37,839 nucleotides of DNA, from the IMG/VR virus record IMGVR_UViG_3300045988_092680; one strand, written 5' to 3'. The position numbers and the translations under genes were made by a program. Positions 1 through 37,839 of this stretch are shown piece by piece. Numbering within the stretch: the first letter of the stretch is position 1; each line of letters begins with the position of its first letter. This DNA is from a virus. The notes under the pieces are model-generated. The model did not search any database. It had not been told where the DNA came from and worked only from the letters and a program-made list of their open reading frames with translations.

Positions 1-119
1 CTTTTTTTTGCATTAAGGAGGCGTTGCGTATGAAAGCAGATGTTATATGAATGTAGATAGATATATTAAGCAGTTGTTTATTAGTCTGTCAGAGTATAGC
101 CAATACTATGACATTACAA
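1..119. repeat. Terminal direct repeat, identical to 37721..37839 (circular-assembly overlap or terminal redundancy)
   Basis: Read directly: cttttttttgcattaaggaggcgttgcgtatgaaag...acattacaa present at both ends. Confidence 0.95.
30..50 (+). other. 6-codon leader mini-ORF (MKADVI*) with strong SD, ATGA-overlapped with the 47..316 ORF
   Basis: AAGGAGG at 15-21, ATG at 30, TGA at 48-50 overlapping ATG at 47; the downstream ORF has no SD of its own. Confidence 0.3.
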
Positions 120-316
120 TAGCAACCTTTGAAAAATATAATAGTGAATATAAAATTATTTCTAAGAGTATTCTACTTCAGTACAAGGAGAAACACCCTA
201 AAAAGAAAAATCATTATATTCAGTATAAAGAATGGTATAACAACAAGCGTGAGCTTGTAGTAAGGTTGAATGAGTTATGGCAAAACAAAAAACAGACAAA
301 GAACAAAAAGAAATAA
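47..316 (+). CDS. Hypothetical small basic protein upstream of terS
   Basis: 89-aa ORF in the co-oriented late operon; no recognisable motif. Confidence 0.45.
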   Translation: MNVDRYIKQLFISLSEYSQYYDITIATFEKYNSEYKIISKSILLQYKEKHPKKKNHYIQYKEWYNNKRELVVRLNELWQNKKQTKNKKK

Positions 317-789
317 TTGCTTACTTCTTGGAGTGTAATAATTATAGTCAAACAGCTCGTAAGTTTGGTATGTCTGATACCGGTGTTAGAAAAATAATAA
401 AAAGAAGTGCTGGAAAAGAAAGTACGAAACAGTTAGAGGAGAAAAAAAATAATAATACCCAGGAAGTTATCAAAGATATGGACGACCGAAAGGAAACGGT
501 TAAAAGAGTTCTGGGTAAGTTAATGCAAAATATTGAAGATAAGTGCGATAACGTAGATATGTTTACTACTCTTAGAGACTTAGCTATGGCTTATGGTACT
601 ATCGTAGATAAAGAATTTAAACGTCAAGAGTTAGAACTAAAGAAGAAAGAATTAGAACTTCAAGCGAAAGAGTTAGAGAGCGACGACAGCTTAAATGGTT
701 CTATTATTCAGGCTATTACTGGAAATATGTCTTCAATATGGGACGACGAGGAAAAAGATGTTAAAACTACTGAAGAAAAAGAAAAGTAA
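277..789 (+). CDS. terS: Terminase small subunit (N-terminal HTH)
   Basis: HTH-like segment IIAYFLECNNYSQTARKFGMSDTGVRKIIKR; coiled-coil/acidic tail; sits directly before terL. Confidence 0.7.
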   Translation: MAKQKTDKEQKEIIAYFLECNNYSQTARKFGMSDTGVRKIIKRSAGKESTKQLEEKKNNNTQEVIKDMDDRKETVKRVLGKLMQNIEDKCDNVDMFTTLRDLAMAYGTIVDKEFKRQELELKKKELELQAKELESDDSLNGSIIQAITGNMSSIWDDEEKDVKTTEEKEK

Positions 790-2101
790 GCCTTTTATAT
801 GGCAACCGCTCTCAAAGAAACAGTTAAAGATATTGTCTTGGTGGTGCGACGGTAGTCCTTACAAGGATTATGACGGCGTTATAGCTGACGGTGCTGTTAG
901 ATCAGGTAAAACTATATCAATGGCTCCCTCTTTTGTGTTATGGGCTATGACAAACTTTGACGGTGTTGATTTTGCGTTATGTGGTAAGACTATTGGTTCT
1001 TTAAGACGTAATGTAATCAATACATTAAAAAAACAAGTTCTTACTTTAGGTTATACATACGAAGAAAGACGTACAGATAATTTAATTATTATTTATAAGG
1101 GCGATAAGTATAATAATTTCTACTTGTTTGGTGGTAAAGACGAATCTTCACAAGATTTAATACAAGGTATGACGCTAGCTGGTGTATTTTTCGACGAGGT
1201 AGCACTTATGCCTTACTCTTTTGTAGATCAAGCTATGGCTAGATGTTCTGTTGAGGGTGCTAAATATTGGTTTAACTGTAATCCAAAAAATCCAAACCAC
1301 TGGTTTAAGGTTGAATTTATAGATAAAGCTAAAGAAAAGAGATTCTTATATTTACATTTTACTATGGACGATAACCTTACGTTATCAGAAAAAGTTAAAC
1401 TTCGTTATAAAAGAATGTTTGCTGGTGTCTTCTATAAAAGAAATGTCGAGGGATTATGGGTTACAGCAGAGGGACGTATTTATACTACGTTTGACGAAAG
1501 TAGAACTATTACTTATGAAGAATTTATAAATAAGTTTAAAGATAGTATTGTTGGAGCTTATATTGGAGTGGACTTTGGAGGTAATAAGTCCGCTACTTCT
1601 TTTACTCTTACATTAGTTACTAGAGGATTTAAAGAAGTAATCATAGTTGACGAATGGTATCACAAAGAAGAACTAACTCCTAAACAGTTGGAGACAAACT
1701 TCGTTGAGTTCGTTACTAATTCATTTAAAAAGTTCCCACAATTACACGACGTATATTGTGATAGTGCAGAACAGATTCTTATTAGTGGATTAAAAACAGC
1801 ACTATTAAAAGCAAAATACACAGATTCTAAGGGAATATTAAGAGGCTACCCTATAATAATTCATAATGCTATTAAAGGAGAAATTATAGATCGTATCAGA
1901 TTCACTACGGCTATGTTCGGACAAGATAGATTATGGGTTGTTAGAGAAAAATGTCCTAATACTATATCAGCGTTTGATAATGCTGTATGGGACGACGAAG
2001 AAATAGACGACGTTCGTTTGGACGACGGTAATTACAACATAGACTCTCTCGATAGTTTCGAGTATTCAATAGAAAAACAAATGAAACTAATTTTAAGATA
2101 A
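758..2101 (+). CDS. terL: Terminase large subunit
   Basis: Walker A-like DGAVRSGKT, Walker B-like GVFFDEV, C-terminal nuclease region. ORF opens at 695, but the ATG at 758 has a GAGGA SD 6 nt upstream. Confidence 0.9.
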   Translation: MLKLLKKKKSKPFIWQPLSKKQLKILSWWCDGSPYKDYDGVIADGAVRSGKTISMAPSFVLWAMTNFDGVDFALCGKTIGSLRRNVINTLKKQVLTLGYTYEERRTDNLIIIYKGDKYNNFYLFGGKDESSQDLIQGMTLAGVFFDEVALMPYSFVDQAMARCSVEGAKYWFNCNPKNPNHWFKVEFIDKAKEKRFLYLHFTMDDNLTLSEKVKLRYKRMFAGVFYKRNVEGLWVTAEGRIYTTFDESRTITYEEFINKFKDSIVGAYIGVDFGGNKSATSFTLTLVTRGFKEVIIVDEWYHKEELTPKQLETNFVEFVTNSFKKFPQLHDVYCDSAEQILISGLKTALLKAKYTDSKGILRGYPIIIHNAIKGEIIDRIRFTTAMFGQDRLWVVREKCPNTISAFDNAVWDDEEIDDVRLDDGNYNIDSLDSFEYSIEKQMKLILR

Positions 2102-2113
2102 GGAGTGATAGAT

Positions 2114-2239
2114 ATGTTAGAAACAATAATAGCTTTGATTGTTACAATAATAGCTTTAATAGGAACTATTATTATATGCGTGTTATCAGCTCATAAAAAA
2201 GAAATATGGGAGATAATCTATGAGAGATTTATAAAATAA
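2114..2239 (+). CDS. Small membrane protein (41 aa; below the ORF-track cutoff)
   Basis: AAGGAG SD at ~2100; MLETIIALIVTIIALIGTIIICVLSAHKKEIWEIIYERFIK is one hydrophobic helix; fills the terL-portal gap. Confidence 0.5.
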   Translation: MLETIIALIVTIIALIGTIIICVLSAHKKEIWEIIYERFIK

Positions 2240-2261
2240 TTAGAAAAGGAGATGTGATTTT

Positions 2262-3608
2262 ATGAATTCAATAGTTGAATATTTAAGAGGACTTGGTTAT
2301 AGTATTAACTCTGATTATTACGCTTATATAAATACTTGGCGTGAGTGGTATTCTGGAAAAGTTAAAAAGTTTCATTCATATAAACAATATAACGGTAAAA
2401 AACAAGTACCAAGAGAAAGATATACTTTAGGTATGGCTAAAAAAGGCTGTGAAGATTGGGCTAATAAGCTTATGAGTGAAAAAGTAACTATCTCCACCAC
2501 TTCTCAAGAAACACTAGACGACATATTGGAAAGGAACGAATTTTGGTTAAATGCTAATCAATTAGTAGAAGAAACTTTTGCGTTAGGTACAGGTGCGTTT
2601 GTAGAATATAAAGCAGGAGATCAACCTGTTATTGATTTTATTATTGCTCCTATGATATTCCCTCTTAAGTGGAAAAAAGGAAGAATAATTGATTGTGCTT
2701 TCGCTAGTTTAATTGAAAGCGGAGATAGAAAAACATATTACGTTAATATACATAAACAAGTTGGAAGTAAATATTGTGTAGAAAATAAAATTATTATTGC
2801 AAATAATGACGGAACATTTAACGAGGGAGAATTACCTAAGAATGTTATGCCGGTTGTATGGAATGATGTTAAAACATTTCAAATAATAAAACCTAATATA
2901 GTAAATAATATTGATATGGGTAATCCTATGGGAATGGCTATATTTGCTAACGCTATCGACGAAATGAAGACTATAGATCTTATTTATGATAGTTATAAAA
3001 ATGAGTTTAATCTTGGTAAAAAACGTATCTTTGTTAAAAGTGGTGCTTTAAATGTAGATTTAGAAAACGGAGACGCTGTTCCAGTGTTTGACGAAAACGA
3101 CATAGAGTTCTATGCAATGCCAGACGAAGACGGAACAGATATGATAAGGGAATCTAAGTTTGATATAAGAGCAGAACAACACGATACAGGCTTACAAACT
3201 AATCTTAATTTATTTGGTAAAAAAATTGGTTTTGGAGATAATGGCTATAAATGGGAAAAAGGACAAGTTAAAACAGCTACTGAAACAATTAGCGATAACT
3301 CTGAGATGTTTAGAAACATACAAAAACACGAAGTTATTCTTGAACCGGCTTTAATTGGTATGGTAGAAGCACTTATCTATTTAAAAACTGGTAAAGTATA
3401 TACAGGAGATACAACGATAAACTTTGACGATTCTATTATAGAAGATATGGCAGAAGTTAAGCGTCAAGCTATGATTGAATATAACGCCGGTATCATTGAT
3501 AAGGTAGAATATTATGTTAGAGTCTATAAAATAACTGAATCTGAAGCTATTAAAAAGATAGAAACTATGGAAGCTAGAAAACCTAAAGAAATGACTTACG
3601 AGGTGTAG
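2262..3608 (+). CDS. Portal protein
   Basis: 448 aa, immediately after terL and before the MuF-like gene; SD GGAGATG upstream. Confidence 0.8.
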   Translation: MNSIVEYLRGLGYSINSDYYAYINTWREWYSGKVKKFHSYKQYNGKKQVPRERYTLGMAKKGCEDWANKLMSEKVTISTTSQETLDDILERNEFWLNANQLVEETFALGTGAFVEYKAGDQPVIDFIIAPMIFPLKWKKGRIIDCAFASLIESGDRKTYYVNIHKQVGSKYCVENKIIIANNDGTFNEGELPKNVMPVVWNDVKTFQIIKPNIVNNIDMGNPMGMAIFANAIDEMKTIDLIYDSYKNEFNLGKKRIFVKSGALNVDLENGDAVPVFDENDIEFYAMPDEDGTDMIRESKFDIRAEQHDTGLQTNLNLFGKKIGFGDNGYKWEKGQVKTATETISDNSEMFRNIQKHEVILEPALIGMVEALIYLKTGKVYTGDTTINFDDSIIEDMAEVKRQAMIEYNAGIIDKVEYYVRVYKITESEAIKKIETMEARKPKEMTYEV

Positions 3609-3611
3609 TTT

Positions 3612-5159
3612 ATGCAAGACGATAAACGCATACAAGAGCTGTACGAAAAAATAGAAGCTGATTTATTGCGTAATATCGCTAGTAGATTAGATATTGAAGA
3701 AATAGACGGCGGTTCTGTTGAGTGGTACACTAGAAAACTTGACGATTTGGGTATGTTATCGAATGAGAATATCAAAGTAATTGCTAAATATACTGGAAAA
3801 ACTACAAAAGAAATAAAACAGTTATTAAAGAAAAGCGGTTATGCTAATATAGAAGAATCAGCCTACAAAGAAGCATTTCAGAAAAAAGTTTTAGCTCAAA
3901 AGGCTGTTCCTTTAATGAAATCTGAATCATTAAAAGAAATATTAAATACTTCTGTATCTAATTCCATTGATTCGTTTAATCTGGTTAATACTACCGCTTT
4001 AGAAAGTGCTAACGAAGAATATCTAAAAATAGTTAATCAAGTATATTTAGAAGTGTCTCAGGGATTATATGATTATAGTAGTTCTGTAAGAAAGGCTGTT
4101 ACTAAACTAGCTGAAAAAGGAATTAAAGGTGCTAGCTATATGCGTACTGACGGAACGAAGATTATAAGAACTTTAGAATCGGCTGTACGTATGCAGGTAT
4201 TAACAGCTAATAATCAATGTATGACAAAAATGCAAGAACAAAGAGCTAAGGAATGGGGTTCTAATCTTGTAGAAGTATCTTCACATATGGGAGCTAGACC
4301 TAGCCACGCTGAATGGCAAGGAAAAATATATATGCTAGAGGGTTCTAGTGCTGAATACCCTAATTTTTATGAAGCTACTGGTTATGGTACTGTTACTGGA
4401 TTATGTGGCGTTAATTGCCGACATACATTCTACCCTTATTTAGAGGGCGTCAGTGAAAAAACATACAAACACTATAATCTTAATGAAAATAAAGAACAGT
4501 ACGAAAGAGAGCAAAAACAACGCCAGTTAGAAAGAAAAATACGTGTAGAAAAGCAAAAAATAATTGTAGCCGAAGAAACTGGAGATAAACTTATGCTTGA
4601 AAAAGCAAGTATTAAGTTAAAAGAACGAAGAAACGATTTAAAAGACTTTATAGAAAAGAATAATCTCACTCGTGATTCTTCAAGAGAGTTTAAATACGGA
4701 TTTAATCGTTCTGTATCACAGAAAGCTACCGTTATTAGCCAAAACGTTGAAAATAAAGCTAATATGGCGTATAATTTAGGTAGTACGGAGAATAATGTTA
4801 AAGCATACCTAAGAGACGCCCCTATTAAGTCAACACTTAGTACAGATTTTGATTTAGATAATTATAGAGAGTCTAAATGGGAAAAACACGATCCTAACAA
4901 TAAGAACTATGACGGTGTATCTAGTCAAGTAACTATTTCAAAAGAATTGACTAAAGAATTGATTAAAAAATATTCTGGTACAGGTGCTTTAGAAAGAAAT
5001 GCTAAAAGTGGCTTATGGCAAAATAAAGAACTTATTCATTCAGATACTGTTGTTGGTAAGGTGTTAGACACAAATAATAATTGGGTTGAAACAAAATCTT
5101 TCAAAATACATTATTCTAAACGAGGAGTACATATTGTACCTACACTTAGAGATAAATAA
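3612..5159 (+). CDS. MuF / SPP1 gp7-like head morphogenesis protein with coiled-coil linker and ~150-aa C-terminal extension
   Basis: MuF-type motifs SSHMGARPSHAEWQGKIY and CGVNCRHTFYPY; KQRQLERKIRVEKQK coiled coil; extra C-terminal domain ending KIHYSKRGVHIVPTLRDK. Confidence 0.8.
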   Translation: MQDDKRIQELYEKIEADLLRNIASRLDIEEIDGGSVEWYTRKLDDLGMLSNENIKVIAKYTGKTTKEIKQLLKKSGYANIEESAYKEAFQKKVLAQKAVPLMKSESLKEILNTSVSNSIDSFNLVNTTALESANEEYLKIVNQVYLEVSQGLYDYSSSVRKAVTKLAEKGIKGASYMRTDGTKIIRTLESAVRMQVLTANNQCMTKMQEQRAKEWGSNLVEVSSHMGARPSHAEWQGKIYMLEGSSAEYPNFYEATGYGTVTGLCGVNCRHTFYPYLEGVSEKTYKHYNLNENKEQYEREQKQRQLERKIRVEKQKIIVAEETGDKLMLEKASIKLKERRNDLKDFIEKNNLTRDSSREFKYGFNRSVSQKATVISQNVENKANMAYNLGSTENNVKAYLRDAPIKSTLSTDFDLDNYRESKWEKHDPNNKNYDGVSSQVTISKELTKELIKKYSGTGALERNAKSGLWQNKELIHSDTVVGKVLDTNNNWVETKSFKIHYSKRGVHIVPTLRDK

Positions 5160-5173
5160 AGGAGTTAAAGATT

Positions 5174-5380
5174 ATGTCAGAAACAGAATTCATTAAGTTT
5201 TTTGGAAAAGATGTGGAAATTGTATTAAATACCGGAGAGTATATTAAAGGTCATTGCGAAACCTTTACCCGCTCTAGTGATAATGATAATGGTATCGCTT
5301 CTCTTTCTATTGCAACTGAAGACGGACTTTTGGAAGTAATGCAAAACGAAGTTGATACAATTAAAACTATTACACTTTAA
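5174..5380 (+). CDS. Small acidic hypothetical protein (candidate immunity partner of the MuF C-terminal domain)
   Basis: 68 aa with AAGGAG SD, directly after the MuF gene and followed by a terminator. Confidence 0.55.
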   Translation: MSETEFIKFFGKDVEIVLNTGEYIKGHCETFTRSSDNDNGIASLSIATEDGLLEVMQNEVDTIKTITL

Positions 5381-5426
5381 TTACACTTAATTAGTGTTAT
5401 TATGGTATTGTGATAATTTATAAAAG

Positions 5427-5449
5427 AACTGACTATTGTCGGTTTTTTT
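5427..5449 (+). terminator. Rho-independent terminator
   Basis: aactgac-tatt-gtcggtt stem (one G-U pair) followed by tttttg. Confidence 0.5.
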
Positions 5450-5543
5450 GTTTATTATGTTTTTACTCGATTACAAGAGAATAAAACGGTTATTTCGACT
5501 TTACAGCCTACAAGCTGAATAAAAACTGAGAGGAGAAGATAAT

Positions 5544-6107
5544 ATGGATTGGTTAAAAGAAATTTTAACAAAAGCAGGAGTTGAAAACGAAAAGATTACT
5601 ACTATTGTAGAAAGTGCAAAGAAAGAAGTTCCTACGTACTATGTACCTAAGAATGACTTTAACGAAAAAGTAACAGAGGTAAAAACTCTTACTACTGAAA
5701 AAGAAACTCTTACTACTCAACTTGAGGAACTAAAGAAAGTAGATCCTACTAAGTTGCAAGAGGAAATCACTAAACTACAACAAGCTAATAAGGATTTAGA
5801 AACAAACGGTAAAAAGGAATTAGCTGACGTTAAACGTATGAGTGCTATTGATTTAGCAATCGCTAATTCTAAAACTATTGACGCTATCTCTTTAAAAGCT
5901 AATTTAGATTTAGATAAGATTACTTATGACGAAAAGACTGGTAATTTATCTGGAATCGACGAACAAATAAGTAGTATTCGTGAATCTAAAAAGTATTTAT
6001 TTACTGAAGCTCCTACTGACGGAGGTATGCCACAAGGCGGAATACCACCAAAAGAAAAAACTATTGACGACGAAATCCGTGAGAATATTTACGGCGAGTC
6101 AAAATAA
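5544..6107 (+). CDS. Scaffolding protein (phage GP20-like)
   Basis: MDWLKEILTKAGVE...YVPKNDFNEKV, long coiled coil; sits before the major capsid gene. Confidence 0.7.
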   Translation: MDWLKEILTKAGVENEKITTIVESAKKEVPTYYVPKNDFNEKVTEVKTLTTEKETLTTQLEELKKVDPTKLQEEITKLQQANKDLETNGKKELADVKRMSAIDLAIANSKTIDAISLKANLDLDKITYDEKTGNLSGIDEQISSIRESKKYLFTEAPTDGGMPQGGIPPKEKTIDDEIRENIYGESK

Positions 6108-6124
6108 TTAAGGAGGAATGATTT

Positions 6125-7231
6125 ATGCTAACATTAGCACAAGCACAAAACTTATCACAAAGTAAGTTGACTAATAAGATTATTGACGAATTTAGAAAGT
6201 GTCCTCTTTTAGACGCTATTCCATTCGACAATACTGTTAAACCACAAGGCGGAAAAACATTAGCTTATGTATTTAACAGAATTACGACTCAGCCAACAGC
6301 TGGAGCTCGTAAAATTAACGGAGAATATACTTCTCAAGAAACTGTTACTACACCAACAACAGTTGTATTAAAAGTTATGGGTGGTTCTTATGAATTAGAC
6401 CGTGTTATCGCAAATGACGAAAAACAAGTTGTAGATCACGTACAATTCCAATCTACTCAAAAAGCTAAAGCAACAAGAGCTTATTTCTTGGATCAATTTA
6501 TCAATGGAGACGTTGCTGTTGACGCTGACGGATTCGATGGTATTGATAAAGCTGTTAAAGGTACTATTACAGAACGTAATACTGATACAGTTTTAGATTT
6601 ATCTACATCTGAAAAAATTGATTCTAATTATAAAAAATTGTTATATGAAATTCGTAAGGTAACTGCGAAAATGAGTCAAAAACCTACTCACTATTGTATG
6701 AATAGTGATATGTACGCTGTTTTCCAAACTATCGCTGATAGAGTTCCTAATATTAGATATGATAAGTCTTCTATGGGAGACGAAATTATCAAATATGGTA
6801 CTGCTGTATTAGTTGATATGGGAGATAAACCTGGTACAACTAAACCTATCGTTGAAATAAACGAAGACGGAGAAACTTCTCTATATGCTGTTGTATTAGA
6901 CTTAGAGGGCGTACACGGTGTAAGTCCAGACGGTAACGATTTAATTAAACATTATTACCCAGACTTTAAGACAGCTGGAGCTGTTAAAAAAGGCGAAGTA
7001 GAAATGGTAGGAGCTATTGCTGTTGAAGCTACTAGATCTGTTGGTGTTATCAGAAAAATTAAAATTGCTGAAGTAGAATATACACAAACTTCAGACACTA
7101 AATATTTAGCCGGTAAAACTTACTATTCTAAAGAAACAAGCGGTGCTTATAAAAAATTAACTGCTGGTACTGATTATACTGTTGGTGGAGATATTTCAGG
7201 AACAGTATATGAAAAAACTTTAAGTGTGTAA
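6125..7231 (+). CDS. Major capsid protein
   Basis: 368 aa after the scaffold gene, strong SD, followed by a terminator. Confidence 0.8.
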   Translation: MLTLAQAQNLSQSKLTNKIIDEFRKCPLLDAIPFDNTVKPQGGKTLAYVFNRITTQPTAGARKINGEYTSQETVTTPTTVVLKVMGGSYELDRVIANDEKQVVDHVQFQSTQKAKATRAYFLDQFINGDVAVDADGFDGIDKAVKGTITERNTDTVLDLSTSEKIDSNYKKLLYEIRKVTAKMSQKPTHYCMNSDMYAVFQTIADRVPNIRYDKSSMGDEIIKYGTAVLVDMGDKPGTTKPIVEINEDGETSLYAVVLDLEGVHGVSPDGNDLIKHYYPDFKTAGAVKKGEVEMVGAIAVEATRSVGVIRKIKIAEVEYTQTSDTKYLAGKTYYSKETSGAYKKLTAGTDYTVGGDISGTVYEKTLSV

Positions 7232-7254
7232 TTTAAAGGCGATTGAAATTAAAG

Positions 7255-7281
7255 CCTTTCTCTTAACTGGGAAAGGTTTTT
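7255..7281 (+). terminator. Rho-independent terminator after the capsid gene
   Basis: cctttc-(10 nt)-gaaagg followed by ttttt. Confidence 0.55.
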
Positions 7282-7305
7282 AATTTAGTTATAAGGAGGA
7301 ATATT

Positions 7306-7701
7306 ATGTTTAAAATAACAGCACCTGAAAAAAGCTATAATGGTGTATCTAGCAATATTGCGTTTGTAAACGGCGTTGCTATTGCTGAATTAGATCCTTT
7401 TACTAGAGAATGGTTTTTAAGCAAGGGTTATTCTTTAGAAGAAATAAAACAAGAAAAACCTAAGGCTACTCCAGAAGCTGGTAATCCAGAAACCGGAGAA
7501 AATGTTAAGGAACCTACTAAGGCTGAATTAACAGCTAGAGCTGAAGAACTAGGAATCGAAATTAAAGGAAAATTAACTAACAATCAAATAAAAGAATTGA
7601 TTGCTAATAAAGAAGCTGAATTAAAAGCTTTAGAAGATAAGGATCCAGAAGCTGGTAATCCAGAAACCGGAGAAAATGGAGATCCTGAGAAAGGAGAATA
7701 A
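7306..7701 (+). CDS. Hypothetical head-associated protein with Rho_N/HeH-like segment and duplicated PEAGNPETGEN motif
   Basis: TKAELTARAEELGIEIKGKLTNNQIKELI; N-terminus paralogous to the next ORF. Confidence 0.6.
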   Translation: MFKITAPEKSYNGVSSNIAFVNGVAIAELDPFTREWFLSKGYSLEEIKQEKPKATPEAGNPETGENVKEPTKAELTARAEELGIEIKGKLTNNQIKELIANKEAELKALEDKDPEAGNPETGENGDPEKGE

Positions 7702-7703
7702 TT

Positions 7704-7919
7704 ATGTTTTTAGTTATCTCTCCTGATTCTTCATTTAATGGAGAATTTGCCGGGTATAAGTTCAAAAATGGTAATTGTATCACAGAATTAGACGATAATT
7801 TACAATTATGGTTTAAAATGCTTGGTTTTAAGCTTAAAAAGTACAATGAGCCTGAAAAAAAGAACGAAAAACCAGTAATTGAGGAAAAAAAAGCAAAAGA
7901 AAAAAACGAAGATAAGTAG
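7704..7919 (+). CDS. Hypothetical protein, N-terminal paralog of 7306..7701
   Basis: MFLVISPDSSFNGEFAGYKFKNGNCITELD aligns with MFKITAPEKSYNGVSSNIAFVNGVAIAELD. Confidence 0.55.
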   Translation: MFLVISPDSSFNGEFAGYKFKNGNCITELDDNLQLWFKMLGFKLKKYNEPEKKNEKPVIEEKKAKEKNEDK

Positions 7920-7927
7920 GTGGTTAA

Positions 7928-8329
7928 ATGAATTATGTCGATTTAACTTTTTACAATGATCTTACTGGAGAAAGTATGACTGAAAAAACATTTAGTTCTT
8001 TAGTAGATATAGCTAGTAGGATTATTGACGAAAAAACACTATTTAAAACTTATCACTTTAACGAGTTTCCAGATGTAATAAAAACAGCTGTGAAAAAAGC
8101 CACTGCATTTCAGATTCAAAAAATGAATCAAGACGGCGGTGTTAAGTCGTTAAACAAAGGCAATTATACAAGTGAATCTATTGGAAGTTATAGCTATCAA
8201 AAAGCTTCTAAGTCAGAACAAAAATTGGAAACAATAAACGGTATAGAGGTTAGTCCTCTTGTTGATGTTTACTTGCTCCCTACTGGCTTATTGAATAGAG
8301 GCTTAAATAAATGTTTCCACACTCAATAA
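7928..8329 (+). CDS. Head-tail connector (gp6-like) protein
   Basis: Position and size in the neck module. Confidence 0.5.
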   Translation: MNYVDLTFYNDLTGESMTEKTFSSLVDIASRIIDEKTLFKTYHFNEFPDVIKTAVKKATAFQIQKMNQDGGVKSLNKGNYTSESIGSYSYQKASKSEQKLETINGIEVSPLVDVYLLPTGLLNRGLNKCFHTQ

Positions 8330-8697
8330 CAGTTTGGAATCAGATAGCTAGTAATCATACAGGAGGATTTACTTATAACAAAGTATTTATTGATAACGTT
8401 AGATATGAATTAACGATTGCTAAACAAAACACTAAAGAGGGAGAAACAAACACTAGTCTTTTAAACTTATTTGTATTTCCAGATAAGATAGATACTGACA
8501 GTGTGTATATTGAGCCAAAAGAATATGAGTTATTAGAAGATAAAAAAGGTTATTACACTTTTGATACTGATACTTATATTGGTTTAGGTAAAATAGATAC
8601 TCCTATTCCTAGTGGAAATAGTTATTCTGTTGATAGTGTTAAACCAGTACACGCTATGGGTAATGAAATACATCATTTTGAAATATCAGGTTCTTAA
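8311..8697 (+). CDS. Head closure / head-tail adaptor protein
   Basis: Position in the neck module; overlapping starts and stops. Confidence 0.45.
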   Translation: MFPHSITVWNQIASNHTGGFTYNKVFIDNVRYELTIAKQNTKEGETNTSLLNLFVFPDKIDTDSVYIEPKEYELLEDKKGYYTFDTDTYIGLGKIDTPIPSGNSYSVDSVKPVHAMGNEIHHFEISGS

Positions 8698-9059
8698 TGA
8701 ATGTAAAAGTTGATTTTGACGAAAATAAAGTCGCCAATTCATTTACAGGTAGTTACACACGAGCGAGAAAATGGTTAAAGAATGAGGTTGCAAAAGATAC
8801 GAATTATTTTATTCCTAAACAATCAGGAGAACTCGAAAGAAGTGTTATTCCTAGTATAGGAGATAATGAGGATCGTTTGAAGTGGGACGAGATATATGCT
8901 TCATATCAATATTATGGTAAAAGAGCTGACGGAACTCACGTTATTTTACATCATTCTAGCACAAACCCCAACGCTTCTACTTTCTATTTTGAAAAAGCGA
9001 AAGCTGGAAATAAAGAAAAATGGATTCGTGTAGCAAGAAAATTAGCTGGAGGTAGATAA
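8697..9059 (+). CDS. Head-tail joining protein (HK97 gp10 / minor-capsid-like)
   Basis: FIPKQSGELERSV resembles the gp10-family PxxTGxLxxS motif; position. Confidence 0.5.
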   Translation: MNVKVDFDENKVANSFTGSYTRARKWLKNEVAKDTNYFIPKQSGELERSVIPSIGDNEDRLKWDEIYASYQYYGKRADGTHVILHHSSTNPNASTFYFEKAKAGNKEKWIRVARKLAGGR

Positions 9060-9060
9060 A

Positions 9061-9477
9061 ATGCAAGAAATACTAATTGTTAAAAGTGTGTTAGATTATA
9101 TTAACGATCATAGTAAAGAAATGAATTTGCCTTGTAAATTAGAATTAGAAGATATTGCTCCTAAAGGATTATCAATGTCTCTGCAACAAATAAGCGGAGA
9201 AAAATATTTTGAAAAAGATATTGTTGGTAATGAGAGTGGATTCTTCCCTTTTGCTATTTATTCTCAAAATACAAATGTTGATAAATTAGGTATTATTAAA
9301 CCTTTATGGAATATATCTGATTATTTTGATAAGCATAAACAAGAAATTGTTTTGCAAGACGGTAGAACTACTGTTAATGTGGAAATGACAGGAACTCCTG
9401 CTCTATATTCACGTGCTAAAGACGGTACAGTAATCTATCAAGCCATTTATAAAGTGGAATACTATAAGGAGGTATAA
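9061..9477 (+). CDS. Tail completion / tail terminator-like protein
   Basis: Position immediately before the major tail protein. Confidence 0.45.
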   Translation: MQEILIVKSVLDYINDHSKEMNLPCKLELEDIAPKGLSMSLQQISGEKYFEKDIVGNESGFFPFAIYSQNTNVDKLGIIKPLWNISDYFDKHKQEIVLQDGRTTVNVEMTGTPALYSRAKDGTVIYQAIYKVEYYKEV

Positions 9478-9479
9478 AT

Positions 9480-9977
9480 ATGAGTAAACCGTTAGTAAGT
9501 AATCGTGTGCTTGTTATCGACGATAAAAAAGGCACAGGAGACAAAGAAAATTATGTTAGGGTTGGTAAAGGTTTTACAAACTTTACAAAAGCTAGTAACT
9601 CCACTATCGACCAAAAATTCTATATTGACGAAGCTGGTAAAGGAACATCTAGTAAAACAGGTATGCAAACTATTTATTCTTTAACTGGAGATAGAATTAA
9701 AGGAGATCCAGCTAACGATTTCATAGCTGGTTGCTACGATAAAATGGGCGACGACGTTATCACTACTGCTATTCAGTATGACGAATACGAACCAGTAGCT
9801 GAAAATGCTGGCTCATTTAAAGCTAAAAAGTTTGAATGTATGGTTAATTGTACTAACGACGGTTCTGGAGACGGTGGTGCTGTATTAGCTGTTGAAGCTG
9901 AAATACACCAAAACGGACAAGAAATCGAGGGTTCTTACAATCCTGGCACTAAAACATTCACTGCTGATAGTGAATAA
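9480..9977 (+). CDS. Major tail protein
   Basis: 165 aa, directly upstream of the chaperone pair and tape measure. Confidence 0.7.
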   Translation: MSKPLVSNRVLVIDDKKGTGDKENYVRVGKGFTNFTKASNSTIDQKFYIDEAGKGTSSKTGMQTIYSLTGDRIKGDPANDFIAGCYDKMGDDVITTAIQYDEYEPVAENAGSFKAKKFECMVNCTNDGSGDGGAVLAVEAEIHQNGQEIEGSYNPGTKTFTADSE

Positions 9978-10000
9978 TTAAAAAATATGGAGGAAAAAAT

Positions 10001-10414
10001 ATGGAAAATGAAAAAATAAATGCTGTGAATTCAGTACCTTTTGTAGATAACGTTATAGAAATAACGCTTCCCGAAACTACAAAAAAACTAAAAATCGACG
10101 GTAAAACCTATCTTTTTAATACTGATAGTATAGAATTACTTAGAGAAATAGAAAGAATCGGAGAAGAAGTTAAAAAAATTGATTCTTCTAATATGAAAGA
10201 AGAACAGAAATTAACATCTACTTTAGAAAAATGTAAACACGGTATTGATCTAGCTTTAGGAAGCGGAACTTTTGTTGAACTCTTTGGAGATAATATGGAC
10301 TCTTATATGCGTCCTCTCTATCTATTAAGTCAGTTAATCGTTATCTGTCGTGAAGCAACTAAAGACGTAGTTGCATTTGAGTATTCTTCTGAAAGAGCCA
10401 GTAATCGAAAATGA
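10001..10414 (+). CDS. Tail assembly chaperone
   Basis: Position between the major tail protein and the tape measure. Confidence 0.55.
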   Translation: MENEKINAVNSVPFVDNVIEITLPETTKKLKIDGKTYLFNTDSIELLREIERIGEEVKKIDSSNMKEEQKLTSTLEKCKHGIDLALGSGTFVELFGDNMDSYMRPLYLLSQLIVICREATKDVVAFEYSSERASNRK

Positions 10415-11025
10415 ATGTGTTAATAGAGGGACTACCGAAGACAGTAAAAGTCAACGGTAGTCCTTTTTTGATAAATACAGAATTTTATATAGCTATGATA
10501 TTTGTAGAACTTATGTCAGACAGGTATCTAACGCCGTATGAAAAGATTATGCAATCAATTAAACTATGGTATATAGAAACCCCACCTATCAAAACAAATA
10601 AAGAGATATTAGACGCATTTAATGCTATTATGTGGTTTTATACTATGGGAGAATCTGAAGAAGAAAAAAAACAACAAAGTCAGACTGTAAACAGAATAAG
10701 AGAATCAAATAATCGTATTCTGGATTATGAGGCGGATCAAGCTTATATAGTTAGTGCTTATCAACAACAATATAATATTGATCTTACTGTTGAAAACATA
10801 CATTGGTGGAGATTCAAAATGTTATTTAACGGATTAACAGATAAAACTAAAATTGTAAAAATTATGCAATATCGTAGTATGACTATTGATCCTAAAATGC
10901 CTGAAAATCAAAAAAAGTTTTATCAGGAAATGAAACAACTATATGCTCTACCAGATAATAGAACCGAGGAGGAAAAAGAAAGAGATTTTCAAGATCAACT
11001 TAATATCGCTCTAGGAGGTGGTTAA
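10411..11025 (+). CDS. Tail assembly protein (Gp15-like)
   Basis: ATGA start/stop overlap with the previous ORF; directly upstream of the tape measure. Confidence 0.5.
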   Translation: MNVLIEGLPKTVKVNGSPFLINTEFYIAMIFVELMSDRYLTPYEKIMQSIKLWYIETPPIKTNKEILDAFNAIMWFYTMGESEEEKKQQSQTVNRIRESNNRILDYEADQAYIVSAYQQQYNIDLTVENIHWWRFKMLFNGLTDKTKIVKIMQYRSMTIDPKMPENQKKFYQEMKQLYALPDNRTEEEKERDFQDQLNIALGGG

Positions 11026-11027
11026 AA

Positions 11028-13367
11028 ATGGCTAGACAAGCGGACGGAAGTATCGTTATAGACACCAAAATAGACGACGCTAAGTTAAAAAAAGGAATAA
11101 GCAATATTGGAACAAGTCTTAAAGGAATAACTAAACTTGTAGCCACTGCTTTTTCTGTTAAAGTCATTTATAATTTTACTAAAGCCTGTATTCAAGCTGC
11201 TTCCGACTTGGAGGAAGTACAGAATGTTGTTGACGTAGTATTTGGAGAAAGTTCCGAGATTATAAATAACTTTGCTAAAAATGCTGTTAAGAGCTTAGGA
11301 TTAAGTGAATTATCAGCTAAACAATATGCTTCCACAATGGGAGCTATGTTAAAAAGTATGAAATTATCAGACAAACAAGTATTAACAATGTCTCAAAATC
11401 TTACCGCTTTAGCTGGAGATATGGCTTCATTTTATAATATTAGCGGAGACGAGGCGTTTACTAAACTTAGAGCTGGTATTTCAGGAGAAACTGAGCCATT
11501 GAAACAATTAGGTATAAACCTTAATGTTGCTAACTTGGAGGCTTACGCTTTATCTAAAGGTATTGATAAGTCATTCAATTCAATGTCTCAGGCGGAACAA
11601 GCAATTATAAGATATAATTACTTACTTGATGTTACTAAAGACGCTCAAGGAGACTTCTCTAGGACATCAGGAAACTGGGCTAACCAGGTAAGAGTATTAT
11701 CAGAACAATGGAATACTTTTAAAAGTGTTTTAGGAAGTTCTTTTATTCAAGTATTAACCCCTATAATTCAAGCTTTAAATAAAATAATGGAAAAACTTAT
11801 TCTAGCCGGTAAGTATTTTCAAAGATTCGTTTATATGCTAACTGGTGTTAAGCCAGAAACAAACGGAGCTACAAAAGCTGTTGAGGGATTAGGTGGTAGT
11901 TTGGACGACGCCACTGATAAGGCTAAAAAAACTAAAAAAGCATTACAAGGATTGCAAGGATTCGATAAATTAAATGTATTAGATAGTGATTCAGATAGTG
12001 ATAGCGATTCGTCTGGCGGTGCTTCTGGAATGAGTATAGACGATCCGTATGACTTTTCTGACGCAATTACTGCTACTGACGCCTTAGACGGAGCATTTGA
12101 GGAAATTGATAATAAATTGAAACGAATAAAAGATGTCTTTAAAAGTGTTTGGGACAGTGCTATAGTTCAATCATTTGTATATGCTGTTAAGTCATATATT
12201 CAATATATTTACGATTTTGTTGTATCTATGGGCGAAGCATTATGGGAAAATATGCAATTAACCTGGGAAAACATTAGATTAGACGTTGAAACTATGCTTT
12301 CAAACATTACTGAATTATGGACTACTTTTTGGACTGACTTAGGAGATACAATTAACGAATATTCTCAGCCAATTATAGAGGGAATGACTGAGTTATTTAA
12401 TTCTGTATGGACTGAAGCAATAGATCCTTTAATAAAAACTCTTACTAAAGCTTGGTCTGATTTTACTGGTATTCTATTAGAACTATGGAATAAGTATGGT
12501 AAAGATATATTAGACGGTATTGGAGAGTTCGTTACTAATACTATTGATCTATTTCAATCTATATGGGACAACGTACTAGAGCCAATAATAACGCCGTTTT
12601 TAGAGACTTTGTCTTGGCTATGGGACAAACATATAAGTAAAATGGTTAAGGCTATCGGGGAGTTCTTAGCAACTGTTATAGATTGTGCTTTACAATTATA
12701 TAACAAGTTTATAAAACCTATTGTTTCTTGGTTATTAGAAAAATTAGCTCCAGCTTGGTCTTTCTTAAGCAGCACTGTTATAGGAATTGTTGGTACTATT
12801 GTTGGTACCATAAGCGATTTGGTAACGGGTATTACAAAAATATTAACAGGAATAATCAAGTTTATTACTGGAATATTCACTGGCGATTGGAAGAAAGCCT
12901 GGGAGGGTGTTAAATCTATATTTACTGGAATATGGGATTCTCTATCTGGAGTTGTAAAAGGTGTTCTTAATGTAATTATTGATGTATTGAATGGTTTTAT
13001 TTCAGGTATCAATAAAATCAGCTTTGATGTTCCCGATTGGGTTCCTATTATAGGCGGTAAAAAATGGGGCTTTGATATTCCTAAAATAAAGAAATTTGAA
13101 AACGGAGGCGTTTTATTCAAAGAAACAGTTGGTGTTATGGCTGAATACGATAACGCACGATTCAATCCAGAAATCGTATCTAAAGAAAGTGAAATGGCTA
13201 AAGTATTTGACGGTGTAATGAGTAAATGGGTAAATAAAATAAATAGTGGTTCAGGTAAAATGACTGGAACGCTAAGATTAGTAGATTCTAACGGAGCTAC
13301 GTTAGGAAAAGTTGTAGTTGACGCAATCGACGCTTATAGCGACGAATTAGGCTACAACCCACTATAG
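11028..13367 (+). CDS. Tape measure protein
   Basis: 779 aa, helical repeats, DSDSDSDS linker, hydrophobic GxxxG-rich C-terminal half. Confidence 0.9.
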   Translation: MARQADGSIVIDTKIDDAKLKKGISNIGTSLKGITKLVATAFSVKVIYNFTKACIQAASDLEEVQNVVDVVFGESSEIINNFAKNAVKSLGLSELSAKQYASTMGAMLKSMKLSDKQVLTMSQNLTALAGDMASFYNISGDEAFTKLRAGISGETEPLKQLGINLNVANLEAYALSKGIDKSFNSMSQAEQAIIRYNYLLDVTKDAQGDFSRTSGNWANQVRVLSEQWNTFKSVLGSSFIQVLTPIIQALNKIMEKLILAGKYFQRFVYMLTGVKPETNGATKAVEGLGGSLDDATDKAKKTKKALQGLQGFDKLNVLDSDSDSDSDSSGGASGMSIDDPYDFSDAITATDALDGAFEEIDNKLKRIKDVFKSVWDSAIVQSFVYAVKSYIQYIYDFVVSMGEALWENMQLTWENIRLDVETMLSNITELWTTFWTDLGDTINEYSQPIIEGMTELFNSVWTEAIDPLIKTLTKAWSDFTGILLELWNKYGKDILDGIGEFVTNTIDLFQSIWDNVLEPIITPFLETLSWLWDKHISKMVKAIGEFLATVIDCALQLYNKFIKPIVSWLLEKLAPAWSFLSSTVIGIVGTIVGTISDLVTGITKILTGIIKFITGIFTGDWKKAWEGVKSIFTGIWDSLSGVVKGVLNVIIDVLNGFISGINKISFDVPDWVPIIGGKKWGFDIPKIKKFENGGVLFKETVGVMAEYDNARFNPEIVSKESEMAKVFDGVMSKWVNKINSGSGKMTGTLRLVDSNGATLGKVVVDAIDAYSDELGYNPL

Positions 13368-13377
13368 GAGGTGCAAT

Positions 13378-13824
13378 ATGAATACAGATAATGAAATATT
13401 AAAGCAAGTCCTAAATTCTATTACTTTTGAGCCTATCAATTCTCTTTGTTATATAGAATACAAAGGACAATTTGTAAAGGTACCGAAAGTTATAAATGTA
13501 GCTCCTATCTTAAATCCTGTTGAAAGTTCAGCCGAACGTAACGCTGAAGCTGATCTAACAACTTATGAAGTTGCTAGAGTTCCAGACTTAGAGGTTTCTA
13601 TTGGTTCTACTACTTACCTTGAAATAATATTGATTCTAAATATGGTAAAGAAAAAACCATTCAAGGTAAAATGGTACAACTTAGAACAAGGACAATACTA
13701 CATAAATGATTATTACTGTCCTGGAATTAGAACACCCCATAAATCTACTAAAGACGGTTGTCAGGAATTAACATTTCAGTTAATAGCATATAGAGACGTC
13801 GAAAGAGGTCGATATAATGAATAA
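13378..13824 (+). CDS. Distal tail protein-like tail component
   Basis: Position after the tape measure; short for a typical Dit. Confidence 0.45.
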   Translation: MNTDNEILKQVLNSITFEPINSLCYIEYKGQFVKVPKVINVAPILNPVESSAERNAEADLTTYEVARVPDLEVSIGSTTYLEIILILNMVKKKPFKVKWYNLEQGQYYINDYYCPGIRTPHKSTKDGCQELTFQLIAYRDVERGRYNE

Positions 13825-15889
13825 CGAATATTTTAATAGGTTATCTCAATCAATTAAAGCCTATATTAGATATATTGAAAAAGTAAACCCCACCGAGATT
13901 GACGGTGGGTTTGCTAATTCTACTTATGTAGTGCAACCTATCGACGGAGGTAACGCTCCAGATATAGATCGTACGGAAATTGACGGCGGTGTTGCTAGTG
14001 GATTTTATGATTATATAAATATAAGATCTGAAACTGATTTGCAAGAAATAGAAGTAAACGATAATTTAGATAAAATATTTGGCTGTTTCAACGCAAGAAC
14101 TGCAAGAATCAAGATTATGAATCCTATTTCTAATGGGAATTATAAATATTCCCTAGCTGATAAAGATATAGAAATATTTATGGGTTATAAAGAAAATGAT
14201 GTTGTTAATTATTCTTCTTTAGGAACATTTAGAGTAAAGCAAACTGATAGTGAAACGGTAGGAATTCAAACAGAATTTAATTTACAAGATAGATCCTTTA
14301 TTTTTGATAAAGAATGTAATCTTAATTTTAACTACCCCTGCACTAGATTATCTGTAGTACAAACTATATGTGATTATTTAGGAATAGAATTAGCTACAAC
14401 TAACTTTTGGTGTTCTGAAGCAATACTTACAAAACAATTTTATACAAAAGGTGCAACTTTCAGAGAAGTAATAAGAATTATTGCTGAATCTTGTTTATGT
14501 TTTGCCAAAGTAGCCGAAGACGATAAATTGCATATTCAATTTTTCGAGAAAAGCGATTATAAATTAAAACCACGTGTTTATAAGAAACTTAATGTTGAAG
14601 ATTGTTTCGGTTATGTTAATAGAGTTGTTTTAACAGAAACTGACGAAAGCGGTTCTACTGACTATGATGTTATTATAGCTGAAGACGAAGAAAGCATAAA
14701 AAAATTCGGATTAACAGAAGTTAAAATTTCTAATAATTTGATTCTTAATGAAGACAGAGAAAAATACGCTCCTCTACTACTAGGTCAACTAATAGGATTC
14801 AGATACTTTCCTTTTGCTGCTGAAATGGTACTAGGAAATTATAAATTAAACCATTCTATTATTGATATTGTTGATAGAGACGGAAGTATAAAACCAAGTA
14901 TTATTATGAATCTAAATATAAGGTATAATGGTGCATTAAAAACCAACATTTCTTCTCCTGCAAAAAGCAAAACAAAACAAGAATATAAAGGTGCTGGAAA
15001 AGTTGGAGAGCAAATAAAAAATGTATGGTTAAACGTTGATAAAATTAAAGGTATAATTACATCTTTAAACGAAGAAATAACAGAACAAGGAACTAGATTA
15101 ACTAAAATAGAACAATCTTCTACCGAAGTTAAAACAATTATTTCTCAAACAGGTAGTGATAACTTAATAAAAAACAGTGTTGGATTTGCTTGGGAAACAA
15201 TAGATAGTAATAATGTTCCGAAGTTTTGGACTTTGCTTTCTGGAAGTATTGATTATATCGAAAATGACTTTACTAGAATAAATACTCTAGCGAATCGTGG
15301 TTGGTTAATTAAAACTGGTTCAATAGAACAAGAAATAGCTGTTACTACTGGCAATGTTTATACATTGTCATTTATAGCAAATAAACTTAAAACTATAGGT
15401 ACTGCTAAAGTAATGATTGAAAATGGTACGAAAGTAACTGTTTACGATCAAACTAAAGAAAATGGATCTTATAATTATTCGTTTATAGCTCAAGGTAATT
15501 CAATTAAAGTAATACTAGAAGCTACATCAACAGAAATGTTAATAAGTGATTTGATTTTAAATACTGGTAATAGTCCTCAACAATGGAAACAAGCTAGTGG
15601 CGAGTTATATACTTCCGAAGTATTAGTTGATATTGACGGTATGCTTATTAAAAATAGTGTTTATTCTGGTTATACAATTATTAGCCCTAGTGAGTTTGCT
15701 GGTTATTATTTAGTAAATGGAAGAATGATAAAAGTATTTACTTTAAATAAAGATACTACCGAAGTTAATAAATTATGGGCGTATCAAAGTATAGAAATTG
15801 GAGATACATCTGTTAATGACGTAAAAACTATGTTTGTAGCTGTTAAAGAGGGCTTAGACATAGTGTTAGTTGATAAGGAGGCGGTATAA
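13817..15889 (+). CDS. Tail-associated (Tal / prophage endopeptidase-tail-like) structural protein
   Basis: 690 aa, position after the Dit-like ORF. Confidence 0.6.
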   Translation: MNNEYFNRLSQSIKAYIRYIEKVNPTEIDGGFANSTYVVQPIDGGNAPDIDRTEIDGGVASGFYDYINIRSETDLQEIEVNDNLDKIFGCFNARTARIKIMNPISNGNYKYSLADKDIEIFMGYKENDVVNYSSLGTFRVKQTDSETVGIQTEFNLQDRSFIFDKECNLNFNYPCTRLSVVQTICDYLGIELATTNFWCSEAILTKQFYTKGATFREVIRIIAESCLCFAKVAEDDKLHIQFFEKSDYKLKPRVYKKLNVEDCFGYVNRVVLTETDESGSTDYDVIIAEDEESIKKFGLTEVKISNNLILNEDREKYAPLLLGQLIGFRYFPFAAEMVLGNYKLNHSIIDIVDRDGSIKPSIIMNLNIRYNGALKTNISSPAKSKTKQEYKGAGKVGEQIKNVWLNVDKIKGIITSLNEEITEQGTRLTKIEQSSTEVKTIISQTGSDNLIKNSVGFAWETIDSNNVPKFWTLLSGSIDYIENDFTRINTLANRGWLIKTGSIEQEIAVTTGNVYTLSFIANKLKTIGTAKVMIENGTKVTVYDQTKENGSYNYSFIAQGNSIKVILEATSTEMLISDLILNTGNSPQQWKQASGELYTSEVLVDIDGMLIKNSVYSGYTIISPSEFAGYYLVNGRMIKVFTLNKDTTEVNKLWAYQSIEIGDTSVNDVKTMFVAVKEGLDIVLVDKEAV

Positions 15890-15890
15890 T

Positions 15891-18014
15891 ATGGCTAGCA
15901 TAAATCCTAGTGTCTTAGATTGTAGAAATAGTCCCCACGTATCGGGTAAAACCGATAATCATTGTCGATTAACAATTACCAATATTACTCAAACAGACGG
16001 AAATCAAAATCAGACAACGGTTAGTTGGAAGATAACTGTTGAGGGAACTCCTTATTCATACTTGTATGCTTTATATGTTTCTTTGGGTGGCGTTACATTA
16101 TACGATCACCATACTGGAGGAGCAATCTTAACTAGCTGGAGAGCTGGAGACGTTATTGCAAGCGGTACTACTACTTTTAATAATAACAATGACGGTTCTT
16201 TAACTTTATCAGCATATATTAAGCAAATGTTCTATTACGGAAATGGAGATACGTCTAGGTGGTATAATCCTAATATGTATCAAGATAATTCTACTAATAT
16301 GGTATGTTCTTCTATTCCTCGTGCTAGTTCTATAAGTTCTAGTGCTGATTTTGTTAAAGGAGACGCAACTACAATAACTGTTAATAGAGCTCATTCTAAT
16401 TTTACACATACCATTGATATATATGTTGGATCTACTTTGATAAAATCTATAACAGGTGTAGGAACTAGTACAACTTGGACTCCAAGTAAATCTGAAGTTG
16501 AAACTATGCTTAATGCTGGTACATCTTCTACCATTTATTGTACGACTTATAATGGAAGTACAAAAATTGCTAATGCTACTTCTCGTTCAGGAACAGCATA
16601 TAATCCTACTTTAAGTACAATAAAAGATACACCTAATATAACTTTAGGAAGTTCTATAACTGTTAATGTAAATAGAAATAAAGATTTTTATACACATAGT
16701 TTAAAGGTTAAAGTTGGATCTACGTTAATAAAAACAATAAATGATATATCAACAAGTACAACTTTAAGCTTTACTCAGGCTGAAATAAATACAATTTACG
16801 GATTAGTAAAGAATAGTCCTACTGCTACTTTAAATTTGGAATGTATTACTTATATTCGTGGTGCAAGTGCTGGATCAACACCTAAATCAGGTACACTAAC
16901 AATTTCTAGTTCTGGAAATGAGCCAACCTTTACAGATTGGACTTATAAAGGAACTAACGCTACTGCTAATACTATTTTAGGTACTAATCAAGTTCTGATT
17001 CAAAACTATAATGGTATTGAAATAACCTGTTCTAAAGCCGTAGGAAAAAATGAAGCAACGATTGTTAAGTATCAAGCTATTATAAATGGTTTGATATTTG
17101 AAACAACAGACCTTACTAATAGAAAAATAACTATATCTAATCTAAACTTATCAGGAGCCAATACTTGTCAAGTTAGAGCTATTGATAGTAGAGGTTTTAT
17201 CACAACAGTAACTAAGTCAATTACATTTATTGCTTATTCTGTTCCTGAAATACCTACTATCAATATGAAAAGAAAAAATAATTATGACACAGAAGTAACT
17301 CTTGCTCTAATTGGTAATTTTAGTAGATTATTCTATAATAATGAGGTAAAAAATGATGTATTGAATTTCAAATATAGATATAAGAAAACATCAGATACTA
17401 ATTATAACAATTGGGTTGATATTCCTACATCACTAATTCCTAATACTAAAAAGAATTATTATATTGATTATACTAAGGGAGAGGTTGGATTAAGTGCTAC
17501 TGTTATAGGAGATTTTGATATTGAAGATACATATACTTTTCAATTTCAATTAAAAGATAAACTAAACGACTTATCTTTTACAGCAATATTAGTAAATGGT
17601 ATTCCACTTATAGCTTTAAGAAAAGGAAAAGTTGGTATAAACTGTGTTCCTAAATCTGATGGAACAAATGGATTATATGTAAACAATGCCGAACTTAATA
17701 TACTAAATGCTGAATCTGTTAAAAGTCCTACGCTATTAAATGGCTGGACTAAATACGGTGGCGATTATGATACTGCTGGTTACTATAAAGACAAAGACAG
17801 AGTTTTTTTACAGGGACTTATAAAAGGAGGAACTGTTGGAGCTGTTGCTTTTACTCTGCCAGTTGGTTATAGACCGGCTAAAAGAAAAATATTTGTTGTA
17901 AATGCTAATAACACTTTTGGTCGAGTTGATGTTTTAAGTAATGGAAATGTCTATATTGACGCTATGTGTTCTAATAACTATGTTAGCTTAGAAAACATAA
18001 ATTTTAGAATTTAA
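15891..18014 (+). CDS. Tail fibre / receptor-binding-like structural protein with internal ~90-aa tandem domain duplication
   Basis: ATG at 15891 has an AAGGAGG SD 9 nt upstream (ORF opens at 15870). Repeats ...ITVNRAHSNFTHTIDIYVGSTLIKSI... and ...ITVNVNRNKDFYTHSLKVKVGSTLIKTI... Confidence 0.55.
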   Translation: MASINPSVLDCRNSPHVSGKTDNHCRLTITNITQTDGNQNQTTVSWKITVEGTPYSYLYALYVSLGGVTLYDHHTGGAILTSWRAGDVIASGTTTFNNNNDGSLTLSAYIKQMFYYGNGDTSRWYNPNMYQDNSTNMVCSSIPRASSISSSADFVKGDATTITVNRAHSNFTHTIDIYVGSTLIKSITGVGTSTTWTPSKSEVETMLNAGTSSTIYCTTYNGSTKIANATSRSGTAYNPTLSTIKDTPNITLGSSITVNVNRNKDFYTHSLKVKVGSTLIKTINDISTSTTLSFTQAEINTIYGLVKNSPTATLNLECITYIRGASAGSTPKSGTLTISSSGNEPTFTDWTYKGTNATANTILGTNQVLIQNYNGIEITCSKAVGKNEATIVKYQAIINGLIFETTDLTNRKITISNLNLSGANTCQVRAIDSRGFITTVTKSITFIAYSVPEIPTINMKRKNNYDTEVTLALIGNFSRLFYNNEVKNDVLNFKYRYKKTSDTNYNNWVDIPTSLIPNTKKNYYIDYTKGEVGLSATVIGDFDIEDTYTFQFQLKDKLNDLSFTAILVNGIPLIALRKGKVGINCVPKSDGTNGLYVNNAELNILNAESVKSPTLLNGWTKYGGDYDTAGYYKDKDRVFLQGLIKGGTVGAVAFTLPVGYRPAKRKIFVVNANNTFGRVDVLSNGNVYIDAMCSNNYVSLENINFRI

Positions 18015-18026
18015 GGAGGAATAAAC

Positions 18027-18338
18027 TTGGAAATGGTAATACAATGGTTAGTTCCTACTATATTAACTGCCTTAAGTGGTTATTTAGTAAAAGAACTCAA
18101 AGAAAATAAAAAAAGTAATACAGCCATTAAAGATAGTATGGTTTTATTATTGAGAAGTCAAATAACTGGTAAAATAGAAAAATATATGGAACTTGGTTAT
18201 TTACCTGATTACGCTAGATCCTGCATAGAAGACTTATTTACACAATATAAGTCTTTAGGTGGAAATCACGGCGTAGATCTATTAGTTAATCAATGTTTTA
18301 ATCTACCACCAGTTAATGTAAATAAAGGAGGAAAATAA
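18027..18338 (+). CDS. Membrane protein, holin-like (TTG start)
   Basis: N-terminal TM helix VIQWLVPTILTALSGYLV; AAGGAGGA 6 nt before TTG. Confidence 0.5.
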   Translation: MEMVIQWLVPTILTALSGYLVKELKENKKSNTAIKDSMVLLLRSQITGKIEKYMELGYLPDYARSCIEDLFTQYKSLGGNHGVDLLVNQCFNLPPVNVNKGGK

Positions 18339-18339
18339 A

Positions 18340-18537
18340 ATGAAAGAAAAAATTAGTAAATTGATTGATGTTAAATCTATTGCAACACTGACATTGTTAT
18401 TGACTTTAGAAATCATTACTATTATGGTTTTTTTTAAAGGAAATATGGATTTGATTCAGTTAGTATTCACTTTATTTAGCAACATTGTAACAATGGTATT
18501 TACGTATTTTTTTACAAAGAAAAAAGATACAGAATAG
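18340..18537 (+). CDS. Holin
   Basis: 65 aa, two hydrophobic helices, charged C-terminus KKKDTE. Confidence 0.6.
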   Translation: MKEKISKLIDVKSIATLTLLLTLEIITIMVFFKGNMDLIQLVFTLFSNIVTMVFTYFFTKKKDTE

Positions 18538-18549
18538 GAGGAAATAATT

Positions 18550-20310
18550 ATGGCACAAATAATTAGAACTCGTAGAGATATAAAAACGAACTGGGAAACT
18601 GAAAACCCAGTTCTAGCTCTAGGAGAACAAGGCTACGAAACTGATACAGGAAAATTAAAATTTGGCGACGGTAATACTAGCTGGAATAACCTACCATATT
18701 TTAGAGGAGCTTTAACAGAAGAATTAGAAGAAAAATTAGATTCTGTACCAACTCCTAGTAATATAGTAGTAATAGAAAATATATCAAGCTTGTTTAAGTC
18801 TGTTTCATATAACAGTGCTAACGGAGTTTTGACTTTTACACAATATAATGATACAATAGTTACTGTCGATTTGCCACTAGAGTTAATAGTTAGTAGCGGA
18901 CATTATGATAGCGATACTAAGAGTATTATACTCGTTCTCGCTAATCAAGAAACTATCACTATTCCTGTTAGTGATCTAGTTAATGAGTATTATGCTGATA
19001 ACACTACGTTAGAATTAAAACAAGTCAACGGAAAGTTGACTTTTAATGTAAAAGACGGTGTTTTTGTAAAAGCTCAAACTGGTAAAGGATTATCGACTAA
19101 TGATTATTCAACTTTGGAAAAAAATAAGTTAGCTGGAATAGCATCAGGAGCACAAGTTAATAAGGTTGAAAAAATACTTATTAACGGTGTGGAACAATCT
19201 ATAACAGATAAAACAGTAAATCTCGAAGTGAAAACAACCTCAAATAAGATATACGGTATAAAAAGATCGTTATCTTCTAATACATCTTCAGCTTGGGAAA
19301 GAACAGACGATTCAGTTGGATTGGTAGCTAATGCAACTAAAGACGGTAGTTCTGTTGTTAATAATTTTGATAGTATCTACCCTTGGTCTGATATTATTAC
19401 ATACAATTATGATACTCAAGCTAAAGCAATAACCGCTTATTATGGAGAACCTACTTTTAAGTTTGACGGTTCTAATGGCGAAGTATTAACTAGAATACCA
19501 GAATTTTATTATAAGAGATATGTTTCTAACAACGTAGAATATATTCTCATTTCGAGAGAAAAACACGACGGATTCATTAAAAGCGAACAATTTAGTGTTG
19601 GACGTTATACTTATTCAGGTTCAGCCTCAAGAGTGTATAGCCGAAGTGGTTATGAGCCATTTAGAAATTATAATATAACCAATGCTAGAGCTTATGCTAG
19701 GGCTTTAGGAGACGGATTCGGACAACTAGATTGGCATTATTTAATTATTCAGATGTTATATTTGGTAGAGTATGCTAATTATAATTGTCAATCTATGTTA
19801 GGACAAGGTCGTGTTTCAAGTAGTACACCTAACAACAGTGGCGGTTGTGATACCCTAGGTATGAAATCTGGTTGCTTGGGTAATGACGGAACATATTCTG
19901 TAATATATAGAGGTATTGAGGATCCTTACGGAAATATTTGGCAATTTATAGACGGTATAAATGTAAAAGATCACGTTCCGTATGTATGTTATGATTCTAG
20001 TAAGTACGCTGTTGACACATTTGACGGAGCTTATCACGTATTAAATTTCACAATGCCGTCAGCTAATGGCTATGCTTCTAAATTGGGTTATGATTCAAAT
20101 AATCCCCTTATGTCTTTAACAACTGAAGCTTCTGGTAGTTCTACTACTAATATGTGTGATTATTACTATCAGAATGACGGGAATCGTATCGCTCTTGTCG
20201 GCGGTCGTTTTGATTATGGTAGTGCTGCTGGGTTGTGGTTTTGGACTTTTGACAATACTTCGTCTAATACTTATACTTCGTACGGTGCTCGACTTCTTAG
20301 AAACCAGTAA
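18550..20310 (+). CDS. Tail fibre / receptor-binding protein, DGR target (Mtd_N-like N-terminus, C-type-lectin/FGE-like variable tip)
   Basis: N-terminus RRDIKTNWETENPVLALGEQGYETDTGKLKFGDGNTSWNNLPYF; C-terminus ALVGGRFDYGSAAGLWFWTFDNTSSNTYTSYGARLLRNQ*. Confidence 0.85.
   Translation: MAQIIRTRRDIKTNWETENPVLALGEQGYETDTGKLKFGDGNTSWNNLPYFRGALTEELEEKLDSVPTPSNIVVIENISSLFKSVSYNSANGVLTFTQYNDTIVTVDLPLELIVSSGHYDSDTKSIILVLANQETITIPVSDLVNEYYADNTTLELKQVNGKLTFNVKDGVFVKAQTGKGLSTNDYSTLEKNKLAGIASGAQVNKVEKILINGVEQSITDKTVNLEVKTTSNKIYGIKRSLSSNTSSAWERTDDSVGLVANATKDGSSVVNNFDSIYPWSDIITYNYDTQAKAITAYYGEPTFKFDGSNGEVLTRIPEFYYKRYVSNNVEYILISREKHDGFIKSEQFSVGRYTYSGSASRVYSRSGYEPFRNYNITNARAYARALGDGFGQLDWHYLIIQMLYLVEYANYNCQSMLGQGRVSSSTPNNSGGCDTLGMKSGCLGNDGTYSVIYRGIEDPYGNIWQFIDGINVKDHVPYVCYDSSKYAVDTFDGAYHVLNFTMPSANGYASKLGYDSNNPLMSLTTEASGSSTTNMCDYYYQNDGNRIALVGGRFDYGSAAGLWFWTFDNTSSNTYTSYGARLLRNQ
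20191..20298 (+). repeat. DGR variable region (VR0), in frame at the 3' end of the fibre gene
   Basis: Bounded by GCTCTTGTCGGCGGT and GGTGCTCGACTTCTT, blocks shared with four downstream cassettes; only 2 AAY codons. Confidence 0.8.
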
Positions 20311-20373
20311 GTGGGGGTTTGGGGGCGACCAGCCTCCCATAATAAAACTTCTTTTTTACCGACGAAAGTCGGT
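20311..20373 (+). promoter_or_regulatory. G-rich element plus two hairpins downstream of VR0 (IMH/target-recognition-like, or the fibre-gene terminator)
   Basis: gtgggggtttgggggcgaccagcctccca (GC-rich stem 20320-20339) and accgac-GAAA-gtcggt (20358-20373). Confidence 0.4.
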
Positions 20374-20432
20374 CGAGCTAAATTTATTTTTTGGGATTTG
20401 ATGTGGCGAGTACCGTTCGACTTTTAGCTTTC

Positions 20433-20543
20433 GCTCTTGTCGGCGGTGGTTATACTACCGACGCTGTACGTTGCGGGTTGTGGTGTTGGACTTTTGACAA
20501 TACTTCGTCTAATACATATACTTCGTACGGTGCTCGACTTCTT
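20433..20543 (+). repeat. Cassette C1: orphan VR-like copy (111 nt, one extra codon; VR-type 3' end CTTCTT)
   Basis: 3' 69 nt differ from VR0 at only 2 positions; 2 AAY codons; no credible gene context. Confidence 0.75.
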
Positions 20544-20596
20544 ATTTTTTCGGGGACTTGGTGTGGTTTGCACTTTCCTTTTGTTTGTGTTTCTTT

Positions 20597-20704
20597 GCTC
20601 TTGTCGGCGGTGCTTGGTCTAATGGTACGGAAGCTGGGTTGTGGTATTGGAACGTGAATGAAGCTTCGTCTAATGCGTGGACGAATGTCGGTGCTCGACT
20701 ACTT
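20597..20704 (+). repeat. Cassette C2: TR-like copy (5 AAY codons; 3' end CTACTT)
   Basis: Same conserved 5', central and 3' blocks; encodes ALVGGAWSNGTEAGLWYWNVNEASSNAWTNVGARLL in a frame with no start context. Confidence 0.7.
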
Positions 20705-20766
20705 ATATCATTTTATAAATATAGGGATTTGATGTGTTTGAGTGCGTGATTTGTGGCGTTTTTATT

Positions 20767-20874
20767 GCTCTTGTCGGCGGTCGTTTTGATAATGGTAGTA
20801 ATGCTGGGTTGTGGTATTGGAATTACAACAATGATTCGTCGTTGGCTAACACCACTGTCGGTGCTCGACCTCTT
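20767..20874 (+). repeat. Cassette C3: best template-repeat candidate for the 5' two-thirds of VR0 (6 AAY codons; 3' end CCTCTT)
   Basis: Cassette positions 1-66 versus VR0: 8 mismatches, 7 at C3 adenines. Confidence 0.7.
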
Positions 20875-20922
20875 ATTTTGGGATTTGGTGTGTTTTGTAC
20901 CGGCGTTTTCAGTGTTCGGCAG

Positions 20923-21030
20923 GCTCTTGTCGGCGGTAATTGGGGCAATACTACTCAAGCTGGGTTGTGGTATTGGAACTTCAATTGGTCTGGGACTGAT
21001 TACAACACTAATGTCGGTGCTCGACTACTT
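20923..21030 (+). repeat. Cassette C4: TR by position (~120 nt upstream of the RT start; 6 AAY codons; 3' end CTACTT)
   Basis: Same conserved blocks; followed by a ~120-nt spacer with hairpin ttgcc-cctt-ggcaa (21062-21075), then the RT. Confidence 0.65.
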
Positions 21031-21153
21031 ATATTTATAAATTACTTACACATCATTTTCCTTGCCCCTTGGCAAAAATTAGTCGCTCTGGGTTGGCTTA
21101 GTAGGTTAATTCTCGAAAAGTCGGCAGGCAAATATAAGAATATGGAGCCAGAA

Positions 21154-22218
21154 ATGAAAAGAAAAGGAAATATTTATAATGAAATATTAGAACTCAACAA
21201 TATTGAATCAGCAATATTTAAAGCTTCTGTTGGTAAGACGCACCGTAAGAGTGTTGAAAAAATACTAGACGCCCCTACGTATTACGCTATGCAAGTGCAA
21301 AAAATGTTATCAGATAGAAGCTATATTCCTAGTCCGTATATTGAAATGAAAATAAGAGACGGAGCTAGCAAAAAAGAAAGAATTGTATTTAAACCTAGGT
21401 TTTACCCAGATCAAATAATACACTGGGCTTTAATGAATAAAGTAGAACCACTTTTTAAAAGAGGTATGTACGAATTTTGCTGTGCTTCTATTAAAGGGCG
21501 TGGAATACAACGAGGAATGAATTATGTTAAAAGAATCCTAGTTAATGATAGAAAACATACTAAATATTGTTTAAAATTAGATATTAAAAAGTTTTACCCC
21601 AGTATAGATAAAGAAATACTAAAAAAGAAGTTTAGAAAAATAATCAAAGATAAAGATACATTATATTTAATGGATCTAATAGTAGATAGTTCTACAGAGG
21701 GTGTTCCAATAGGTAATTTTACTTCACAATGGTTTGCTAATTACTATTTACAAGATTTGGATCACTATATAAAAGAAGAATTAAAGGTTAAATACTATAT
21801 AAGATATATGGACGATATGGTATTATTCTCTAATAATAAAAAAGAACTACGTAAGTGCAAATATGCTATTGACGAGTTCTTAACACGAGAACATTTAAGG
21901 ATTAAGGAAAATTGGCAATTATTTAAAACTGATAGCCGTCCTATTGACTTTCTTGGTTATCGCTTTTACAGAGGTTATACTACATTACGAAGAAGTAATT
22001 TTTTAAGAATCAAAAGAAGAATCAAGAAAATATCAAAGAAAGAAGAACTTAATTTTAAAGACGCTTGTGCGATAATGAGTTATAATGGTTGGATTATACA
22101 TTCTGATTCATATAACTACACTCAAAAATATTTAAAGCCTTATGTTGATTTTAAAAAGGTTAAGGAGGTAATTAAAAATGAAAACAGAAAGCACAATAAA
22201 ACCGGAAATAAAATTTAG
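21154..22218 (+). CDS. DGR-type reverse transcriptase
   Basis: MKRKGNIYNEI... start with GGAG 6 nt upstream; motifs KPRFYPDQIIHWAL, LKLDIKKFYPSI, VPIGNFTSQWFANYYL, YIRYMDDMVLF, IDFLGYRF. The ORF is open from 20734, but that upstream part is cassette DNA. Confidence 0.9.
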   Translation: MKRKGNIYNEILELNNIESAIFKASVGKTHRKSVEKILDAPTYYAMQVQKMLSDRSYIPSPYIEMKIRDGASKKERIVFKPRFYPDQIIHWALMNKVEPLFKRGMYEFCCASIKGRGIQRGMNYVKRILVNDRKHTKYCLKLDIKKFYPSIDKEILKKKFRKIIKDKDTLYLMDLIVDSSTEGVPIGNFTSQWFANYYLQDLDHYIKEELKVKYYIRYMDDMVLFSNNKKELRKCKYAIDEFLTREHLRIKENWQLFKTDSRPIDFLGYRFYRGYTTLRRSNFLRIKRRIKKISKKEELNFKDACAIMSYNGWIIHSDSYNYTQKYLKPYVDFKKVKEVIKNENRKHNKTGNKI

Positions 22219-22669
22219 TATAGAGAACATTAAAGACAACACTTGTGAGGTTGTCTTTTTTGATAATATTTCCGAGGAAACAAAGGAAGAACAAACTGTA
22301 TATGTATATTATACTTATAGAATGAAAACAGCTTATAGACCTAATTTAGATATTATTATAGAACAAAACTACAATAAATGGTTAGAAGCTGTAAAAAATT
22401 ATGATTATAATTTAAAAGCTGAAGAAATAAGAAATAAAAGAAATCAACTTTTAGCTGACAGTGATAAAAATATGGTATTAGATAGAATAAATTTTGAAAT
22501 ACCTAAAGAAATAACTTTGACTAATATAGTAATTGTTATAAAAGAACTGTTTAACACTATAAGTACAATAAAAAACGGAGCTTGGGCTGTTTATAGACAA
22601 GAACTTCGAGATATTACAAAACAAAATGGATTTCCTTATGAAGTGGAATTTCCAAAAAAACCTGAATAA
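22178..22669 (+). CDS. Tail fibre assembly / chaperone-like protein (Caudo_TAP-like C-terminus)
   Basis: RNKRNQLLADSDKNMVLDR...WAVYRQELRDITKQNGFPYEVEFPKKP; AAGGAGG SD; overlaps the RT 3' end by 41 nt. Confidence 0.6.
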   Translation: MKTESTIKPEIKFSIENIKDNTCEVVFFDNISEETKEEQTVYVYYTYRMKTAYRPNLDIIIEQNYNKWLEAVKNYDYNLKAEEIRNKRNQLLADSDKNMVLDRINFEIPKEITLTNIVIVIKELFNTISTIKNGAWAVYRQELRDITKQNGFPYEVEFPKKPE

Positions 22670-22693
22670 AAAGAGACGCTGGTCTCTTTTTAT
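22668..22693 (+). terminator. Rho-independent terminator
   Basis: aaagagac-gctg-gtctcttt followed by a T-run. Confidence 0.65.
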
Positions 22694-22724
22694 TATAAAT
22701 AATTTTTTCAAAGGAGGAATTAAA

Positions 22725-22868
22725 ATGGAAGAAAAAATTACAGAAGAAAAAGTAATCGAATCTGATTGCGAAAAAGAATTATCAGTGGAAGAAATTCAAA
22801 CTACTTTTAATGAAGATAGTTTAGATGTTTTAACTGAGGAAGGAAGTGTTGAAAATGTCATACTTTAA
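22725..22868 (+). CDS. Small acidic hypothetical protein (47 aa)
   Basis: AAAGGAGG SD before the ATG at 22725; MEEKITEEKVIESDCEKELSVEEIQ... Confidence 0.45.
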   Translation: MEEKITEEKVIESDCEKELSVEEIQTTFNEDSLDVLTEEGSVENVIL

Positions 22869-23844
22869 GATTAGAACTAGTTTACCTGAATCAGGTAATA
22901 AATTATATAACAATGCTTCAGCTGGAGGCTATAGTAGATGTATAACAGGTAGTCCTACTAGATCAGGTCTTAACGTCTTATCAAATTGTGTAGGCTGGTC
23001 TTGTTCGAGGTTTAATGAGATATATAATGAAATTACTGGTTATAAAGGTATGAAATTTTGGCAATTAAATTGCAATGCTGAGAACTTTATAGAAAGAGCT
23101 AAGTCAGTAGGACTAGAAGTGGTTAGCTACCCAGTATTAGGTGGTATTATGGTTTGGCAAAGAGGAAATACTTTATCTGGTTCTGACGGTGCGGGACACG
23201 TGGAAGTTGTCGAAGATATTTATAACAGTTCAAGTATTTATACTAGTGCTTCTAATTATGGTGGCACTACTTTTTATAACGCAAGACGTTCTAATTCTAA
23301 CGGACGTTGGGGATTAGGTTCAGCTTATAAATTTAGAGGTTGTATAGTTAATCCAGCTGTTGGCAAAATAACAACAAGTAATAGCGGAAGCAATGAGCCA
23401 ACAGATAATACTAATGGCTACACTGGTAAATTTAAGATTGGAGATAAAGTAATTATAAATGGTAACTTATATGTAAGCTCTAAGGCTGTTAATCCTAGTG
23501 GAGCTGTTAGTAATAAAACTACAATTATTACTAGAGTTGCTGAAAATACAGCACACCCATATAATACAACAGGAGATCTAGGCTGGATTAACGAAAGCGA
23601 TATAAGACTATATGAAGAATCTAAACCAGATGTAAAACCTGATACAAGTTTAAAGGTTGGAGATAAAGTTAAAATTGTTGGAACAGGTAATGGTTCTAGT
23701 TATGGAACTTCAAATACTGCTTATGGTATTGGTTGGGAAAGAGAAATACTAAAAGTATGGACTGGTAGAAAATACCCATATCAAGTCGGAAACTCAACTG
23801 GAACTACCGGATTCTATCAAGAAAGTGCTTTACAAAAAATATAA
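22855..23844 (+). CDS. Endolysin: N-terminal CHAP-type peptidase/amidase plus two SH3-like cell-wall-binding repeats
   Basis: NCVGWSCSRFNEIY (Cys) and GAGHVEVVEDIY (His); repeats FKIGDKVIINGNLYVSS and LKVGDKVKIVGTGNGSS. Confidence 0.85.
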   Translation: MSYFKIRTSLPESGNKLYNNASAGGYSRCITGSPTRSGLNVLSNCVGWSCSRFNEIYNEITGYKGMKFWQLNCNAENFIERAKSVGLEVVSYPVLGGIMVWQRGNTLSGSDGAGHVEVVEDIYNSSSIYTSASNYGGTTFYNARRSNSNGRWGLGSAYKFRGCIVNPAVGKITTSNSGSNEPTDNTNGYTGKFKIGDKVIINGNLYVSSKAVNPSGAVSNKTTIITRVAENTAHPYNTTGDLGWINESDIRLYEESKPDVKPDTSLKVGDKVKIVGTGNGSSYGTSNTAYGIGWEREILKVWTGRKYPYQVGNSTGTTGFYQESALQKI

Positions 23845-23905
23845 TATAAAGTATAATTAAATAGTCAGTTGCTAGTATAGGACTGACAAAATATGTAATA
23901 TAAAA

Positions 23906-23932
23906 GTCTCACTTAATAGTGAGGCTTTTTTT
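23906..23932 (+). terminator. Rho-independent terminator after the endolysin
   Basis: gtctcac-ttaata-gtgaggc followed by ttttttt. Confidence 0.65.
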
Positions 23933-23934
23933 AA

Positions 23935-23980
23935 TGTCTATCGTTAATGTACTAATTCTTCTGTATAACAACGATAGAGA
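23935..23980. other. Candidate attP core for the serine integrase
   Basis: Imperfect inverted repeat tctatcgtt (23937-23945) / aacgataga (23970-23978) around a ~24-nt centre, next to the int 3' end. Confidence 0.3.
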
Positions 23981-23996
23981 CGTAAAAAAGCCCTAA

Positions 23997-25805
23997 TTAG
24001 AACTTAGGGTGTATTACTATTGAAAAATTACTTTCGTAGCCTCTACCGCCTTTTTCTTTTTTATATTCAATATAAGAAATAACAGATTTTAGTAATTTAT
24101 TCTTTTTTTCAGCTGATGTTACTTTGTAATATGAATCAATTACTTTTTCTATTTTAGGCAATAGTTTTTCTATTCTATCCTTATTAAGTTTTATTTGATA
24201 TTTATTTAGTTCTTTTTCTGTGTTCGTTATTTTATCTTTTATTGTTTTTGTTCTTTTTGTGAATTCTTGAGGAGTATAAATTCCTTGTTCTACAAGTTCG
24301 TAAGCTTTATCTAATTGTTTATTATATTTATCTAATTCCTTACTTAATGATACAAACATAACATTATCGTCTTCCTCAGCTGGATTATACGTAGCTAGGA
24401 GCTCTTTTTGAGAAGAAATGTATTCTTGTAAGGCTTTAATTGTTTCTTGCTCTACAAGGGCTAAATTTGAGCCTATATTAGTACAATGAGCCTTAGGACA
24501 TATTAAAGTATCTTCGTGAGGTTCAATTAAATTACTTTCATAAGTAGTAATAGCTTTATCAAACTCTGTAGTATTGATATTTAATAGTTTTTTTAATTCT
24601 TCCCACTTATCAGCGTAAGGCATAGTAAACTTTGATTGATTAGAAGCAAACCAGTGATCTACACAATGCTTTCTAACTTTTAAAGCTGTAGCTATATCTC
24701 TTAAACTATATTCGCCTTTATGTTCTCTAAGACACAATCTTAATTTTTCTTTGTCTATGTCATATTTACGACGTAATTTGGGTTCTTGTTTTTTGTTGTC
24801 GTAATATGGTCTTCTTTGCATAGAACGTCCACAATCAGCACATTTAACTAATGTAGCAAGTGGATTTTGTAATTCGGTATTATGTTTTGTACTGGCTTTA
24901 TTTGGTTTGATTCCTTGTACTATATCAAACAATTCATTGCTAATAATTGCTGGGTGTAATCCCTCTACAAGAATTAAATCTTCGCTATTTCCTTTTTTAC
25001 GCTTCTTAATTATCTGTCCGTTAATTAAAATCTTCTTTTGTTTATTTGAGTTCCAACGTATCTTACCTATGTATATTGGATTAGATAACATTCCTTTAAT
25101 AGTAGCTGGAGTCCAAACATCAGATTTTTTAGGTTTAAAGTCTAAAGTATTTAACCAATTACAAATAATATCATAGCCCATACCGTCAGCACGTTTCTGA
25201 TACATTTCTTTAACTATTTCTGCTTCCTCAGACACTGGTTCTAGCGTATAACCTTTGCCATATTTAACACGTACCTTTTTATAGCCAAAAGGTGGCTCTG
25301 AAGCACAATATTTTCCGTCTAATACATTTGCAATACGTGCTCTTTGCATACGTCTATTTATAGTCTTATATTCTCTACGAGACATAAATAATCCAAACTC
25401 AAAATATTCCTCGTCCTCATCACTATTAGGATCATATATTTTATTTAGTGTTATTATTTTTGTATTTGAATATTTAAAAGCCTGTGTTACTGTTCCTTGG
25501 TCTTTAGCGTCTCCACGTGTAAGACGTTCTACTTCAACAACTAATATACCGTCGATAGTTCCGGCTTCAACATTTTTAAGGACTTCTTGCATTTCTGGTC
25601 TTTCTTGTATTGATTCCCCGGAAACAACTTCACGATAGATTTTTCTTATCTTAATTCCTAATTGATTAGCACGATCTTTTAAAAACTTTTCGTGCTGTTT
25701 TAAAGTATCAAACTTTTTAAGTTTTTCTAATTCCATATCAGCACGTGATTTTCTTAAATATGCGTCATATATTCCGTTAGGATCTAAAGTTACTGTTATA
25801 TACAT
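23997..25805 (-). CDS. int: Large serine recombinase (integrase)
   Basis: N-terminal resolvase domain YLRKSRAD...ILVVEVERLTRG, recombinase domain, zinc ribbon CADCGRSM, C-terminal coiled coil. The second ATG (25805) has AGGAGG 6 nt upstream. Confidence 0.9.
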   Translation of the reverse strand: MYITVTLDPNGIYDAYLRKSRADMELEKLKKFDTLKQHEKFLKDRANQLGIKIRKIYREVVSGESIQERPEMQEVLKNVEAGTIDGILVVEVERLTRGDAKDQGTVTQAFKYSNTKIITLNKIYDPNSDEDEEYFEFGLFMSRREYKTINRRMQRARIANVLDGKYCASEPPFGYKKVRVKYGKGYTLEPVSEEAEIVKEMYQKRADGMGYDIICNWLNTLDFKPKKSDVWTPATIKGMLSNPIYIGKIRWNSNKQKKILINGQIIKKRKKGNSEDLILVEGLHPAIISNELFDIVQGIKPNKASTKHNTELQNPLATLVKCADCGRSMQRRPYYDNKKQEPKLRRKYDIDKEKLRLCLREHKGEYSLRDIATALKVRKHCVDHWFASNQSKFTMPYADKWEELKKLLNINTTEFDKAITTYESNLIEPHEDTLICPKAHCTNIGSNLALVEQETIKALQEYISSQKELLATYNPAEEDDNVMFVSLSKELDKYNKQLDKAYELVEQGIYTPQEFTKRTKTIKDKITNTEKELNKYQIKLNKDRIEKLLPKIEKVIDSYYKVTSAEKKNKLLKSVISYIEYKKEKGGRGYESNFSIVIHPKF

Positions 25806-25806
25806 C

Positions 25807-26074
25807 TTACACCTCCTCATTCATAAGCTTATCAACTTCTTTTTCATATTCTTTAATTTTATTGACATCATAATTATCGAGATGTCCTAATTTATAATGT
25901 AACATTTCGTGTCTGAAATGCTTTGTTTTTTTCTTCCTCCGAAAGTTTATCGTTTATTACTATATAGGTACTATTTTCTATTTCCAAAATAAAAGCTCTG
26001 ATTTTATCTGGTAGAATCATTATTTTAAGTTTTAACCCATTTTCTTTAGCAATTCTCGACCAACTCTCGAACAC
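25807..26074 (-). pseudogene. ImmA/IrrE-like (HExxH) metallopeptidase gene interrupted by a frameshift in an A7 tract
   Basis: GTG start with AGGAGGT SD. Frame 1 ends 25892. After the run at 25926-25932 another frame reads KTKHFRHEMLHYKLGHLDNYD...NEEV*, ending at 25807. Confidence 0.6.
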
Positions 26075-26104
26075 AGCAATACCTCCTAAGACACAGGGTA
26101 CTGC

Positions 26105-26605
26105 TTAAAATTGCGTCTTTTTATTCCTTGGCTTATAAATATAGCCGTTTTTCTTTTTATTTAAAACATCTTCTAAAGCAATATCTACTGAATCTTTGAA
26201 ACGTTTATCTTTCTCATAAATAGATAATTGTTTGCTAGTATTCAATACTTTTATTGCCTCGTCCAATTTATTCATTTTTACAAGGATTCTTGATTCATAT
26301 ACTCTGTTAGGAGTCATATATTTTATATCAATTCCTTGTTTTTTATTTTCCTCAATATACTTTATAAATGAATTATCAGCTAATCTGCAATGAAATAATG
26401 CTTTATCTAAGTTGTATTCTTTTTCATAATTTTGTGCTAAGAGTAAATTATTTTGGTATGCTTCGTAGTAAAATTGTTCTTCGTTGCTTGGTACGTTATT
26501 CGTCTTTCTTTTACAATTTTTGCATAAATAAATCATTAAATATATTAAGTTACCAATCCCAGCTGTTGTAAAAAATAAAATTATATGTTTTCGGATTTTA
26601 TTCAT
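26105..26605 (-). CDS. Lysogeny-module membrane protein with TPR-like helical region
   Basis: N-terminal TM helix ILFFTTAGIGNLIYLMIYL; starts 2 nt after the repressor stop. Confidence 0.6.
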   Translation of the reverse strand: MNKIRKHIILFFTTAGIGNLIYLMIYLCKNCKRKTNNVPSNEEQFYYEAYQNNLLLAQNYEKEYNLDKALFHCRLADNSFIKYIEENKKQGIDIKYMTPNRVYESRILVKMNKLDEAIKVLNTSKQLSIYEKDKRFKDSVDIALEDVLNKKKNGYIYKPRNKKTQF

Positions 26606-26607
26606 AT

Positions 26608-26967
26608 TTATTTATCTTCTTTTTTGATTATAGTAACAATATCTACGAATTGTTTTAATTCTTCGTCGTTTAAGTCTCCTAGTTTGTCAAATAAAACTTT
26701 AGCGTGTTCGTTTTCAAGTAATCTATTATACTTATCTAAATTTTCATTTTCATATATAGAAGAAACTTCTTTTCCTAAAAGATAGTCTGTTGTTGTGTTT
26801 AGAGCTGTAGCTATGTCTGCTAATATATCAGGTCTAGGTTTTTGTAGATCATTTATATAGCGTGAAATTGCTGCTTCAGTAACTCCTATTTTATTTGCTA
26901 ATTTTCGTTGTGTCATATTATTTTGATTTAATAATTGTTGCAATCTATTACCAAAATCATAATTCAT
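26608..26967 (-). CDS. CI-like repressor (XRE-family HTH)
   Basis: MTQRKLANKIGVTEAAISRYINDLQKP; divergent from the cro-like gene. Confidence 0.85.
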   Translation of the reverse strand: MNYDFGNRLQQLLNQNNMTQRKLANKIGVTEAAISRYINDLQKPRPDILADIATALNTTTDYLLGKEVSSIYENENLDKYNRLLENEHAKVLFDKLGDLNDEELKQFVDIVTIIKKEDK

Positions 26968-26989
26968 ATTATCTCCTCCAATTACCGAT

Positions 26990-26998
26990 ATTATAACA
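26990..26998 (-). promoter_or_regulatory. Extended -10 (TGTTATAAT) of the leftward repressor promoter
   Basis: Reverse complement of attataaca at 26990-26998, ~20 nt upstream of the repressor SD. Confidence 0.5.
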
Positions 26999-27020
26999 CT
27001 TTATTAAAAAAAAGTAATAA

Positions 27021-27038
27021 AACTTACTAAAATGATAA
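27021..27038. promoter_or_regulatory. Operator-like repeat copy 1 (aacttacTAaaatgataa)
   Basis: 16/18 match to the 18-mer at 27084 and 27331. Confidence 0.5.
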
Positions 27039-27046
27039 AAAAAGTA

Positions 27047-27075
27047 TTGACATACTTACCATTTTGGTATATCAT
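27047..27075 (+). promoter_or_regulatory. Rightward early promoter (TTGACA, 17 nt spacer, TATCAT)
   Basis: ttgaca at 27047-27052 and tatcat at 27070-27075; the spacer holds a partial operator, acttacc. Confidence 0.55.
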
Positions 27076-27081
27076 TTAGAT

Positions 27082-27101
27082 ATAACTTACCGAAATGATA
27101 A
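27082..27101. promoter_or_regulatory. Operator-like repeat copy 2 (ataacttaccgaaatgataa)
   Basis: Identical 20-mer at 27329-27348; lies just downstream of the -10. Confidence 0.55.
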
Positions 27102-27128
27102 TGTTTTGGAAAATAAGGAGGTGCATAT

Positions 27129-27332
27129 ATGAATACGTTAATGCTTGTTTCTAAACGAAACTTAAAAGGTTATTCACAACAACAGACAGCAAAAATGTTA
27201 GGATTATCAAGTGTTCAGTATGGAAAAAAAGAACGTGGAGAAAAAGACTTTAAAGCCAATGAGATTAAAAAATTAAAAATACTTTTTGATTTATCAGATC
27301 AAGAAATAATATCAATTTTTTTTGAAAAATAA
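27129..27332 (+). CDS. Cro-like / XRE-family HTH regulator
   Basis: GYSQQQTAKMLGLSSVQYGKKERGE; first gene of the rightward operon. Confidence 0.8.
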   Translation: MNTLMLVSKRNLKGYSQQQTAKMLGLSSVQYGKKERGEKDFKANEIKKLKILFDLSDQEIISIFFEK

Positions 27333-27348
27333 CTTACCGAAATGATAA
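27329..27348. promoter_or_regulatory. Operator-like repeat copy 3, overlapping the cro-like stop codon
   Basis: Exact 20-nt repeat of 27082-27101; a partial copy aacttactgaa at 27363. Confidence 0.5.
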
Positions 27349-27394
27349 GTTAAATAAGTATAAACTTACTGAATAAAATTAACTAGGAGGGACT

Positions 27395-27616
27395 ATGAAA
27401 AATAAAAATGATAAGCAAACTATAAAACCTAAAGTATCGATTGCTTTAGATTGCATACCTAAGAACATTGAAGAACGTAAAAATAACATTCGACAATTTT
27501 ATGATGTTTGTAATGAAGTAATAGAAGATCCCAGTTGTTTTTATACAAAGAAAGAAATAGAAGAACTAAAAAACAATCCGGAAAAGCAAAGAGAATTAAA
27601 TATTAAATTTATCTAA
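27395..27616 (+). CDS. Hypothetical early protein
   Basis: 73 aa, GGAGG SD. Confidence 0.55.
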   Translation: MKNKNDKQTIKPKVSIALDCIPKNIEERKNNIRQFYDVCNEVIEDPSCFYTKKEIEELKNNPEKQRELNIKFI

Positions 27617-27629
27617 AAGGAGAAGAAAT

Positions 27630-27875
27630 ATGGTATTTATGGAGTTTACAGAAAAAGATATTGAAAAATACATTGAAAAAAGAAAAAGATTAGAGCGTGA
27701 TTTAGCTGACGAGATAGCTTTTGGGGAACCTAGTAAAACTACTCTAAGAAAACTTGAAGAATTAAAAAGAATTATTGAATATGGAGACTTATTAAATTAT
27801 TCAAAAGAGTTAAAAAGAAAAACAGATTATTACGAAAATTTACTAAAACGTCATAATATCAGTTATTTAAAATAA
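27630..27875 (+). CDS. Hypothetical early protein (coiled coil)
   Basis: 81 aa, AAGGAG SD. Confidence 0.55.
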   Translation: MVFMEFTEKDIEKYIEKRKRLERDLADEIAFGEPSKTTLRKLEELKRIIEYGDLLNYSKELKRKTDYYENLLKRHNISYLK

Positions 27876-27947
27876 CGCTCTCACACTTAAAGGAGGTGGT
27901 TATATGTGAAATATCTAAATTAAAGAATCTAAAAAGGAGGTGGAAAA

Positions 27948-28196
27948 ATGAAAAGATTCATAAAAAAAGTTAAATGGTTAAATGTATTAGAAGCTTTATT
28001 ATTTCTAGGCAGTTTAGCCGTAATAATTCACGATTTATTTATGGTAACAGTATATAGCTGGTTTACTTCTCAACTTGTAGGTTGGACTTGGTTTGGATTA
28101 GCTACTTTTATGTTGGCAATCGCAATAGCTAGTTTAACTTATGAAGATTTAGAAGAAAAAGCTAATATTGTAGCATTAAAAAAAGAGAGAGCCTAG
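27948..28196 (+). CDS. Small membrane protein (two TM helices)
   Basis: LNVLEALLFLGSLAVIIHDLFMV and WFGLATFMLAIAIASL; AGGAGG SD. Confidence 0.6.
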   Translation: MKRFIKKVKWLNVLEALLFLGSLAVIIHDLFMVTVYSWFTSQLVGWTWFGLATFMLAIAIASLTYEDLEEKANIVALKKERA

Positions 28197-28271
28197 GCAA
28201 GATCTCTCAATGGAATATTTTGTTAAATATTCACTCCATAAGTATATCAAATTATGGGGTTCTAGTCAAAG

Positions 28272-28982
28272 GTGGTGGTAAACATAAATGGTAATTGGAT
28301 TAAACTTTTTACAAAGTTTGTAGCTTGGGAATGGTACAAAGACCAAAATACTAAAGCACTGTTTATTCACTGTCTATTAAAAGCTAATTGGAAAGACGGA
28401 AAGTTTGAGGGAAATATTATTCCTAGAGGCAGTTTTGTTACATCTCTTGACTCTCTTAATAAAGAATTAGGTTTGTCAGTACAAGAGATTAGAACAGCAT
28501 TAAAACACTTAATTTCAACAAACGAATTAACAAGCAAAAGTACCAATAAATACCGCATAATTACAGTGGTAAATTATGAATTATATCAGCAACATAACAA
28601 GCAACTTAACAATCAATTAACAGGCAATCAACAAACAACTAACAAACAACTAACAACAATAGAAGAATATATAGAATATAAGACTAAAGAAGAATATAAA
28701 AATAATAGTGTGTGTAATAAAACGCCTGAAGAAAATTTTTCTTGTCATTTGGGTTGTCTTTATAAAACTCTTGATTGCAAAAATTGTATGAAAAAATGGA
28801 AATGTCCTTTACCAGACGATCCTACCTTTAAAGGAATCAACGGTAAAACATTTTACGAATATGTTGCAGAAATTGAACTTAGAAAATTGGAAGTTGCTAA
28901 AGAGTTGGAAGTTATGGGAAACAACATTAACCCAGAACTAACCGATTATGATTGGCTTAATGATAAGGGGGACGAAAAATGA
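28272..28982 (+). CDS. Replisome organiser / replication initiator-like protein (GTG start)
   Basis: N-terminal domain WIKLFTKFVAWEWYKDQNTKALFIHCLLKANW...GSFVTSLDSLNKELGLSVQEIRTALKHL (Phage_rep_org_N-like); Q/N/T-rich linker. Confidence 0.6.
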   Translation: MVVNINGNWIKLFTKFVAWEWYKDQNTKALFIHCLLKANWKDGKFEGNIIPRGSFVTSLDSLNKELGLSVQEIRTALKHLISTNELTSKSTNKYRIITVVNYELYQQHNKQLNNQLTGNQQTTNKQLTTIEEYIEYKTKEEYKNNSVCNKTPEENFSCHLGCLYKTLDCKNCMKKWKCPLPDDPTFKGINGKTFYEYVAEIELRKLEVAKELEVMGNNINPELTDYDWLNDKGDEK

Positions 28983-29626
28983 ATCGTGAAAAATGGCTTG
29001 AGGAACGTAAAAAAGGTATTGGTGGCTCAGACGTTGCTTCTATCTTAGGTATGAGTCCTTATAAAACTAACGTGGAACTCTGGGAAGAAAAAGTCGGTAT
29101 TAAAAAGACTGAAGATATATCTCAGAAAGAATACGTAAAAAATGGAACTGATAGTGAGGATCCATTAAGAAAACTATTTGCTGTGGATTACAAACAATAT
29201 AAAGTATTACACGAAGAATACGAAATAATTCACAATAAAGAATACCCTTTTATACAAGTAAGCCCTGATAGTAGGCTTATAGAGAAATCAACTGGACGCA
29301 AGGGTTTCTTAGAAATTAAACGCTGTGAGATTATGAATCATAAACAGTATGAAAAATGGAAAGACGGTAGTATTCCACAAAATTACTATCTACAAACATT
29401 ACAGTATTTCTTAGCAGACGAAGATATGGATTTCGGTTACTTAAGAGCATATCTTATCAGACATTTAGCTGACGGAACTGTAATAAGAGAAATAAGAGAT
29501 TATGTAATCGCTGATAGTCGTTTAGAAGTACAAAACGATCTTGATTACTTAAAACCAAAGGAAATAGAGTTTTGGAGTTATGTTGAAAACAAGATAAAAC
29601 CACCACTACTATTACCACAGATTTAG
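28979..29626 (+). CDS. YqaJ-like recombination exonuclease
   Basis: REKWLEERKKGIGGSDVASILGMSPYKTNVELWEEK. Confidence 0.85.
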   Translation: MNREKWLEERKKGIGGSDVASILGMSPYKTNVELWEEKVGIKKTEDISQKEYVKNGTDSEDPLRKLFAVDYKQYKVLHEEYEIIHNKEYPFIQVSPDSRLIEKSTGRKGFLEIKRCEIMNHKQYEKWKDGSIPQNYYLQTLQYFLADEDMDFGYLRAYLIRHLADGTVIREIRDYVIADSRLEVQNDLDYLKPKEIEFWSYVENKIKPPLLLPQI

Positions 29627-29640
29627 AGGAGGAAAAAAAT

Positions 29641-30531
29641 ATGGAAAATAATCTGGAAACAAAAAATAATCAACAAGTTATTAACAGTTTAAAACTTGTT
29701 ATAAGTCCATTAAAGAAAATGGAAGCAATTAAATTCAATTATGAAGAATTAAAAGGAGGTTTACAAGAAAGCCTTAAAAAATATCAAAATTTAGTATATA
29801 CAAGTCAAAATATTAAAGAAGCTAAAGACGATAGAGCTACACTTAATGCACTAAAAAAATCTTTAAATGACGAAAAAATCAAAATCAAAAAAGAGTTTGA
29901 AGTTCCTTACAAAGATTTTGAAGATAAAATCAAAGAGCTTATAGAACTTGTAGATAAACCAGCTAGTGAAATTGATAAACAAGTTAAAATTTTCGAGGAA
30001 GCGGAAAAAGCCAAAAAACGTGAATCAATAGAAAATATCTACGCCGAAAATATTGGTTCATACGCTGACTTAATTCCACTACAACAAATATATGATTCAC
30101 GTTGGGAAAATAAAACTTATAAAGAAACAGATATTAAGAAAGAGATTCAAGATATTGTTAAAAAAGCTGATAACGACATAAAAGTAATAGCAGAACTAAA
30201 ATCTGAGTTTGAGTTTCAAATTAAAGATACTTATTTCAGAACTCTTGATTTAGGACAAGCTCTTGTTGAAAAACAAAGATTAGAAAAGCAAAAAGAATTA
30301 CTTACTACTATTAAGCAACAACAAGTAGAAGTTAAAGTTGATCCTATAAATAATATTGATTCTGTTGATTCTGTAAGATATGCTGTTGGAATTGATAATT
30401 CTAACGAAGAATCTACTTCAGTTGAAGAAAAAATGATAAGTGTAGCCTTTAGAGTTGAATGTACCGAAAGCCAATTAAAAGCACTAGGAGAATTTATGAA
30501 AGCTAATGGTATCAAGTATGGGAGGGCTTAA
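29641..30531 (+). CDS. DUF1351-like protein (conserved partner between Exo and RecT in Firmicutes phages)
   Basis: Position between the exonuclease and RecT; lysine/glutamate-rich coiled coil. Confidence 0.5.
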   Translation: MENNLETKNNQQVINSLKLVISPLKKMEAIKFNYEELKGGLQESLKKYQNLVYTSQNIKEAKDDRATLNALKKSLNDEKIKIKKEFEVPYKDFEDKIKELIELVDKPASEIDKQVKIFEEAEKAKKRESIENIYAENIGSYADLIPLQQIYDSRWENKTYKETDIKKEIQDIVKKADNDIKVIAELKSEFEFQIKDTYFRTLDLGQALVEKQRLEKQKELLTTIKQQQVEVKVDPINNIDSVDSVRYAVGIDNSNEESTSVEEKMISVAFRVECTESQLKALGEFMKANGIKYGRA

Positions 30532-30533
30532 TT

Positions 30534-31427
30534 ATGGCAGTAAAAAATAATTTAGCACCAACTCAGGTAAAACCACAAATACCAAAACAGACTTTTACAG
30601 ATTATATTACTCAGGAAAAAATTAAAAATAAAATAAATGATATGGTCGGAGGAAAAAATAGTCAAAGATTCATAACAGCTATTGTTAGTGCCGTATCAAA
30701 TAATAATGATTTAGCTAGTTGTAATTTTGGAACAATTATAGCGGGAGCTTTATTAGGAGAAAGTTTACAGCTCTCTCCCTCCCCACAATTAGGGCATTAT
30801 TACTTAGTTCCTTACAATATAAAGAAAAAAGACGCTCAAGGAAATGATTATTGGGAAAAAGTAGCACAATTTCAATTAGGCTATAAAGGTTATATTCAAC
30901 TTGCTGTAAGAAGTAATTTCTATCGTGATATTGATGTATTAGAAATAAAAGACGGCGAATATTTAGGTCGTGATAAAAATACAGGGAAACACCGTTTTAG
31001 CTTTATTGCTGACTATGAAGAAAGAAGAAGCAAAGATACTATCGGTTATTTAGCATATTTTGAATATTTAAACGGATTTACTAAGCAAATATATTGGACT
31101 AAAAAAGAAATGCAAGAACACGCAATAAAATATTCAAAAGCGTATAAAAGTGATAAAGAAAATAATACATCTTATTCATTTTGGACTACTAAGTTTGACG
31201 ATATGGCTTTTAAAACAATGATTAGACAGTTAATATCTCGTTGGGGAATTATGTCTATTGAATTGCAAACAGCAATCGAAAGAGATATGGCAGTTATAGA
31301 AGAAAACGAAAACTACGAATATGTAGATAACGAAGAACCTATAGTTCCTATAACTCCAGCGACTGAAAAACCAGTGCAACAACAAGATCCAGCAGATAAT
31401 GCGGTAGATCAGTTCTTTAATCAATAG
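30534..31427 (+). CDS. recT: RecT-family single-strand annealing recombinase
   Basis: QFQLGYKGYIQLAVRS, YLAYFEYLNGF...YWTKKEMQEHA. Confidence 0.8.
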   Translation: MAVKNNLAPTQVKPQIPKQTFTDYITQEKIKNKINDMVGGKNSQRFITAIVSAVSNNNDLASCNFGTIIAGALLGESLQLSPSPQLGHYYLVPYNIKKKDAQGNDYWEKVAQFQLGYKGYIQLAVRSNFYRDIDVLEIKDGEYLGRDKNTGKHRFSFIADYEERRSKDTIGYLAYFEYLNGFTKQIYWTKKEMQEHAIKYSKAYKSDKENNTSYSFWTTKFDDMAFKTMIRQLISRWGIMSIELQTAIERDMAVIEENENYEYVDNEEPIVPITPATEKPVQQQDPADNAVDQFFNQ

Positions 31428-31442
31428 AAAGGAATTTATGCT

Positions 31443-31640
31443 ATGTATATCTGTAATTTAGAAAAAATGAAAAAACATATTGGGGGCTATTTGGAAAATT
31501 TTAAAGAAGAAGTTAAAGAAGCTGATAAGCGACAGAAACTTGATAAAGAAACTCAATGTATTTGTAATTTAGAAATGAATTTTACTGAGGAAATATTAAA
31601 GTTAATTGATAAATATATCAGTAAAACTAAAGAATTATAG
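31443..31640 (+). CDS. Hypothetical protein
   Basis: 65-aa ORF in the operon. Confidence 0.45.
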   Translation: MYICNLEKMKKHIGGYLENFKEEVKEADKRQKLDKETQCICNLEMNFTEEILKLIDKYISKTKEL

Positions 31641-31661
31641 ATATATGGAATTGGAGGAAAT

Positions 31662-32102
31662 ATGAATAAAATTGAATTAACTGGACGATTAACTAGGGAT
31701 CCTGATTTAAGGTACACACCTAATAATCGCCCTGTCGCTCAATTTACTATTGCAGTAAATAGACGATATGCGAAAGAAACTGACGAAATAAAAGCTGATT
31801 TCTTCCCTATTGTAGTATGGGGAAAACAAGGCGAAAATTGTAAAACTTATCTTTTAAAAGGAAGTATGGTTGGAATAATAGGAACTTTAAGAAATCGAAG
31901 TTATGAAAAAGACGGAAATACACGTTACATTACTGAAGTAATAGCTGAAGAAGTAGAATTCTTAACACCTAAAAAAACAACTGATAATTCTAATAACGAA
32001 ACTATACCAGGAGAAGAACATACTCCATATGATTATCAAGAGGAGCAAGCGTCAATATATGATAATGAATTTCAATTAAATGACGACGATTTACCCTTTT
32101 AA
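31662..32102 (+). CDS. ssb: Single-stranded DNA-binding protein
   Basis: MNKIELTGRLTRDPDLRYTPNN...FTIAVNR; acidic tail DDDLPF. Confidence 0.9.
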   Translation: MNKIELTGRLTRDPDLRYTPNNRPVAQFTIAVNRRYAKETDEIKADFFPIVVWGKQGENCKTYLLKGSMVGIIGTLRNRSYEKDGNTRYITEVIAEEVEFLTPKKTTDNSNNETIPGEEHTPYDYQEEQASIYDNEFQLNDDDLPF

Positions 32103-32449
32103 TGATTAAATGTGATTTTGAAGATTATTTAGAAGTAAAAGAAGATTGCGAGTTATACAGAAATTTAGCAAGAAAATATTTAGCTTTAGACTTATCAGAT
32201 CCTAATTTATGTTTTGATGTAAAAAAAGAAGCTTGGGCTTTGGCTCAGCGTTGGAGCGATATTGCTAGTATGGCGAGTAAAATAGCACGACTACACGACG
32301 CTTCAAAAACAGATTTTAGAGATTGGGCGTATCAGAGATATAGACAATTACAATATATGCACGAAGACGCTCGTATGATGTGGAATAAAGCTGAAGAAGA
32401 ATTAAAGTTCATAACCAGATATGAAAAGTACGGAGTTGTTAGTAATTGA
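32102..32449 (+). CDS. Hypothetical protein
   Basis: 115-aa ORF, ATGA coupling to ssb. Confidence 0.5.
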   Translation: MIKCDFEDYLEVKEDCELYRNLARKYLALDLSDPNLCFDVKKEAWALAQRWSDIASMASKIARLHDASKTDFRDWAYQRYRQLQYMHEDARMMWNKAEEELKFITRYEKYGVVSN

Positions 32450-32802
32450 TTCGTTCTAAAAAATTAAAGTCTAAACGTGCTAAAGCTACTGATATAACTA
32501 AGCAAGTTAAGTTAGAAGTATGGGAACGTGATAAAGGGCGTTGCGTTGTATGTGGAAATTCCTATAACGTAATGCCTAACGCTCACGTTGTACCTCGTTC
32601 TAAAGGTGGTATGGGAATACCTACAAATATAGTTACGTTATGTACCAATTTTACCGAAAATCGTTGCCACCATTACTACGATAATGGAACAAAAGAACAA
32701 CGAGAAAAAATAGACGCCAAAATCGTTGCATATATGAAACAGCAATACGGTAATGATTGGAACAAAGAAGATCAAATATATAAAAAATATAAAAATATCT
32801 AA
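32446..32802 (+). CDS. HNH endonuclease-like protein (TTG start)
   Basis: CVVCGNSYNVMPNAHVVPRSKGG...NIVTLCTNFTENRCHHYYDNG. Confidence 0.7.
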   Translation: MIRSKKLKSKRAKATDITKQVKLEVWERDKGRCVVCGNSYNVMPNAHVVPRSKGGMGIPTNIVTLCTNFTENRCHHYYDNGTKEQREKIDAKIVAYMKQQYGNDWNKEDQIYKKYKNI

Positions 32803-32814
32803 GGAGGAATAAAA

Positions 32815-32991
32815 ATGGAAATAATTATAGTAATAGCTGGAATAATTATTTTAGTACAAGCTAATGAAATAAAAAGATTACACGATATAGTTCAGATACT
32901 AGAAACTGAAAGATATAACACTCGCAGGGTTATGTATGAAAACGGATTGATTCCAAAGAAATTCGTTGACGAATTGGAGGATCAAGAATGA
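32815..32991 (+). CDS. Small membrane protein (58 aa; below the ORF-track cutoff)
   Basis: AAGGAGG SD; MEIIIVIAGIIILVQANEIKRLHD...; stop overlaps the next ATG (ATGA). Confidence 0.5.
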   Translation: MEIIIVIAGIIILVQANEIKRLHDIVQILETERYNTRRVMYENGLIPKKFVDELEDQE

Positions 32992-33389
32992 GAAAGAAAT
33001 TATTAAAAATAGTTAATCATTATGGAATACGTAAACAGACAAAATATTTAATGTCGGAAATATATGAGTTAGTTGAGGCTATTGTTGAAAAAGAAGAATC
33101 AAAGAAAGACGCAATAAAAAATATGTGTGATATTTTACGTAGAGCATTTTCGACAGAATACAAGGACATCTATAAAGACCATATTGCTGAAGAAATATCA
33201 GATTGTTATGTTCTTATAGAACAAATAAGAAATTATTACAATATATCAATATCTGATTTAAAAGAAATAATGACTTTAAAAATTGATAGACAGTTAATGA
33301 GAATAAATGCAGAAGAATCCGGCAAAATGCTTGACGAAATAACAAGATATGCAAAAGAACACGGAGGTAATGAAAATGGCAATAACTGA
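32988..33389 (+). CDS. MazG-like all-alpha nucleotide pyrophosphohydrolase (tentative)
   Basis: KYLMSEIYELVEAI...HIAEEISDCYVLIEQI pattern. Confidence 0.45.
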   Translation: MRKKLLKIVNHYGIRKQTKYLMSEIYELVEAIVEKEESKKDAIKNMCDILRRAFSTEYKDIYKDHIAEEISDCYVLIEQIRNYYNISISDLKEIMTLKIDRQLMRINAEESGKMLDEITRYAKEHGGNENGNN

Positions 33390-33582
33390 CTTAATAGCTA
33401 CAATTTTTATCTCTCTGTTAGTATTTGTTTTAGTAATCAGTTATTTCATAATTAAATTTAAAGTTGTTGATTATGAAACGGAAATACAAAAAAATCAGAA
33501 AGAAATTAGAGATTTAAACGAAAAAATATCAAAATTAAAAGCAAGAAAGCCGAGAAAAAAGGAAATTAAAAAAAGTGTCTAA
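33376..33582 (+). CDS. Small membrane protein
   Basis: GGAGG 8 nt before the ATG at 33376; TM helix LIATIFISLLVFVLVISYFII. Confidence 0.5.
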   Translation: MAITDLIATIFISLLVFVLVISYFIIKFKVVDYETEIQKNQKEIRDLNEKISKLKARKPRKKEIKKSV

Positions 33583-33856
33583 AGAATATTTGCAATTAGA
33601 TATATTCGGAGAAGCTAAACCCTTAAGTGAAGTAATTAGTAGCACAAAACCCTTATTGCACGGAGGCAGAATAACTAAAAAAAGTTTATTTAGAAGTATA
33701 AATGGTTATAAGAATGGATTTTATTGTAAAAATTGTAAGCATTTTAAAGAATTAAGATGTAATAGAAAGTATTTTAAGTGTGAGATTCTTGGAATAACAT
33801 CTTCTGAAGCTACTGATATAAGAAAGAATGATATAGCTTGTAATTTATATGAATGA
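33575..33856 (+). CDS. Cys-rich (zinc-ribbon-like) hypothetical protein (GTG start)
   Basis: CKNCKHFKELRCNRKYFKCE. Confidence 0.45.
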   Translation: MSKEYLQLDIFGEAKPLSEVISSTKPLLHGGRITKKSLFRSINGYKNGFYCKNCKHFKELRCNRKYFKCEILGITSSEATDIRKNDIACNLYE

Positions 33857-34385
33857 AATATGGAAAACGATTGATTATGACACACGTTATCAAGTGTCAA
33901 ATTGGGGAAGATTTAGAAAAAGGAATCTTAAAAATGGTTACAGATATTTAAAACCATTTAGAAAGAAAAATTTATTCCAGGTAAAAATCAAAGATAAAGA
34001 TTTTAATTGTGCTAGATTAGTTGCTAATGCTTTTATTCAACCTCTTACTACTAAAGATAGAGTTTATCATAAGAATAAAATTGTAAGTGATAATTATTAT
34101 AGAAATTTAGAGGTCATAGGATTACGAGAACTAGGAAAAAGAACAGGACACATATCTAAGTCTCAACGTGTGGTTGAAATTAAAGGTAATGAGATAGTAA
34201 GGGATTGGGCTTCAGCCAGAAAAGCTAGTAAAGATTTATTTATATCTTATCAAACAGTTATGGATTATTGTAATAAAAAAGTTAAAAAACCTATGTATAA
34301 CTTGATGTGGGAAGAAGATTATTTTGATATAGTCTTGGAACCATTTAGTTGGGAACATAAAAAAAATAAAAAATTGGAGGATTAA
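33849..34385 (+). CDS. NUMOD4 / HNH_3-type homing-endonuclease-like protein
   Basis: EIWKTIDYDTRYQVSNWGRFRK (NUMOD4-like) and VYHKNKIVSDNYYRNLEVI. Confidence 0.6.
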   Translation: MNEIWKTIDYDTRYQVSNWGRFRKRNLKNGYRYLKPFRKKNLFQVKIKDKDFNCARLVANAFIQPLTTKDRVYHKNKIVSDNYYRNLEVIGLRELGKRTGHISKSQRVVEIKGNEIVRDWASARKASKDLFISYQTVMDYCNKKVKKPMYNLMWEEDYFDIVLEPFSWEHKKNKKLED

Positions 34386-34387
34386 GT

Positions 34388-34642
34388 ATGAAATACGTTA
34401 ATATAACAAATGCTGATATTATTCAATCTATGAATAATGATACAAAACATAATTTTGCTAATTATTGTATTGCAAATAAAGTAGAACCTGAAGAAATATT
34501 AGAACCAATAAAAAATATAGCTAATGGTGTTATAAATTTATCAATAAAGATGTGTAATGAATATTTTAAAACTCCAGCAGGTAAAGAATATTTACAAATG
34601 AGAGAAAAAATCGAAAAAATCGGAGGTAATCAATGGAAGTAA
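34388..34642 (+). CDS. Hypothetical protein
   Basis: 84-aa ORF with GGAGG SD. Confidence 0.5.
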   Translation: MKYVNITNADIIQSMNNDTKHNFANYCIANKVEPEEILEPIKNIANGVINLSIKMCNEYFKTPAGKEYLQMREKIEKIGGNQWK

Positions 34643-34875
34643 TTAAAAAAAATGATATGAAGTTAATATTTACGATATATGTCGGAGAAGCTAAAGACGA
34701 AAATGGAAACTTATTGTGTGAATTAAGGACTACTCAACATTATTCTCCTGTAATAGTATTTCCAGACGGAGATATGGTAATTATGAATTGGACTGATATA
34801 TATGATATAGCTAAAGCTAAAAAGAATGAAAATTCGGAGGTGCAAAATGAAAGCAATAAAGACACCAACAACTAA
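34633..34875 (+). CDS. Hypothetical protein
   Basis: 80-aa ORF, overlapping start. Confidence 0.5.
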   Translation: MEVIKKNDMKLIFTIYVGEAKDENGNLLCELRTTQHYSPVIVFPDGDMVIMNWTDIYDIAKAKKNENSEVQNESNKDTNN

Positions 34876-35095
34876 TCGAATATATGTGGCTGACGGTTGC
34901 AATGATTTACCAGCTACCGTTCACAAAATTGGTAATGATACTTATACAGAAGCTTGTTTTTCACTTACGCCAGAAGAAATATCACAAATAATATATTCCA
35001 GAAAGATATACTTCTCTGTTTTAGGAGATACGATTATACCAATGATGTTGCATACCGAGAGTTATGTAAAAAAGGAAACGGAGGTACAAGAATGA
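34847..35095 (+). CDS. Hypothetical protein
   Basis: GGAGG SD before the ATG at 34847 (ORF opens at 34826). Confidence 0.5.
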   Translation: MKAIKTPTTNRIYVADGCNDLPATVHKIGNDTYTEACFSLTPEEISQIIYSRKIYFSVLGDTIIPMMLHTESYVKKETEVQE

Positions 35096-35463
35096 TATTA
35101 AGATACAATAAAAACCTATATGACGAGGTTATAAATGGAAGCGAAACATATAAAGCTATTGCTACAAATATAAAAAAAGGTTTTAGTACATTTATAAGTT
35201 GGACTGATAATGATTCTACTCACTATGACGTGTTATTTACCTATGGTTGTGTCGGAAGTGGTGGTTATCAGCGTGGATTACGAGTAACGGATCTATTTAT
35301 TAGTGTAATGAGTATTGGAAGTTTTGGTTTTAAAATTGACGATATGAAAAGTGCTGGTTATATAGCAGAAAAAATATTTCACGGAAGATTAGATAAAAGT
35401 GTTGTAGCTCTTACAGAGTTGATAAATGGTGTATTAAATGAATTAAATAAGGAGGAAGAATAA
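35092..35463 (+). CDS. Hypothetical protein
   Basis: GGAGG SD before the ATG at 35092 (ORF opens at 34954, overlapping the previous gene). Confidence 0.5.
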   Translation: MILRYNKNLYDEVINGSETYKAIATNIKKGFSTFISWTDNDSTHYDVLFTYGCVGSGGYQRGLRVTDLFISVMSIGSFGFKIDDMKSAGYIAEKIFHGRLDKSVVALTELINGVLNELNKEEE

Positions 35464-35621
35464 TGATAATAGAATTATTTAAAATTATAGCAATTATAGT
35501 TTTAGCAATAATTGCAATCATACTACTCGCTTTTTTAGGCTGTTGTATTAAAGCTTTTTGGACTTGTAATATACCTAAAAAAAAGGATTATGGCTATAAA
35601 AAAACGAGGTTAAGAAAATGA
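35463..35621 (+). CDS. Small membrane protein (52 aa; below the ORF-track cutoff)
   Basis: MIIELFKIIAIIVLAIIAIILLAFLGCCIKAFW...; ATGA couplings at both ends. Confidence 0.5.
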   Translation: MIIELFKIIAIIVLAIIAIILLAFLGCCIKAFWTCNIPKKKDYGYKKTRLRK

Positions 35622-35959
35622 TTGATACGGAAGATTTAACAAGTTATTACCCAGGGTATGACGAATATTGCGAACCCAGGGAAAATCAGGGGGACGAGGA
35701 AGATTTTGATATAGACGCCATTATTGACGAGAGGAGATTACAAGAAATGGAAGAAAAAGAATCAAAATTAACTAAGGAAATAGTTTTATTCAATGTTGTA
35801 TATAAACAAGGAGAAAAAGACGGAATATTTGACTTATGCACTTATCATAATGAATTTTTAGAAAGAATTTGTAAGGAAGATAAGTCAACGTTTATAGCTA
35901 TTAAACAAACTATATATAAAAGTTTGGAGAATATAGAAAATAAAGCAAAGGAGGAATAA
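35618..35959 (+). CDS. Hypothetical acidic protein
   Basis: 113 aa; C-terminal half resembles the next ORF. Confidence 0.5.
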   Translation: MIDTEDLTSYYPGYDEYCEPRENQGDEEDFDIDAIIDERRLQEMEEKESKLTKEIVLFNVVYKQGEKDGIFDLCTYHNEFLERICKEDKSTFIAIKQTIYKSLENIENKAKEE

Positions 35960-35962
35960 GAA

Positions 35963-36184
35963 ATGGAAAAACAAAATAAAAAATTAGAACCATTTACAGT
36001 AGAGTTAATGTTATTATCTGCTAAGATAACACCAAAAGAAGACGGAACATCAACTGTATTATTTGGAGTCGAAACTTTAGATGTTTTAAAAGAAATGTGT
36101 AAAACTGATAAAGAAGCTTGGAATACTGTTAAAAAAGTTACGTATGACGCCTTAGAGAAAATCGAAAAACAATCAAATGAATAA
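35963..36184 (+). CDS. Hypothetical protein, paralog of the C-terminal half of 35618..35959
   Basis: ...LKEMCKTDKEAWNTVKKVTYDALEKIEKQ aligns with ...LERICKEDKSTFIAIKQTIYKSLENIENK. Confidence 0.5.
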   Translation: MEKQNKKLEPFTVELMLLSAKITPKEDGTSTVLFGVETLDVLKEMCKTDKEAWNTVKKVTYDALEKIEKQSNE

Positions 36185-36195
36185 GGAGGTCAAAA

Positions 36196-36666
36196 ATGGA
36201 AAACTATTATAAGTTAGTAGCCGACTTACAATGTGCTTACCAACGATTAAGATCATTACAAGAAAGACAGGAAGCTATATTTGATAGATACTTCCCTGTA
36301 ACTGTCAAGTACAAACCAATCTCCTCCACTGGCGGAGAGTCAAAAGATAAAATGTTGGGTTATTTAGAAGAATTAGAAGAATCTGGAATCGCAAAAGATT
36401 TGGAGGAAGCTATAAAAAATGTTAATTCTATTCAGCACAGAGTAGCTAATATGGAAATAATCTTACGTGGTGTAGAAAATATAACAGGTAATGATAGTTT
36501 AGAGTTTAAAGTTATGAATCTTAAGTATTATGAAAATCGTAGCTATACCCTACAACAAATAGCTGATAGATTGCATTATTCAATAGATCGAGTTAAGCAA
36601 GTAAGTGCTGAAATAGAAAGAAAATTAAAAGATAATTATTACACTAAAAATACACTTCAAAAGTGA
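36196..36666 (+). CDS. ArpU/RinA-like late transcriptional regulator (sigma region-4-like HTH)
   Basis: YTLQQIADRLHYSIDRVKQVSAEIERKL; last gene before the packaging module. Confidence 0.6.
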   Translation: MENYYKLVADLQCAYQRLRSLQERQEAIFDRYFPVTVKYKPISSTGGESKDKMLGYLEELEESGIAKDLEEAIKNVNSIQHRVANMEIILRGVENITGNDSLEFKVMNLKYYENRSYTLQQIADRLHYSIDRVKQVSAEIERKLKDNYYTKNTLQK

Positions 36667-36739
36667 TAAAATGGTAATGTGGAATAATTAAAGACGGCTT
36701 GTAGAGTGCCCCTGATTAAAGAGAACTCTACTTTATATC

Positions 36740-36807
36740 TCGGTAGCGGTGTGATAGTCGCACGCAGGTTCCATATTCCTGAGGAGAGGTGCAATTCCTA
36801 CTACCGA
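36740..36807 (+). ncRNA. tRNA-like module 1 (CAU anticodon-like loop, truncated T arm)
   Basis: Acceptor tcggtag/ctaccga, D arm gtgt-gatagtc-gcac, anticodon arm caggt-tccatat-tcctg, T-loop-like ggTGCAATTcc. Confidence 0.4.
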
Positions 36808-37129
36808 AACCATTGATTTATATAGTGAGCCGATCACTCACGTTAATATAAATAAGTTTTTACTAATTTTGACTTGGCTAGAGCAAGCTTACGAATAAGA
36901 ATTAGGGTGGAAATTACTTTGCTACCTTAAGGTAAAGGTGCGTTGATATTTCAAGCGTAAAAATATCTGTATCTATTGCAAACAATAGAAGCTCAATTTA
37001 TGCTGATGTGGTGGAAAAGAGACACGCCAGAAATGGTGGGTATTCCGAAAGGAACCCGTGGGAGGTTATAACTCTCTATCAGCTCCAATATGCTATTATT
37101 CAATGTTGTATAGATAGACCTAAGATGTC

Positions 37130-37148
37130 TAAGGGTGCGAATCCCTTA
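37130..37148 (+). other. T-loop-like hairpin taaggg-TGCGAAT-ccctta
   Basis: Perfect 6-bp stem; loop resembles the tRNA T loop; enclosed by ccta(a)ga / tctagg. Confidence 0.45.
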
Positions 37149-37431
37149 TCACTTCCTTTCTAGGCTCTGGCTTATCGGCTTTATAATTGATAAGATACGT
37201 TGTGTTAGTCGCCTTACATAAACCTTTGGAGGACAAGAATCATTTCCGTAAGAATCTTTATCTTGAATTTTCCATTCAATCCGTAGAAATGTAAAACCGT
37301 AGCAACGTATTCTCTTGAACGAACAAGGATTCAAGTTGGTTATGACAAACATACGCTAAACTATTAGTCGTAATTCTATGTAAGTATTCGTAGTGGAATA
37401 CCAAGGTTATTGCATAGAGAAATAGTAAATA

Positions 37432-37518
37432 TAGGTAGTAATCTAAGGAGTAAGATTCCGCTGGGGAGTAGGAAACGAAAGCCAGGGGCTATATACGGTG
37501 CAATTCCGTATCTACCTA
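37432..37518 (+). ncRNA. tRNA-like module 2 (acceptor, D and T arms present; oversized central arm)
   Basis: taggtag/ctaccta, atct-aaggagta-agat, atacgg-TGCAATT-ccgtat; the 35-nt central arm is not a canonical anticodon arm. Confidence 0.35.
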
Positions 37519-37522
37519 CCAC

Positions 37523-37560
37523 GCTAGTATCACACTAGCCAACCCCTTTTTATTCTTTTT
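37523..37560 (+). terminator. Hairpin plus T-rich tract (possible 3' end of the ncRNA)
   Basis: gctagt-atcac-actagc followed by caacccctttttattcttttt. Confidence 0.4.
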
Positions 37561-37695
37561 AGATAAAGCACTACTCTAATAGGTAGTGTACTGATGATAT
37601 GTGAAAGGTTGCGGACGTTATCATAAAGACCTAGTATATCGTTAGTACAGTATCTGTTAAAGGGTACTACTCCTCTATCAAGTAGAGAACTGTAA

Positions 37696-37729
37696 GACAT
37701 TACATTCCAGAGCGTGATGTCTTTTTTTT
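37696..37729 (+). terminator. Rho-independent terminator spanning the circular junction
   Basis: gacattac-(10 nt)-gtgatgtc (one G-U pair) followed by eight T. Confidence 0.6.
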
Positions 37730-37839
37730 GCATTAAGGAGGCGTTGCGTATGAAAGCAGATGTTATATGAATGTAGATAGATATATTAAGCAGTTGTTTA
37801 TTAGTCTGTCAGAGTATAGCCAATACTATGACATTACAA
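37721..37839. repeat. Second copy of the terminal direct repeat (same as 1..119)
   Basis: Exact identity read directly. Confidence 0.95.

Follow-up and report, generated by a model that had tools for sequence, protein, structure and literature searches.

The locus at 18550..22218 of the window (the whole stretch of viral DNA that was analysed, 37,839 nt, IMG/VR record IMGVR_UViG_3300045988_092680) raises a simple question. A tail-fibre gene is followed by four divergent, non-coding copies of its own 3′ end (cassettes C1–C4) and then by a reverse transcriptase (RT) gene; which of these copies supplies the variable repeat (VR) of the fibre, and by what route? The best explanation, to which we assign a probability of about 0.85, is that a temperate siphovirus-like prophage hosts a diversity-generating retroelement (DGR) of a multi-template kind, in which one IMH-marked VR and a tandem array of four silent, translatable templates serve to rewrite the last ~30 codons of the target. 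The features of the locus, all on the + strand, are as follows.

18550..20310, +, target gene, a 586-aa Mtd-like tail-fibre/receptor-binding protein
20191..20298, +, variable repeat (VR), 108 nt, the target's final 36 codons ahead of RNQ*
20313..20339, +, IMH-like GC-rich element and GC hairpin (GGGGGTTTGGGGGCGACCAGCCTCCC), directly 3′ of the VR
20358..20373, +, second hairpin (ACCGACGAAAGTCGGT), downstream of the VR
20393..20406, +, m1, Stop duplex 5′ strand (GGGATTTGATGTGG), upstream of C1
20433..20543, +, cassette C1, 111 nt with one extra codon, A-poor, VR-type 3′ end (GACTTCTT)
20553..20566, +, m2, Stop duplex 5′ strand (GGGACTTGGTGTGG), upstream of C2
20597..20704, +, cassette C2, template
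20724..20737, +, m3, Stop duplex 5′ strand (GGGATTTGATGTGT), upstream of C3
20767..20874, +, cassette C3, template
20880..20893, +, m4, Stop duplex 5′ strand (GGGATTTGGTGTGT), upstream of C4
20923..21030, +, cassette C4, RT-proximal template, in the single-TR position of canonical relatives
21048..21061, +, single Stop duplex 3′ strand (ACACATCATTTTCC), start of the spacer RNA, unique in the window
21062..21079, +, short stem-loop TTGCC-CCTT-GGCAA followed by an A-run, 3′ of the Stop strand
21063..21138, +, structured spacer RNA upstream of the RT gene, Rfam RT-18 RNA (RF03021)
21154..22218, +, RT ORF, 354 aa, DGR reverse transcriptase without a maturase or endonuclease domain

Target, cassettes and reverse transcriptase

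A preliminary description of this DNA had reported the RT ORF with its motifs (VPIGNFTSQWFANYYL and YIRYMDDMVLF, both present), the fibre-like ORF ending in ALVGGRFDYGSAAGLWFWTFDNTSSNTYTSYGARLLRNQ*, and non-coding copies of its last ~108 nt between the two genes, and all of these were reproduced. The ~108-nt unit occurs in five in-register copies, starting at 20191 (VR), 20433 (C1), 20597 (C2), 20767 (C3) and 20923 (C4), with no additional copy on either strand of the window, so that four cassettes stand against one VR, whereas in the canonical design a single TR serves one or more VRs. All cassettes of the window remain translatable. Among 198 unique cassettes, two have an in-frame stop and two a frameshift, leaving 194 open and in frame; stops in the other two frames are found in 90 and 191 of them.

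The target carries an N-terminal Mtd_N domain (Pfam, E 2.7e-12). An AF2 model of its C-terminal 356 aa (residues 231–586, pLDDT 96.6) has TaqVP (5vf4, E 8e-11) as its top Foldseek match, followed by Mtd (1yu0-4) and TvpA (2y3c), and the modelled domain (residues ~231–586) is of the C-type-lectin/FGE fold typical of DGR targets, as had been proposed earlier. The 90%-identity cluster of this protein has 789 member sequences, which differ in the VR. Compared with two sister loci at 99% identity (L081 and L161), the VR region shows 21–23 differences and the cassettes 0–1; the VR thus varies from one sister genome to another and the cassettes do not, in keeping with one-way transfer, and this bears out the proposal that the phage diversifies its receptor-binding tip.

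Actual information transfer is confined to roughly 20206..20283 of the VR, and its last ~8 nt (..CGACTTCTTA) are VR-specific and never overwritten. Directly downstream, GGGGGTTTGGGGGCG and its hairpin are present in a single copy in the window, as expected of an IMH. This GC-rich element is kept 3′ of the VR in related loci and is missing 3′ of the cassettes, and by its distribution would be the feature that marks the recipient copy. The second hairpin is also kept in relatives, with varying sequence, and may be a terminator-like or target-recognition hairpin.

The RT matches Pfam RVT_1 (E 7.5e-18), and its VPIGNFTSQ segment is the [I/L]GxxxSQ motif of DGR enzymes. The closest solved structure is that of Bordetella phage BPP-1 bRT (8ub7), which aligns over the full length (residues 2–321, E 2.5e-36) with the IGxxxSQ motifs in register. 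Assignment to group II introns was rejected, the NCBIfam model group_II_RT_mat scoring 77 bits against a cut-off of 300, as was assignment to retrons or Drt systems, the models of which all fell far under their cut-offs. An Rfam scan of 20150..21300 found no intron or retron RNA. These matches agree with the earlier DGR reading and identify the protein as a DGR-type enzyme.

No Avd-type Pfam match was found in the part of the window ORFs that was scanned (the neighbouring ORFs and 20 further small ones), and the interval between VR and RT is too short to house any accessory gene, whether for Avd or an HRDC protein. The BPP-1 enzyme requires Avd. Avd is not universal in DGRs, 278 of which had Avd homologues in a survey set (Handa et al., bioRxiv 10.1101/2023.10.23.563531).

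Donors of the variable repeat

The preliminary description counted eight mismatches between the VR and C3 over cassette positions 1–66, seven of them on C3 adenines, and this count is exact (25, 34, 35, 50, 56, 59 and 61 are A; 60 is C). Past about position 55 the VR is unlike C3 and identical to C1 save for one C1 adenine, a C1-like 3′ half that the description had missed. The window VR can be written as a mosaic of C3 (positions 1–54; 4/7 adenines and 0/47 other bases changed) and C1 (positions 55–108; 1/13 and 0/41), so that 5 of 20 donor adenines and none of the 88 other bases differ.

If C4 alone worked as TR, with C1–C3 as decaying duplication relics (pseudo-TRs or pseudo-VRs), then the VR should trace to C4. 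C4 does occupy the single-TR position of more distant relatives, two VRs of the lineage come from C4 alone (L242 and L249; 9–10/23 A, 0/85 non-A), and some strains have lost cassettes. Against C4, however, the window VR shows 25 non-A mismatches, compared with none for the C3 and C1 mosaic, and on this count C4 is not its donor, a point also absent from the preliminary description. In many other loci the donor is an internal cassette with adenine-only differences, and nearly all cassettes are still open and in frame. The donor assignments already contradict a single template, and we regard this alternative as very improbable.

The lineage of the window comprises 15 contigs with cassettes that are identical or differ by 1 nt. 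In addition to the C4 cases, the donor is C1 for the whole VR in both L081 (4/19 A, 1/92 non-A) and L161 (0/19 A), and C2 in L243 (10/19 A, 1/89 non-A). Mosaic VRs combine C3+C1 (the window), C2+C1, C4+C3, C4+C3+C2 or C2+C4, mostly with 0 non-A mismatches; C2 supplies parts in L245, L246, L247 and L251, C3 the 3′ halves in L244, L246 and L253, and C4 parts of others. They are often joined at an invariant middle block (GCTGGGTTGTGGT).

In the pool of clean donor calls from the clade, changes affect 213/638 adenines of the donors and 25/2719 of their other bases (odds ratio 54, p 1e-136), and the claim of adenine-restricted mutagenesis is overwhelmingly borne out once donors are correctly assigned. 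No position in the arrays was without donors: the 42 donor segments included 10 that were RT-proximal and 8 that were VR-proximal, and uniform use would predict 9.1 of each. Two sister loci may have the same array and yet different donors (L020/L066 and L093/L094). A clean in-array donor was not found for the VR in 6 of 37 array loci. Across these consensus sequences of metagenome assemblies, any cassette can be shown to act as a source of the VR, with adenine-specific substitutions on transfer, the signature of a DGR RT. The loose description of the cassettes as templates therefore stands as far as the DGR is concerned, but was incomplete, since it did not include multiple templates, donor switching or mosaics.

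All of these data are short-read assemblies, the copies have blocks of 13–19 nt in common, and array length varies between contigs of the same phage, so that assemblers might have mis-joined hypervariable VRs and repeated cassettes into false mosaics and donor switches. The common blocks are, however, far below the assembly k-mers (k99–k141 in the contig names), and the same VR protein was recovered on 3–5 independent contigs from different samples (P0122, P0123, P0124 and P0127). Arrays are base-identical across independent studies, with only the VR differing, and chimeras would not yield adenine-specific substitutions. An artefact of this kind is very hard to reconcile with the data.

RecA-type gene conversion in the style of Neisseria pilE/pilS or Borrelia vlsE, with the RT only adding adenine mutations from the last TR, would likewise go with a silent array, one expression site and mosaics whose segments meet in conserved blocks. 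The VRs of L190 (0/15 A) and L161 (0/19 A) are unmutated cassette copies, exact or nearly so, and VR and cassettes therefore probably also exchange some sequence by gene conversion at the DNA level. One contig (L241) carries a VR-C4 fusion/deletion, showing that inter-copy recombination can occur, and slot 1 has a VR-type 3′ end. Differences between VR and internal donor are nevertheless adenine-specific (L012 against C2, 13/24 A and 0/84 non-A; L004 against C6, 11/23 A and 0/83 non-A), and an RT copying only the last TR would impose the non-A bases of that TR on the VR. It follows that the internal donor must itself have been reverse-transcribed. The base-specific adenine signature, and an RT gene and RNA elements integral to the locus, are at odds with a system of the pilS/vls type working by recombination only. 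Recombination may play some part but cannot account for most of the transfer, and we consider this explanation unlikely, though less so than the other two.

Stop duplex, template choice and the array

The motifs m1–m4 are copies of the Stop duplex 5′ strand, and each can pair with the single 3′ strand at 21048..21061, with energies of -16.6 (m1), -15.7 (m2), -18.5 (m3) and -16.2 (m4) kcal/mol; for m1 the shuffled control gave -7.3 ± 2.2 kcal/mol. When the whole RNA is folded, the MFE structure pairs the 3′ strand with m3. RNAalifold on 63 loci pairs 21048..21061 with the upstream motif, with compensatory changes in 6 of 8 pairs. The 5′-strand motif was found in 132/132 unique inter-cassette spacers, and in 126 of these all 8/8 pairs can form with the 3′ strand of their own locus. 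Its columns are 92–100% conserved except for three wobble (R/Y) positions (0.51–0.72), whereas the next 14 nt are 27–66% conserved. Such conservation ahead of each cassette, and not in the adjacent spacer, again speaks against C1–C3 being relics.

Only 17 nt separate C4 from the Stop 3′ strand. The stem-loop that follows has four predicted pairs, three of which carry 21–22 double (compensatory) changes each among 63 sequences; by comparison, the stem-loop and its A-run correspond to the BPP-1 cPRT Stop stem-loop and A-minor adenosines (Handa et al., bioRxiv 10.1101/2023.10.23.563531). The spacer RNA matches the full RF03021 model (60.9 bits against a gathering score of 41.3, E 4.7e-10), and its long stem shows strong covariation. 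RT-18 RNA is listed by Rfam as an sRNA motif, and here can be placed in the DGR spacer RNA, right after the Stop strand. Covariation, the RT-18 match and comparison with BPP-1 thus agree that the spacer RNA is structured and that, as in DGRs, a duplex of the cPRT Stop type brackets the TR. In BPP-1, cis-primed reverse transcription requires the corresponding Stop structure (Handa et al., bioRxiv 10.1101/2023.10.23.563531).

In the mechanism that we propose for a multi-template DGR, the whole array and spacer would be transcribed as one RNA, in which the single Stop 3′ strand would pair alternatively, and nearly iso-energetically, with one of the n upstream strands and so set up the RT on different cassettes. 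Alternative Stop pairing may in this way let the RT use any cassette. Each cassette would be primed from its own 3′ end, at the invariant hairpin block, and mosaic VRs would arise by a change of template, or by several rounds of partial homing, at the conserved middle block. The choice of Stop duplex alone predicts the end of the cDNA, not its start. The 5′ part of mosaics came from the RT-proximal donor in ~15 cases and the opposite was seen in ~4; a simple model of one long cDNA predicts the polarity opposite to that of most mosaics. Diversification would have two tiers: first, scaffolds, one-codon length variants among them, would be selected and recombined, and then adenines within the chosen scaffold would be mutagenised. 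Four templates in place of the usual one would greatly widen the receptor-binding sequences that can be reached.

RT relatives at 72–86% identity have 2–10 cassettes per array, and almost all of the more distant ones have one TR. Arrays gain, lose and occasionally rewrite cassettes. The slot nearest the VR is itself open to rewriting: in L245/L246 it holds C1′, which reads as C4[1-37]+C2[38-67]+C1[68-108] with 14 adenine changes and one other, between identical flanks. In L085, one cassette is an adenine-only derivative of another. The VR-specific 3′ end is found on 12 cassettes, which are A-poor and lie in slot 1 in 8 of the 12 cases, and the further a cassette lies from the RT, the lower its adenine content tends to be (rho -0.36, p 5e-7). 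Tentatively, and at somewhat less than even odds, the array could be a two-way heritable memory, in which mutagenised mosaic sequences of VR type are written back, mainly to the VR-proximal slot, kept silent and in frame, and later re-used and re-mutated. If so, the phage would keep a record of earlier receptor-binding solutions, and its templates would themselves evolve.

Relationship to known systems

The DGR type itself is already known, and what sets this locus apart is the architecture of many templates for one VR; a literature search did not find a description of such multi-template arrays. The BPP-1 DGR (mtd/avd/TR/brt) resembles the locus in RT family and IGxxxSQ motif, in adenine-specific mutagenesis and in its target, an Mtd_N tail-fibre protein whose C-type-lectin fold has the VR at its C-terminus. 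Both also have a GC-rich IMH-like element and hairpin 3′ of the VR, a constant difference between VR and TR at the 3′ end, and a spacer RNA in which a cPRT Stop duplex brackets the TR and is accompanied by a stem-loop and A-run. The BPP-1 DGR has one template, whereas here there are four alternatives per VR (up to ten in relatives), each preceded by its own Stop duplex 5′ strand, and VRs are mosaics of several templates. Further differences are that Avd was not detected here and that the distance from last template to Stop strand is very short.

Multi-target DGRs occur in Treponema denticola, Legionella and Stenotrophomonas. In zeta crAss-like phages there are TR1-VR1/TR2-VR2/TR3-VR3 pairs (PMC12386605), and MetaCSST yields 'multiple TR' predictions (PMC6642488). 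All of these are alike in having more than one repeat copy per RT. In multi-target and multi-pair DGRs, one TR serves many VRs or there are separate TR-VR pairs; here the arrangement is inverted, and tandem TRs serve a single VR, with switching and mosaics.

Neisseria pilE/pilS, Borrelia vlsE/vls and the chicken Ig pseudo-V genes likewise have one expressed site, adjacent silent in-frame donors, conserved blocks and mosaic transfer. These systems work by DNA recombination only, whereas the present locus bears the adenine-specific signature of reverse transcription and has an RT gene and a structured RNA built into it.

Target gene, reverse transcriptase and genomic setting

The locus consists of a target gene, its variable repeat (VR), four silent cassettes (C1–C4) and a reverse transcriptase (RT) gene:

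18550..20310 (+), target gene, 586 aa, ending in ALVGGRFDYGSAAGLWFWTFDNTSSNTYTSYGARLLRNQ and the stop
20191..20298 (+), VR, at the 3′ end of the target gene
directly after the VR, IMH-like GC-rich element and hairpin, GGGGGTTTGGGGGCGACCAGCCTCCC; sole occurrence in the window
starting at 20433, C1 (one extra codon)
starting at 20597, C2
starting at 20767, C3
starting at 20923, C4
21154..22218 (+), RT gene, 354 aa, containing VPIGNFTSQWFANYYL and YIRYMDDMVLF

The closest solved relative of the RT is the diversity-generating retroelement (DGR) RT of Bordetella phage BPP-1 (8ub7, E 2.5e-36), with an end-to-end alignment that includes the IGxxxSQ motif. Matches to group II intron and retron RTs, the types that would have spoken against a DGR, were 25 orders of magnitude weaker, and their NCBIfam scores lay below the cut-offs. 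The target protein carries an Mtd_N domain. Its full-length AF2 model was poor (pLDDT 61), and a model of the C-terminal 356 residues (pLDDT 96.6) was used instead; among solved structures this matched TaqVP first (E 8e-11), followed by PvdO/FGE-like folds, Mtd and TvpA. No Avd-like gene was detected beside the element, nor in a further 20 small ORFs of the window. All features tested for DGR membership were present except Avd and a single template repeat (TR) per VR. The preliminary description had reported both ORFs and the RT motifs, which were reproduced, and had interpreted them as a DGR, an interpretation borne out by the RT relatives, the target fold and the adenine-specific changes. 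The locus is almost certainly an active DGR.

A 163-aa ORF (22178..22669) with a tail assembly chaperone (Phage_tail_APC) C-terminus has its first 41 nt within the 3′ end of the RT gene. Such an ORF directly follows the RT in all sister contigs, and the DGR therefore appears to be an insertion that separates the fibre gene from that of its chaperone. The target gene is preceded by two short ORFs of 103 and 65 aa (18027..18537), one of them hydrophobic and possibly holin-like. The lysin varies among sister phages, being a CHAP-domain protein in the window (region 22846..23844) versus Peptidase_M23 plus CW_7 at the same place in contigs L241 and L244; region 6599..7369 of contig L081 is listed alongside this difference, and homology with the sister phages resumes near window position 23635. 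A 607-aa ORF (23997..25820, −) has, by sequence alone, the look of a large serine recombinase. Together with an HTH_3 repressor-like protein (26608..26967, −), an SSB gene (31662..32102, +), and minor-capsid and DUF859 tail genes, it suggests that the window covers the greater part of a temperate, siphovirus-like prophage. Related contigs carry conflicting host labels ('Melainabacteria', Bacilli, Mycoplasma, Clostridia); the CotJB and Mn-catalase genes flanking L241 point to a spore-forming Bacillota host.

Donors of the variable repeat

A repeat finder returned five in-register copies of a ~113-nt unit, all with an invariant start GCTCTTGTCGGCGGT, an invariant middle block GGGTTGTGGT and the end GGTGCTCGAC; a profile search of both strands found no sixth copy in the 37.8-kb window. 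No single cassette accounts for the window VR, as one count gave 12–23 mismatches per cassette at bases other than adenine. C4, which is nearest the RT and occupies the expected TR place, is ruled out by the 25 such mismatches of a separate comparison. The preliminary description had compared the VR with C3 and counted seven of eight mismatches over positions 1–66 on C3 adenines; the count is exact and the adenine bias holds over this stretch, while C3 as the only template, which that comparison implied, fails beyond about position 55. By adenine-tolerant Viterbi assignment, the VR is C3[1–54] joined to C1[55–108], with 5/20 donor adenines and 0/88 other bases changed.

Sister contigs have the same cassettes with other VRs. 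L081, a MAG contig, is 98.7% identical to the window over 6.6 kb, and its cassettes and those of L161 match those of the window except for 1 nt. The VRs of these two contigs differ from the window VR at 21–23 positions, include the extra codon of C1, and represent C1 copied over its full length; of the five mismatches in L081, four fall on C1 adenines. Twelve further contigs (L242–L253) were added by retrieving the coding DNA of eight variant proteins from the 789-member target cluster, giving a lineage set of 15 with the window, L081 and L161.

Donors of the VR in the phage lineage (donor adenines changed, A; other donor bases changed, non-A)
C1: L081, L161 (L081: 4/19 A, 1/92 non-A)
C2: L243 (10/19 A, 1/89 non-A)
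C4: L242, L249 (9–10/23 A, 0/85 non-A)
C3+C1: window (5/20 A, 0/88 non-A)
C2+C1: L247
C4+C3: L244, L253
C4+C3+C2: L246
C2+C4: L245, L251

All four window cassettes therefore serve as donors, and these assignments contradict the view that only C4 works.

In total, 240 loci with related RTs were gathered from viral, genome and metagenome collections. Loci with RT identity up to ~70% have a canonical VR (about −500) and a single TR (about −240), except L067, which has two cassettes. At 72–86% identity, the loci carry arrays of 2–10 cassettes with a period of 150–165 nt, and their sources are viral contigs and MAGs of Bacilli, 'Mollicutes' and Clostridia from gut and rumen. Members of the clade are frequent in gut metagenomes of humans and animals (hundreds of contigs), and one 90% cluster holds 789 target variants. 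A clean donor call (at most three non-A mismatches) was obtained in 31 of the 37 array loci with an identifiable VR; pooled over these, changes affect 213/638 donor adenines and 25/2719 other bases (odds ratio 54, p 1e-136). Donors occur at every array position, and of 42 segments, 10 are RT-proximal and eight VR-proximal, where uniform use expects 9.1 each. Base-identical arrays can have different donors (C1 in L020 and C2 in L066; C6 in L093 and C7 in L094).

These results show that any cassette can be the donor, that transfer is adenine-mutagenic, and that mosaic joints fall in the conserved middle block; we estimate a probability of about 0.9 that several cassettes act as templates. Pure recombination of cassettes into the VR cannot produce adenine-specific differences to internal donors. 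Two VRs are unmutated cassette copies (L190, L161) and L241 carries a VR–cassette fusion, so some exchange at the DNA level probably contributes as well. Mosaics could also arise as assembly artefacts, which is unlikely: the shared blocks of 13–19 nt are far below the k of assemblers, the same VR proteins occur on 3–5 independent contigs, and arrays are base-identical between studies.

Of 198 unique non-VR cassettes, two have an in-frame stop and two a frameshift, with stops in the other two frames in 90/198 and 191/198. They are untranslated in situ yet open, which indicates selection for their use as coding templates. Cassettes at all array loci are 105, 108 or 111 nt long (e.g., window C1, 20433..20543) and target proteins 586, 587 or 588 aa, and a donor switch thus also alters loop length, which adenine mutagenesis alone is unable to do. 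One frame of 494 aa (20734..22218) spans C3, C4 and the spacer and continues into the RT gene, and such read-through explains the 441–495-aa 'RT' proteins called in sister contigs (P0128–P0130); the true RT start is most likely the ATG at 21154.

Spacer RNA, mosaic polarity and array turnover

In canonical relatives, the TR is bracketed by GGGAYTTGRTGTGT 30–50 nt upstream and its complement ACACATCAYTTTCC 15–25 nt downstream. RNAalifold on 63 loci recovered this long-range duplex with compensatory changes in 6/8 pairs, a stem-loop right after it (21–22 double changes at 3/4 pairs) followed by an A-run, and one further covarying stem. The same layout of duplex, stem-loop and adenosines is found in the BPP-1 DGR, where cis-primed reverse transcription depends on the 'cPRT Stop' (upstream:spacer duplex, stem-loop and A-minor adenosines), which also terminates the cDNA (bioRxiv 10.1101/2023.10.23.563531). 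The window spacer (21063..21138) is a full-length match to the Rfam RT-18 RNA (RF03021; 60.9 bits, gathering score 41.3), and this sRNA motif can here be assigned to the spacer RNA of the DGR, following the Stop strand.

In arrays, the upstream Stop strand is repeated before each cassette while the downstream strand and stem-loop are single. The motif is present in 132/132 unique inter-cassette spacers, 126 of which allow 8/8 core pairs with the 3′ strand of their own locus. Motif columns are 92–100% conserved, bar three wobble (R/Y) positions (0.51–0.72), against 27–66% in the next 14 nt. The four possible duplexes of the window are nearly iso-energetic (−15.7 to −18.5 kcal/mol; shuffles −7.3 ± 2.2). 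Stop motif GGGATTTGRTGTGT (20393..20406) and the IMH-like GGGGGTTTGGGGGCG (20313..20327) are alike at 9/14 positions. Promoter and terminator hits in the array were no commoner than in shuffled sequence. A sigma-70-like near-consensus (TTGACA, 17 nt, TATACT; 11/12) lies inside the VR (20249..20277) and C1 (20494..20522), where the C1 copy would read into the remaining array; it arises from the codons FDNTSSNTYT and is probably coincidental.

The last ~8 nt are never transferred: every VR ends in ..CGACTTCTTA regardless of donor, and donors end in ..CTACTTA, ..CCACTTA or ..CTTATTA, a fixed 3′ difference comparable to IMH versus IMH*. We infer that array and spacer would form one RNA, in which the single Stop 3′ strand (21048..21061) could pair with one or another of the upstream strands, and that priming of the RT would take place at the hairpin block GTCGGTGCTCGAC, which is invariant and lies at the 3′ end of each cassette, so that different cassettes could be copied. 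Template switching at the middle block, or successive 3′-anchored partial homing events, may then give rise to mosaics. This alternative Stop-duplex mechanism has, in our judgement, not quite an even chance of being right. Inspection by eye of cassette 3′ flanks against the spacer gave no reliable template:primer pairing.

Mosaics are polar (window, L084, L085, L015, L023, L168, L170, L179, L244–L253): in ~15 independent cases the cassette nearer the RT supplies the 5′ part and the more distant one the 3′ part, and in ~4 the order is reversed, with the last cassette supplying the 3′ part in three of these. One long cDNA over the array, integrated by its two ends, would join a 5′ part from the RT-distal donor to a 3′ part from the RT-proximal donor; it predicts only the minority polarity (about 4/19) and was rejected. 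None of the models considered predicts the polarity cleanly. Speculatively, switching might be limited to cassettes inside the closed loop of the Stop duplex, or truncated cDNAs might be more frequent from distal cassettes.

Arrays also turn over. Within the phage lineage they read C1-C4, C1′-C2-C3-C4, C1-C3-C4, C2-C3-C4, C3-C4 or C4 alone, and some VRs retain segments of cassettes gone from their own array. Slot 1 of L245 and L246 holds C1′, with only nine adenines and flanks 100% identical to the window, composed of C4[1–37] (5/8 A, 0/29 non-A), C2[38–67] (6/7 A, 1/23 non-A) and C1[68–108] (3/8 A, 0/33 non-A); the silent slot itself has therefore been rewritten with a VR-type mosaic. The VR-specific 3′ end occurs on 12 unique cassettes, including window C1, with eight in slot 1, and these are adenine-poor (14.2 versus 19.8 adenines, p 1e-4). 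Adenine content drops away from the RT (rho −0.36, p 5e-7, relatedness ignored). L085 has a cassette derived from another one by adenine-only change (11/24 A, 1/84 non-A). Write-back into the array is probable. Slot differences in other lineages could not be read as adenine-only rewriting, being too diverged or with donors missing; the clean cases are just L245/L246 slot 1 and L085 copy 3, and a regular write-back function is a tentative proposal that we hold to be somewhat doubtful.

In L241 (ERZ1304599 NODE_448, 3001..5937), the equivalent of window 20206..20922 is deleted and the VR 5′ block is joined to that of the last cassette, giving a 978-aa target–cassette–spacer–RT fusion ORF (P0002) and leaving neither IMH nor array. 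The one copy left combines a 5′ half derived from C4, with adenine changes, and a 3′ half equal to C2. Recombination may have collapsed the array, or the contig may be misassembled.

Multi-template architecture and known systems

The literature searched yielded no account of alternative templates arranged in tandem to serve one VR, which does not imply absence elsewhere; the large DGR surveys and tools consulted are silent on such arrays. Some DGRs predicted by MetaCSST have more than one TR, but with 'corresponding VRs' (PMC6642488), zeta-crAss phages have three separate TR–VR pairs (PMC12386605), and the 'multiple TRs' of T. denticola represent several strains in one metagenome. INPHARED holds no near-identical phage genome, only 35–53-nt RT-motif matches to crAss-like phages.

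In its architecture the locus is a new variant: a multi-template DGR that switches donors, forms mosaics and probably writes sequence back into its array. It is also a natural dissection of what a DGR RNA needs: the upstream Stop strand is duplicated per template and the other spacer RNA is single, so the choice of template and start site by the RT is directly testable, and for engineering it suggests a way of placing several templates on a single DGR RNA. In a single-template DGR, only adenine-containing codons vary, on one fixed scaffold. With divergent templates open to exchange and recombination ahead of mutagenesis, the reachable sequence space is multiplied, and the array alters invariant scaffold residues as well as loop length (105-, 108- and 111-nt cassettes). 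The phage would gain fast, reversible jumps between receptor-binding solutions. The logic is similar to that of the pilS and vls silent-cassette systems, or of V-segment choice followed by hypermutation, with the difference that transfer here is RT-mediated.

Follow-up and report, generated by a model that had tools for sequence, protein, structure and literature searches.

The 37,839 nt stretch of viral DNA analysed here (IMG/VR record IMGVR_UViG_3300045988_092680; hereafter the window) carries a locus in which a fibre gene with a variable repeat (VR0) at its 3′ end is followed by four non-coding cassettes (C1–C4), a structured spacer RNA and a DGR-type reverse transcriptase (RT), in that order (Table 1). 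The evidence throughout is assembled sequence, mostly metagenomic. Residues 5–43 of the target protein matched the Pfam family Mtd_N (E-value 2.7e-12), the protein matched PHROG 5302 (‘tail protein’; E-value 1.9e-61), and its 90 % protein cluster comprised 789 distinct members. Matches in a PDB sequence search with the target were confined to the N-terminal Mtd_N-like segment, and an AlphaFold model built from the single sequence of the C-terminal 247 residues (mean pLDDT 30.9) was unusable for fold assignment (C-type lectin or FGE-like); the ALVGG...GARLL pattern in the target is one that we take to resemble the Mtd VR. For the RT, the best PDB match was 8ub7_A, a 328-aa reverse transcriptase (E-value 2.4e-36 over residues 6–325), far better than those to group II intron (8e-11) or retron RTs, whilst no NCBIfam model scored above its own cut-off. 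As a homologue of the BPP-1 bRT that carries the motif [I/L/V]GxxxSQ, the enzyme belongs to the DGR lineage. The tail-fibre assembly gene that follows is genomic context, and is not among the known DGR accessory genes. No match to Avd or HRDC was found in 27 ORFs by Pfam, nor by PHROGs in the six of these near the DGR, a subset of ORFs in which remote homologues may escape; in canonical relatives of the clade the gap between VR and TR is too small for any gene.

Table 1. Features of the DGR-type locus, with positions in the window
Feature	Position	Strand	Basis or remark
Tail-fibre/tail protein, DGR target, 586 aa	18550..20310	+	ORF and translation; variable repeat formed by its final ~36 codons
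VR0, variable repeat (recipient)	20191..20299	+	Mosaic: nt 1–~39 from C3, remainder from C1
G-rich element GTGGGGGTTTGGGGGCGACCAGCCTCCC with GC-rich DNA hairpin, IMH/hairpin-like target mark	20311..20339	+	DNA fold; follows VR only
Second hairpin, ACCGAC-GAAA-GTCGGT, then T-rich tract	20358..20373	+	DNA fold
H1 5′ strand, unit C1 (GGGATTTGATGTGG)	20393..20406	+	Repeat search, pairing analysis
Cassette C1, template	20433..20544	+	Whole-VR donor in L081 and L161; donor of VR0 3′ half in window
H1 5′ strand, unit C2 (GGGACTTGGTGTGG)	20553..20566	+	Repeat search, pairing analysis
Cassette C2, template	20597..20705	+	VR donor in L241 (11/11 differences at A); 5′-half donor in L249
H1 5′ strand, unit C3 (GGGATTTGATGTGT)	20724..20737	+	Repeat search, pairing analysis
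Cassette C3, template	20767..20875	+	VR donor in L242 (8/8 differences at A); VR0 5′-half donor in window
H1 5′ strand, unit C4 (GGGATTTGGTGTGT)	20880..20893	+	Repeat search, pairing analysis
Cassette C4, template in canonical RT-proximal position	20923..21031	+	VR donor in L245 (9/9 differences at A); 3′-half donor in L249
H2 5′ strand of C4 (CTTATATTT)	21028..21036	+	CTTA(T) flank, carried by every cassette
Single H1 3′ strand (ACACATCATTTTCC), shared as a partner by the four upstream motifs	21048..21061	+	Covariation
Spacer (Sp) RNA scaffold, Rfam RF03021 RT-18	21063..21138	+	60.9 bits vs gathering score 41.3
Single H2 3′ strand (AAATATAAG)	21130..21138	+	Covarying examples; directly 5′ of RT start
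DGR-type RT, 358 aa, motifs IGNFTSQ and YMDD	21142..22218	+	Pfam RVT_1; sequence
Tail-fibre assembly/chaperone gene	22178..22669	+	Pfam Phage_tail_APC; PHROG tail fiber assembly; overlaps RT 3′ end

A repeat search of the window recovered a single family of five 113 nt copies, all in direct orientation, at 20187, 20432, 20593, 20763 and 20919 (successive spacings 245, 161, 170 and 156 nt), with no extra copies in the window outside the array. These agree with the five cassettes that the initial annotation, a reading of the same DNA, had placed at 20191, 20433, 20597, 20767 and 20923. MAFFT alignment likewise upheld the three shared blocks described there (GCTCTTGTCGGCGGT, GGGTTGTGG and GGTGCTCGAC), which were invariant in 5/5 copies, whilst the stretches between them were just 52–73 % identical; translation of the cassettes reproduced the reported AAY (Asn) counts of 2 for VR0, 2 for C1, 5 for C2 and 6 each for C3 and C4. 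The array is strongly adenine-depleted (the window mean is 37.6 % A). C1, which is 3 nt longer than the other cassettes, is adenine-poor and has a VR-type 3′ flank (TTCTTA). The same architecture was seen again in more than 40 independent assemblies, and the array pattern is far beyond chance.

A spacer motif had also been said to occur five times. Four copies of it (GGGRYTTGRTGTG) do exist, at 20393, 20553, 20724 and 20880, 2 nt away from where they had been placed, and they proved to form the 5′ side of an RNA helix (H1); the supposed copy at 20311 (GGGGTTTGGGGGC) is instead a different, G-rich/hairpin element that belongs to the VR only. This element is kept 3′ of the VR in all arrays as well as in distant relatives and is missing 3′ of the cassettes; the flanks of VR and cassettes part ways after CTTA. 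The stem of the second hairpin covaries among arrays (CCGAC/GTCGG, TCGAC/GTCGA, TCGCC/GGCGA and TCAAC/GTTGA), and it may either terminate the fibre gene or act as a target hairpin with a GRNA loop. By the criteria of PMC3240598, positions 20311–20373 contain, at the sequence level, a candidate target-recognition element (IMH plus GC-rich hairpin), which is located 3′ of the VR but has no counterpart 3′ of the template. BPP-1 needs a GC-rich hairpin of this type downstream of its VR (PMC3240598).

The H1 strands are well supported by covariation: both sides changed in 11 of the 14 pairs and 84.9 % of positions were paired, values reached by 0/500 shuffles, with slid controls giving 37–51 %. Moreover, the 5′ strand was kept in all 264 units of 46 arrays, with 10–14 of its 14 positions pairable with the single 3′ strand (shuffled median 9), and the motif is near-invariant (1.3–2.0 bits) within otherwise unconserved spacers. 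For the second helix, H2, covarying examples were found, but the statistics are weak because both of its strands are AT-rich. Its 3′ strand probably corresponds to the priming-site pairing, by analogy with BPP-1, where the TR pairs with Sp at priming site A56 (PMC6182149). The spacer RNA itself contains a hairpin at 21062–21075 and internal helices that covary in RNAalifold, in agreement with RF03021 RT-18 (and RF03020 RT-17); the Rfam RT-18 model, however, covers only an 84 nt core, without the long-range H1 and H2 helices that bracket the template and without multiple H1 5′ strands. A structured spacer RNA that lies between template and RT and pairs with the template flanks, as expected of a DGR, is thus present (RT-18, H1 and the H2 examples). 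In BPP-1, cDNA synthesis requires at least 20 nt upstream of the TR, almost all of Sp, and TR–Sp pairs beside the priming adenosine (PMC6182149).

In order to trace the origin of the VR we compared seven sister assemblies, whose flanks are 98.8–100 % identical to the window; six have the same four-cassette layout, with cassettes identical or nearly identical to those of the window, whilst L241 has C1 and C2 only. The VR derives from C1 in two of them and from C2, C3 and C4 in one each (Table 1), and is a mosaic in the remainder, joining a C3 5′ half to a C1 3′ half in L244, as in the window, and a C2 5′ half to a C4 3′ half in L249. In these sisters 43 of the 46 differences between VR and donor fall at donor adenines (25 A>G, 10 A>C and 8 A>T), and VR0 differs from its mosaic donor at five positions, four to five of them donor adenines. 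Twelve protein alleles from the 90 % cluster of the target included three with single-donor and eight with two-donor VRs, all junctions of the latter lying within the conserved central block; all four cassettes serve in either half, with C2 a donor in P0002, P0004, P0006 and P0013. These comparisons show that each of the cassettes can supply the VR of the fibre tip, that the copies bear the adenine-specific error signature of DGR reverse transcription, and that a VR often combines two donors, with the join in the central block GCTGGGTTGTGGTATTGG. From donors of any position, mosaics joined in this block and adenine errors, it follows that VR diversity is the product of scaffold choice for each half and adenine mutagenesis. 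Both the multi-template DGR put forward in the initial annotation and its suggestion that conserved blocks act as shuffling junctions were thus supported, the latter for the central block. Its description of C1 as recipient-like captured half of the picture: slot 1 was overwritten in L242 and L248 (in L248 the VR is fused with it) and half-replacements were seen in slot-1 cassettes, so that C1 is a donor and, it appears, an occasional recipient as well. Array length is also polymorphic within this one phage, as L241 and L243 retain only C1 and C2 together with the flank of C4.

In each repeat unit, a ~103 nt in-frame, stop-free cassette is preceded by a strand for RNA pairing (GGGAYTTGRTGTGT) and followed by a CTTAT 3′ flank; a single spacer scaffold (RT-18) and a single RT lie downstream of the last unit. 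We propose the following mechanism. A cassette would be chosen through pairing of its own upstream strand and its CTTAT flank with their single partners in the spacer (H1 and H2), which would dock it at the priming site whilst downstream units loop out; the docked cassette, which could be any of them, would then be reverse-transcribed. Slot 1, the cassette adjoining the VR, would itself be overwritten occasionally. Mosaics most likely arise when 5′-side integration of the cDNA resolves at any homology of at least 8 bp, the central block thereby allowing the 3′ half alone to be replaced. In BPP-1, homology of at least 8 bp suffices for 5′ integration and cryptic internal sites can be used (PMC3240598), so partial 5′ resolution would explain mosaics without any new activity. 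The alternative, that the RT switches templates (copy choice) at the same block during cDNA synthesis, with no partial retrohoming into an older VR, is a real possibility, though not the one we favour. It would account for junctions that always lie in the identical central block, all cassettes probably being on one RNA, and for the eight mosaics among 12 alleles, a high proportion if each needs two separate events; additionally, in nine of ten between-phage mosaics it is the donor nearer the RT that supplies the 5′ part, which sequential events would not predict. Within the phage of the window, however, the orientation is 5 : 3, which is no firm rule, and the half-replacements in slot 1 are compatible with partial conversion too.

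Beyond the sister set, we examined 37 distinct arrays from related phages with 1–10 cassettes each. Of all 339 VR–donor differences here, 249 fell on an A of the donor; among fits with ≤ 14 mismatches the figure was 199 of 221 (A makes up ~20 % of cassette bases), such that about 10 % of the differences in good fits lie outside adenines. At mismatches, an A in the VR opposite another base in the cassette was hardly ever seen, which gives the direction of transfer as cassette to VR. The donor could occupy any position of the array, and internal donors were used in most arrays. Five VRs (L013, L082, L090, L091 and L207) fit poorly to every cassette present, their donors having been lost or diverged. 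Different donors were used despite identical arrays in L020 and L065, and despite near-identical ones (eight vs seven cassettes) in L008 and L014. These observations weigh heavily against conversion from silent cassettes, by which RecA-type recombination at the blocks would move cassettes into the VR or reorder the array, and the RT would mutagenize only the last position. The shared blocks of 10–18 nt could support recombination, the length polymorphism of L241 and L243 implies that DNA-level recombination between cassettes does occur, and the fusion in L248 points the same way. Nevertheless, the blocks are very short for RecA exchange, differences from internal donors are adenine-specific, which means that the donor itself was reverse-transcribed, and the use of different donors with an identical array order would need repeated rearrangement and exact restoration. 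Copies that differ almost only at adenines, beside an RT and scaffold that abut the array, are not the product of faithful, RT-independent copying, and we consider this explanation very unlikely.

Still less probable is an origin of the array, or of the mosaic VRs, in chimeras assembled from short reads of repeats and mixed populations. Contigs do break inside the array (L246, L247 and L251), 1 nt length anomalies occur in the mosaic VRs of L166 and L177, and a mixed population could in principle yield a mosaic as a consensus chimera. However, at least six independent assemblies of differing origin contain the same array with identical cassettes, one grammar is common to more than 40 arrays, and the exact mosaic protein of the window is present on three contigs of the collection; the shared blocks (the central one ~18 nt) are shorter than usual assembly k-mers, and chimerism is unable to produce adenine-specific differences.

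The cassettes themselves are under constraint and not decaying. None of 182 distinct cassettes contained a stop in the frame of the VR, compared with 79 and 177 for the two remaining frames; all had lengths that are multiples of 3, and their A fraction by codon position was 0.31/0.29/0.055, placing template adenines in codon positions 1 and 2 (the AAY design) for a VR at the 3′ end of the target. Loci with an RT identity of ≥ 70 % had up to eight detectable copies, whilst among more distant loci 97 of 112 had exactly VR plus TR; the arrays are confined to one sub-clade. The view that C4 is the only functional TR and C1–C3 are dead TRs or decaying remnants of duplicated fibre 3′ ends can draw on C4 lying where more distant relatives have their single TR and on the adenine-poor, former-VR-like C1, but is barely credible in the face of a VR0 that did not come from C4 (56–63 % identity), sister phages whose VRs go back to C1, C2 or C3 and have changed at adenines only, the prevalence of internal donors, the stop-free cassettes with indels in multiples of 3, and a pairing motif conserved in every unit. 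Decaying remnants, together with the lack of a second donor in any population, were the outcome that the initial annotation had named beforehand as counting against it, and the relatives, with several donors in use and with flanking blocks and pairing motif conserved, reveal the opposite.

Taken together, we conclude that the locus is very probably a DGR in which a tandem library of alternative templates replaces the single TR; in place of one TR per VR, the window has four templates, each documented as a donor in this phage. More tentatively, though this is less likely than not, the array may be a rewritable, heritable library, in which the spacer picks among N templates by alternative pairing, halves are exchanged independently, and slot 1 stores mutagenized past variants for reuse. 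Slot 1 shares the 3′ flank of the VR and is adenine-poor; from time to time it would be overwritten by mutagenized cDNA. If true, half-site exchange would offer 16 scaffold combinations in the window and 100 with ten cassettes, before adenine mutagenesis, and the array would constitute a retroelement-based memory of receptor specificities.

As DGRs are understood, one invariant template feeds one or more VRs, and non-adenine positions fix the scaffold, thereby limiting the sequence space that can be reached. A tandem library lifts this limit by allowing scaffold jumps and half-site recombination followed by adenine fine-tuning, which greatly increases the receptor-binding variants within reach of the phage, in a two-tier logic reminiscent of cassette antigenic variation followed by hypermutation. 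Furthermore, template selection by the RT–RNA complex becomes testable, with up to ten competing templates, each with its own pairing strands, and one spacer. The use of a single scaffold and RT for several templates suggests a compact means of multiplexing DGR-based directed evolution. Such arrays break assemblies and mislead gene callers into 494-aa ‘RT’ ORFs. DGR finders that expect one TR probably mis-score them.

The closest known system is the BPP-1 DGR (mtd-avd-TR-brt), with which the locus shares an RT homologous to 8ub7_A, adenine-specific transfer by which a non-coding template rewrites the 3′ end of an Mtd_N tail-fibre gene, a GC-rich hairpin element 3′ of the VR only, and a structured RNA that separates template and RT and pairs with the template, along with a segment 5′ of the template that is needed. 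It differs in having four (1–10 in relatives) distinct tandem templates, each with its own upstream pairing strand, for one VR, as well as frequent two-donor mosaics, no avd found, and one slot that is occasionally a recipient. Several template repeats at one RT locus are also found in the Zeta crAss-like phage Lera (TR1–VR1, TR2–VR2 and a putative TR3–VR3; PMC12386605) and in a Stenotrophomonas DGR (two TRs and six VRs; PMC6642488); there, however, every TR is matched to a separate VR or target, additional pairs are read as old or inactive (PMC12386605, PMC6642488), and neither is described as a tandem donor library competing for one VR or as yielding mosaics. Large surveys (PMC5758913, PMC8144416) make no mention of such tandem template arrays. 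We found no published description of a tandem multi-template DGR.

Outside DGRs, the pilE/pilS system of Neisseria and the vlsE/vls system of Borrelia keep promoterless, in-frame, stop-free partial cassettes beside one expression site, with segmental transfer bounded by short blocks that yields mosaic alleles. The array described here differs in that its substitutions are adenine-specific and an RT and RNA scaffold adjoin it; therefore, transfer is by retro-homing and not by RecA-type conversion, and point mutagenesis is added to the choice of cassette. Alternative C-terminal tail-fibre segments stored beside the gene are likewise known from Mu Gin, P1 Cin and the shufflons, where they are swapped for host range by DNA inversion. 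These switches use site-specific recombinases and inverted repeats and involve no mutagenesis, whereas the present locus has direct repeats only and bears the signature of reverse transcription.

A repeat search of the window identified a unit of ~110 nt in five direct copies (20187–21031), the first of which is the variable repeat (VR0) at the 3′ end of a tail-fibre gene, followed by a cassette array, a spacer and the reverse transcriptase (RT) gene. All five copies have the blocks GCTCTTGTCGGCGGT, GCTGGGTTGTGG and GGTGCTCGAC-NN-CTTA in common, whilst in an alignment the two stretches between these blocks diverge widely, non-adenine positions included; a 13 nt motif (GGGRYTTGRTGTG) precedes each of C1–C4 by 43–47 nt. 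The initial annotation had described this layout correctly overall, although its coordinates were offset slightly and a motif copy at 20311 was mis-assigned. Among solved structures the RT best matched 8ub7_A (a 328 aa reverse transcriptase; E-value 2.4e-36), and a group II intron RT was matched at 8e-11. The surrounding genome is that of a temperate siphovirus-like phage (37.8 kb, 31 % G+C) encoding a serine recombinase. Pfam searches of 27 ORFs, with PHROGs added for six of these, gave no Avd or HRDC hit, and the GenBank phage collection held only distant RT matches and no close relative. For the fibre tip, a PDB sequence search was uninformative and a single-sequence AlphaFold model had a pLDDT of 31, too low to use. 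The adenine-depleted array is free of stops in one frame, and as a result gene callers extend the RT ORF through C3 and C4; the chimeric cassette–RT proteins (P0010–P0012) share public-collection clusters with the tail-fibre target.

Features of the template array locus (+ strand)
Feature	Position	Description
Target ORF, 586 aa	18550–20310	Mtd_N domain at N terminus; PHROG tail-protein family match
VR0	first of five copies	last ~36 codons of the target ORF
Promoter-like sequence	20249–20277 and 20494–20522	TTGACA-17-TATACT, 11/12 matches to sigma-70-type consensus
Hairpin	20358–20373	between VR element and first unit
C1–C4	copies two to five	non-coding template cassettes
Extended RT ORF, 494 aa	20734–22218	GTG start at 20734
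Spacer, 110 nt	between C4 and RT	Rfam RT-18 match above gathering score
H1 3′ strand	21048–21061	ACACATCATTTTCC; just 5′ of first spacer hairpin
RT-18 match	21063–21138	60.9 bits
H2 3′ strand	21130–21138	AAATATAAG; directly upstream of RT start codon
RT, 358 aa	21142–22218	3′ of spacer; motifs IGNFTSQ and YMDD
Tail-fibre assembly chaperone gene	22178–22669	overlaps RT 3′ end by 41 nt

A diversity-generating retroelement (DGR) with one template cannot explain this locus. Nucleotides 1–55 of VR0 equal nt 1–55 of C3 at all but four positions, each an adenine in C3, and nt 40–109 equal nt 43–112 of C1 at all but two, making VR0 a C3/C1 mosaic, whereas C4, in the canonical position of the template repeat (TR), is 56–63 % identical to VR0 and differs from it without adenine specificity. 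Assemblies of sister phages were found by exact protein look-up (the 354 aa form of the RT as gene-called, and a neighbouring gene), and L081 and L161 are also sisters. Compared with the window, the fibre-gene body of the sisters is 99.7–100 % identical and the RT region 98.8–100 %, and C2–C4 in sisters with four cassettes are identical or differ by ≤ 2 nt. In total, 43 of the 46 differences between VR and donor in the window and its sisters lie at donor adenines (A>G 25, A>C 10, A>T 8).

Donors of the VR in the window and its sister assemblies
Assembly	VR donor	Differences
L081	C1	5, 4 at A
L161	C1	1
L241	C2	11/11 at A
L242	C3	8/8 at A
L245	C4	9/9 at A
Window, L244	C3 (5′) + C1 (3′)	5, 4 at A
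L249 (flanks 100 % identical to window)	C2 (5′) + C4 (3′)	7/7 at A

Among the 789 distinct members of the cluster (90 % identity) that holds the target protein, 12 full-tip alleles could be read. Three were single-donor and eight were two-donor mosaics (C3|C1; C2|C4 twice; C4|C3 three times; C2|C1; C1|C4), all with junctions within the central conserved block; the twelfth, from a more divergent phage, was left without a donor assignment. Adenine-free codons gave fixed residues, whilst residues varied at AAY, ACT and CAA codons. Several donors feeding one VR was the outcome named beforehand as support for a multi-template element, and both the sister phages and the alleles produced it. The whole analysis rests on assemblies; in these, several donors, an adenine-specific signature of transfer and mosaic junctions at the central block are observed, and the element is very probably a multi-template DGR. 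Array length is polymorphic within one phage: in L241 and L243 the array is reduced to C1 and C2, and this C2 bears the downstream flank of C4, indicating deletion by C2–C4 recombination. The contigs of L246, L247 and L251 start inside the array, at C2, which is consistent with assemblies breaking at a heterogeneous VR/C1 region.

An RT protein-guided search returned 80 loci from each of IMG/VR, species-representative genomes and metagenomes. Loci whose RT was at least 70 % identical had arrays of the same grammar; the 34 distinct complete arrays contained 1, 2, 3, 4, 5, 6, 7, 8 or 10 non-VR cassettes (n = 2, 4, 3, 6, 1, 4, 9, 4 and 1, respectively). More distant relatives had a canonical VR and one TR at 97 of 112 loci, which makes the array a trait derived within a single sub-clade, made up of gut-associated phages and prophages with host MAG labels of Bacilli, Mollicutes or Clostridia. 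A more distant relative (L067:4286–4890; RT 64 % identical) has three copies, with a VR almost identical to the TR and a middle copy that is adenine-poor and VR-like and lacks the G-rich target element, perhaps an early or degenerate step in array formation. Host genes for CotJB, Mn-catalase-type CotJC and TsaE follow the sister prophages (right flanks of L241, L243, L245–L247 and L250), which points to a spore-forming Firmicute-like host; the closest genome record (L081) is labelled as a Candidatus Melainabacteria MAG, possibly through mis-binning.

For each VR in 37 distinct VR-containing arrays, we fitted the best cassette, or the best pair of cassettes with one breakpoint. In fits with ≤ 14 mismatches, 199 of 221 differences fell at donor adenines, adenine making up about one-fifth of cassette bases. 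Donors occupied any slot, from first to last, and different donors had been used in arrays that are identical (L020 and L065) or near-identical (L008 and L014, with eight and seven cassettes). At mismatched sites, an A in the VR almost never stood opposite a non-A in the cassette, from which it follows that transfer runs from cassette to VR. Around 10 % of the differences in good fits were at non-adenines, and five VRs were matched well by none of the cassettes now in their array.

None of 182 distinct non-VR cassettes has a stop in the VR frame, against 79 and 177 cassettes with stops in the other two frames. Their lengths are multiples of three throughout, and the adenine share at codon positions 1, 2 and 3 is 31, 29 and 5.5 %. 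By these measures the cassettes are maintained rather than decaying, with the design of a DGR template retained in untranslated DNA. Cassettes also seem, from the copies that they contain, to be occasional recipients. In L008, the 3′ half of cassette 6 reappears, adenine-mutagenised, in cassette 3, and the 5′ half of cassette 7 reappears in cassette 6. Slot 1, the position next to the VR, has a GAT>GCT change in the window and is polymorphic in this phage; in L242 it contains mutagenised C4 and C2 segments in a mosaic that retains the C1 end, and in L248 a copy of C4 origin that is joined to the fibre ORF. The latter gene (L248:618–2480; 620 aa) lacks the VR and the G-rich/hairpin element and runs into a C4-derived, adenine-mutagenised cassette with a slot-1 flank, representing either a true VR/slot-1 recombinant or a misassembly. 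Across 28 arrays, slot-1 cassettes had a median of 14 adenines, compared with 17–18 for the other slots and 11.5 for VRs, and the VR-type flank TTCTTA was present in 10 of 28 cassettes in slot 1, 6 of 111 in middle slots and none of 28 in the last slot. Such overwriting and adenine poverty of slot 1 explain why C1 had looked 'recipient-like' in the initial annotation, and suggest, speculatively, that slot 1 could act as an archive.

In single-template relatives the same 13 nt motif lies upstream of the TR, complementary to a segment 5′ of the first spacer hairpin. When this long-range helix (H1) was compared across 53 diverse loci, both sides had changed with pairing preserved at 11 of 14 pairs (e.g. 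TGATATG/CATATCA; GGGCTACGGGGTGC/GCACCCCGTAATCC; GGCTCGACCCGTGCG/CGCACGGGTCGAGCC). Overall, 84.9 % of cells were paired and none of 500 column shuffles reached the observed values; sliding the partner by 1–3 columns lowered pairing to 37–51 %. Within arrays, the H1 5′ strand was present in 264 of 264 units, 36–58 nt upstream of the cassette, with 10–14 of 14 positions pairable to the single 3′ strand (shuffled median, 9), and in 112 distinct internal spacers the motif was almost invariant whilst the remainder was poorly conserved. The recurring spacer motif is thereby explained as an RNA feature. For the second helix, H2, a complementarity test paired the CTTAT(ATTT) flank after each cassette with the segment upstream of the RT start codon, with covarying versions (TTTTATTTTTGT/ACAAAAATAAGA; TTCTTAAA/TTTAAGAA; TCTTTCTAT/ATAGAAAGA); its statistics are weaker than those of H1 because both strands are AT-rich. 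RNAalifold missed H2 where the alignment is ragged, at its 3′ end, so this helix rests on the alignment-free test, with modest statistics. The pairing strands are thus conserved in each unit and their partner strands present once. The spacer matches Rfam RT-18 and, below its gathering score, RT-17, and these orphan 'RT-associated' RNAs therefore represent the DGR spacer scaffold of this clade; both models omit H1 and H2. In the prototype Bordetella phage BPP-1, experiments have shown cDNA synthesis to depend on ≥ 20 nt of sequence upstream of the TR, on nearly the whole spacer and on base pairing of the TR 3′ region with the spacer beside the priming adenosine (PMC6182149), requirements of which H1 and H2 may, by analogy, be the natural counterparts.

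A G-rich element and two hairpins follow VR0, and follow no cassette; they correspond to the type of target mark that the BPP-1 DGR requires downstream of its VR (PMC3240598). The stem of the hairpin that precedes the first unit covaries between the window and homologous sites in L004–L207 (CCGAC/GTCGG, TCGAC/GTCGA, TCGCC/GGCGA, TCAAC/GTTGA), with an A/T-rich tract on its 3′ side; it may belong to the target mark, or may be a terminator that keeps transcription of the fibre gene apart from that of the array. The near-consensus promoter sequence sits in the 3′ half common to VR0 and C1, directed into the array; it may drive transcription of the array in this allele, or may have arisen by chance through mutagenesis. 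A possible promoter in every unit was sought with a consensus scan, which gave this sequence only within VR0 and C1 and showed no clear −10/−35 in the adenine-poor spacers.

We propose that array and spacer would be transcribed together, and that any unit could use its own H1 and H2 strands to dock on the single scaffold, downstream units looping out between the H2 5′ strand and the H1 3′ strand. The RT would prime from the spacer and then copy the docked cassette, and the cDNA would replace the VR by means of the 3′ block that both share (GGTGCTCGAC..CTTA), together with the target mark beyond the VR. We advance this docking model tentatively, at a little short of an even chance. A 5′ junction at the 5′ block would replace the whole VR, whilst one at the 18 nt central block would replace the 3′ half alone and yield a mosaic; in BPP-1, homologies of at least 8 bp suffice at the 5′ junction (PMC3240598). 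Such partial integration has about an even chance of being the source of the mosaics. Copy choice, in which the RT would switch templates at the central block, is the less probable alternative, and other routes, assembly chimeras included, take up what remains. Between phages, the 5′ part came from the more RT-proximal donor in nine of 10 mosaic VRs, but the alleles of the window's own phage were split 5:3, which undoes an orientation rule, together with models built on it (backward template jumps, or relaxation to smaller RNA loops), and leaves a weak trend only. Read-through into a multi-cassette cDNA with loop-out, or forward skipping, predicts mainly mosaics that are distal at 5′ and proximal at 3′, and is not favoured since these are the minority class.

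Two large DGR surveys make no mention of template arrays (PMC5758913, PMC8144416), and a full-text literature search, with most subscription journals outside its reach, turned up neither tandem alternative templates nor mosaic VRs, so that an earlier mention is possible. Published DGRs with several TRs pair every TR with its own VR (PMC12386605, PMC6642488). The window's element has the RT lineage, the adenine-specific directional transfer and the structured spacer of a DGR, as well as a VR that forms the 3′ end of its target gene and is followed by a target mark, but departs from the canonical architecture, in which a VR has a single TR. It is very probably a DGR with tandem alternative templates, and by analogy may be viewed as a DGR joined with the logic of silent-cassette antigenic variation.

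Follow-up and report, generated by a model that had tools for sequence, protein, structure and literature searches.

Introduction

DGRs are regarded as one-template machines, in which the reachable sequence space is fixed by the positions of adenines in the template. IGxxxSQ is a hallmark motif of their reverse transcriptases (RTs). Other systems pair an expressed locus with an adjacent array of silent donors, as in Neisseria pilE/pilS, Borrelia vlsE/vls and chicken immunoglobulin pseudo-V conversion. Segmental transfer from silent cassettes generates mosaics that are joined in conserved stretches, and chicken B cells bring gene conversion and hypermutation, and with them combinatorial and mutational diversity, together.

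The locus described here shares several features with BPP-1 (mtd/avd/TR/brt) and canonical DGRs (PMC5758913, PMC8144416): an RT with IGxxxSQ and YMDD motifs, differences between the template (TR) and the variable repeat (VR) at adenines only, a VR lying within the final ~40 codons of a receptor-binding protein of Mtd type, and a predicted G/C-rich mark with hairpins after the VR and none after the templates. As in BPP-1, an upstream:downstream RNA duplex is followed by a stem-loop and adenosines, the arrangement termed cPRT Stop (cPRT, cis-primed reverse transcription). Canonical DGRs have one template, whereas here four tandem templates feed a single VR, with up to eight in relatives. The locus further differs in having an upstream duplex strand for each template with one downstream strand common to all, in its chimeric two-template VRs, in arrays that mix A-rich and A-poor VR-like cassettes, and in that no Avd gene was found adjoining the element. 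Earlier reports of more than one TR-like repeat near one RT are alike in repeat number only; these are counts or passing remarks and, where an interpretation is given, the TRs are each paired with their own VR or set aside as overlaps. Within our incomplete coverage of the literature, we found no description of tandem TR arrays that serve one VR with all positions in use, nor of chimeric VRs or written cassettes inside arrays.

The DNA analyzed is a viral stretch of 37,839 nt (IMG/VR record IMGVR_UViG_3300045988_092680), referred to below as the window. It very probably contains a phage DGR in which a tandem array of four live TRs (C1–C4) takes the place of the single TR. We hold with comparable assurance that the tip of the receptor-binding protein is rewritten by this DGR from four interchangeable templates, and that the present tip is a splice of two of them.

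Components of the element

The RT gene adjoins the repeats (21142–22218, + strand). Its 358-residue product matches Pfam RVT_1 (E = 7.7e-18) and contains GVPIGNFTSQ, with the IGNFTSQ form of the hallmark motif, and YIRYMDD. NCBIfam contains no DGR model and returned no DGR-specific call; its only matches, to group II and retron RTs, fall below threshold. Relatives of the RT were found in 389 genome contigs and 565 viral contigs. The accessory protein Avd accompanies most DGRs but not all. No Avd-like Pfam match is present in the ORFs on either side of the target gene or of the RT; this should not exclude DGR membership, because the TR-RT or RT-TR core (type A) is treated apart from the avd-containing type B (PMC5758913). 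INPHARED, searched with positions 18550–22700, yielded no annotated relative and only 35–53-nt matches inside RT genes of crAss-like phages.

The target gene (ORF 18550–20310, + strand) encodes a tail or receptor-binding protein of 586 residues, with Pfam Mtd_N at residues 5–43 (E = 2.7e-12) and the VR in its last 40 codons. The expressed repeat, VR0 (20191–20299, + strand, 109 nt), is in frame, and its end lies 11 nt short of the last base of the stop codon (20308–20310). In DGRs the VR stands at the 3' end of a gene for a ligand-binding protein with a C-type lectin fold, and the position agrees here. A profile of the C-terminal domain matches PDB entry 5vf4 weakly (E = 0.015) over a region spanning a GNVWEW-like motif and the VR segment. 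In a phmmer search of the PDB, the only match to the target protein was N-terminal, to a hyaluronoglucosaminidase, and single-sequence AlphaFold modeling of the C-terminal 236 residues gave an unusable model (pLDDT 31).

The VR is followed by a G-run and GC-rich hairpin, GGGGGTTTGGGGGCGACCAGCCTCCC (20313–20338, + strand), a putative IMH-like target mark (IMH, initiation of mutagenic homing) that is specific to the VR. The listed array loci retain the mark, as GGGGGTTTGGGGGCGRYCAGCC, 3' of the VR, and its DNA folding is predicted; the pattern of this G-run and hairpin retrieved 87 metagenome loci. A second predicted hairpin, ACCGAC-GAAA-GTCGGT (20358–20373, + strand), lies farther 3', and its stem covaries among relatives (ATCGAC/GTCGAT, TCGCC/GGCGA). 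DGR target hairpins have the loop consensus 5'-GRNA (PMC3240598), which the GAAA loop of the predicted hairpin fits. Judged from the sequence, the candidate G/C-rich IMH-type element and hairpin occur only after VR0 and after none of the TRs, an arrangement that would confer directionality.

The array follows, all on the + strand. A unit is made up of a 5' motif of 13 nt, a ~30-nt leader and a cassette of 109–112 nt. C1, or TR1 (20433–20544), is an A-poor, VR-like template of 112 nt, including a 3-nt insertion, with 19 adenines and two AAY codons. The other three cassettes are A-rich: C2, or TR2 (20597–20705), has 20 adenines and five AAY codons, C3, or TR3 (20767–20875), has 21 and six, and C4, or TR4 (20923–21031), the closest to the RT, has 24 and six. 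The AAY codons of C2–C4 occupy nine different codon positions. We looked for internal promoters before each unit and found none that were consistent. Any of C1–C4 would be reverse transcribed, with errors at adenines, and written into the single VR at the 3' end of the receptor-binding protein gene.

VR0 is a two-template chimera

The original prediction held VR0 to be a mosaic, with an adenine-mutagenized copy of C3 on the 5' side and a segment from C1 on the 3' side, and its counts were reproduced on codon alignment. Positions 1–66 of VR0 carry eight mismatches to C3, seven of them on C3 adenines, while positions 67–93 differ from C3 at 14 of 27 sites, three on adenines. Against C1, positions 40–108 differ only at position 50 (T/G) and position 81 (T/A). 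C2, C3 and C4 share an A at position 50, where VR0 reads T and C1 reads G, as had been noted. The mosaic itself is borne out by the 36 sites that distinguish C1 from C3: VR0 matches C3 at 13:1 through position 50 and C1 at 19:1 thereafter (Fisher p = 2e-7).

The placement of the breakpoint had to be revised. A switch at position 66 leaves one non-A mismatch, which is gone when the junction is set at positions 51–59 (20241–20249, + strand), at the 3' edge of the conserved core GGGTTGTGGTnTTGGA (20230–20245). Position 50 fits C3 only (A>T), position 60 fits C1 only, and the best breakpoint falls in alignment columns 53–58. The core common to all cassettes at this junction comprises 10+5 identical nucleotides. 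The C3-derived 5' segment (20191–20240, + strand) has no non-A mismatch to C3 and has changed four of seven template adenines; against C1, C2 and C4 it shows 12, 8 and 7 non-A mismatches. Past position 50 (positions 51–109, with the C1-derived 3' segment proper at 20250–20299, + strand) there is likewise no non-A mismatch to C1 and one of 14 C1 adenines is changed (ACA>ACT), as against 14, 13 and 16 non-A mismatches to C2, C3 and C4. The two-template fit thus leaves no non-A and five A-site mismatches, where the best single cassette leaves 13 non-A mismatches.

As a control, 43 foreign VRs were fitted to the four cassettes of the window and always left at least 10 non-A mismatches (median 18); the converse fit, of VR0 to 43 foreign arrays, also left at least 10 in every case (median 20). 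A sixth cassette was sought on both strands of the 37.8-kb window, and none was found.

This junction bears on the proposal that two processes had shaped the tip. Something more than plain single-template retrohoming is indeed called for, since the two parts must be joined within the conserved core. The second process, a copying of the 3' part by duplication or gene conversion without mutagenesis, is not: a junction at positions 51–59 puts all five differences on template adenines, the sole difference after it being at a C1 adenine, so a separate non-mutagenic step is unneeded.

Cassette use in near-identical phages

The VR alleles of related phages were compared in five lineage members from other samples (L001, L191, L225, L227 and L231), which are 98–100% identical to the window; all VR alleles compared are assembly consensus sequences from metagenome assemblies and MAGs. 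The cassettes are kept, with 0–4 differences each. The VRs, derived from C1, C2 or C4, differ at 6–48 positions among themselves and from that of the window. The VR is the sole stretch that differs strongly between the window and these phages, with 20–48 differences as against 0–4 in the cassettes.

C2 is the template of the L231 VR (one non-A and 14 A-site mismatches), and C4 that of the VRs of L227 (no non-A, 10 A-site) and L225 (no non-A, 14 A-site). C3 was seen as a donor only in VR0, and its unit is precisely deleted in L225. C1 had been taken for an orphan cassette, a view that the VRs of L001 and L191 overturn, as both derive from it. In L001 (98.9% identical), the whole 112-nt VR is a C1 copy with five differences, one non-A and four at C1 adenines; the L191 VR is C1 with a single non-A change and none of 20 adenines altered. 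When L001, L191 and the 3' half of VR0 are pooled, five of seven differences fall on adenines, which make up ~18% of C1 (binomial p ~0.003, by hand arithmetic), indicating that C1 is a working template. With C1, C2 and C4 each the parent of VRs in phages 98–100% identical to the window, the array is best described as one of four live TRs.

Arrays and chimeras across the clade

We found 59 distinct arrays with 0–8 TRs each, 49 of them with two or more, and the multi-template architecture typifies the whole clade. The clade is widespread in gut metagenomes. In 30 of the 49 arrays with at least two TRs, the VR derives from a single TR, which may stand at any position in the array; these fits leave 0–3 non-A and up to 14 A-site differences. 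The last TR was the source in six of the 30 cases (by hand count), compared with 6.7 expected under uniform use, and a preference for the RT-proximal cassette was rejected on this ground.

Clean two-TR chimeras account for eight of the 49 VRs and, together with L103, number nine, with 0–2 non-A mismatches in each fit. All of their junctions lie in columns 36–62, the conserved core. The remaining VRs, 11 of 49, are not accounted for by the present-day cassettes. In seven of the nine chimeras, the donor of the 5' part stands farther downstream in the array than that of the 3' part, an excess that is not significant. One long colinear cDNA with loop-out predicts the donor order opposite to these seven and was rejected.

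One RNA module for all units

The 5' motifs of the four units, GGGATTTGATGTG (20393–20405), GGGGACTTGGTGTG (20552–20565), GGGATTTGATGTG again (20724–20736) and GGGATTTGGTGTG (20880–20892), are all complementary to a single 3' element, CACATCATTTTCC (21049–21061; all + strand). Each motif would form the upstream strand, and the 3' element the downstream strand, of a 13-bp closing or "stop" duplex. In the alignment, 99.2% of cells are paired and two pairs show compensatory changes, with slid controls reaching at most 66%; this covariation is drawn only from single-TR relatives, and the arrays are uninformative in this respect because the 3' element is nearly invariant there. The 5' motif is kept by every one of about 250 units, while the 3' element occurs once per array in all 54 arrays scored.

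The duplex is directly followed by the Rfam RT-18 RNA motif (21063–21138, + strand), a stem-loop, an A-run and a second stem that precede the RT gene. RT-18 (RF03021) is the only Rfam match in the window and is full length (1–84), scoring 60.9 bits against a gathering score of 41.3. The Rfam model is limited to the part 3' of the duplex and includes neither the 13-bp duplex with the distant 5' motif nor the multiplication of this duplex in arrays. The 3' duplex strand, the RT-18 RNA and the RT gene together form a downstream module that is common to all units and present once per array. A cPRT Stop, composed of a duplex, a stem-loop and adenosines, has been described for BPP-1, and 207 DGRs are predicted to have one (bioRxiv 10.1101/2023.10.23.563531).

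By analogy, template choice may operate through the upstream strand of the cPRT Stop duplex that each unit carries, with the units competing for one downstream strand and one priming module, which is found only after C4. The unit's own motif is favored in the role of stop strand on the strength of BPP-1, in which the template being copied supplies the upstream strand. An arrangement in which the 5' motif of the next unit would dock the 3' end of a cassette beside RT-18 was set aside for this own-motif model. A search by eye for a possible primer:template pairing of the last tail with the 3' ends of the cassettes revealed nothing convincing.

Origin of the mosaic

We favor, with moderate confidence, two successive retrohoming events, the later one partial, as the likeliest origin of the mosaic. 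The VR would first have been templated by C3, of which ~50 nt with four adenine changes remain at the 5' end. A C1-derived cDNA would later have overwritten the VR from its 3' end, accounting for the last ~59 nt with one adenine change, and the 5' junction of this cDNA would have formed at the core common to the cassettes. A junction at the core is expected because at least 8 bp of identity suffices for 5' cDNA integration in BPP-1 (PMC3240598), where homology alone constitutes 5' target recognition (PMC5703328).

The main rival, possible but the less probable account, is a single copy-choice event. The RT would start at the 3' end of the C1 RNA and switch at the core GGGUUGUGGUnUUGGA to the C3 RNA, and the resulting chimeric cDNA would replace the entire VR. 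Retroviral and group II RTs do switch templates at short homologies. All nine chimeras join, as such a switch requires, in the sole internal stretch common to all cassettes, and with the cassettes on one transcript the donor and acceptor are near each other. However, seven of the nine imply a backward jump along the RNA followed by a stop after one cassette, and in BPP-1 the surrounding RNA is described as keeping the RT complex on its template (bioRxiv 10.1101/2023.10.23.563531). The product would be identical to that of two successive events; the sequence favors neither, and the order of events cannot be read from it.

Transfer in the reverse direction is unlikely as the source of the resemblance between VR0 and C1. 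Here C1 would be an archived former VR of the lineage that homing or gene conversion had placed in the array. Its VR-like composition (19 A and two AAY codons, as against five or six AAY codons in C2–C4) and the G at position 50, where C2–C4 have A, are consistent with such an origin. That C1 was itself written at one time from a template with adenines is plausible by analogy with other arrays, in which five or six A-poor cassettes derive from A-rich ones through A-only differences, exemplified by L005 TR3, which derives from L005 TR1 with one non-A and 11 A-site differences; none of 91 A-rich controls fits as such a derivative. Cassettes are also replaced in place between near-identical arrays. 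Against this, C1 shows 0–1 difference across the five lineage members, whose VRs are all different, and thus predates those VRs, and the differences in L001 have a C1-to-VR polarity. No A-rich parent of C1 was found among the 91 A-rich cassettes in one- or two-parent fits, the best of which left 12 non-A mismatches. An archived origin is, moreover, compatible with C1 acting as a template now, and would complement successive retrohoming, not replace it.

RT-independent recombination, gene conversion or a shared duplication, with C1 as an inert orphan and only the 5' part of VR0 made by the DGR, appears quite unlikely. In its favor, VR0 and C1 differ at only two of 69 nt although this stretch of C1 contains 14 adenines, the near-exact C1 copy in L191 is unchanged at all 20 adenines, and C1 lies only 134 nt from the VR. 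More broadly, seven VRs derived from A-poor cassettes show 12 changes where 39 are expected (column-matched), and in VRs derived from C1-type A-poor cassettes as a class 0–20% of adenines are changed. We attribute this under-mutation to selection together with the known frequency of unmutated homing products. Against it, the tracts of identity between VR and cassette, at 10–19 nt, are short for RecA-type exchange. The five differences of the L001 VR, four of them at C1 adenines, have the polarity of templated mutagenesis, and the only VR0 difference after the junction is on a C1 adenine as well. C1 also retains its 5' motif and shows the same conservation as the other templates, and unmutated homing products are common in BPP-1, where 7 of 12 were mutated (PMC3240598).

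An assembly artefact, in which a consensus joined reads of C3-derived and C1-derived VR subpopulations, is highly improbable: the related loci come from metagenome assemblies and MAGs, DGR VRs are heterogeneous within populations and the junction ambiguity reaches about 24 columns in some chimeras, but in the window the identity of the two parental types at the junction is limited to 10+5 bases, well under the usual assembly k-mers, the flanks are single-copy, and nine independent chimeras from different samples each leave 0–2 non-A mismatches.

Implications

The silent donor array, the mosaics and the combined diversity invite comparison with the pilS, vls and chicken systems, to which the likeness would be one of analogy. 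Those systems depend on DNA recombination initiated by RecA or AID, whereas the locus described here bears the adenine-specific signature of an error-prone RT acting via RNA. RecA-type transfer proceeds without base-specific mutation and without need of reverse transcription; here the differences between VR and donor are concentrated on donor adenines.

VRs in loci of this kind do not pass the adenine-only test with any one TR, and automated DGR callers will therefore mis-score or discard them. With several upstream stop strands, one downstream strand and one priming module, the arrays are a natural system for testing how a DGR ribonucleoprotein selects its template and sets the limits of it. 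They bear directly on engineered DGR mutagenesis, a field in search of multi-template designs.

With an array of templates, the residues that stay fixed as scaffold change, as do the positions at which codons vary, and chimeras joined at the core multiply the combinations. We found no earlier description of host-recognition diversity being widened by alternative templates. Tentatively, the array could be viewed as a cassette library with memory that is maintained by the retroelement, in which the A-rich cassettes would be templates for broad search and the A-poor ones, such as C1, archived mutagenized tips. If this is true, archived tips would be redeployed with few changes or spliced with other cassettes, and combinatorial, mutational and recall modes of host-range change would all arise from one RT.

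Organization of the locus

Cassette number apart, the locus is a diversity-generating retroelement (DGR). The window is low in GC and comes from a tailed phage or prophage, with tail proteins, a CHAP endolysin and a serine recombinase among its genes. The target gene (18550-20310) encodes a 586-aa protein with an N-terminus matching Pfam Mtd_N, the N-terminal domain of the Bordetella phage tropism determinant, and the expressed variable repeat VR0 (20191-20299, 109 nt) lies just before its final codons. Downstream are four cassettes, C1 (20433-20544, 112 nt), C2 (20597-20705), C3 (20767-20875) and C4 (20923-21031). On their 3' side is the Rfam RT-18 RNA motif, at 21063-21138, which scores 60.9 bits (gathering score 41.3), and after it comes the reverse transcriptase (RT) gene (21142-22218; RVT_1, IGNFTSQ, YMDD). 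All five cassettes share a conserved 5' end (GCTCTTGTCGGCGGT), central core (GGGTTGTGGTnTTGGA) and 3' end (GGTGCTCGAC). VR0 alone has, on its 3' side, a G-run and GC hairpin (20313-20338) and then another hairpin, whose loop is GAAA (20358-20373). The features that identify the element are the type of RT, template/VR differences confined to adenines, an Mtd-like gene that carries the VR at its 3' end, the VR-specific G/C mark with its hairpins, and a stop duplex. The target may have a C-type lectin fold; a profile of its C-terminal domain gives a weak match to PDB 5vf4 (E 0.015).

The retroelement sits inside the tail module. The RT gene shares its last 41 nt with a 163-aa ORF (22178-22669), the C-terminus of which matches Pfam Phage_tail_APC, a tail assembly chaperone (E 1.7e-13). 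None of the ORFs flanking the target and RT genes looks Avd-like; Avd is not universal among DGRs. Each cassette is closed by a small hairpin, GTCG-GTGCT-CGAC (for example 20857-20869 and 21013-21025), with a T-rich tail next to it. The combination scored as terminator-like in our scan, and the hairpin could be relevant to RNA folding or priming. Directly 5' of the first 5' motif, the segment 20368-20392 (GTCGGTCGAGCTAAATTTATTTTTT) looks like the 3' end of a cassette (GTCGGTGCTCGAC...) with an AT-rich tail, and may be what is left of a cassette now lost. It shares bases with the 3' arm of the 20358-20373 hairpin, and similar sequences occur in two related loci, L011 and L014.

VR0 is a mosaic of C3 and C1

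The original prediction described VR0 as an adenine-mutagenized copy of C3 on its 5' side joined to a near copy of an orphan cassette, C1, on its 3' side. Codon alignment of the cassettes reproduces every mismatch count behind that description. VR0 differs from C3 at eight of positions 1-66, seven of them C3 adenines, and at 14 of the 27 positions from 67 to 93, where only three are adenines; against C1 there are two differences over positions 40-108. C1 and C3 differ at 36 sites, and at these VR0 agrees with C3 by 13 to 1 through position 50 and with C1 by 19 to 1 thereafter (Fisher p = 2e-7). The junction is better placed at VR0 positions 51-59 (window 20241-20249). Positions 1-50 then differ from C3 at four template adenines (A-sites) and nowhere else, and positions 51-109 differ from C1 at a single A-site, while all other cassettes show 7-16 non-A mismatches in either half. 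Chance was gauged by fitting 43 unrelated VRs to C1-C4 and, conversely, VR0 to each of 43 unrelated arrays, with the best chimera of two segments allowed in every case; all fits had at least 10 non-A mismatches. The window contains no sixth cassette that might account for the whole of VR0: the cassette profile finds exactly five copies over its two strands. The observation is confirmed and its interpretation partly supported: the two-template mosaic stands, with C3 5' and C1 3', but C1 is no orphan and the data do not support a distinct copying process free of mutagenesis.

A promoter-like, near-consensus sigma-70 site (TTGACA, 17 nt, TATACT; 11 of 12 matches) is present at 20249-20277 and 20494-20522, that is, in both the C1-derived part of VR0 and C1, because it lies within C1-type sequence. 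Adenine changes destroy it in the VR of the related locus L001.

Variable repeats of closely matching phages

With the RT protein and the VR-specific G-run motif as queries, 263 loci were gathered from public contigs, and five of them (L001, L191, L225, L227 and L231) carry the same array as the window. Sequence identity 5' of the VR is 97.9-100%. The cassettes of L001, L191 and L227 show 0-1 difference from those of the window, and those of L231 show 0-4 each. The L225 array consists of the same cassettes in the order C1-C2-C4, with C3 and the C3-to-C4 spacer lost exactly, so array length changes by whole units. Between the window and L001, differences are concentrated in the VR, and the cassettes differ at one base only.

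The L001 VR corresponds to C1 over all 112 nt, including its 3-nt insertion, with four A-site changes and one other, and the L191 VR is C1 with one non-adenine change. L231 has a C2-type VR (14 A-site changes, one other), and the VRs of L225 and L227 are C4 with 14 and 10 A-site changes, respectively, and no others. C1, C2 and C4 have therefore each been the sole template of some VR in this lineage, and C3 provided the 5' segment of VR0. Judged by these alleles, all four cassettes are template repeats (TRs); C1, as the template of the L001 and L191 VRs, is no orphan.

Eight of the nine base differences between window C1-C3 and the orthologous templates of L231 have adenine on one side, which suggests that the templates are themselves slowly adenine-mutagenized, that is, incompletely protected from homing. 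The nearest relative, L001, is in a MAG labeled Candidatus Melainabacteria, and other array-bearing relatives are in gut MAGs labeled Bacilli, Mycoplasma, Tenericutes or Clostridia, which to judge by their record names come from human (Hadza), mouse and rabbit samples. The host of the phage clade is therefore uncertain.

A clade of template arrays

Relatives with RT identity of about 70% or below have an ordinary single VR and single TR, except for L147 (RT 64%), which has two cassettes 3' of the VR. Arrays are carried by relatives at 74-99% identity that have the post-VR motif GGGGGTTTGGGGGCGRYCAGCC. Among the relatives collected there are 59 distinct arrays, some cut by contig ends, with 0 (2 arrays), 1 (8), 2 (5), 3 (5), 4 (13), 5 (1), 6 (10), 7 (11) or 8 (4) TRs after the VR.

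VRs were fitted to their own cassettes in the 49 arrays with at least two TRs. A single TR explains 30 VRs with 0-3 non-A mismatches, and the donor may occupy any array position: the RT-proximal TR was used six times against 6.7 expected under uniform use. Eight VRs are clean two-TR chimeras (the window, L004, L005, L087, L190, L199, L219 and L237), and a separate fit adds a ninth, L103. All chimeras have their junctions within alignment columns 36-62, the conserved core, so the window mosaic is one case of a recurrent outcome. The remaining 11 VRs (L002, L010, L011, L013, L093, L162, L181, L192, L195, L229 and L244) are not explained by one or two present cassettes (3-27 non-A mismatches); lost or rewritten templates, truncated contigs and decayed elements are possible reasons.

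Across all arrays, the AT-rich tail before the next element measures 1-21 nt (median about 9) after internal cassettes and 14-31 nt after the last. Some long internal tails hold a degenerate copy of the 3' element (ACACAT), and arrays may, as this suggests, grow by duplication at the RT-proximal end.

Origin of the mosaic

In BPP-1, the Bordetella phage with the canonical DGR, homing has its 3' boundary set at the initiation of mutagenic homing (IMH), and the 5' junction forms wherever cDNA and VR share at least 8 bp (PMC3240598, PMC5703328). Between cassettes, shared stretches of sufficient length are limited to the 15-nt 5' end, the 10+5-nt core and the 3' end, so a C1 cDNA may replace either a whole C3-type VR or only the part 3' of the core, and the latter outcome has precisely the structure of VR0. 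We favor, with modest confidence, a two-step route in which the VR would first have been templated by C3 and a C1-derived cDNA would then have entered it, overwriting only the part 3' of the core. A single event in which the RT switches template at the core yields the same product, and we regard it as a possible but more doubtful origin. RT-independent gene conversion from C1 is improbable, given the adenine polarity of the differences from C1 in both L001 and VR0 and the shortness of the identity tracts. An assembly artefact is unlikely, since no more than 10+5 bases are common to the two parental types at the junction and clean chimeras occur in nine independent assemblies. One long colinear cDNA with a loop-out was rejected: it predicts a 5' donor upstream of the 3' donor, and the reverse holds in seven of the nine chimeras, an excess that is not significant.

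A-rich and A-poor cassettes

Two types of cassette are mixed within arrays: A-rich (20-27 adenines, 4-8 AAY codons) and A-poor, VR-like (11-19 adenines, 0-2 AAY codons). C1 is A-poor (19 adenines, two AAY codons) and C2-C4 are A-rich. VRs derived from A-rich cassettes have 29-70% of template adenines changed, compared with 0-20% for A-poor ones. At column-specific rates from the A-rich cases, about 39 changes would be expected in the seven VRs from A-poor cassettes and 12 are observed; the C1-derived segment of VR0 has one against about four. The low change rate, which the original prediction assigned to separate copying without mutagenesis, is a property of the A-poor template class and not of VR0 alone.

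Two non-exclusive reasons can be given. Copied without mutation, an A-poor cassette probably yields a tip that works already, and an A-rich template probably yields an Asn-rich one that does not; selection would therefore keep different fractions of each. Unmutated homing is also frequent in BPP-1: of 12 wild-type products, only 7 showed adenine mutagenesis (PMC3240598). The VRs of L184, L191 and L242 match A-poor cassettes exactly or almost so, with 0, 1 and 2 non-adenine differences in that order. None of the 15-20 adenines is changed in any of them, where column-matched rates would give about 4-6 changes, a marked shortfall.

A-poor cassettes can be traced to A-rich parents in the same or related arrays in 5-6 of 58 cases (L005 TR3; L100/L145/L242 TR3; L244 TR3; L258 TR3 and TR4; L229 TR3), compared with 0 of 91 A-rich controls. 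L005 TR3, for example, is an adenine-only derivative of L005 TR1 (11 adenine changes, one other). By this ancestry, at least some A-poor cassettes were made by the element. Our search among A-rich cassettes found no parent for C1; that C1 was once written from an A-containing template is nevertheless plausible. Near-identical arrays also show whole cassettes swapped between unchanged spacers, with 19-41 differing positions each in L086 versus L219 (TR6), L017 versus L198 (TR3) and L088 versus L223 (TR3, TR8). Most neighboring cassettes are unchanged, as are the flanking spacers where scorable, which indicates replacement or rewriting in place.

A predicted RNA duplex and its proposed part in template choice

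Single-TR relatives have an upstream element, GGGATTTGrTGTG, about 35 nt 5' of the template and just after a TATAAT-like box, and a downstream element, CACATCAyTTTCC, 10-35 nt 3' of the template and directly before the RT-18 stem-loop. The two are complementary at 11 of 13 positions and covary: GATATG accompanies CATATC in four loci and GGTATG accompanies CATACC in one, and G:C replaces G:U in others. Across 22 distinct pairs, 99.2% of cells are paired, with compensatory changes in two pairs, compared with 66% at most in register-shifted controls. The predicted duplex matches the cPRT (cis-primed reverse transcription) Stop of BPP-1, a duplex of strands upstream and downstream of the TR that lies beside the template:primer duplex and is followed by a short stem-loop and adenosines; it is needed for cDNA synthesis and terminates it, and the versions predicted in 207 DGRs average 13 bp (bioRxiv 10.1101/2023.10.23.563531).

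Every array unit retains its own upstream strand (about 250 units checked; in the window these start at 20393, 20552, 20724 and 20880), and each array has only one downstream strand (21049-21061 in the window) and one RT-18. We infer that the units may compete for this single downstream module, and that the unit whose upstream strand is paired would be the one copied and bounded.

Relation to known systems

Multiple TRs have been mentioned, each with its own VRs (PMC6642488), and several TRs were noted in two crAss-like phages (PMC12386605). The large surveys (PMC5758913, PMC8144416) describe no architecture in which many templates serve one VR. In the literature searched, coverage of which is incomplete, we found no account of tandem template arrays or the use of every array position, nor of core-joined chimeric VRs, written A-poor cassettes or a shared stop strand. 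Unlike the DGR family, the element described here has many templates for its one VR. In function it resembles silent-cassette antigenic variation, and likewise the gene conversion of chicken pseudo-V genes with hypermutation, differing from both in its use of an error-prone RT.

What the first reader, a model, noticed from the sequence alone, without database searches (positions are those of the whole stretch)
36667..37720. About 1 kb ORF-free, GC-enriched, helix-dense region between the late regulator and terS: candidate giant structured RNA
Seen in sequence: genes elsewhere in this genome are packed with overlaps of a few nucleotides. Yet 36667..37720 has no + strand ORF in the track, and only two 67-aa antisense ORFs that lack SD sequences. 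Composition changes visibly. The 60-nt line starting at 37441 is 30/60 G+C, against 12/60 for the coding line starting at 34381. The region is full of perfect short helices:
- gtagagt/actctac, 36701-36731
- ctattg-caaa-caatag, 36973-36988
- ggg(ta)ttcc-GAAA-ggaaccc, 37038-37057
- cttatc/gataag, 37171-37194
- cttgaa/ttcaag, 37314-37335
- cactac/gtagtg, 37569-37588
It also holds the tRNA-like modules described separately. It is bracketed by a possible extended -10 (TGATAAAAT, 36664-36672) and by terminators at 37523-37560 and 37696-37729. Established knowledge: long GC-rich intergenic regions in AT-rich genomes are a classic signature of structured ncRNAs. The very large GOLLD and ROOL RNAs are typically found in phages or prophages of Firmicutes, often beside or containing tRNA-like sequences, and their function is still unknown. 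Inference: this is a GOLLD/ROOL-class RNA or a new large phage RNA, positioned to be made with, or just before, the late packaging operon. Part of it may also contain the cos/pac site.
Basis: partly seen in the sequence, partly recalled or inferred. Interest (0 to 1): 0.85.

Follow-up and report, generated by a model that had tools for sequence, protein, structure and literature searches.

The report
Phage operon of tRNA-like RNAs
The 1-kb gene-free stretch in front of this gut prophage's DNA-packaging genes is a real, conserved, folded-RNA locus. It is a string of independent tRNA-shaped modules plus one new RNA domain, not a single giant GOLLD/ROOL-type RNA.

Summary
**Observation: confirmed.**
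- 36667-37720 has no plausible ORF in any frame, under any single stop-codon reassignment.
- It is G+C-enriched (0.38 against 0.313).
- It lies in the same slot, between the regulator and terS, in about 45 distinct relatives.
- Four modules show strong compensatory base-pair changes. 98-100% of cells are paired, and 0 of 500 shuffles reach the covariation score.
- 109 G·U against 4 A·C cells point to a + strand RNA.

**Interpretation: only partly right.**
- Rfam finds no GOLLD, ROOL or any other family, in the window or in relatives.
- The region is a chain of locally folding modules: P1 hairpin; M1, an irregular tRNA(CAU)-like cloverleaf ending AACCA; M2, a five-arm cloverleaf ending TCCA; M3; M4, a new three-helix domain; M5, a cloverleaf without an anticodon loop; M6, an invariant 38-nt island; M7; and an intrinsic terminator.
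- Modules come and go independently, even among nearly identical phages.
- The M5 slot holds genuine tRNA-Ile genes in two relatives, 5-6 nt after M4.
- No long-range helix is supported.

**Best reading.** A conserved TGnTAAAAT promoter drives a polycistronic precursor of irregular tRNAs and tRNA mimics, which host tRNA-maturation enzymes cut up. What the products do is unknown.

The parts
36664..36672 (+). Extended -10 promoter-like element TGATAAAAT. It overlaps the regulator's stop codon. The predicted transcription start is about 36679.
   Evidence: TGnTAAAAT is present in all 47 distinct homologous sequences. TG and TAAAAT are invariant and n varies. Promoter function is inferred, not shown.
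36633..36690 (.). Inverted repeat TAATTATTACAC / GTGGAATAATTA bracketing the promoter element.
   Evidence: 11 of 12 positions are complementary. Both arms are nearly invariant in relatives. Its role is unknown.
36701..36731 (+). P1 leader hairpin: 7-bp stem, and a loop with conserved UUGCC.
   Evidence: 4 of 7 pairs show compensatory changes and 100% of cells are paired.
36739..36812 (+). M1, an irregular tRNA(CAU)-like cloverleaf present in every relative. It has 7 Watson-Crick acceptor pairs plus an invariant C·A end pair, a 4-pair T stem, the invariant loop UUCCAUAUU, and the 3' tail A-CCA.
   Evidence: RNAalifold gives a cloverleaf with compensatory changes in the acceptor and anticodon stems. 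ARAGORN calls it tRNA-Met(cat) only at a relaxed threshold. The L039 homologue scores 18.6 bits on Rfam tRNA, against a cut-off of 29. It is present in all loci.
36813..36995 (+). I1, an optional insert with hairpins, including 36973-36988.
   Evidence: It is present only in the window lineage, the L009 lineage and the recombinant L037. It is absent from most relatives and from the near-identical L059.
37002..37087 (+). M2, a five-arm cloverleaf tRNA mimic. It has a 7-bp acceptor stem, a D arm, a mini 'anticodon' arm capped by GAAA, a long variable arm (37038-37057), a 5-bp T stem, and the tail TCCA.
   Evidence: 8 of 24 pairs are compensatory and every helix except the invariant T stem has at least one. 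98.4% of cells are paired and 0 of 500 shuffles reach the score.
37088..37200 (+). M3. It comprises hairpin 37117-37129, T-arm-like hairpin 37130-37148, the conserved UCCUUUCU at 37154-37161, hairpin 37171-37194, and the 5' arm of helix Px (37195-37200).
   Evidence: The T-arm-like hairpin covaries (UAAGGG/CCCUUA against GUAAGG/CCUUAC). The other elements are conserved.
37201..37304 (+). I2, an optional insert in the loop of helix Px (37195-37200 pairs with 37305-37310).
   Evidence: It is full length only in the window lineage and in L037 and L059, shortened in the L001 group, and absent elsewhere. Px covaries (ATACGT/ACGTAT against ACACGT/ACGTGT).
37314..37426 (+). M4, a new non-tRNA structured domain made of three helical elements, with conserved loops CGAACA and GUAAUGG.
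   Evidence: 15 of 36 pairs have changes on both sides. 99% of cells are paired and 0 of 500 shuffles reach the score. It has no Rfam match. It is present in nearly all relatives.
37432..37521 (+). M5, a cloverleaf tRNA mimic whose 'anticodon' arm carries a 19-nt loop. It occupies a hypervariable slot.
   Evidence: 7 of 22 pairs are compensatory. In relatives the slot holds an acceptor-plus-T-arm minihelix ending GCCA, a 149-nt composite that reaches the Rfam tRNA cut-off (35.3 bits), or genuine tRNA-Ile(TAT) and tRNA-Ile(GAT) genes.
37523..37560 (.). M6, an invariant 38-nt island: a GCTAGT/ACTAGC hairpin followed by CAACCCCTTTTTATTCTTTTT. Its function is open (pac-related site, regulator site or RNA 3' element).
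   Evidence: It is identical across lineages whose flanks differ. It is a weak terminator. The contig ends clustered here fit k-1 = 30 nt from known variant sites.
37561..37648 (+). M7, made of hairpin 37569-37588 and a variable domain closed by 37589-37594 / 37642-37647.
   Evidence: The closing stem covaries (GTAC../..GTAC against ACAC../..GTGT against ATGC../..GCAT). The inserts inside it vary.
37694..37729 (+). Intrinsic terminator (10-bp stem, 10-nt loop, U8) just upstream of the ribosome-binding site (37735-37741) of the packaging operon.
   Evidence: It is conserved in all relatives, with wobble positions that shift. The MFE fold of 37668-37732 that contains it gives -15.4 kcal/mol.

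Best explanation
The region is a phage operon of tRNA-derived structured RNAs, not a single giant RNA.

**Proposed mechanism.**
- A conserved extended -10 promoter (36664-36672) starts a + strand transcript of about 0.9-1.05 kb.
- The transcript folds as beads on a string: P1 leader hairpin; M1, an irregular tRNA(CAU)-like cloverleaf; M2 and M5, cloverleaf tRNA mimics that cannot decode; and the non-tRNA domains M3, M4 and M7.
- Host tRNA-maturation enzymes then cut the precursor into small stable RNAs. RNase P would cut at the 5' side of each cloverleaf. RNase Z or exonucleases, plus the CCA-adding enzyme, would finish the 3' side.
- On this model the 3' end of M4 is made by the RNase P cut in front of the next cloverleaf.
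- The terminator at 37694-37729 insulates the packaging operon from this transcription.

**Shown.** The region is non-coding. The module structures are supported by covariation, and the G·U excess points to the + strand. Modules are independent of one another. True tRNAs are embedded in the array in relatives.

**Inferred.** Promoter activity, processing of the transcript, and what the products do. My guess is that M1 acts as an unusual tRNA, and that M2 and M5 act as tRNA mimics or decoys, or simply as processing signals.
For: - **Non-coding.** No frame opens under any single stop reassignment.
- **Same slot everywhere.** The region lies between the regulator and terS in loci fetched through DNA patterns and, independently, through protein homologues.
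- **Covariation.**

| Module | Pairs compensatory | Cells paired |
|---|---|---|
| P1 + M1 | 6 of 26 | 99.7% |
| M2 | 8 of 24 | 98.4% |
| M4 | 15 of 36 | 99.0% |
| M5 | 7 of 22 | 98.8% |

  In all four, 0 of 500 shuffles reach the covariation score, and slid registers collapse to 27-56% paired.
- **Strand.** 109 G·U cells against 4 A·C cells.
- **Shape.** RNAalifold returns cloverleaves for M1, M2 and M5. M2 ends TCCA. M1 and the window's M5 end CCA after an A. The minihelix variants end GCCA.
- **Real tRNAs in the array.** L018 has tRNA-Ile(TAT) and tRNA-Ile(GAT), and L048 has tRNA-Ile(TAT), by ARAGORN at default settings and by Rfam at 62-69 bits. They start 5-6 nt after M4, which leaves no room for a promoter of their own.
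- **Modularity.** L059 lacks I1, M2 and most of M3 but is otherwise about 100% identical to the window. L025 lacks M3 and M4. L029 lacks M2.
- **No long-range structure.** A global RNAalifold run gives only local domains.
- **Promoter.** The element is invariant in 47 of 47 sequences.
- **Precedent.** Polycistrons of irregular tRNAs, 8/4 structures and five-stem junctions have been described (PMC5389517).
Against: - There are no expression or processing data. Promoter use, transcript ends and RNase P cleavage are all inferred.
- None of M1, M2 or M5 passes a tRNA detector at its default threshold. At the relaxed ARAGORN settings that do call them, many false hits also appear.
- The CCA tail of M5 is not conserved outside the window lineage.
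- M4, M3 and M7 have no tRNA-like features and no proposed activity.
- In the window lineage nothing but the terminator separates this RNA from terS, so it could equally act as a leader of the late operon.
- The alignments hold only 11-14 distinct, related sequences. The shuffle controls therefore overstate significance.
Confidence: 0.6

Rival explanations
1. One integrated giant structured RNA, either GOLLD/ROOL-class or a new class. It would act as a single folded particle, and the tRNA-like parts would be structural domains of it.
For: - It is an ORF-free, G+C-enriched, helix-dense region of about 1 kb, in a prophage of an AT-rich Bacilli-like host, and it contains tRNA-like sequences. GOLLD and ROOL are likewise often found in prophages and near tRNAs (PMC5737381).
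- M1, M4 and M6 co-occur in nearly all relatives.
Against: - There is no hit to GOLLD, ROOL or any large-RNA family, even at E<=10, in the window or in relatives.
- All helices with covariation are local. The only long-range helix predicted is 4 bp long and invariant.
- Modules are deleted or replaced individually among near-identical phages, and real tRNA genes can replace M5.
Confidence: 0.1
2. A long structured 5' leader of the late (packaging) operon. It would work in cis, through processive antitermination or processing-dependent stabilisation, so that the late regulator controls read-through of the terminator at 37694-37729 into terS and terL.
For: - It is on the same strand as terS and immediately upstream of it.
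- The terminator is conserved in every relative and lies only about 5 nt before the ribosome-binding site. That leaves no room for a promoter between the two.
- In the window lineage no other promoter-like element lies between 36672 and terS.
- The upstream gene has a sigma-70 region 4 domain.
Against: - In nearly all relatives a 67-72 aa gene with its own TGnTATAAT-like element lies between the RNA array and the terminator. The array is therefore not adjacent to the terminator there.
- The module content is highly variable, which is unexpected for a cis-regulatory leader.
- Embedded true tRNAs point to trans-acting products.
Confidence: 0.15
3. A DNA-level packaging region (cos or pac with accessory terminase-binding sites). 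The conservation would reflect protein-DNA recognition rather than RNA.
For: - The position, just upstream of terS, is typical for cos and for SPP1-type pac sites (own knowledge).
- M6 is an invariant 38-nt island amid variable flanks.
- Sixteen independent Logan contigs end or start inside it.
Against: - The helices keep pairing through compensatory changes, with 109 G·U against 4 A·C cells. That fits RNA, not duplex DNA.
- The contig ends fall exactly 30 nt from known variant sites on either side of M6, as expected from k=31 graph breaks. The ragged starts ATCAC, TCAC, CACAC and ACAC each match a known branch point.
- TerL belongs to the PBSX family and the portal is SPP1-type, which favours headful packaging without fixed ends.
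- At most M6 and M7 could be a pac element. The 850 nt upstream of them could not.
Confidence: 0.05
4. Decaying remains of a phage tRNA gene cluster (pseudogenes) with no present function.
For: - The modules look tRNA-derived but fail tRNA detectors.
- Deletions and chimeras occur, such as the M1/M2 fusion in L072.
- Module content is variable.
Against: - Pairing is maintained by compensatory substitutions in every module tested.
- Loops such as UUCCAUAUU are invariant across regulators that have diverged to 58% identity.
- M1 is universal.
- The locus persists in a very common prophage. Its terS is found in 1544 blocks of the collection.
Confidence: 0.05

Closest known systems
Polycistrons of irregular tRNAs and allo-tRNA-like RNAs (Mukai et al. 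2017, PMC5389517)
   Same: - Several non-canonical cloverleaves are encoded head to tail.
- Acceptor/T-stem geometry is unusual. M1 can be read as 8/4 with 12 layers.
- Five-stem junctions occur, as in M2.
- Some members are probably not used in translation.
- 8/4 tRNAs have been reported in phages and in rumen bacteria.
   Different: - There the carriers are mostly Acidobacteria, and the loci lie near toxin-antitoxin systems. Here the carrier is a gut Bacilli-type prophage, and the locus sits between the late regulator and terS.
- There is no sequence relationship.
- M2 and M5 have no anticodon loop at all.
- The array also contains a non-tRNA domain (M4).
Phage tRNA gene clusters, including the phage T4 tRNA region with its two co-transcribed small stable RNAs (species 1 and 2; own knowledge, not checked here)
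   Same: - tRNAs and small non-tRNA RNAs are made from one precursor and released by RNase P and 3' processing.
- Relatives of this phage carry genuine tRNA-Ile genes in the same array.
   Different: - The window itself has no canonical tRNA.
- The cloverleaves are non-decoding or irregular.
- The position next to the packaging genes, and the cassette-like turnover of modules, are not features of the T4 cluster.
GOLLD (RF01998) and ROOL (RF03087) large RNAs
   Same: It is a large ORF-free structured locus in a prophage of a Firmicutes-type host, associated with tRNAs (PMC5737381).
   Different: - There is no covariance-model match at any threshold tried.
- There is no conserved multi-junction core or long-range helices.
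- The composition is modular and variable.
tRNA-like processing signals: plant mitochondrial t-elements (PMC1920247, title and abstract only) and the MALAT1 mascRNA (own knowledge)
   Same: A tRNA-shaped element placed next to another RNA serves as an RNase P/Z site that defines that RNA's end. This is what I propose for the M4-M5 junction.
   Different: - Those are eukaryotic or organellar systems.
- Here the idea is an inference from gene spacing alone. The tRNA-Ile genes start 5-6 nt after M4 in L048 and L018.

Membership tests
GOLLD RNA (Rfam RF01998) | A match to the family covariance model | tested here: not met
   There is no hit at gathering score on the whole window or on 7 related loci. 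There is none at E<=10 on window 36500-37839, L048 or L039.
ROOL RNA (Rfam RF03087) | A match to the family covariance model. [quoted passage not shown] | tested here: not met
   The cmscan results are the same. The consensus fold of the region contains only local domains.
Canonical tRNA (Rfam RF00005 / ARAGORN) | A score above the detector's threshold | tested here: not met
   - ARAGORN at default settings finds 0 tRNAs in the window.
- The window modules give no RF00005 hit at E<=10.
- M1 of L039 scores 18.6 bits, below the cut-off of 29.
- M1 is called tRNA-Met(cat) only at -ps80, and M2 and M5 only at -ps70.
Canonical tRNA | A cloverleaf with an acceptor stem, D arm, anticodon arm and T arm, kept by covariation | tested here: met
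   M1, M2 and M5 fold as cloverleaves in RNAalifold, with compensatory changes in their arms.
Canonical tRNA | A 7-nt anticodon loop with U33, and a 7/5 acceptor/T-stem branch | tested here: not met
   - M1 has the loop UCCAUAU with C at position 33, closed by a U·U pair, and a 7(+C·A)/4 branch.
- In M2 the arm is capped by a GAAA tetraloop.
- M5 has a 19-nt loop and a 7/6 branch.
Irregular 8/4 tRNAs (Mukai 2017) | A 12-layer acceptor branch made of an 8-pair acceptor stem and a 4-pair T stem | tested here: inconclusive
   - M1 has 7 Watson-Crick pairs plus an invariant C·A end pair, and a T stem of 4 pairs.
- The outer T-stem pair is U-A in half of the lineages and G·A in the rest.
- This geometry is read from the alignment. 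It has not been tested biochemically.
Intrinsic (Rho-independent) terminator, 37694-37729 | A stable hairpin immediately followed by a U run | tested here: met
   It has a 10-bp stem and a U8 run, and the MFE fold of 37668-37732 that contains it gives -15.4 kcal/mol. It is conserved, with variation that keeps pairing. The simple scan missed it because its loop is 10 nt long.
Intrinsic terminator, 37523-37560 | A stable hairpin immediately followed by a U run | tested here: not met
   The stem is 6 bp and A/U-rich (-6.8 kcal/mol), and 7 nt separate it from the U run. The scan did not call it.
cos site (fixed genome end) | Independent sequence ends at one position that assembly cannot explain | tested here: inconclusive
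   - 7 contigs end at 37551 and 9 contigs start at 37529-37532.
- The positions equal k-1 = 30 nt from variant sites for Logan's k=31, so they are most simply assembly breaks.
- One contig (L044) is not explained by any variant I hold.
Extended -10 promoter, 36664-36672 | TGn followed by a TATAAT-like hexamer, conserved and used for initiation | tested here: inconclusive
   The sequence feature is met and invariant in 47 of 47 sequences. The consensus scan does not list it because there is no -35 match. Initiation cannot be tested with these tools.

The most novel reading that the evidence does not exclude
A very common human-gut prophage carries a dedicated, fast-evolving cassette of tRNA mimics.
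- M1 would be a working non-canonical tRNA(CAU) of the 8/4 type. Its C1·A72 end pair is reminiscent of initiator tRNA. Alternatively it could be a tRNA-Ile2-like decoder for the phage's abundant AUA codons, which make up 44% of its Ile codons.
- M2, M5 and the minihelices carry CCA but cannot decode. They would act as decoys or sponges for host factors that target tRNA: anticodon nucleases, toxins that modify the acceptor end, or tRNA-modifying enzymes.
- The rapid swapping of modules would then be the footprint of an arms race.
Probability: 0.15. Interest if true: 0.8.

Novelty: new variant of a known kind. Interest (0 to 1): 0.55.

Why it matters
- **Prevalence.** The phage is widespread. 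Its exact terS protein occurs in 1544 blocks of the public assembly collection, on contigs of up to 655 kb, many of them ENA metagenome assemblies. Yet this 1-kb locus matches no Rfam family.
- **New RNA designs.** It adds several covariation-supported designs: a five-arm cloverleaf without an anticodon, a cloverleaf with an expanded loop, an irregular tRNA(CAU), and a new domain of about 115 nt (M4).
- **Evolution of tRNA genes.** These designs can be seen arising from ordinary tRNA genes within one phage clade. Relatives hold tRNA-Ile(TAT) in the same slot, and the 3' end of M5 resembles that tRNA.
- **A testable question.** If the products are tRNA mimics that act on host tRNA biology or defence, this would be a compact natural system for studying them. 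If they are only processing signals, the locus is still a clear bacterial example of tRNA-like punctuation.
- **A caution for large-RNA hunting.** A long, G+C-rich, helix-dense intergenic region in a prophage is not necessarily one giant RNA.

Tried and rejected
- **Known RNA families.** Rfam gave nothing relevant in the region at gathering score or at E<=10. The only hits were noise (HPnc0580 at 24 bits, plant miRNAs).
- **Phage record BLASTN.** A distant-mode search of the region against 50,697 phage records gave no match.
- **Coding under another genetic code.** Rejected. All three stop codons are frequent in all six frames.
- **cos site from contig ends.** At first this looked strong, with 16 contigs ending within 23 nt. 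I rejected it as evidence once the ends proved to lie exactly 30 nt from variant sites on each side of M6, which is Logan's k=31.
- **Long-range pairing of the P1 loop (GCCCC) with M5 (GGGGC).** One compensatory change between the window and L007 looked promising (alignment). However, lineages that lack GGGC in M5 keep the P1 loop unchanged, so I dropped it.
- **Alternative helix 37145-37154 with 37185-37194.** RNAalifold predicted it, but it is broken in L018 and L022. The local hairpin 37171-37194 is preferred.
- **One wasted collection scan.** A mis-spaced M4 pattern found nothing. The corrected patterns for M4 and M6 found only the same six IMG/VR contigs. In IMG/VR, therefore, the locus is confined to this phage clade.
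- **L012, L024 and L030.** These were chance pattern matches. L012's match lies in a gene-dense stretch with no other similarity to the region, and L024 and L030 showed no BLASTN similarity to the region.
- **Single-sequence folding energy.** It does not discriminate: z = -1.6 on the + strand and -2.8 on the - strand.
Full report
**1. Setting**

The window is a circular phage genome. Bases 1-119 repeat 37721-37839, which is an assembly overlap.

The flagged region, 36667-37720, lies between two sets of genes:
- Upstream is a 156-aa protein with a sigma-70 region 4 domain (36196-36666; Pfam 25.5 bits, phrog_36 "transcriptional regulator").
- Downstream is the packaging module: ORF89, a terS-like gene, a PBSX-family TerL (TIGR01547), and an SPP1-type portal as annotated in close relatives.

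The phage also has a large serine recombinase, a NUMOD4/HNH endonuclease and a DGR. Its exact terS protein occurs in 1544 blocks of the public assembly collection. It is found inside contigs of up to 655 kb, many of them ENA metagenome assemblies, so this is a common prophage. MAGs that carry relatives are labelled uncultured Bacilli or "Mycoplasma".

**2.

No plausible ORF exists:
- The longest + strand ORF is 51 aa. The two 67-aa antisense ORFs are as described.
- Every frame is full of all three stop codons, so no alternative genetic code rescues a gene.

G+C is 0.38 against 0.313 for the genome, about 2 sd. The excess is concentrated in three modules: 0.53, 0.46 and 0.47.

Single-sequence folding energy is not unusual (z = -1.6). 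The case for structure therefore has to rest on comparative data.

**3. Relatives**

I retrieved the same intergenic slot by several independent routes:
- IMG/VR, by protein.
- GTDB genomes and JGI metagenomes, by a DNA pattern from module M1.
- Logan and ENA assemblies, through homologues of the regulator and of ORF89 down to 58% identity, a route that does not depend on the RNA.

This gave 47 distinct sequences. In all of them, 750-1400 nt without called genes follow the regulator. In most, a 67-72 aa gene, a terminator and then terS come next. That small gene is deleted in the window lineage.

**4. Anatomy (window coordinates)**

| Part | Coordinates | Description |
|---|---|---|
| Promoter-like element | 36664-36672 | TGATAAAAT. 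TGnTAAAAT is invariant in 47 of 47 sequences, with n free |
| P1 hairpin | 36701-36731 | 4 of 7 pairs compensatory |
| M1 | 36739-36812 | Cloverleaf with the invariant loop UUCCAUAUU (anticodon-like CAU). It has 7 Watson-Crick acceptor pairs plus an invariant C·A end pair, a 4-pair T stem and the tail A-CCA. It is present in every relative |
| I1 | 36813-36995 | Optional insert |
| M2 | 37002-37087 | Five-arm cloverleaf. The "anticodon" arm is a 3-bp stem capped by GAAA. It has a long variable arm and the tail TCCA. 8 of 24 pairs are compensatory, in every helix except the invariant T stem |
| M3 | 37088-37200 | Hairpins and a conserved UCCUUUCU |
| Px and I2 | 37195-37310 | Helix Px (37195-37200 / 37305-37310), whose loop holds the optional insert I2 |
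| M4 | 37314-37426 | Three helical elements with no tRNA resemblance and no Rfam match. 15 of 36 pairs have changes on both sides and 99% of cells are paired |
| M5 | 37432-37521 | Cloverleaf with a 19-nt loop in place of the anticodon loop. 7 of 22 pairs are compensatory |
| M6 | 37523-37560 | Invariant island |
| M7 | 37561-37648 | Hairpin and a variable domain closed by a covarying stem |
| Terminator | 37694-37729 | Intrinsic terminator, conserved |
| Ribosome-binding site | 37735-37741 | AAGGAGG in front of the packaging operon |

For the four tested alignments, 0 of 500 column shuffles reach the observed covariation score. Sliding the 3' partners by 1-3 columns drops pairing to 27-56%. 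The sequences are related and few (11-14 distinct), so these controls are indicative rather than probabilities.

Across the four structures there are 109 G·U cells and only 4 A·C cells. The pairing is therefore meaningful for a + strand RNA. It is not meaningful for the - strand or for duplex DNA.

**5. Not a single giant RNA**

- **No family match.** Rfam 15 gave no GOLLD, ROOL or other large-RNA hit. This holds at gathering score on the whole window and on seven relatives, and at E<=10 on the window region and two divergent relatives.
- **No long-range structure.** A global consensus fold of 14 sequences recovers only the local modules. The one long-range helix is 4 bp long and invariant.
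- **Modules are independent**:
  - L059 is about 100% identical to the window but lacks I1, M2 and most of M3.
  - L025 lacks M3 and M4, and L029 lacks M2.
  - L037 has a regulator only 59% identical, but RNA modules about 100% identical to the window's. This indicates recent recombination.
- **The slot after M4 is a cassette site**. It holds one of:
  - the window-type M5;
  - a bare acceptor-plus-T-arm minihelix ending GCCA;
  - a 149-nt composite that reaches the Rfam tRNA cut-off (35.3 bits);
  - genuine tRNA-Ile(TAT) and tRNA-Ile(GAT) genes in L018, or tRNA-Ile(TAT) in L048.

Those real tRNAs begin 5-6 nt after the last helix of M4. They must therefore be co-transcribed with it and released by RNase P. 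The 3' end of the window's M5 (..TACCTACCA) resembles that of the L048 tRNA-Ile, which suggests that M5 derives from such a gene.

**6. How it most likely works**

*Shown:* a conserved, + strand, modular set of RNA structures, three of them cloverleaves, in a slot that holds true tRNA genes in relatives.

*Inferred:*
- The TGnTAAAAT element drives a polycistronic precursor.
- RNase P, together with RNase Z or 3' exonucleases and the CCA-adding enzyme, dissects it at the cloverleaves.
- This releases M1, M2 and M5 as tRNA-sized RNAs and defines the ends of the M3-M4 RNA.
- The terminator at 37694-37729 shields the packaging operon from this transcription.

M1 is the only universal module and the closest to a tRNA. 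ARAGORN calls it tRNA-Met(cat) at 80% of its threshold, and the L039 copy scores 18.6 bits on RF00005. M1 can be read as an 8/4 tRNA with a C1·A72 end pair, A73 and CCA, a geometry described for irregular bacterial and phage tRNAs (PMC5389517). The phage uses AUA for 44% of its Ile codons, and relatives add tRNA-Ile(UAU). A translational role for M1 is therefore conceivable.

M2 and M5 have no anticodon loop and cannot decode. They are either tRNA mimics with a function of their own or simply processing signals. I cannot choose between these two options from sequence alone.

**7. M6 and the cos/pac idea**

Seven independent Logan contigs end at exactly 37551, and nine start at 37529-37532. This looked like a cos site with a 23-nt overhang. 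It is better explained as an assembly effect:
- The left ends lie exactly 30 nt after the variable base upstream of YGCTAGT.
- The four different start positions each lie exactly 30 nt before a known variant site in ATTCTTT[T/G][T/A].
- This is what k=31 graph breaks produce when strains that share M6 co-occur in a sample. One contig (L044) is not explained by any variant I hold.

TerL (PBSX family) and the SPP1-type portal also point to headful packaging rather than fixed ends.

M6 remains unexplained. It is invariant DNA amid variable flanks, a poor terminator, and specific to this clade. A pac-related site, a binding site for the regulator, or an RNA 3' element are all possible.

**8. Comparison with known systems, and novelty**

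- The closest described things are the polycistrons of irregular tRNAs of Mukai et al. (PMC5389517).
- Ordinary phage tRNA clusters that also encode small stable RNAs are the next closest. Phage T4 is the example I know of, but I did not check it here.
- The resemblance to GOLLD and ROOL is contextual only.
- The module designs (M2, M5, M4), the position next to the packaging genes and the cassette-like turnover are new.

I therefore rate this a new variant of a known kind. It is of moderate interest until expression and function are tested.

Noticed in passing
window 1-119 and 37721-37839: The first 119 bases repeat the last 119. This is the overlap left by assembling a circular molecule, and the unique length is 37720. 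It is not a biological terminal repeat as far as I can tell.
   Followed up: partly
window 18550-22218: A diversity-generating retroelement. It has an Mtd_N-domain target protein (18550-20310), a reverse transcriptase (20734-22218) and RT-18 RNA (RF03021, 60.9 bits, 21063-21138). There are five copies of a 113-nt repeat between 20187 and 21031, in the most G+C-rich part of the genome. Five repeat copies is more than the usual VR/TR pair.
   Followed up: partly
window ~37655-37668; e.g. L032:4946-5155, L036:4812-5015: Nearly all relatives carry a 67-72 aa gene of unknown function between M7 and the terminator, with its own TATGATAnnAT (extended -10-like) element. The window lineage has a clean deletion of the gene and of that element. 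The gene has no Pfam-precomputed or PHROG match.
   Followed up: partly
window 37735-37770: The strong AAGGAGG serves a 6-codon mini-ORF (ATG 37750, MKADVI*). Its TGA overlaps the ATG (37767) of ORF89. This suggests translational coupling into the packaging operon. The mini-ORF differs in frame and length in relatives.
   Followed up: no
window 36633-36644 and 36679-36690: A nearly invariant 12-nt inverted repeat brackets the extended -10 element and the predicted transcription start. It could be an operator, or a hairpin in read-through transcripts from the regulator gene.
   Followed up: no
L072 (ENA ERZ913627 scaffold_4557), region after the regulator: A deletion joins the anticodon loop of M1 to the D arm of M2, making a chimeric and probably defective cloverleaf. 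Recombination evidently happens between the tRNA-like modules.
   Followed up: no
L037:4100-4850 against window 36740-37520: The regulator protein is only 59% identical to the window's, yet the RNA modules, including both optional inserts, are about 100% identical. The RNA cassette has moved between diverged phages recently.
   Followed up: partly
Logan contigs L038, L043-L045, L048-L050, L063-L071, L079, L081: Many short-read assemblies break at the invariant M6 element, at positions that equal k-1 from variant sites. This implies that several variants of this phage commonly co-occur in one sample. It also shows that recurrent contig ends can mimic a cos site.
   Followed up: yes
window 37154-37161 (UCCUUUCU) and 37446-37451 (AAGGAG in the M5 D loop): A conserved pyrimidine tract in M3 resembles an anti-Shine-Dalgarno sequence, and an SD-like AAGGAG sits in a loop of M5. 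No covariation links the two, and their partners are unknown.
   Followed up: no
window 33849-34385: A NUMOD4/HNH endonuclease gene lies about 2.3 kb upstream of the region. HNH_5-domain genes occur at similar positions in relatives (L033, L034, L050). Its relevance to packaging was not examined.
   Followed up: no

What the first reader, a model, noticed from the sequence alone, without database searches (positions are those of the whole stretch)
36740..37518. Three hairpins with the same T-loop-like heptaloop, and two tRNA-like modules built on a shared GGTAG...GGTGCAATTCC...CTACC frame
Seen in sequence: three hairpins share a loop consensus TGCRAWT. They are ggTGCAATTcc (36788-36798), taagggTGCGAATccctta (37130-37148) and atacggTGCAATTccgtat (37493-37511). 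Two of them are the T arms of cloverleaf-like folds. Module 1 (36740-36807) has a 7-bp acceptor tcggtag/ctaccga, a D arm, and a 5+7+5 anticodon arm displaying CAT. However, it has C at position 33, a U-U pair in the stem and only a 3-bp T stem. Module 2 (37432-37518) has a perfect 7-bp acceptor taggtag/ctaccta, a perfect D stem atct/agat and a perfect 6-bp T stem. Its central arm, however, is 35 nt with a 17-nt loop. Established knowledge: the loop resembles the tRNA T loop (TTCRANY), a recurrent tertiary-docking motif in large RNAs. tRNA-like elements are often associated with large phage ncRNAs. Inference: these are structural or mimicry modules of the large RNA, or highly divergent tRNAs, rather than standard decoding tRNAs. 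The repeated frame suggests an internal duplication.
Basis: partly seen in the sequence, partly recalled or inferred. Interest (0 to 1): 0.65.

Follow-up and report, generated by a model that had tools for sequence, protein, structure and literature searches.

The report
tRNA-derived modules in phage noncoding RNA
Two cloverleaf-shaped RNA modules that descend from tRNAs but cannot decode codons bracket a large structured non-coding RNA in a common gut phage, and one of them belongs to an uncatalogued phage RNA family in which a tRNA body carries a hairpin resembling the ribosome's sarcin-ricin loop.

Summary
GGTGCRAWTCC occurs exactly three times in the window, all on the + strand of one gene-free stretch. 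The GGTAG...GGTGCAATTCC...CTACC frame occurs twice, against zero expected. Neither module is an ordinary tRNA: ARAGORN calls none. Module 1 (36740-36808, CAU loop) scores 21.3 bits on Rfam tRNA (threshold 29). Module 2 matches no Rfam family.

Both nevertheless look tRNA-derived. The same 11-mer is the T arm of ARAGORN-called phage tRNA-Met(CAU) genes. In a more distant relative (L221) the element at module 2's position passes the tRNA threshold (35.3 bits).

Module 2's cloverleaf covaries strongly: 13 of 24 pairs change on both sides, reached by 0 of 500 shuffles. Relatives occur in unrelated phage contigs, twice close to real tRNA genes.

The loop reads AGUA-G[GAAA]C-GAA, a sarcin-ricin-type motif. 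Other lineages swap this arm while keeping the tRNA body.

The middle hairpin is lost in several relatives. The whole 36.69-37.56 kb region is a modular, covarying RNA.

Best reading: natural tRNA scaffolds and processing modules. Function is untested.

The parts
36667..36693 (+). Conserved promoter-like segment (…AAAATGGTAATGTGGAATAATTAAAG) directly after the stop codon of the sigma-like gene. It is the probable start region of the RNA.
   Evidence: Nearly identical in L025, L074, L202 and L221, although the flanking coding DNA is only 74-78% identical. The simple sigma-70 scan did not call it. Its role as a promoter is inferred.
36701..36731 (+). 5' hairpin P0 (GTAGAGT…ACTCTAC).
   Evidence: Three of 7 pairs are replaced on both sides in L025 and L074 (GCTGATT…AATCAGC).
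36740..36812 (+). Module 1: a tRNA-like cloverleaf with a CAU 'anticodon'. Acceptor 36740-46 / 36801-07. D arm 36749-63. Anticodon-like arm 36765-81. T arm 36786-36800 with loop TGCAATT at 36790-96. Invariant 3' tail AACCA at 36808-12.
   Evidence: Rfam tRNA model matched full length at 21.3 bits, below the 29-bit threshold. The L202 ortholog scores 25.9 bits and has a canonical TTCAATT loop. ARAGORN calls it only at an 85% threshold. 62 of 73 columns are invariant in 5 lineages, with 2 compensatory pairs. It has C8, C33, a U31-U39 pair, a 3-4 bp T stem and no GG in the D loop.
36813..36997 (+). Variable insert A.
   Evidence: Absent from L025, L074 and L221, partly present in L202, and removed together with module 3 and hairpin 2 in L010 (deletion 36816-37164).
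37001..37086 (+). Module 3: a multi-helix junction. A 7-bp closing stem encloses hairpins capped GAAA (37027-38 and 37041-60) and a 5-bp/7-nt hairpin (37063-79).
   Evidence: The closing stem exists in three compensatory versions (GCTGAT/ATCAGC, GTCCTT/AAGGAC, GCTAGT/ACTAGC), with 4 pairs changed on both sides. Fold z-score is -2.68. It has no Rfam tRNA hit.
37115..37148 (+). Anticodon-arm-like hairpin TAGAC-CTAAGAT-GTCTA (37115-31), overlapping hairpin 2 TAAGGG-TGCGAAT-CCCTTA (37130-48). Possibly the remnant of half a tRNA.
   Evidence: Read directly from the sequence. ARAGORN in mitochondrial mode calls 37088-37150 as Leu(aag), which is weak evidence. The loop becomes TGGAAGT in L025. The hairpin is deleted in L010 and broken in L202 and L221. 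It is therefore dispensable.
37206..37304 (+). Variable insert B, inside the long-range stem ATACGTT…AACGTAT.
   Evidence: Absent in L025, L074 and L202. A 57-nt piece (37219-75) is missing in 6 of 10 near-identical prophages. L008 and L010 carry 1-nt indels here, which argues against coding.
37360..37426 (+). Long covarying hairpin upstream of module 2.
   Evidence: Several pairs change on both sides.
37432..37521 (+). Module 2: a tRNA-shaped four-way junction. Acceptor 37432-38 / 37512-18. U8 at 37439. D arm 37441-56. Central arm 37458-88. T arm 37493-37511. Tail CCA at 37519-21.
   Evidence: In 11 sequences from 5 lineages, 96.9% of cells are paired and 13 of 24 pairs change on both sides. 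No shuffle of 500 reaches this, and slid controls reach at most 2. The covariance model R1 recovers members in L034, L038, L048, L097, L122 and L202. It matches no Rfam family.
37465..37481 (+). Sarcin-ricin-type loop of module 2: GG-AGUA-G[GAAA]C-GAA-AG.
   Evidence: The 15-mer GAGTAGGAAACGAAA is identical in the window family, L034, L038/L048/L097, L079 and L122, although the surrounding stems have diverged. L237 has the closing pair flipped (AGUA-C-GAAA-G-GAA). That it adopts the S/R fold is inferred from sequence only.
37523..37560 (+). Hairpin GCTAGT-ATCAC-ACTAGC followed by a T-rich run. Probable 3' end or terminator of the RNA.
   Evidence: Conserved in all relatives. The simple terminator scan did not call it because the T run starts 8 nt after the stem. 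Its role is inferred.

Best explanation
The window is a circular temperate phage genome. Between its late-regulator-like gene (sigma-70 region 4 domain, 36196-36666) and the packaging genes lies about 1.1 kb with no gene. Roughly 36694-37560 is transcribed rightward as a modular, highly structured non-coding RNA.

Modules 1 and 2 sit at its two ends. Both are tRNA-derived cloverleaves that no longer decode.
- Module 1 is a degenerate tRNA(CAU) with a very strongly conserved sequence.
- Module 2 keeps a tRNA body (acceptor, U8, D arm, T arm). Its anticodon arm has been replaced by a 7-bp stem capped with a sarcin-ricin-type loop (bulged-G AGUA/GAA plus a GAAA tetraloop).

Proposed mechanism. 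The tRNA bodies act as natural 'tRNA scaffolds' and punctuation marks. They are recognised by the host tRNA-processing machinery (RNase P, RNase Z or exonucleases, and the CCA-adding enzyme). This gives defined ends and stability. It would release module 2 as a stable RNA of about 90 nt that presents its sarcin-ricin-like arm to a partner, most likely a protein. It would also cut the long transcript into its modules.

The three 'T-loop-like' heptaloops are simply T loops, with G at position 55, inherited from a phage tRNA-Met/Ile2(CAU)-type lineage.

What is shown: the elements exist, they are on the + strand, they covary, they have tRNA ancestry, the region is modular, and the central arm is exchanged on a constant body.

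What is inferred: transcription, processing, the S/R fold, and any partner or function.
For: Non-coding status:
- No genes were called in the gap on ten metagenomic contigs.
- The small ORFs have no Pfam or PHROG family.
- Close relatives carry 1-nt indels in the region.

Structured RNA on the + strand:
- 24 of 150 predicted pairs and 22 of 80 have compensatory changes.
- Many G-U pairs would be A-C mismatches on the other strand.

tRNA ancestry:
- GGTGCAATTCC is the T arm of seven ARAGORN-called phage tRNA-Met(CAU) genes and one tRNA-Ile(UAU) gene.
- Module 1 matches the Rfam tRNA model full length at 21.3 bits, and at 25.9 bits in L202, where the loop is canonical TTCAATT.
- The D arm of the L038 copy of module 2 (TAGTGTAAAAGTAGCAC) differs by one base from that of the real tRNA-Met in L028.
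- The L221 element at module 2's position scores 35.3 bits against a 29-bit threshold. It has a canonical D loop, T loop and ACCA.
- After transplanting a normal anticodon arm, ARAGORN at default settings calls the L038 and L221 bodies as tRNAs. It calls none of 700 shuffled-body controls.

Scaffold with exchangeable cargo:
- At the same syntenic position the central arm is sarcin-ricin-like in the window, L025 and L074. It is unrelated in L202 and is an 86-nt multi-hairpin insert in L221. The body is kept throughout.
- The same arm sits on differently sequenced bodies in L034, L038, L079, L122 and L237.

Processing context:
- The L122 copy starts 4 nt after a real tRNA-Ile and ends in CCA. 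The L048 and L097 copies lie about 85 nt upstream of a real tRNA-Gln.
- An encoded A-CCA follows module 2 in the window, L122 and L221. An invariant AACCA follows module 1.

Modularity: indels remove whole modules.
Against: - There are no expression or end-mapping data, so transcription and RNase P/Z cleavage are untested.
- The window's own module 2 body is not called a tRNA even after the anticodon-arm transplant, and Rfam tRNA gives no hit. Its T stem is 6 bp, so the acceptor/T stack is 13 bp rather than 12. The GG in its D loop is not conserved. Recognition by processing enzymes is therefore not assured.
- Module 1 has only a 3-4 bp T stem and lacks U8.
- CCA after module 2 is not conserved: L025 has CCG, L074 CAG and L038 TGC.
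- Scaffolding alone does not explain why module 1 is 89-100% identical where flanking genes are about 75% identical.
- Covariation rests on about 5 independent lineages.
- The S/R assignment is from sequence only.
Confidence: 0.5

Rival explanations
1. Anti-defence decoys. The tRNA-shaped modules would be bait or competitive inhibitors for host nucleases that attack tRNA anticodon loops or the 23S sarcin-ricin loop. Module 1 would mimic tRNA-Met/fMet(CAU). Module 2 would mimic the sarcin-ricin loop on a tRNA-like handle. This concerns the function of the cargo and is compatible with the scaffold mechanism.
For: The 17-nt loop is identical across phages whose stems have diverged. The CAU loop of module 1 is invariant in 5 lineages. 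The elements occur only in phage contexts. Phage tRNAs are proposed to evade or replace targets of tRNA-targeting defences (PMC10264068). From my own knowledge, not tested here: PIN-domain VapC toxins cleave either initiator tRNA or the sarcin-ricin loop.
Against: No defence or toxin gene is linked to these elements. The tetraloop is GAAA, not the ribosomal GAGA. L202 and L221 replace the arm with unrelated sequence, so any sarcin-ricin-loop mimicry is not essential to this locus. No experiment bears on it.
Confidence: 0.17
2. The T-loop hairpins and cloverleaves would be internal tertiary-docking or architectural domains of one obligate large RNA, like GOLLD or ROOL. They would not be separately processed units.
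For: The whole region covaries. It contains several GAAA/GNRA tetraloops and multi-helix junctions. GOLLD and ROOL are phage RNAs found near tRNA islands, and tRNAs sometimes lie in the GOLLD linker (PMC12286853).
Against: There is no GOLLD, ROOL or other Rfam hit, even at E<=10. Modules are lost independently in natural variants. L010 lacks module 3 and hairpin 2, and L025 and L074 lack inserts A and B. Hairpin 2 is not conserved. Module 2 occurs without the rest of the RNA in L034, L038, L048 and L122. Its T loop is not conserved there.
Confidence: 0.15
3. Decaying tRNA genes. The region would be the relic of a phage tRNA array, with no present function.
For: There are several tRNA-like fragments, including a half-tRNA-like piece at 37115-48. 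The elements give sub-threshold tRNA scores. Modules are lost in some relatives.
Against: Compensatory substitutions maintain the stems. Module 1 is 100%, 96% and 89% identical to its L025, L074 and L202 counterparts, where flanking coding DNA is 74-80% identical. The central loop of module 2 is conserved across unrelated phages.
Confidence: 0.1
4. Module 1 is a genuine but unusual decoding tRNA (Met, or Ile2 after lysidine modification). Module 2 would then be a separate matter.
For: It has a 7-bp acceptor, a CAU at the right place, A37, a 5-nt variable loop and a T loop shared with real phage tRNA-Met genes. Its sequence and 3' AACCA are invariant.
Against: ARAGORN at default settings does not call it. 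It scores 21.3 bits against a 29-bit threshold. It has C8 instead of U8, C33 instead of U33, a U31-U39 pair, a T stem of 3-4 bp instead of 5 and no G18-G19. Relaxed ARAGORN calls are not informative, because shuffles give 0.44 calls per 1160 nt.
Confidence: 0.06
5. A DNA-level element. The three near-palindromes would be protein-binding sites, for example for the small terminase subunit at pac/cos, or operator sites.
For: The location is just upstream of the packaging genes. The 19-bp hairpins are near-perfect inverted repeats.
Against: The conserved part is the centre and the arms differ, which is the opposite of dimer operators. The arms change by compensatory substitutions and use G-U pairs, which are meaningless in duplex DNA. 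All copies share one strand orientation within cloverleaf contexts.
Confidence: 0.02

Closest known systems
Phage-encoded tRNAs, in particular tRNA-Met/Ile2(CAU)-type genes with T arm GGUGCAAUUCC
   Same: They share an identical T-arm 11-mer, a CAU at the anticodon position (module 1), a D arm of the GUGU-AAAAGUA-(A/G)CAC type (L028 tRNA versus the L038 copy of module 2), a cloverleaf shape, and a location in phage late or structural regions and tRNA clusters.
   Different: ARAGORN does not call the modules, and they score below the Rfam threshold or not at all. In the real tRNAs, GGTAG covers positions 6-10 and CTACC positions 71-75. In the modules these two pentamers pair with each other. 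Module 2 has no anticodon loop at all.
tRNA-like processing signals (MALAT1 mascRNA, mitochondrial tRNA punctuation) and the engineered 'tRNA scaffold' for recombinant RNA (PMC3753655, PMC3401473)
   Same: A tRNA body whose anticodon arm is replaced by another RNA. The body supplies processing and stability. This matches the constant body with exchangeable central arm seen across the window, L202 and L221.
   Different: Those are eukaryotic, organellar or man-made systems. Processing of the phage modules is not demonstrated here.
GOLLD and ROOL large phage RNAs (Rfam RF01998, RF03087; PMC12286853)
   Same: Large, ornate, covarying non-coding RNAs of phages and prophages, with their own transcription. 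They lie next to tRNAs, and tRNAs are sometimes embedded in the linker.
   Different: No covariance-model match, even at E<=10. The present RNA is a string of separable modules that are lost independently.
Sarcin-ricin (bulged-G / loop E) motif; the 23S rRNA sarcin-ricin loop (PMC8450098 for the motif; the rRNA sequence AGUACGAGAGGA(C/A)C is from my own knowledge)
   Same: The 5'-AGUA / GAA-3' strands flank a Watson-Crick pair that closes a GNRA tetraloop. The closing pair is G-C, or flipped to C-G in L237. The flanking purine-purine positions change G..G to A..A in L025.
   Different: The tetraloop is GAAA rather than GAGA. The motif sits on a tRNA-like body rather than in rRNA. The 3D fold is not verified.
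Bacterial Y-RNA-like YrlA and the stable 'species 1/2' RNAs of the T4 tRNA cluster (from my own knowledge; not tested)
   Same: Non-decoding RNAs with tRNA-like domains. Some are encoded by phages and co-processed with tRNAs.
   Different: YrlA has its ends in the anticodon-side helix and binds Ro. No Rfam Y-RNA hit here. I could not compare the T4 species.

Membership tests
Canonical tRNA (ARAGORN / Rfam RF00005) | Called by ARAGORN at default stringency | tested here: not met
   No tRNA genes in the window or in L025, L074, L202 or L221. Module 1 is called only at a threshold of 85% or lower, a range with many false calls.
Canonical tRNA (ARAGORN / Rfam RF00005) | Rfam tRNA model at or above the 29-bit gathering score | tested here: not met
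   Module 1 scores 21.3 bits. Module 2 has no hit at E<=10 in a 101-nt search. The orthologous L221 element does pass, at 35.3 bits.
Canonical tRNA (ARAGORN / Rfam RF00005) | 7-bp acceptor stem, U8, and a 4-bp D stem with G18-G19 in the loop | tested here: inconclusive
   The acceptor is 7 bp in both modules. Module 1 has C8 and no GG. Module 2 has U8 in all members, but the GG is present only in the window family.
Canonical tRNA (ARAGORN / Rfam RF00005) | 5-bp anticodon stem and 7-nt loop with U33 and a purine at 37 | tested here: not met
   Module 1 has C33 and a U31-U39 mismatch. Module 2 has a 7-bp stem with a 17-nt loop.
Canonical tRNA (ARAGORN / Rfam RF00005) | 5-bp T stem and 7-nt T loop U54-U55-C56-R57-A58 | tested here: inconclusive
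   The loops are UGCAAUU, so U54, C56, R57 and A58 are kept and position 55 is G. The T stem is 3-4 bp in module 1 and 6 bp in module 2. Position 55 is U in the L202 copy of module 1 and in the L221 element.
Canonical tRNA (ARAGORN / Rfam RF00005) | Aminoacylation, CCA addition, and RNase P/Z processing | not testable with these tools
   Only sequence hints are available: A-CCA follows module 2 and AACCA follows module 1.
T-loop structural motif | A five-nucleotide motif with a U(1)-A(5) reverse-Hoogsteen pair, closed by a Watson-Crick pair | tested here: inconclusive
   U at position 1, A at position 5 and a G-C closing pair are present in all three hairpins and in most homologs: UGCAAUU, UGCGAUU, UGUGAUU, UUCGAGU and UGGAAGU. 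This is sequence-level evidence only, and the 3D fold cannot be tested.
Sarcin-ricin / bulged-G motif | AGUA opposite GAA, a bulged G, flanking non-Watson-Crick purine pairs, here capped by a GNRA loop | tested here: inconclusive
   The sequence fits exactly (AGUA-G-GAAA-C-GAA). It is invariant across lineages. The closing pair covaries in L237. The motif definition is from PMC8450098.
GOLLD / ROOL / other Rfam large RNAs | Covariance-model match | tested here: not met
   There are no matches in 36000-37839 at E<=10, or in the relatives at gathering score.
tmRNA | ARAGORN tmRNA call (tRNA-like domain plus tag reading frame) | tested here: not met
   None found in the window.
Module 2 family (model R1, defined here) | tRNA-shaped four-way junction with covarying acceptor, D, central and T stems | tested here: met
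   The window scores 109.8 bits. L038 scores 80.3, L048 73.5, L122 96.4, L202 82.1 and L034 51.1. 13 of 24 pairs are compensatory.

The most novel reading that the evidence does not exclude
Module 2 would represent an unrecognised class of phage RNAs in which a tRNA body is used as a delivery and stability scaffold for a mimic of the ribosomal sarcin-ricin loop. The released RNA of about 90 nt would act in trans. It might serve as a decoy for host toxins that cleave the sarcin-ricin loop or tRNA anticodon loops. Alternatively it might titrate a factor that recognises the sarcin-ricin loop. Module 1 (the CAU mimic) would play the parallel role for nucleases directed at initiator or Met tRNA. 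The locus as a whole would then be a cassette array of tRNA-scaffolded functional RNAs whose cargo arms are exchanged between phages.
Probability: 0.12. Interest if true: 0.85.

Novelty: new variant of a known kind. Interest (0 to 1): 0.6.

Why it matters
tRNA genes in phages are usually discussed as codon supplements or as replacements for tRNAs cleaved by host defences.

Here a widespread human-gut prophage keeps tRNA-derived cloverleaves that cannot decode. Its late-regulator-like protein is indexed in 1611 blocks of the public assembly collection. The cloverleaves lie at both ends of a roughly 860-nt covarying RNA.

Comparison across phages shows a constant tRNA body carrying interchangeable 'cargo' arms. 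One cargo is a sarcin-ricin-type hairpin conserved to the nucleotide in unrelated phages.

If the scaffold and processing idea holds, phages use the same trick that RNA engineers use (the tRNA scaffold) to make stable small RNAs.

It would also give a concrete, testable entry point to the function of large phage non-coding RNAs that sit next to tRNAs, such as GOLLD and ROOL.

The family is absent from Rfam and from cultured-phage GenBank records.

Tried and rejected
- **GenBank phages.** blastn of the whole 1.17-kb region found no match. The central arm alone gave only chance 20-mers in coding genes.
- **Rfam.** Searches at gathering score and at E<=10 gave nothing relevant except the sub-threshold tRNA hit for module 1.
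It does call module 1, module 3 and a 'Leu(aag)' around hairpin 2. At that stringency, however, it makes 24 calls in the window and 0.44 per shuffled 1160 nt. I do not count these as evidence.
- **ARAGORN intron mode.** It gave inconsistent calls, so I rejected an intron-containing tRNA.
- **Metagenome scan for the central loop.** It mostly returned what looks like a conserved coding sequence, plus copies of this same phage.
- **Species-representative genome scan.** It gave one true hit (L122) and one chance hit.
- **Degenerate loop pattern.** It mostly returned conserved coding-type sequences, plus one partial true case, L237.
- **Antisense target for the 17-nt loop within the phage.** None found.
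- **Nine-nucleotide complement of module 1's loop in the upstream gene (36447-55).** It is not conserved in L025, so I dismissed it as chance.
- **Coding explanation for the small ORFs.** Rejected.
- **DNA palindrome or operator explanation.** Rejected because of the G-U pairs and compensatory arm changes.
- **Canonical-register reading of module 1** (GGTAG at positions 6-10, CTACC at 71-75, as in the real tRNAs). This is impossible, because only 4 nt lie between the T loop and CTACC.
Full report
**Setting**

The window carries a 119-bp terminal direct repeat, so it is a circularly assembled genome of about 37.7 kb. It encodes a terminase, a portal protein, a serine recombinase, a CHAP lysin and a reverse transcriptase. 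Its closest cultured relatives by large terminase are Clostridium and Streptococcus phages, at about 45% identity.

The protein encoded at 36196-36666 has a sigma-70 region 4 domain. It is indexed in 1611 blocks of the public assembly collection. The contigs examined were long gut-metagenome contigs of 99-356 kb, so the phage appears to be a common prophage.

On all ten contigs examined, no gene was called between this gene and the small terminase subunit gene. The small ORFs in that gap have no Pfam or PHROG family. Near-identical relatives carry 1-nt indels in the gap. The stretch 36667 to about 37766 is therefore non-coding.

**Check of the observation**

Every coordinate and sequence in the finding is correct.
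- The bare heptamer TGCRAWT is not enriched: 17 hits against 21.8 expected.
- The closed form GGTGCRAWTCC occurs exactly three times, all on the + strand at the three stated places. Only 0.5 hits are expected even with one mismatch allowed.
- The frame GGTAG…GGTGCAATTCC…CTACC occurs twice against 0.00 expected.

The proposed cloverleaves are the minimum-free-energy folds of the isolated modules. Their z-scores are only -2.0 and -0.8.

**Are they ordinary tRNAs?**

No.
- ARAGORN finds no tRNA in the window or in any relative of this RNA.
- The Rfam tRNA model aligns full length to module 1 (36740-36808), but at 21.3 bits against a threshold of 29.
- The module 1 alignment shows C8, C33, a U31-U39 mismatch, a T stem of 3 bp plus a G-A pair, and no G18-G19.
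- Module 2 matches no Rfam family, even in a 101-nt search at E<=10.
At that stringency, however, shuffled sequence gives 0.44 calls per 1160 nt and the window gives 24 calls. I give these calls no weight.

**Are they tRNA-derived?**

Yes, with good support.

I scanned IMG/VR for the shared frame. Besides relatives of this phage, the scan returned seven ARAGORN-called phage tRNA-Met(CAU) genes and one tRNA-Ile(UAU) gene. Their T arm is exactly GGUGCAAUUCC. The 'T-loop-like' heptaloop is therefore a real T loop of a phage tRNA lineage that has G at position 55.

In those real tRNAs, GGTAG covers positions 6-10 and CTACC covers positions 71-75. They do not pair with each other as they do in the modules. 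The frame match is thus partly coincidental, and the canonical register is impossible for module 1.

Further links to tRNA:
- In L202, module 1 has the canonical loop TTCAATT and scores 25.9 bits on the Rfam tRNA model.
- The D arm of the L038 copy of module 2 differs by one base from that of the real tRNA-Met in L028.
- L221 and L222 encode a regulator protein 69-70% identical to the window's. At module 2's position, between the same upstream hairpin and the same downstream terminator-like hairpin, they carry an element that passes the Rfam tRNA threshold at 35.3 bits. It has a canonical D loop, a TTCGAGT T loop and ACCA. An 86-nt insert replaces its anticodon arm.
- In an in-silico transplant I replaced the central arm with a normal anticodon arm. 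ARAGORN at default settings then calls the L038 and L221 bodies as tRNAs. It calls none of 700 shuffled-body controls. The window's own body is not called.

**Do homologs keep the stems?**

*Module 2.* I aligned 11 distinct sequences from five lineages: the window type, L025, L074/L142, L202, and the unrelated phages L038/L048 and L122.
- 96.9% of cells are paired.
- 13 of 24 pairs change on both sides.
- None of 500 shuffles reaches this, and slid-register controls reach at most 2.
- All four helices covary.
- Frequent G-U pairs place the RNA on the + strand.

*Module 1.* It varies little: 62 of 73 columns are invariant across five lineages. All changes in stems either preserve or improve pairing, and two pairs are compensatory. 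The support is modest, because 27 of 500 shuffles do as well. Its identity to the window is 100% in L025, 96% in L074 and 89% in L202. Flanking coding DNA is 74-80% identical.

*Hairpin 2.* It is not conserved. Its loop becomes TGGAAGT in L025. It is deleted in L010 and broken in L202 and L221.

**What is conserved in module 2**

It is in fact the most conserved part. The 15-mer GAGTAGGAAACGAAA is identical in:
- the window family;
- L034, where the element is a three-way junction with no T arm;
- L038, L048 and L097;
- L079;
- L122, where the T loop is AGAAATG.

The acceptor, D and T stems differ among these.

Read as RNA, the loop is GG-AGUA-G[GAAA]C-GAA-AG. An AGUA strand lies opposite a GAA strand, next to a Watson-Crick pair that closes a GNRA tetraloop. 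This is the sequence signature of the sarcin-ricin (bulged-G) motif. The motif is described as modular and autonomous in PMC8450098. From my own knowledge, the 23S loop reads AGUA-C[GAGA]G-GA(C/A).

L237 is a partial copy at a contig end. It has the closing pair flipped (AGUA-C-GAAA-G-GAA) next to a canonical T arm. In L025 the flanking G..G becomes A..A.

The fold itself is not verified.

No paper in the searchable library contains the sequence. No GenBank phage carries it. I found no antisense target in the phage.

**Exchangeable cargo on a constant body**

At the syntenic position the central arm differs between lineages:
- sarcin-ricin-like in the window, L025 and L074;
- an unrelated AU-rich arm in L202;
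- an 86-nt multi-hairpin insert in L221, with two further T-arm-like hairpins.

The acceptor, D and T parts persist in all of them.

Elsewhere I found tRNA-like genes with the same T loop whose anticodon arm is a 7-bp stem with a 4-nt loop: L030:3599-3673 and L038:10806-10880.

The pattern is a tRNA body that carries different non-decoding arms. This is the architecture of the engineered 'tRNA scaffold' (PMC3753655, PMC3401473).

**Genomic context**

- In L122 the element starts 4 nt after a real tRNA-Ile(UAU) and ends in CCA.
- In L048 and L097 it lies about 85 nt upstream of a real tRNA-Gln.
- In the window and in L034 it lies between the late-regulator-like gene and the packaging or HNH genes.
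- An encoded A-CCA follows module 2 in the window, L122 and L221, but not in L025, L074, L202 or L038.
- An invariant AACCA follows module 1.

**The surrounding RNA**

RNAalifold on five relatives predicts 150 pairs over 36690-37560, of which 24 are compensatory. The part between the modules gives 80 pairs, of which 22 are compensatory.

- a covarying 5' hairpin at 36701-31;
- a multi-helix junction at 37001-86, whose closing stem exists in three compensatory versions and which contains GNRA-capped hairpins;
- an anticodon-arm-like hairpin at 37115-31, abutting hairpin 2;
- a long hairpin at 37360-37426;
- a conserved terminal hairpin with a T run at 37523-60.

Natural variants delete whole blocks:
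- L010 lacks 36816-37164.
- L025 and L074 lack about 36813-36997 and 37206-37304.
- Six close relatives lack 37219-75.

The region therefore behaves as a string of modules rather than as one indivisible fold. It has no GOLLD, ROOL or other Rfam match.

**Interpretation**

The best-supported account has four parts.
- The three heptaloops are inherited tRNA T loops.
- Modules 1 and 2 are tRNA-derived cloverleaves that no longer decode, at the two ends of a modular structured RNA.
- Module 2 belongs to a recurrent, uncatalogued phage family in which a tRNA body presents a sarcin-ricin-type arm.
- The tRNA bodies most plausibly serve as handles for the host tRNA-processing enzymes, giving defined ends and stability, while the arm is the functional cargo.

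Transcription, processing, the fold of the arm and any partner are inferences.

Rival readings, weighed in the Rival explanations section, are:
- decoys for nucleases that target tRNA or the sarcin-ricin loop, which is compatible with the scaffold idea;
- internal docking domains of a single large RNA;
- decaying tRNA relics;
- a genuinely decoding but odd tRNA (module 1 only);
- DNA-level binding sites.

The module 2 model scores module 1 at 23.6 bits. That lies within the 16.5-37 bit range it gives to real tRNAs carrying the same T arm. The shared GGTAG/CTACC acceptor is also absent from the L038, L122 and L221 versions.

**Verdict**

This is a new variant of a known kind: tRNA-like non-coding RNAs of phages. 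It has one unexpected feature, the sarcin-ricin-type arm on an exchangeable tRNA scaffold, which deserves experimental follow-up.

Noticed in passing
window 18550-22218: A cassette that looks like a diversity-generating retroelement. A 113-nt repeat has 5 copies: 20187-20299 at the 3' end of the 586-aa ORF, then 20432, 20593, 20763 and 20919, at 63-79% identity. It is followed by Rfam RT-18 RNA (21063-21138, 60.9 bits) and a reverse transcriptase ORF (about 21139-22218). The number of repeat copies is unusually high.
   Followed up: partly
window 1-119 and 37721-37839: An exact 119-bp terminal direct repeat, meaning the contig is a circular assembly. The ORF listed at 47-316 therefore starts at 37767, and the gene-free gap is about 1.1 kb.
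   Followed up: yes
L011, L013, L014, L015, L019, L026, L028 (tRNA-Met) and L024 (tRNA-Ile UAU): A lineage of ARAGORN-called phage tRNAs with the T loop UGCAAUU (G instead of U at position 55) and a U1-U72 mismatch. Nearly all have a CAU anticodon, so they may be initiator-like or Ile2-type tRNAs.
   Followed up: partly
L030:3599-3673(-) and L038:10806-10880(-): Two tRNA-like genes with a normal acceptor, D arm and UGCAAUU T arm, but an 'anticodon arm' made of a 7-bp stem with a 4-nt loop. ARAGORN does not call them. This is another non-decoding cargo on a tRNA body.
   Followed up: no
L221:3549-3697 (also L222): A 149-nt element that passes the Rfam tRNA threshold. An 86-nt insert replaces its anticodon arm and contains two further hairpins with canonical T loops (TTCGATT).
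   Followed up: partly
window 37601-37634: A short segment that is replaced wholesale by a different sequence, plus 12 extra nt, in L003 and L010. The flanks are near-identical, so it looks like a swapped hairpin cassette.
   Followed up: no
window 37657-37672 versus L025, L074, L202, L221: The relatives carry an extra small ORF of about 70 aa, with its own RBS, between the RNA and the late-operon terminator-like hairpin. The window lacks it.
   Followed up: no
window 37697-37770: A strong terminator-like hairpin (GACATTAC…GTGATGTC followed by T8). It is followed by AAGGAGG and a 6-codon mini-ORF (ATGAAAGCAGATGTTATATGA), whose stop codon overlaps the ATG of the next ORF. This may be a coupling or leader arrangement at the start of the late operon.
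   Followed up: no
L038 about 12390-13270(-): The unrelated phage L038 also has a gene-free stretch of about 0.9 kb. It starts with a module 2-like element and contains another T-loop-like hairpin (TAGAG-TGCAATA-TTCTA). This hints at analogous modular RNAs in other phages.
   Followed up: no
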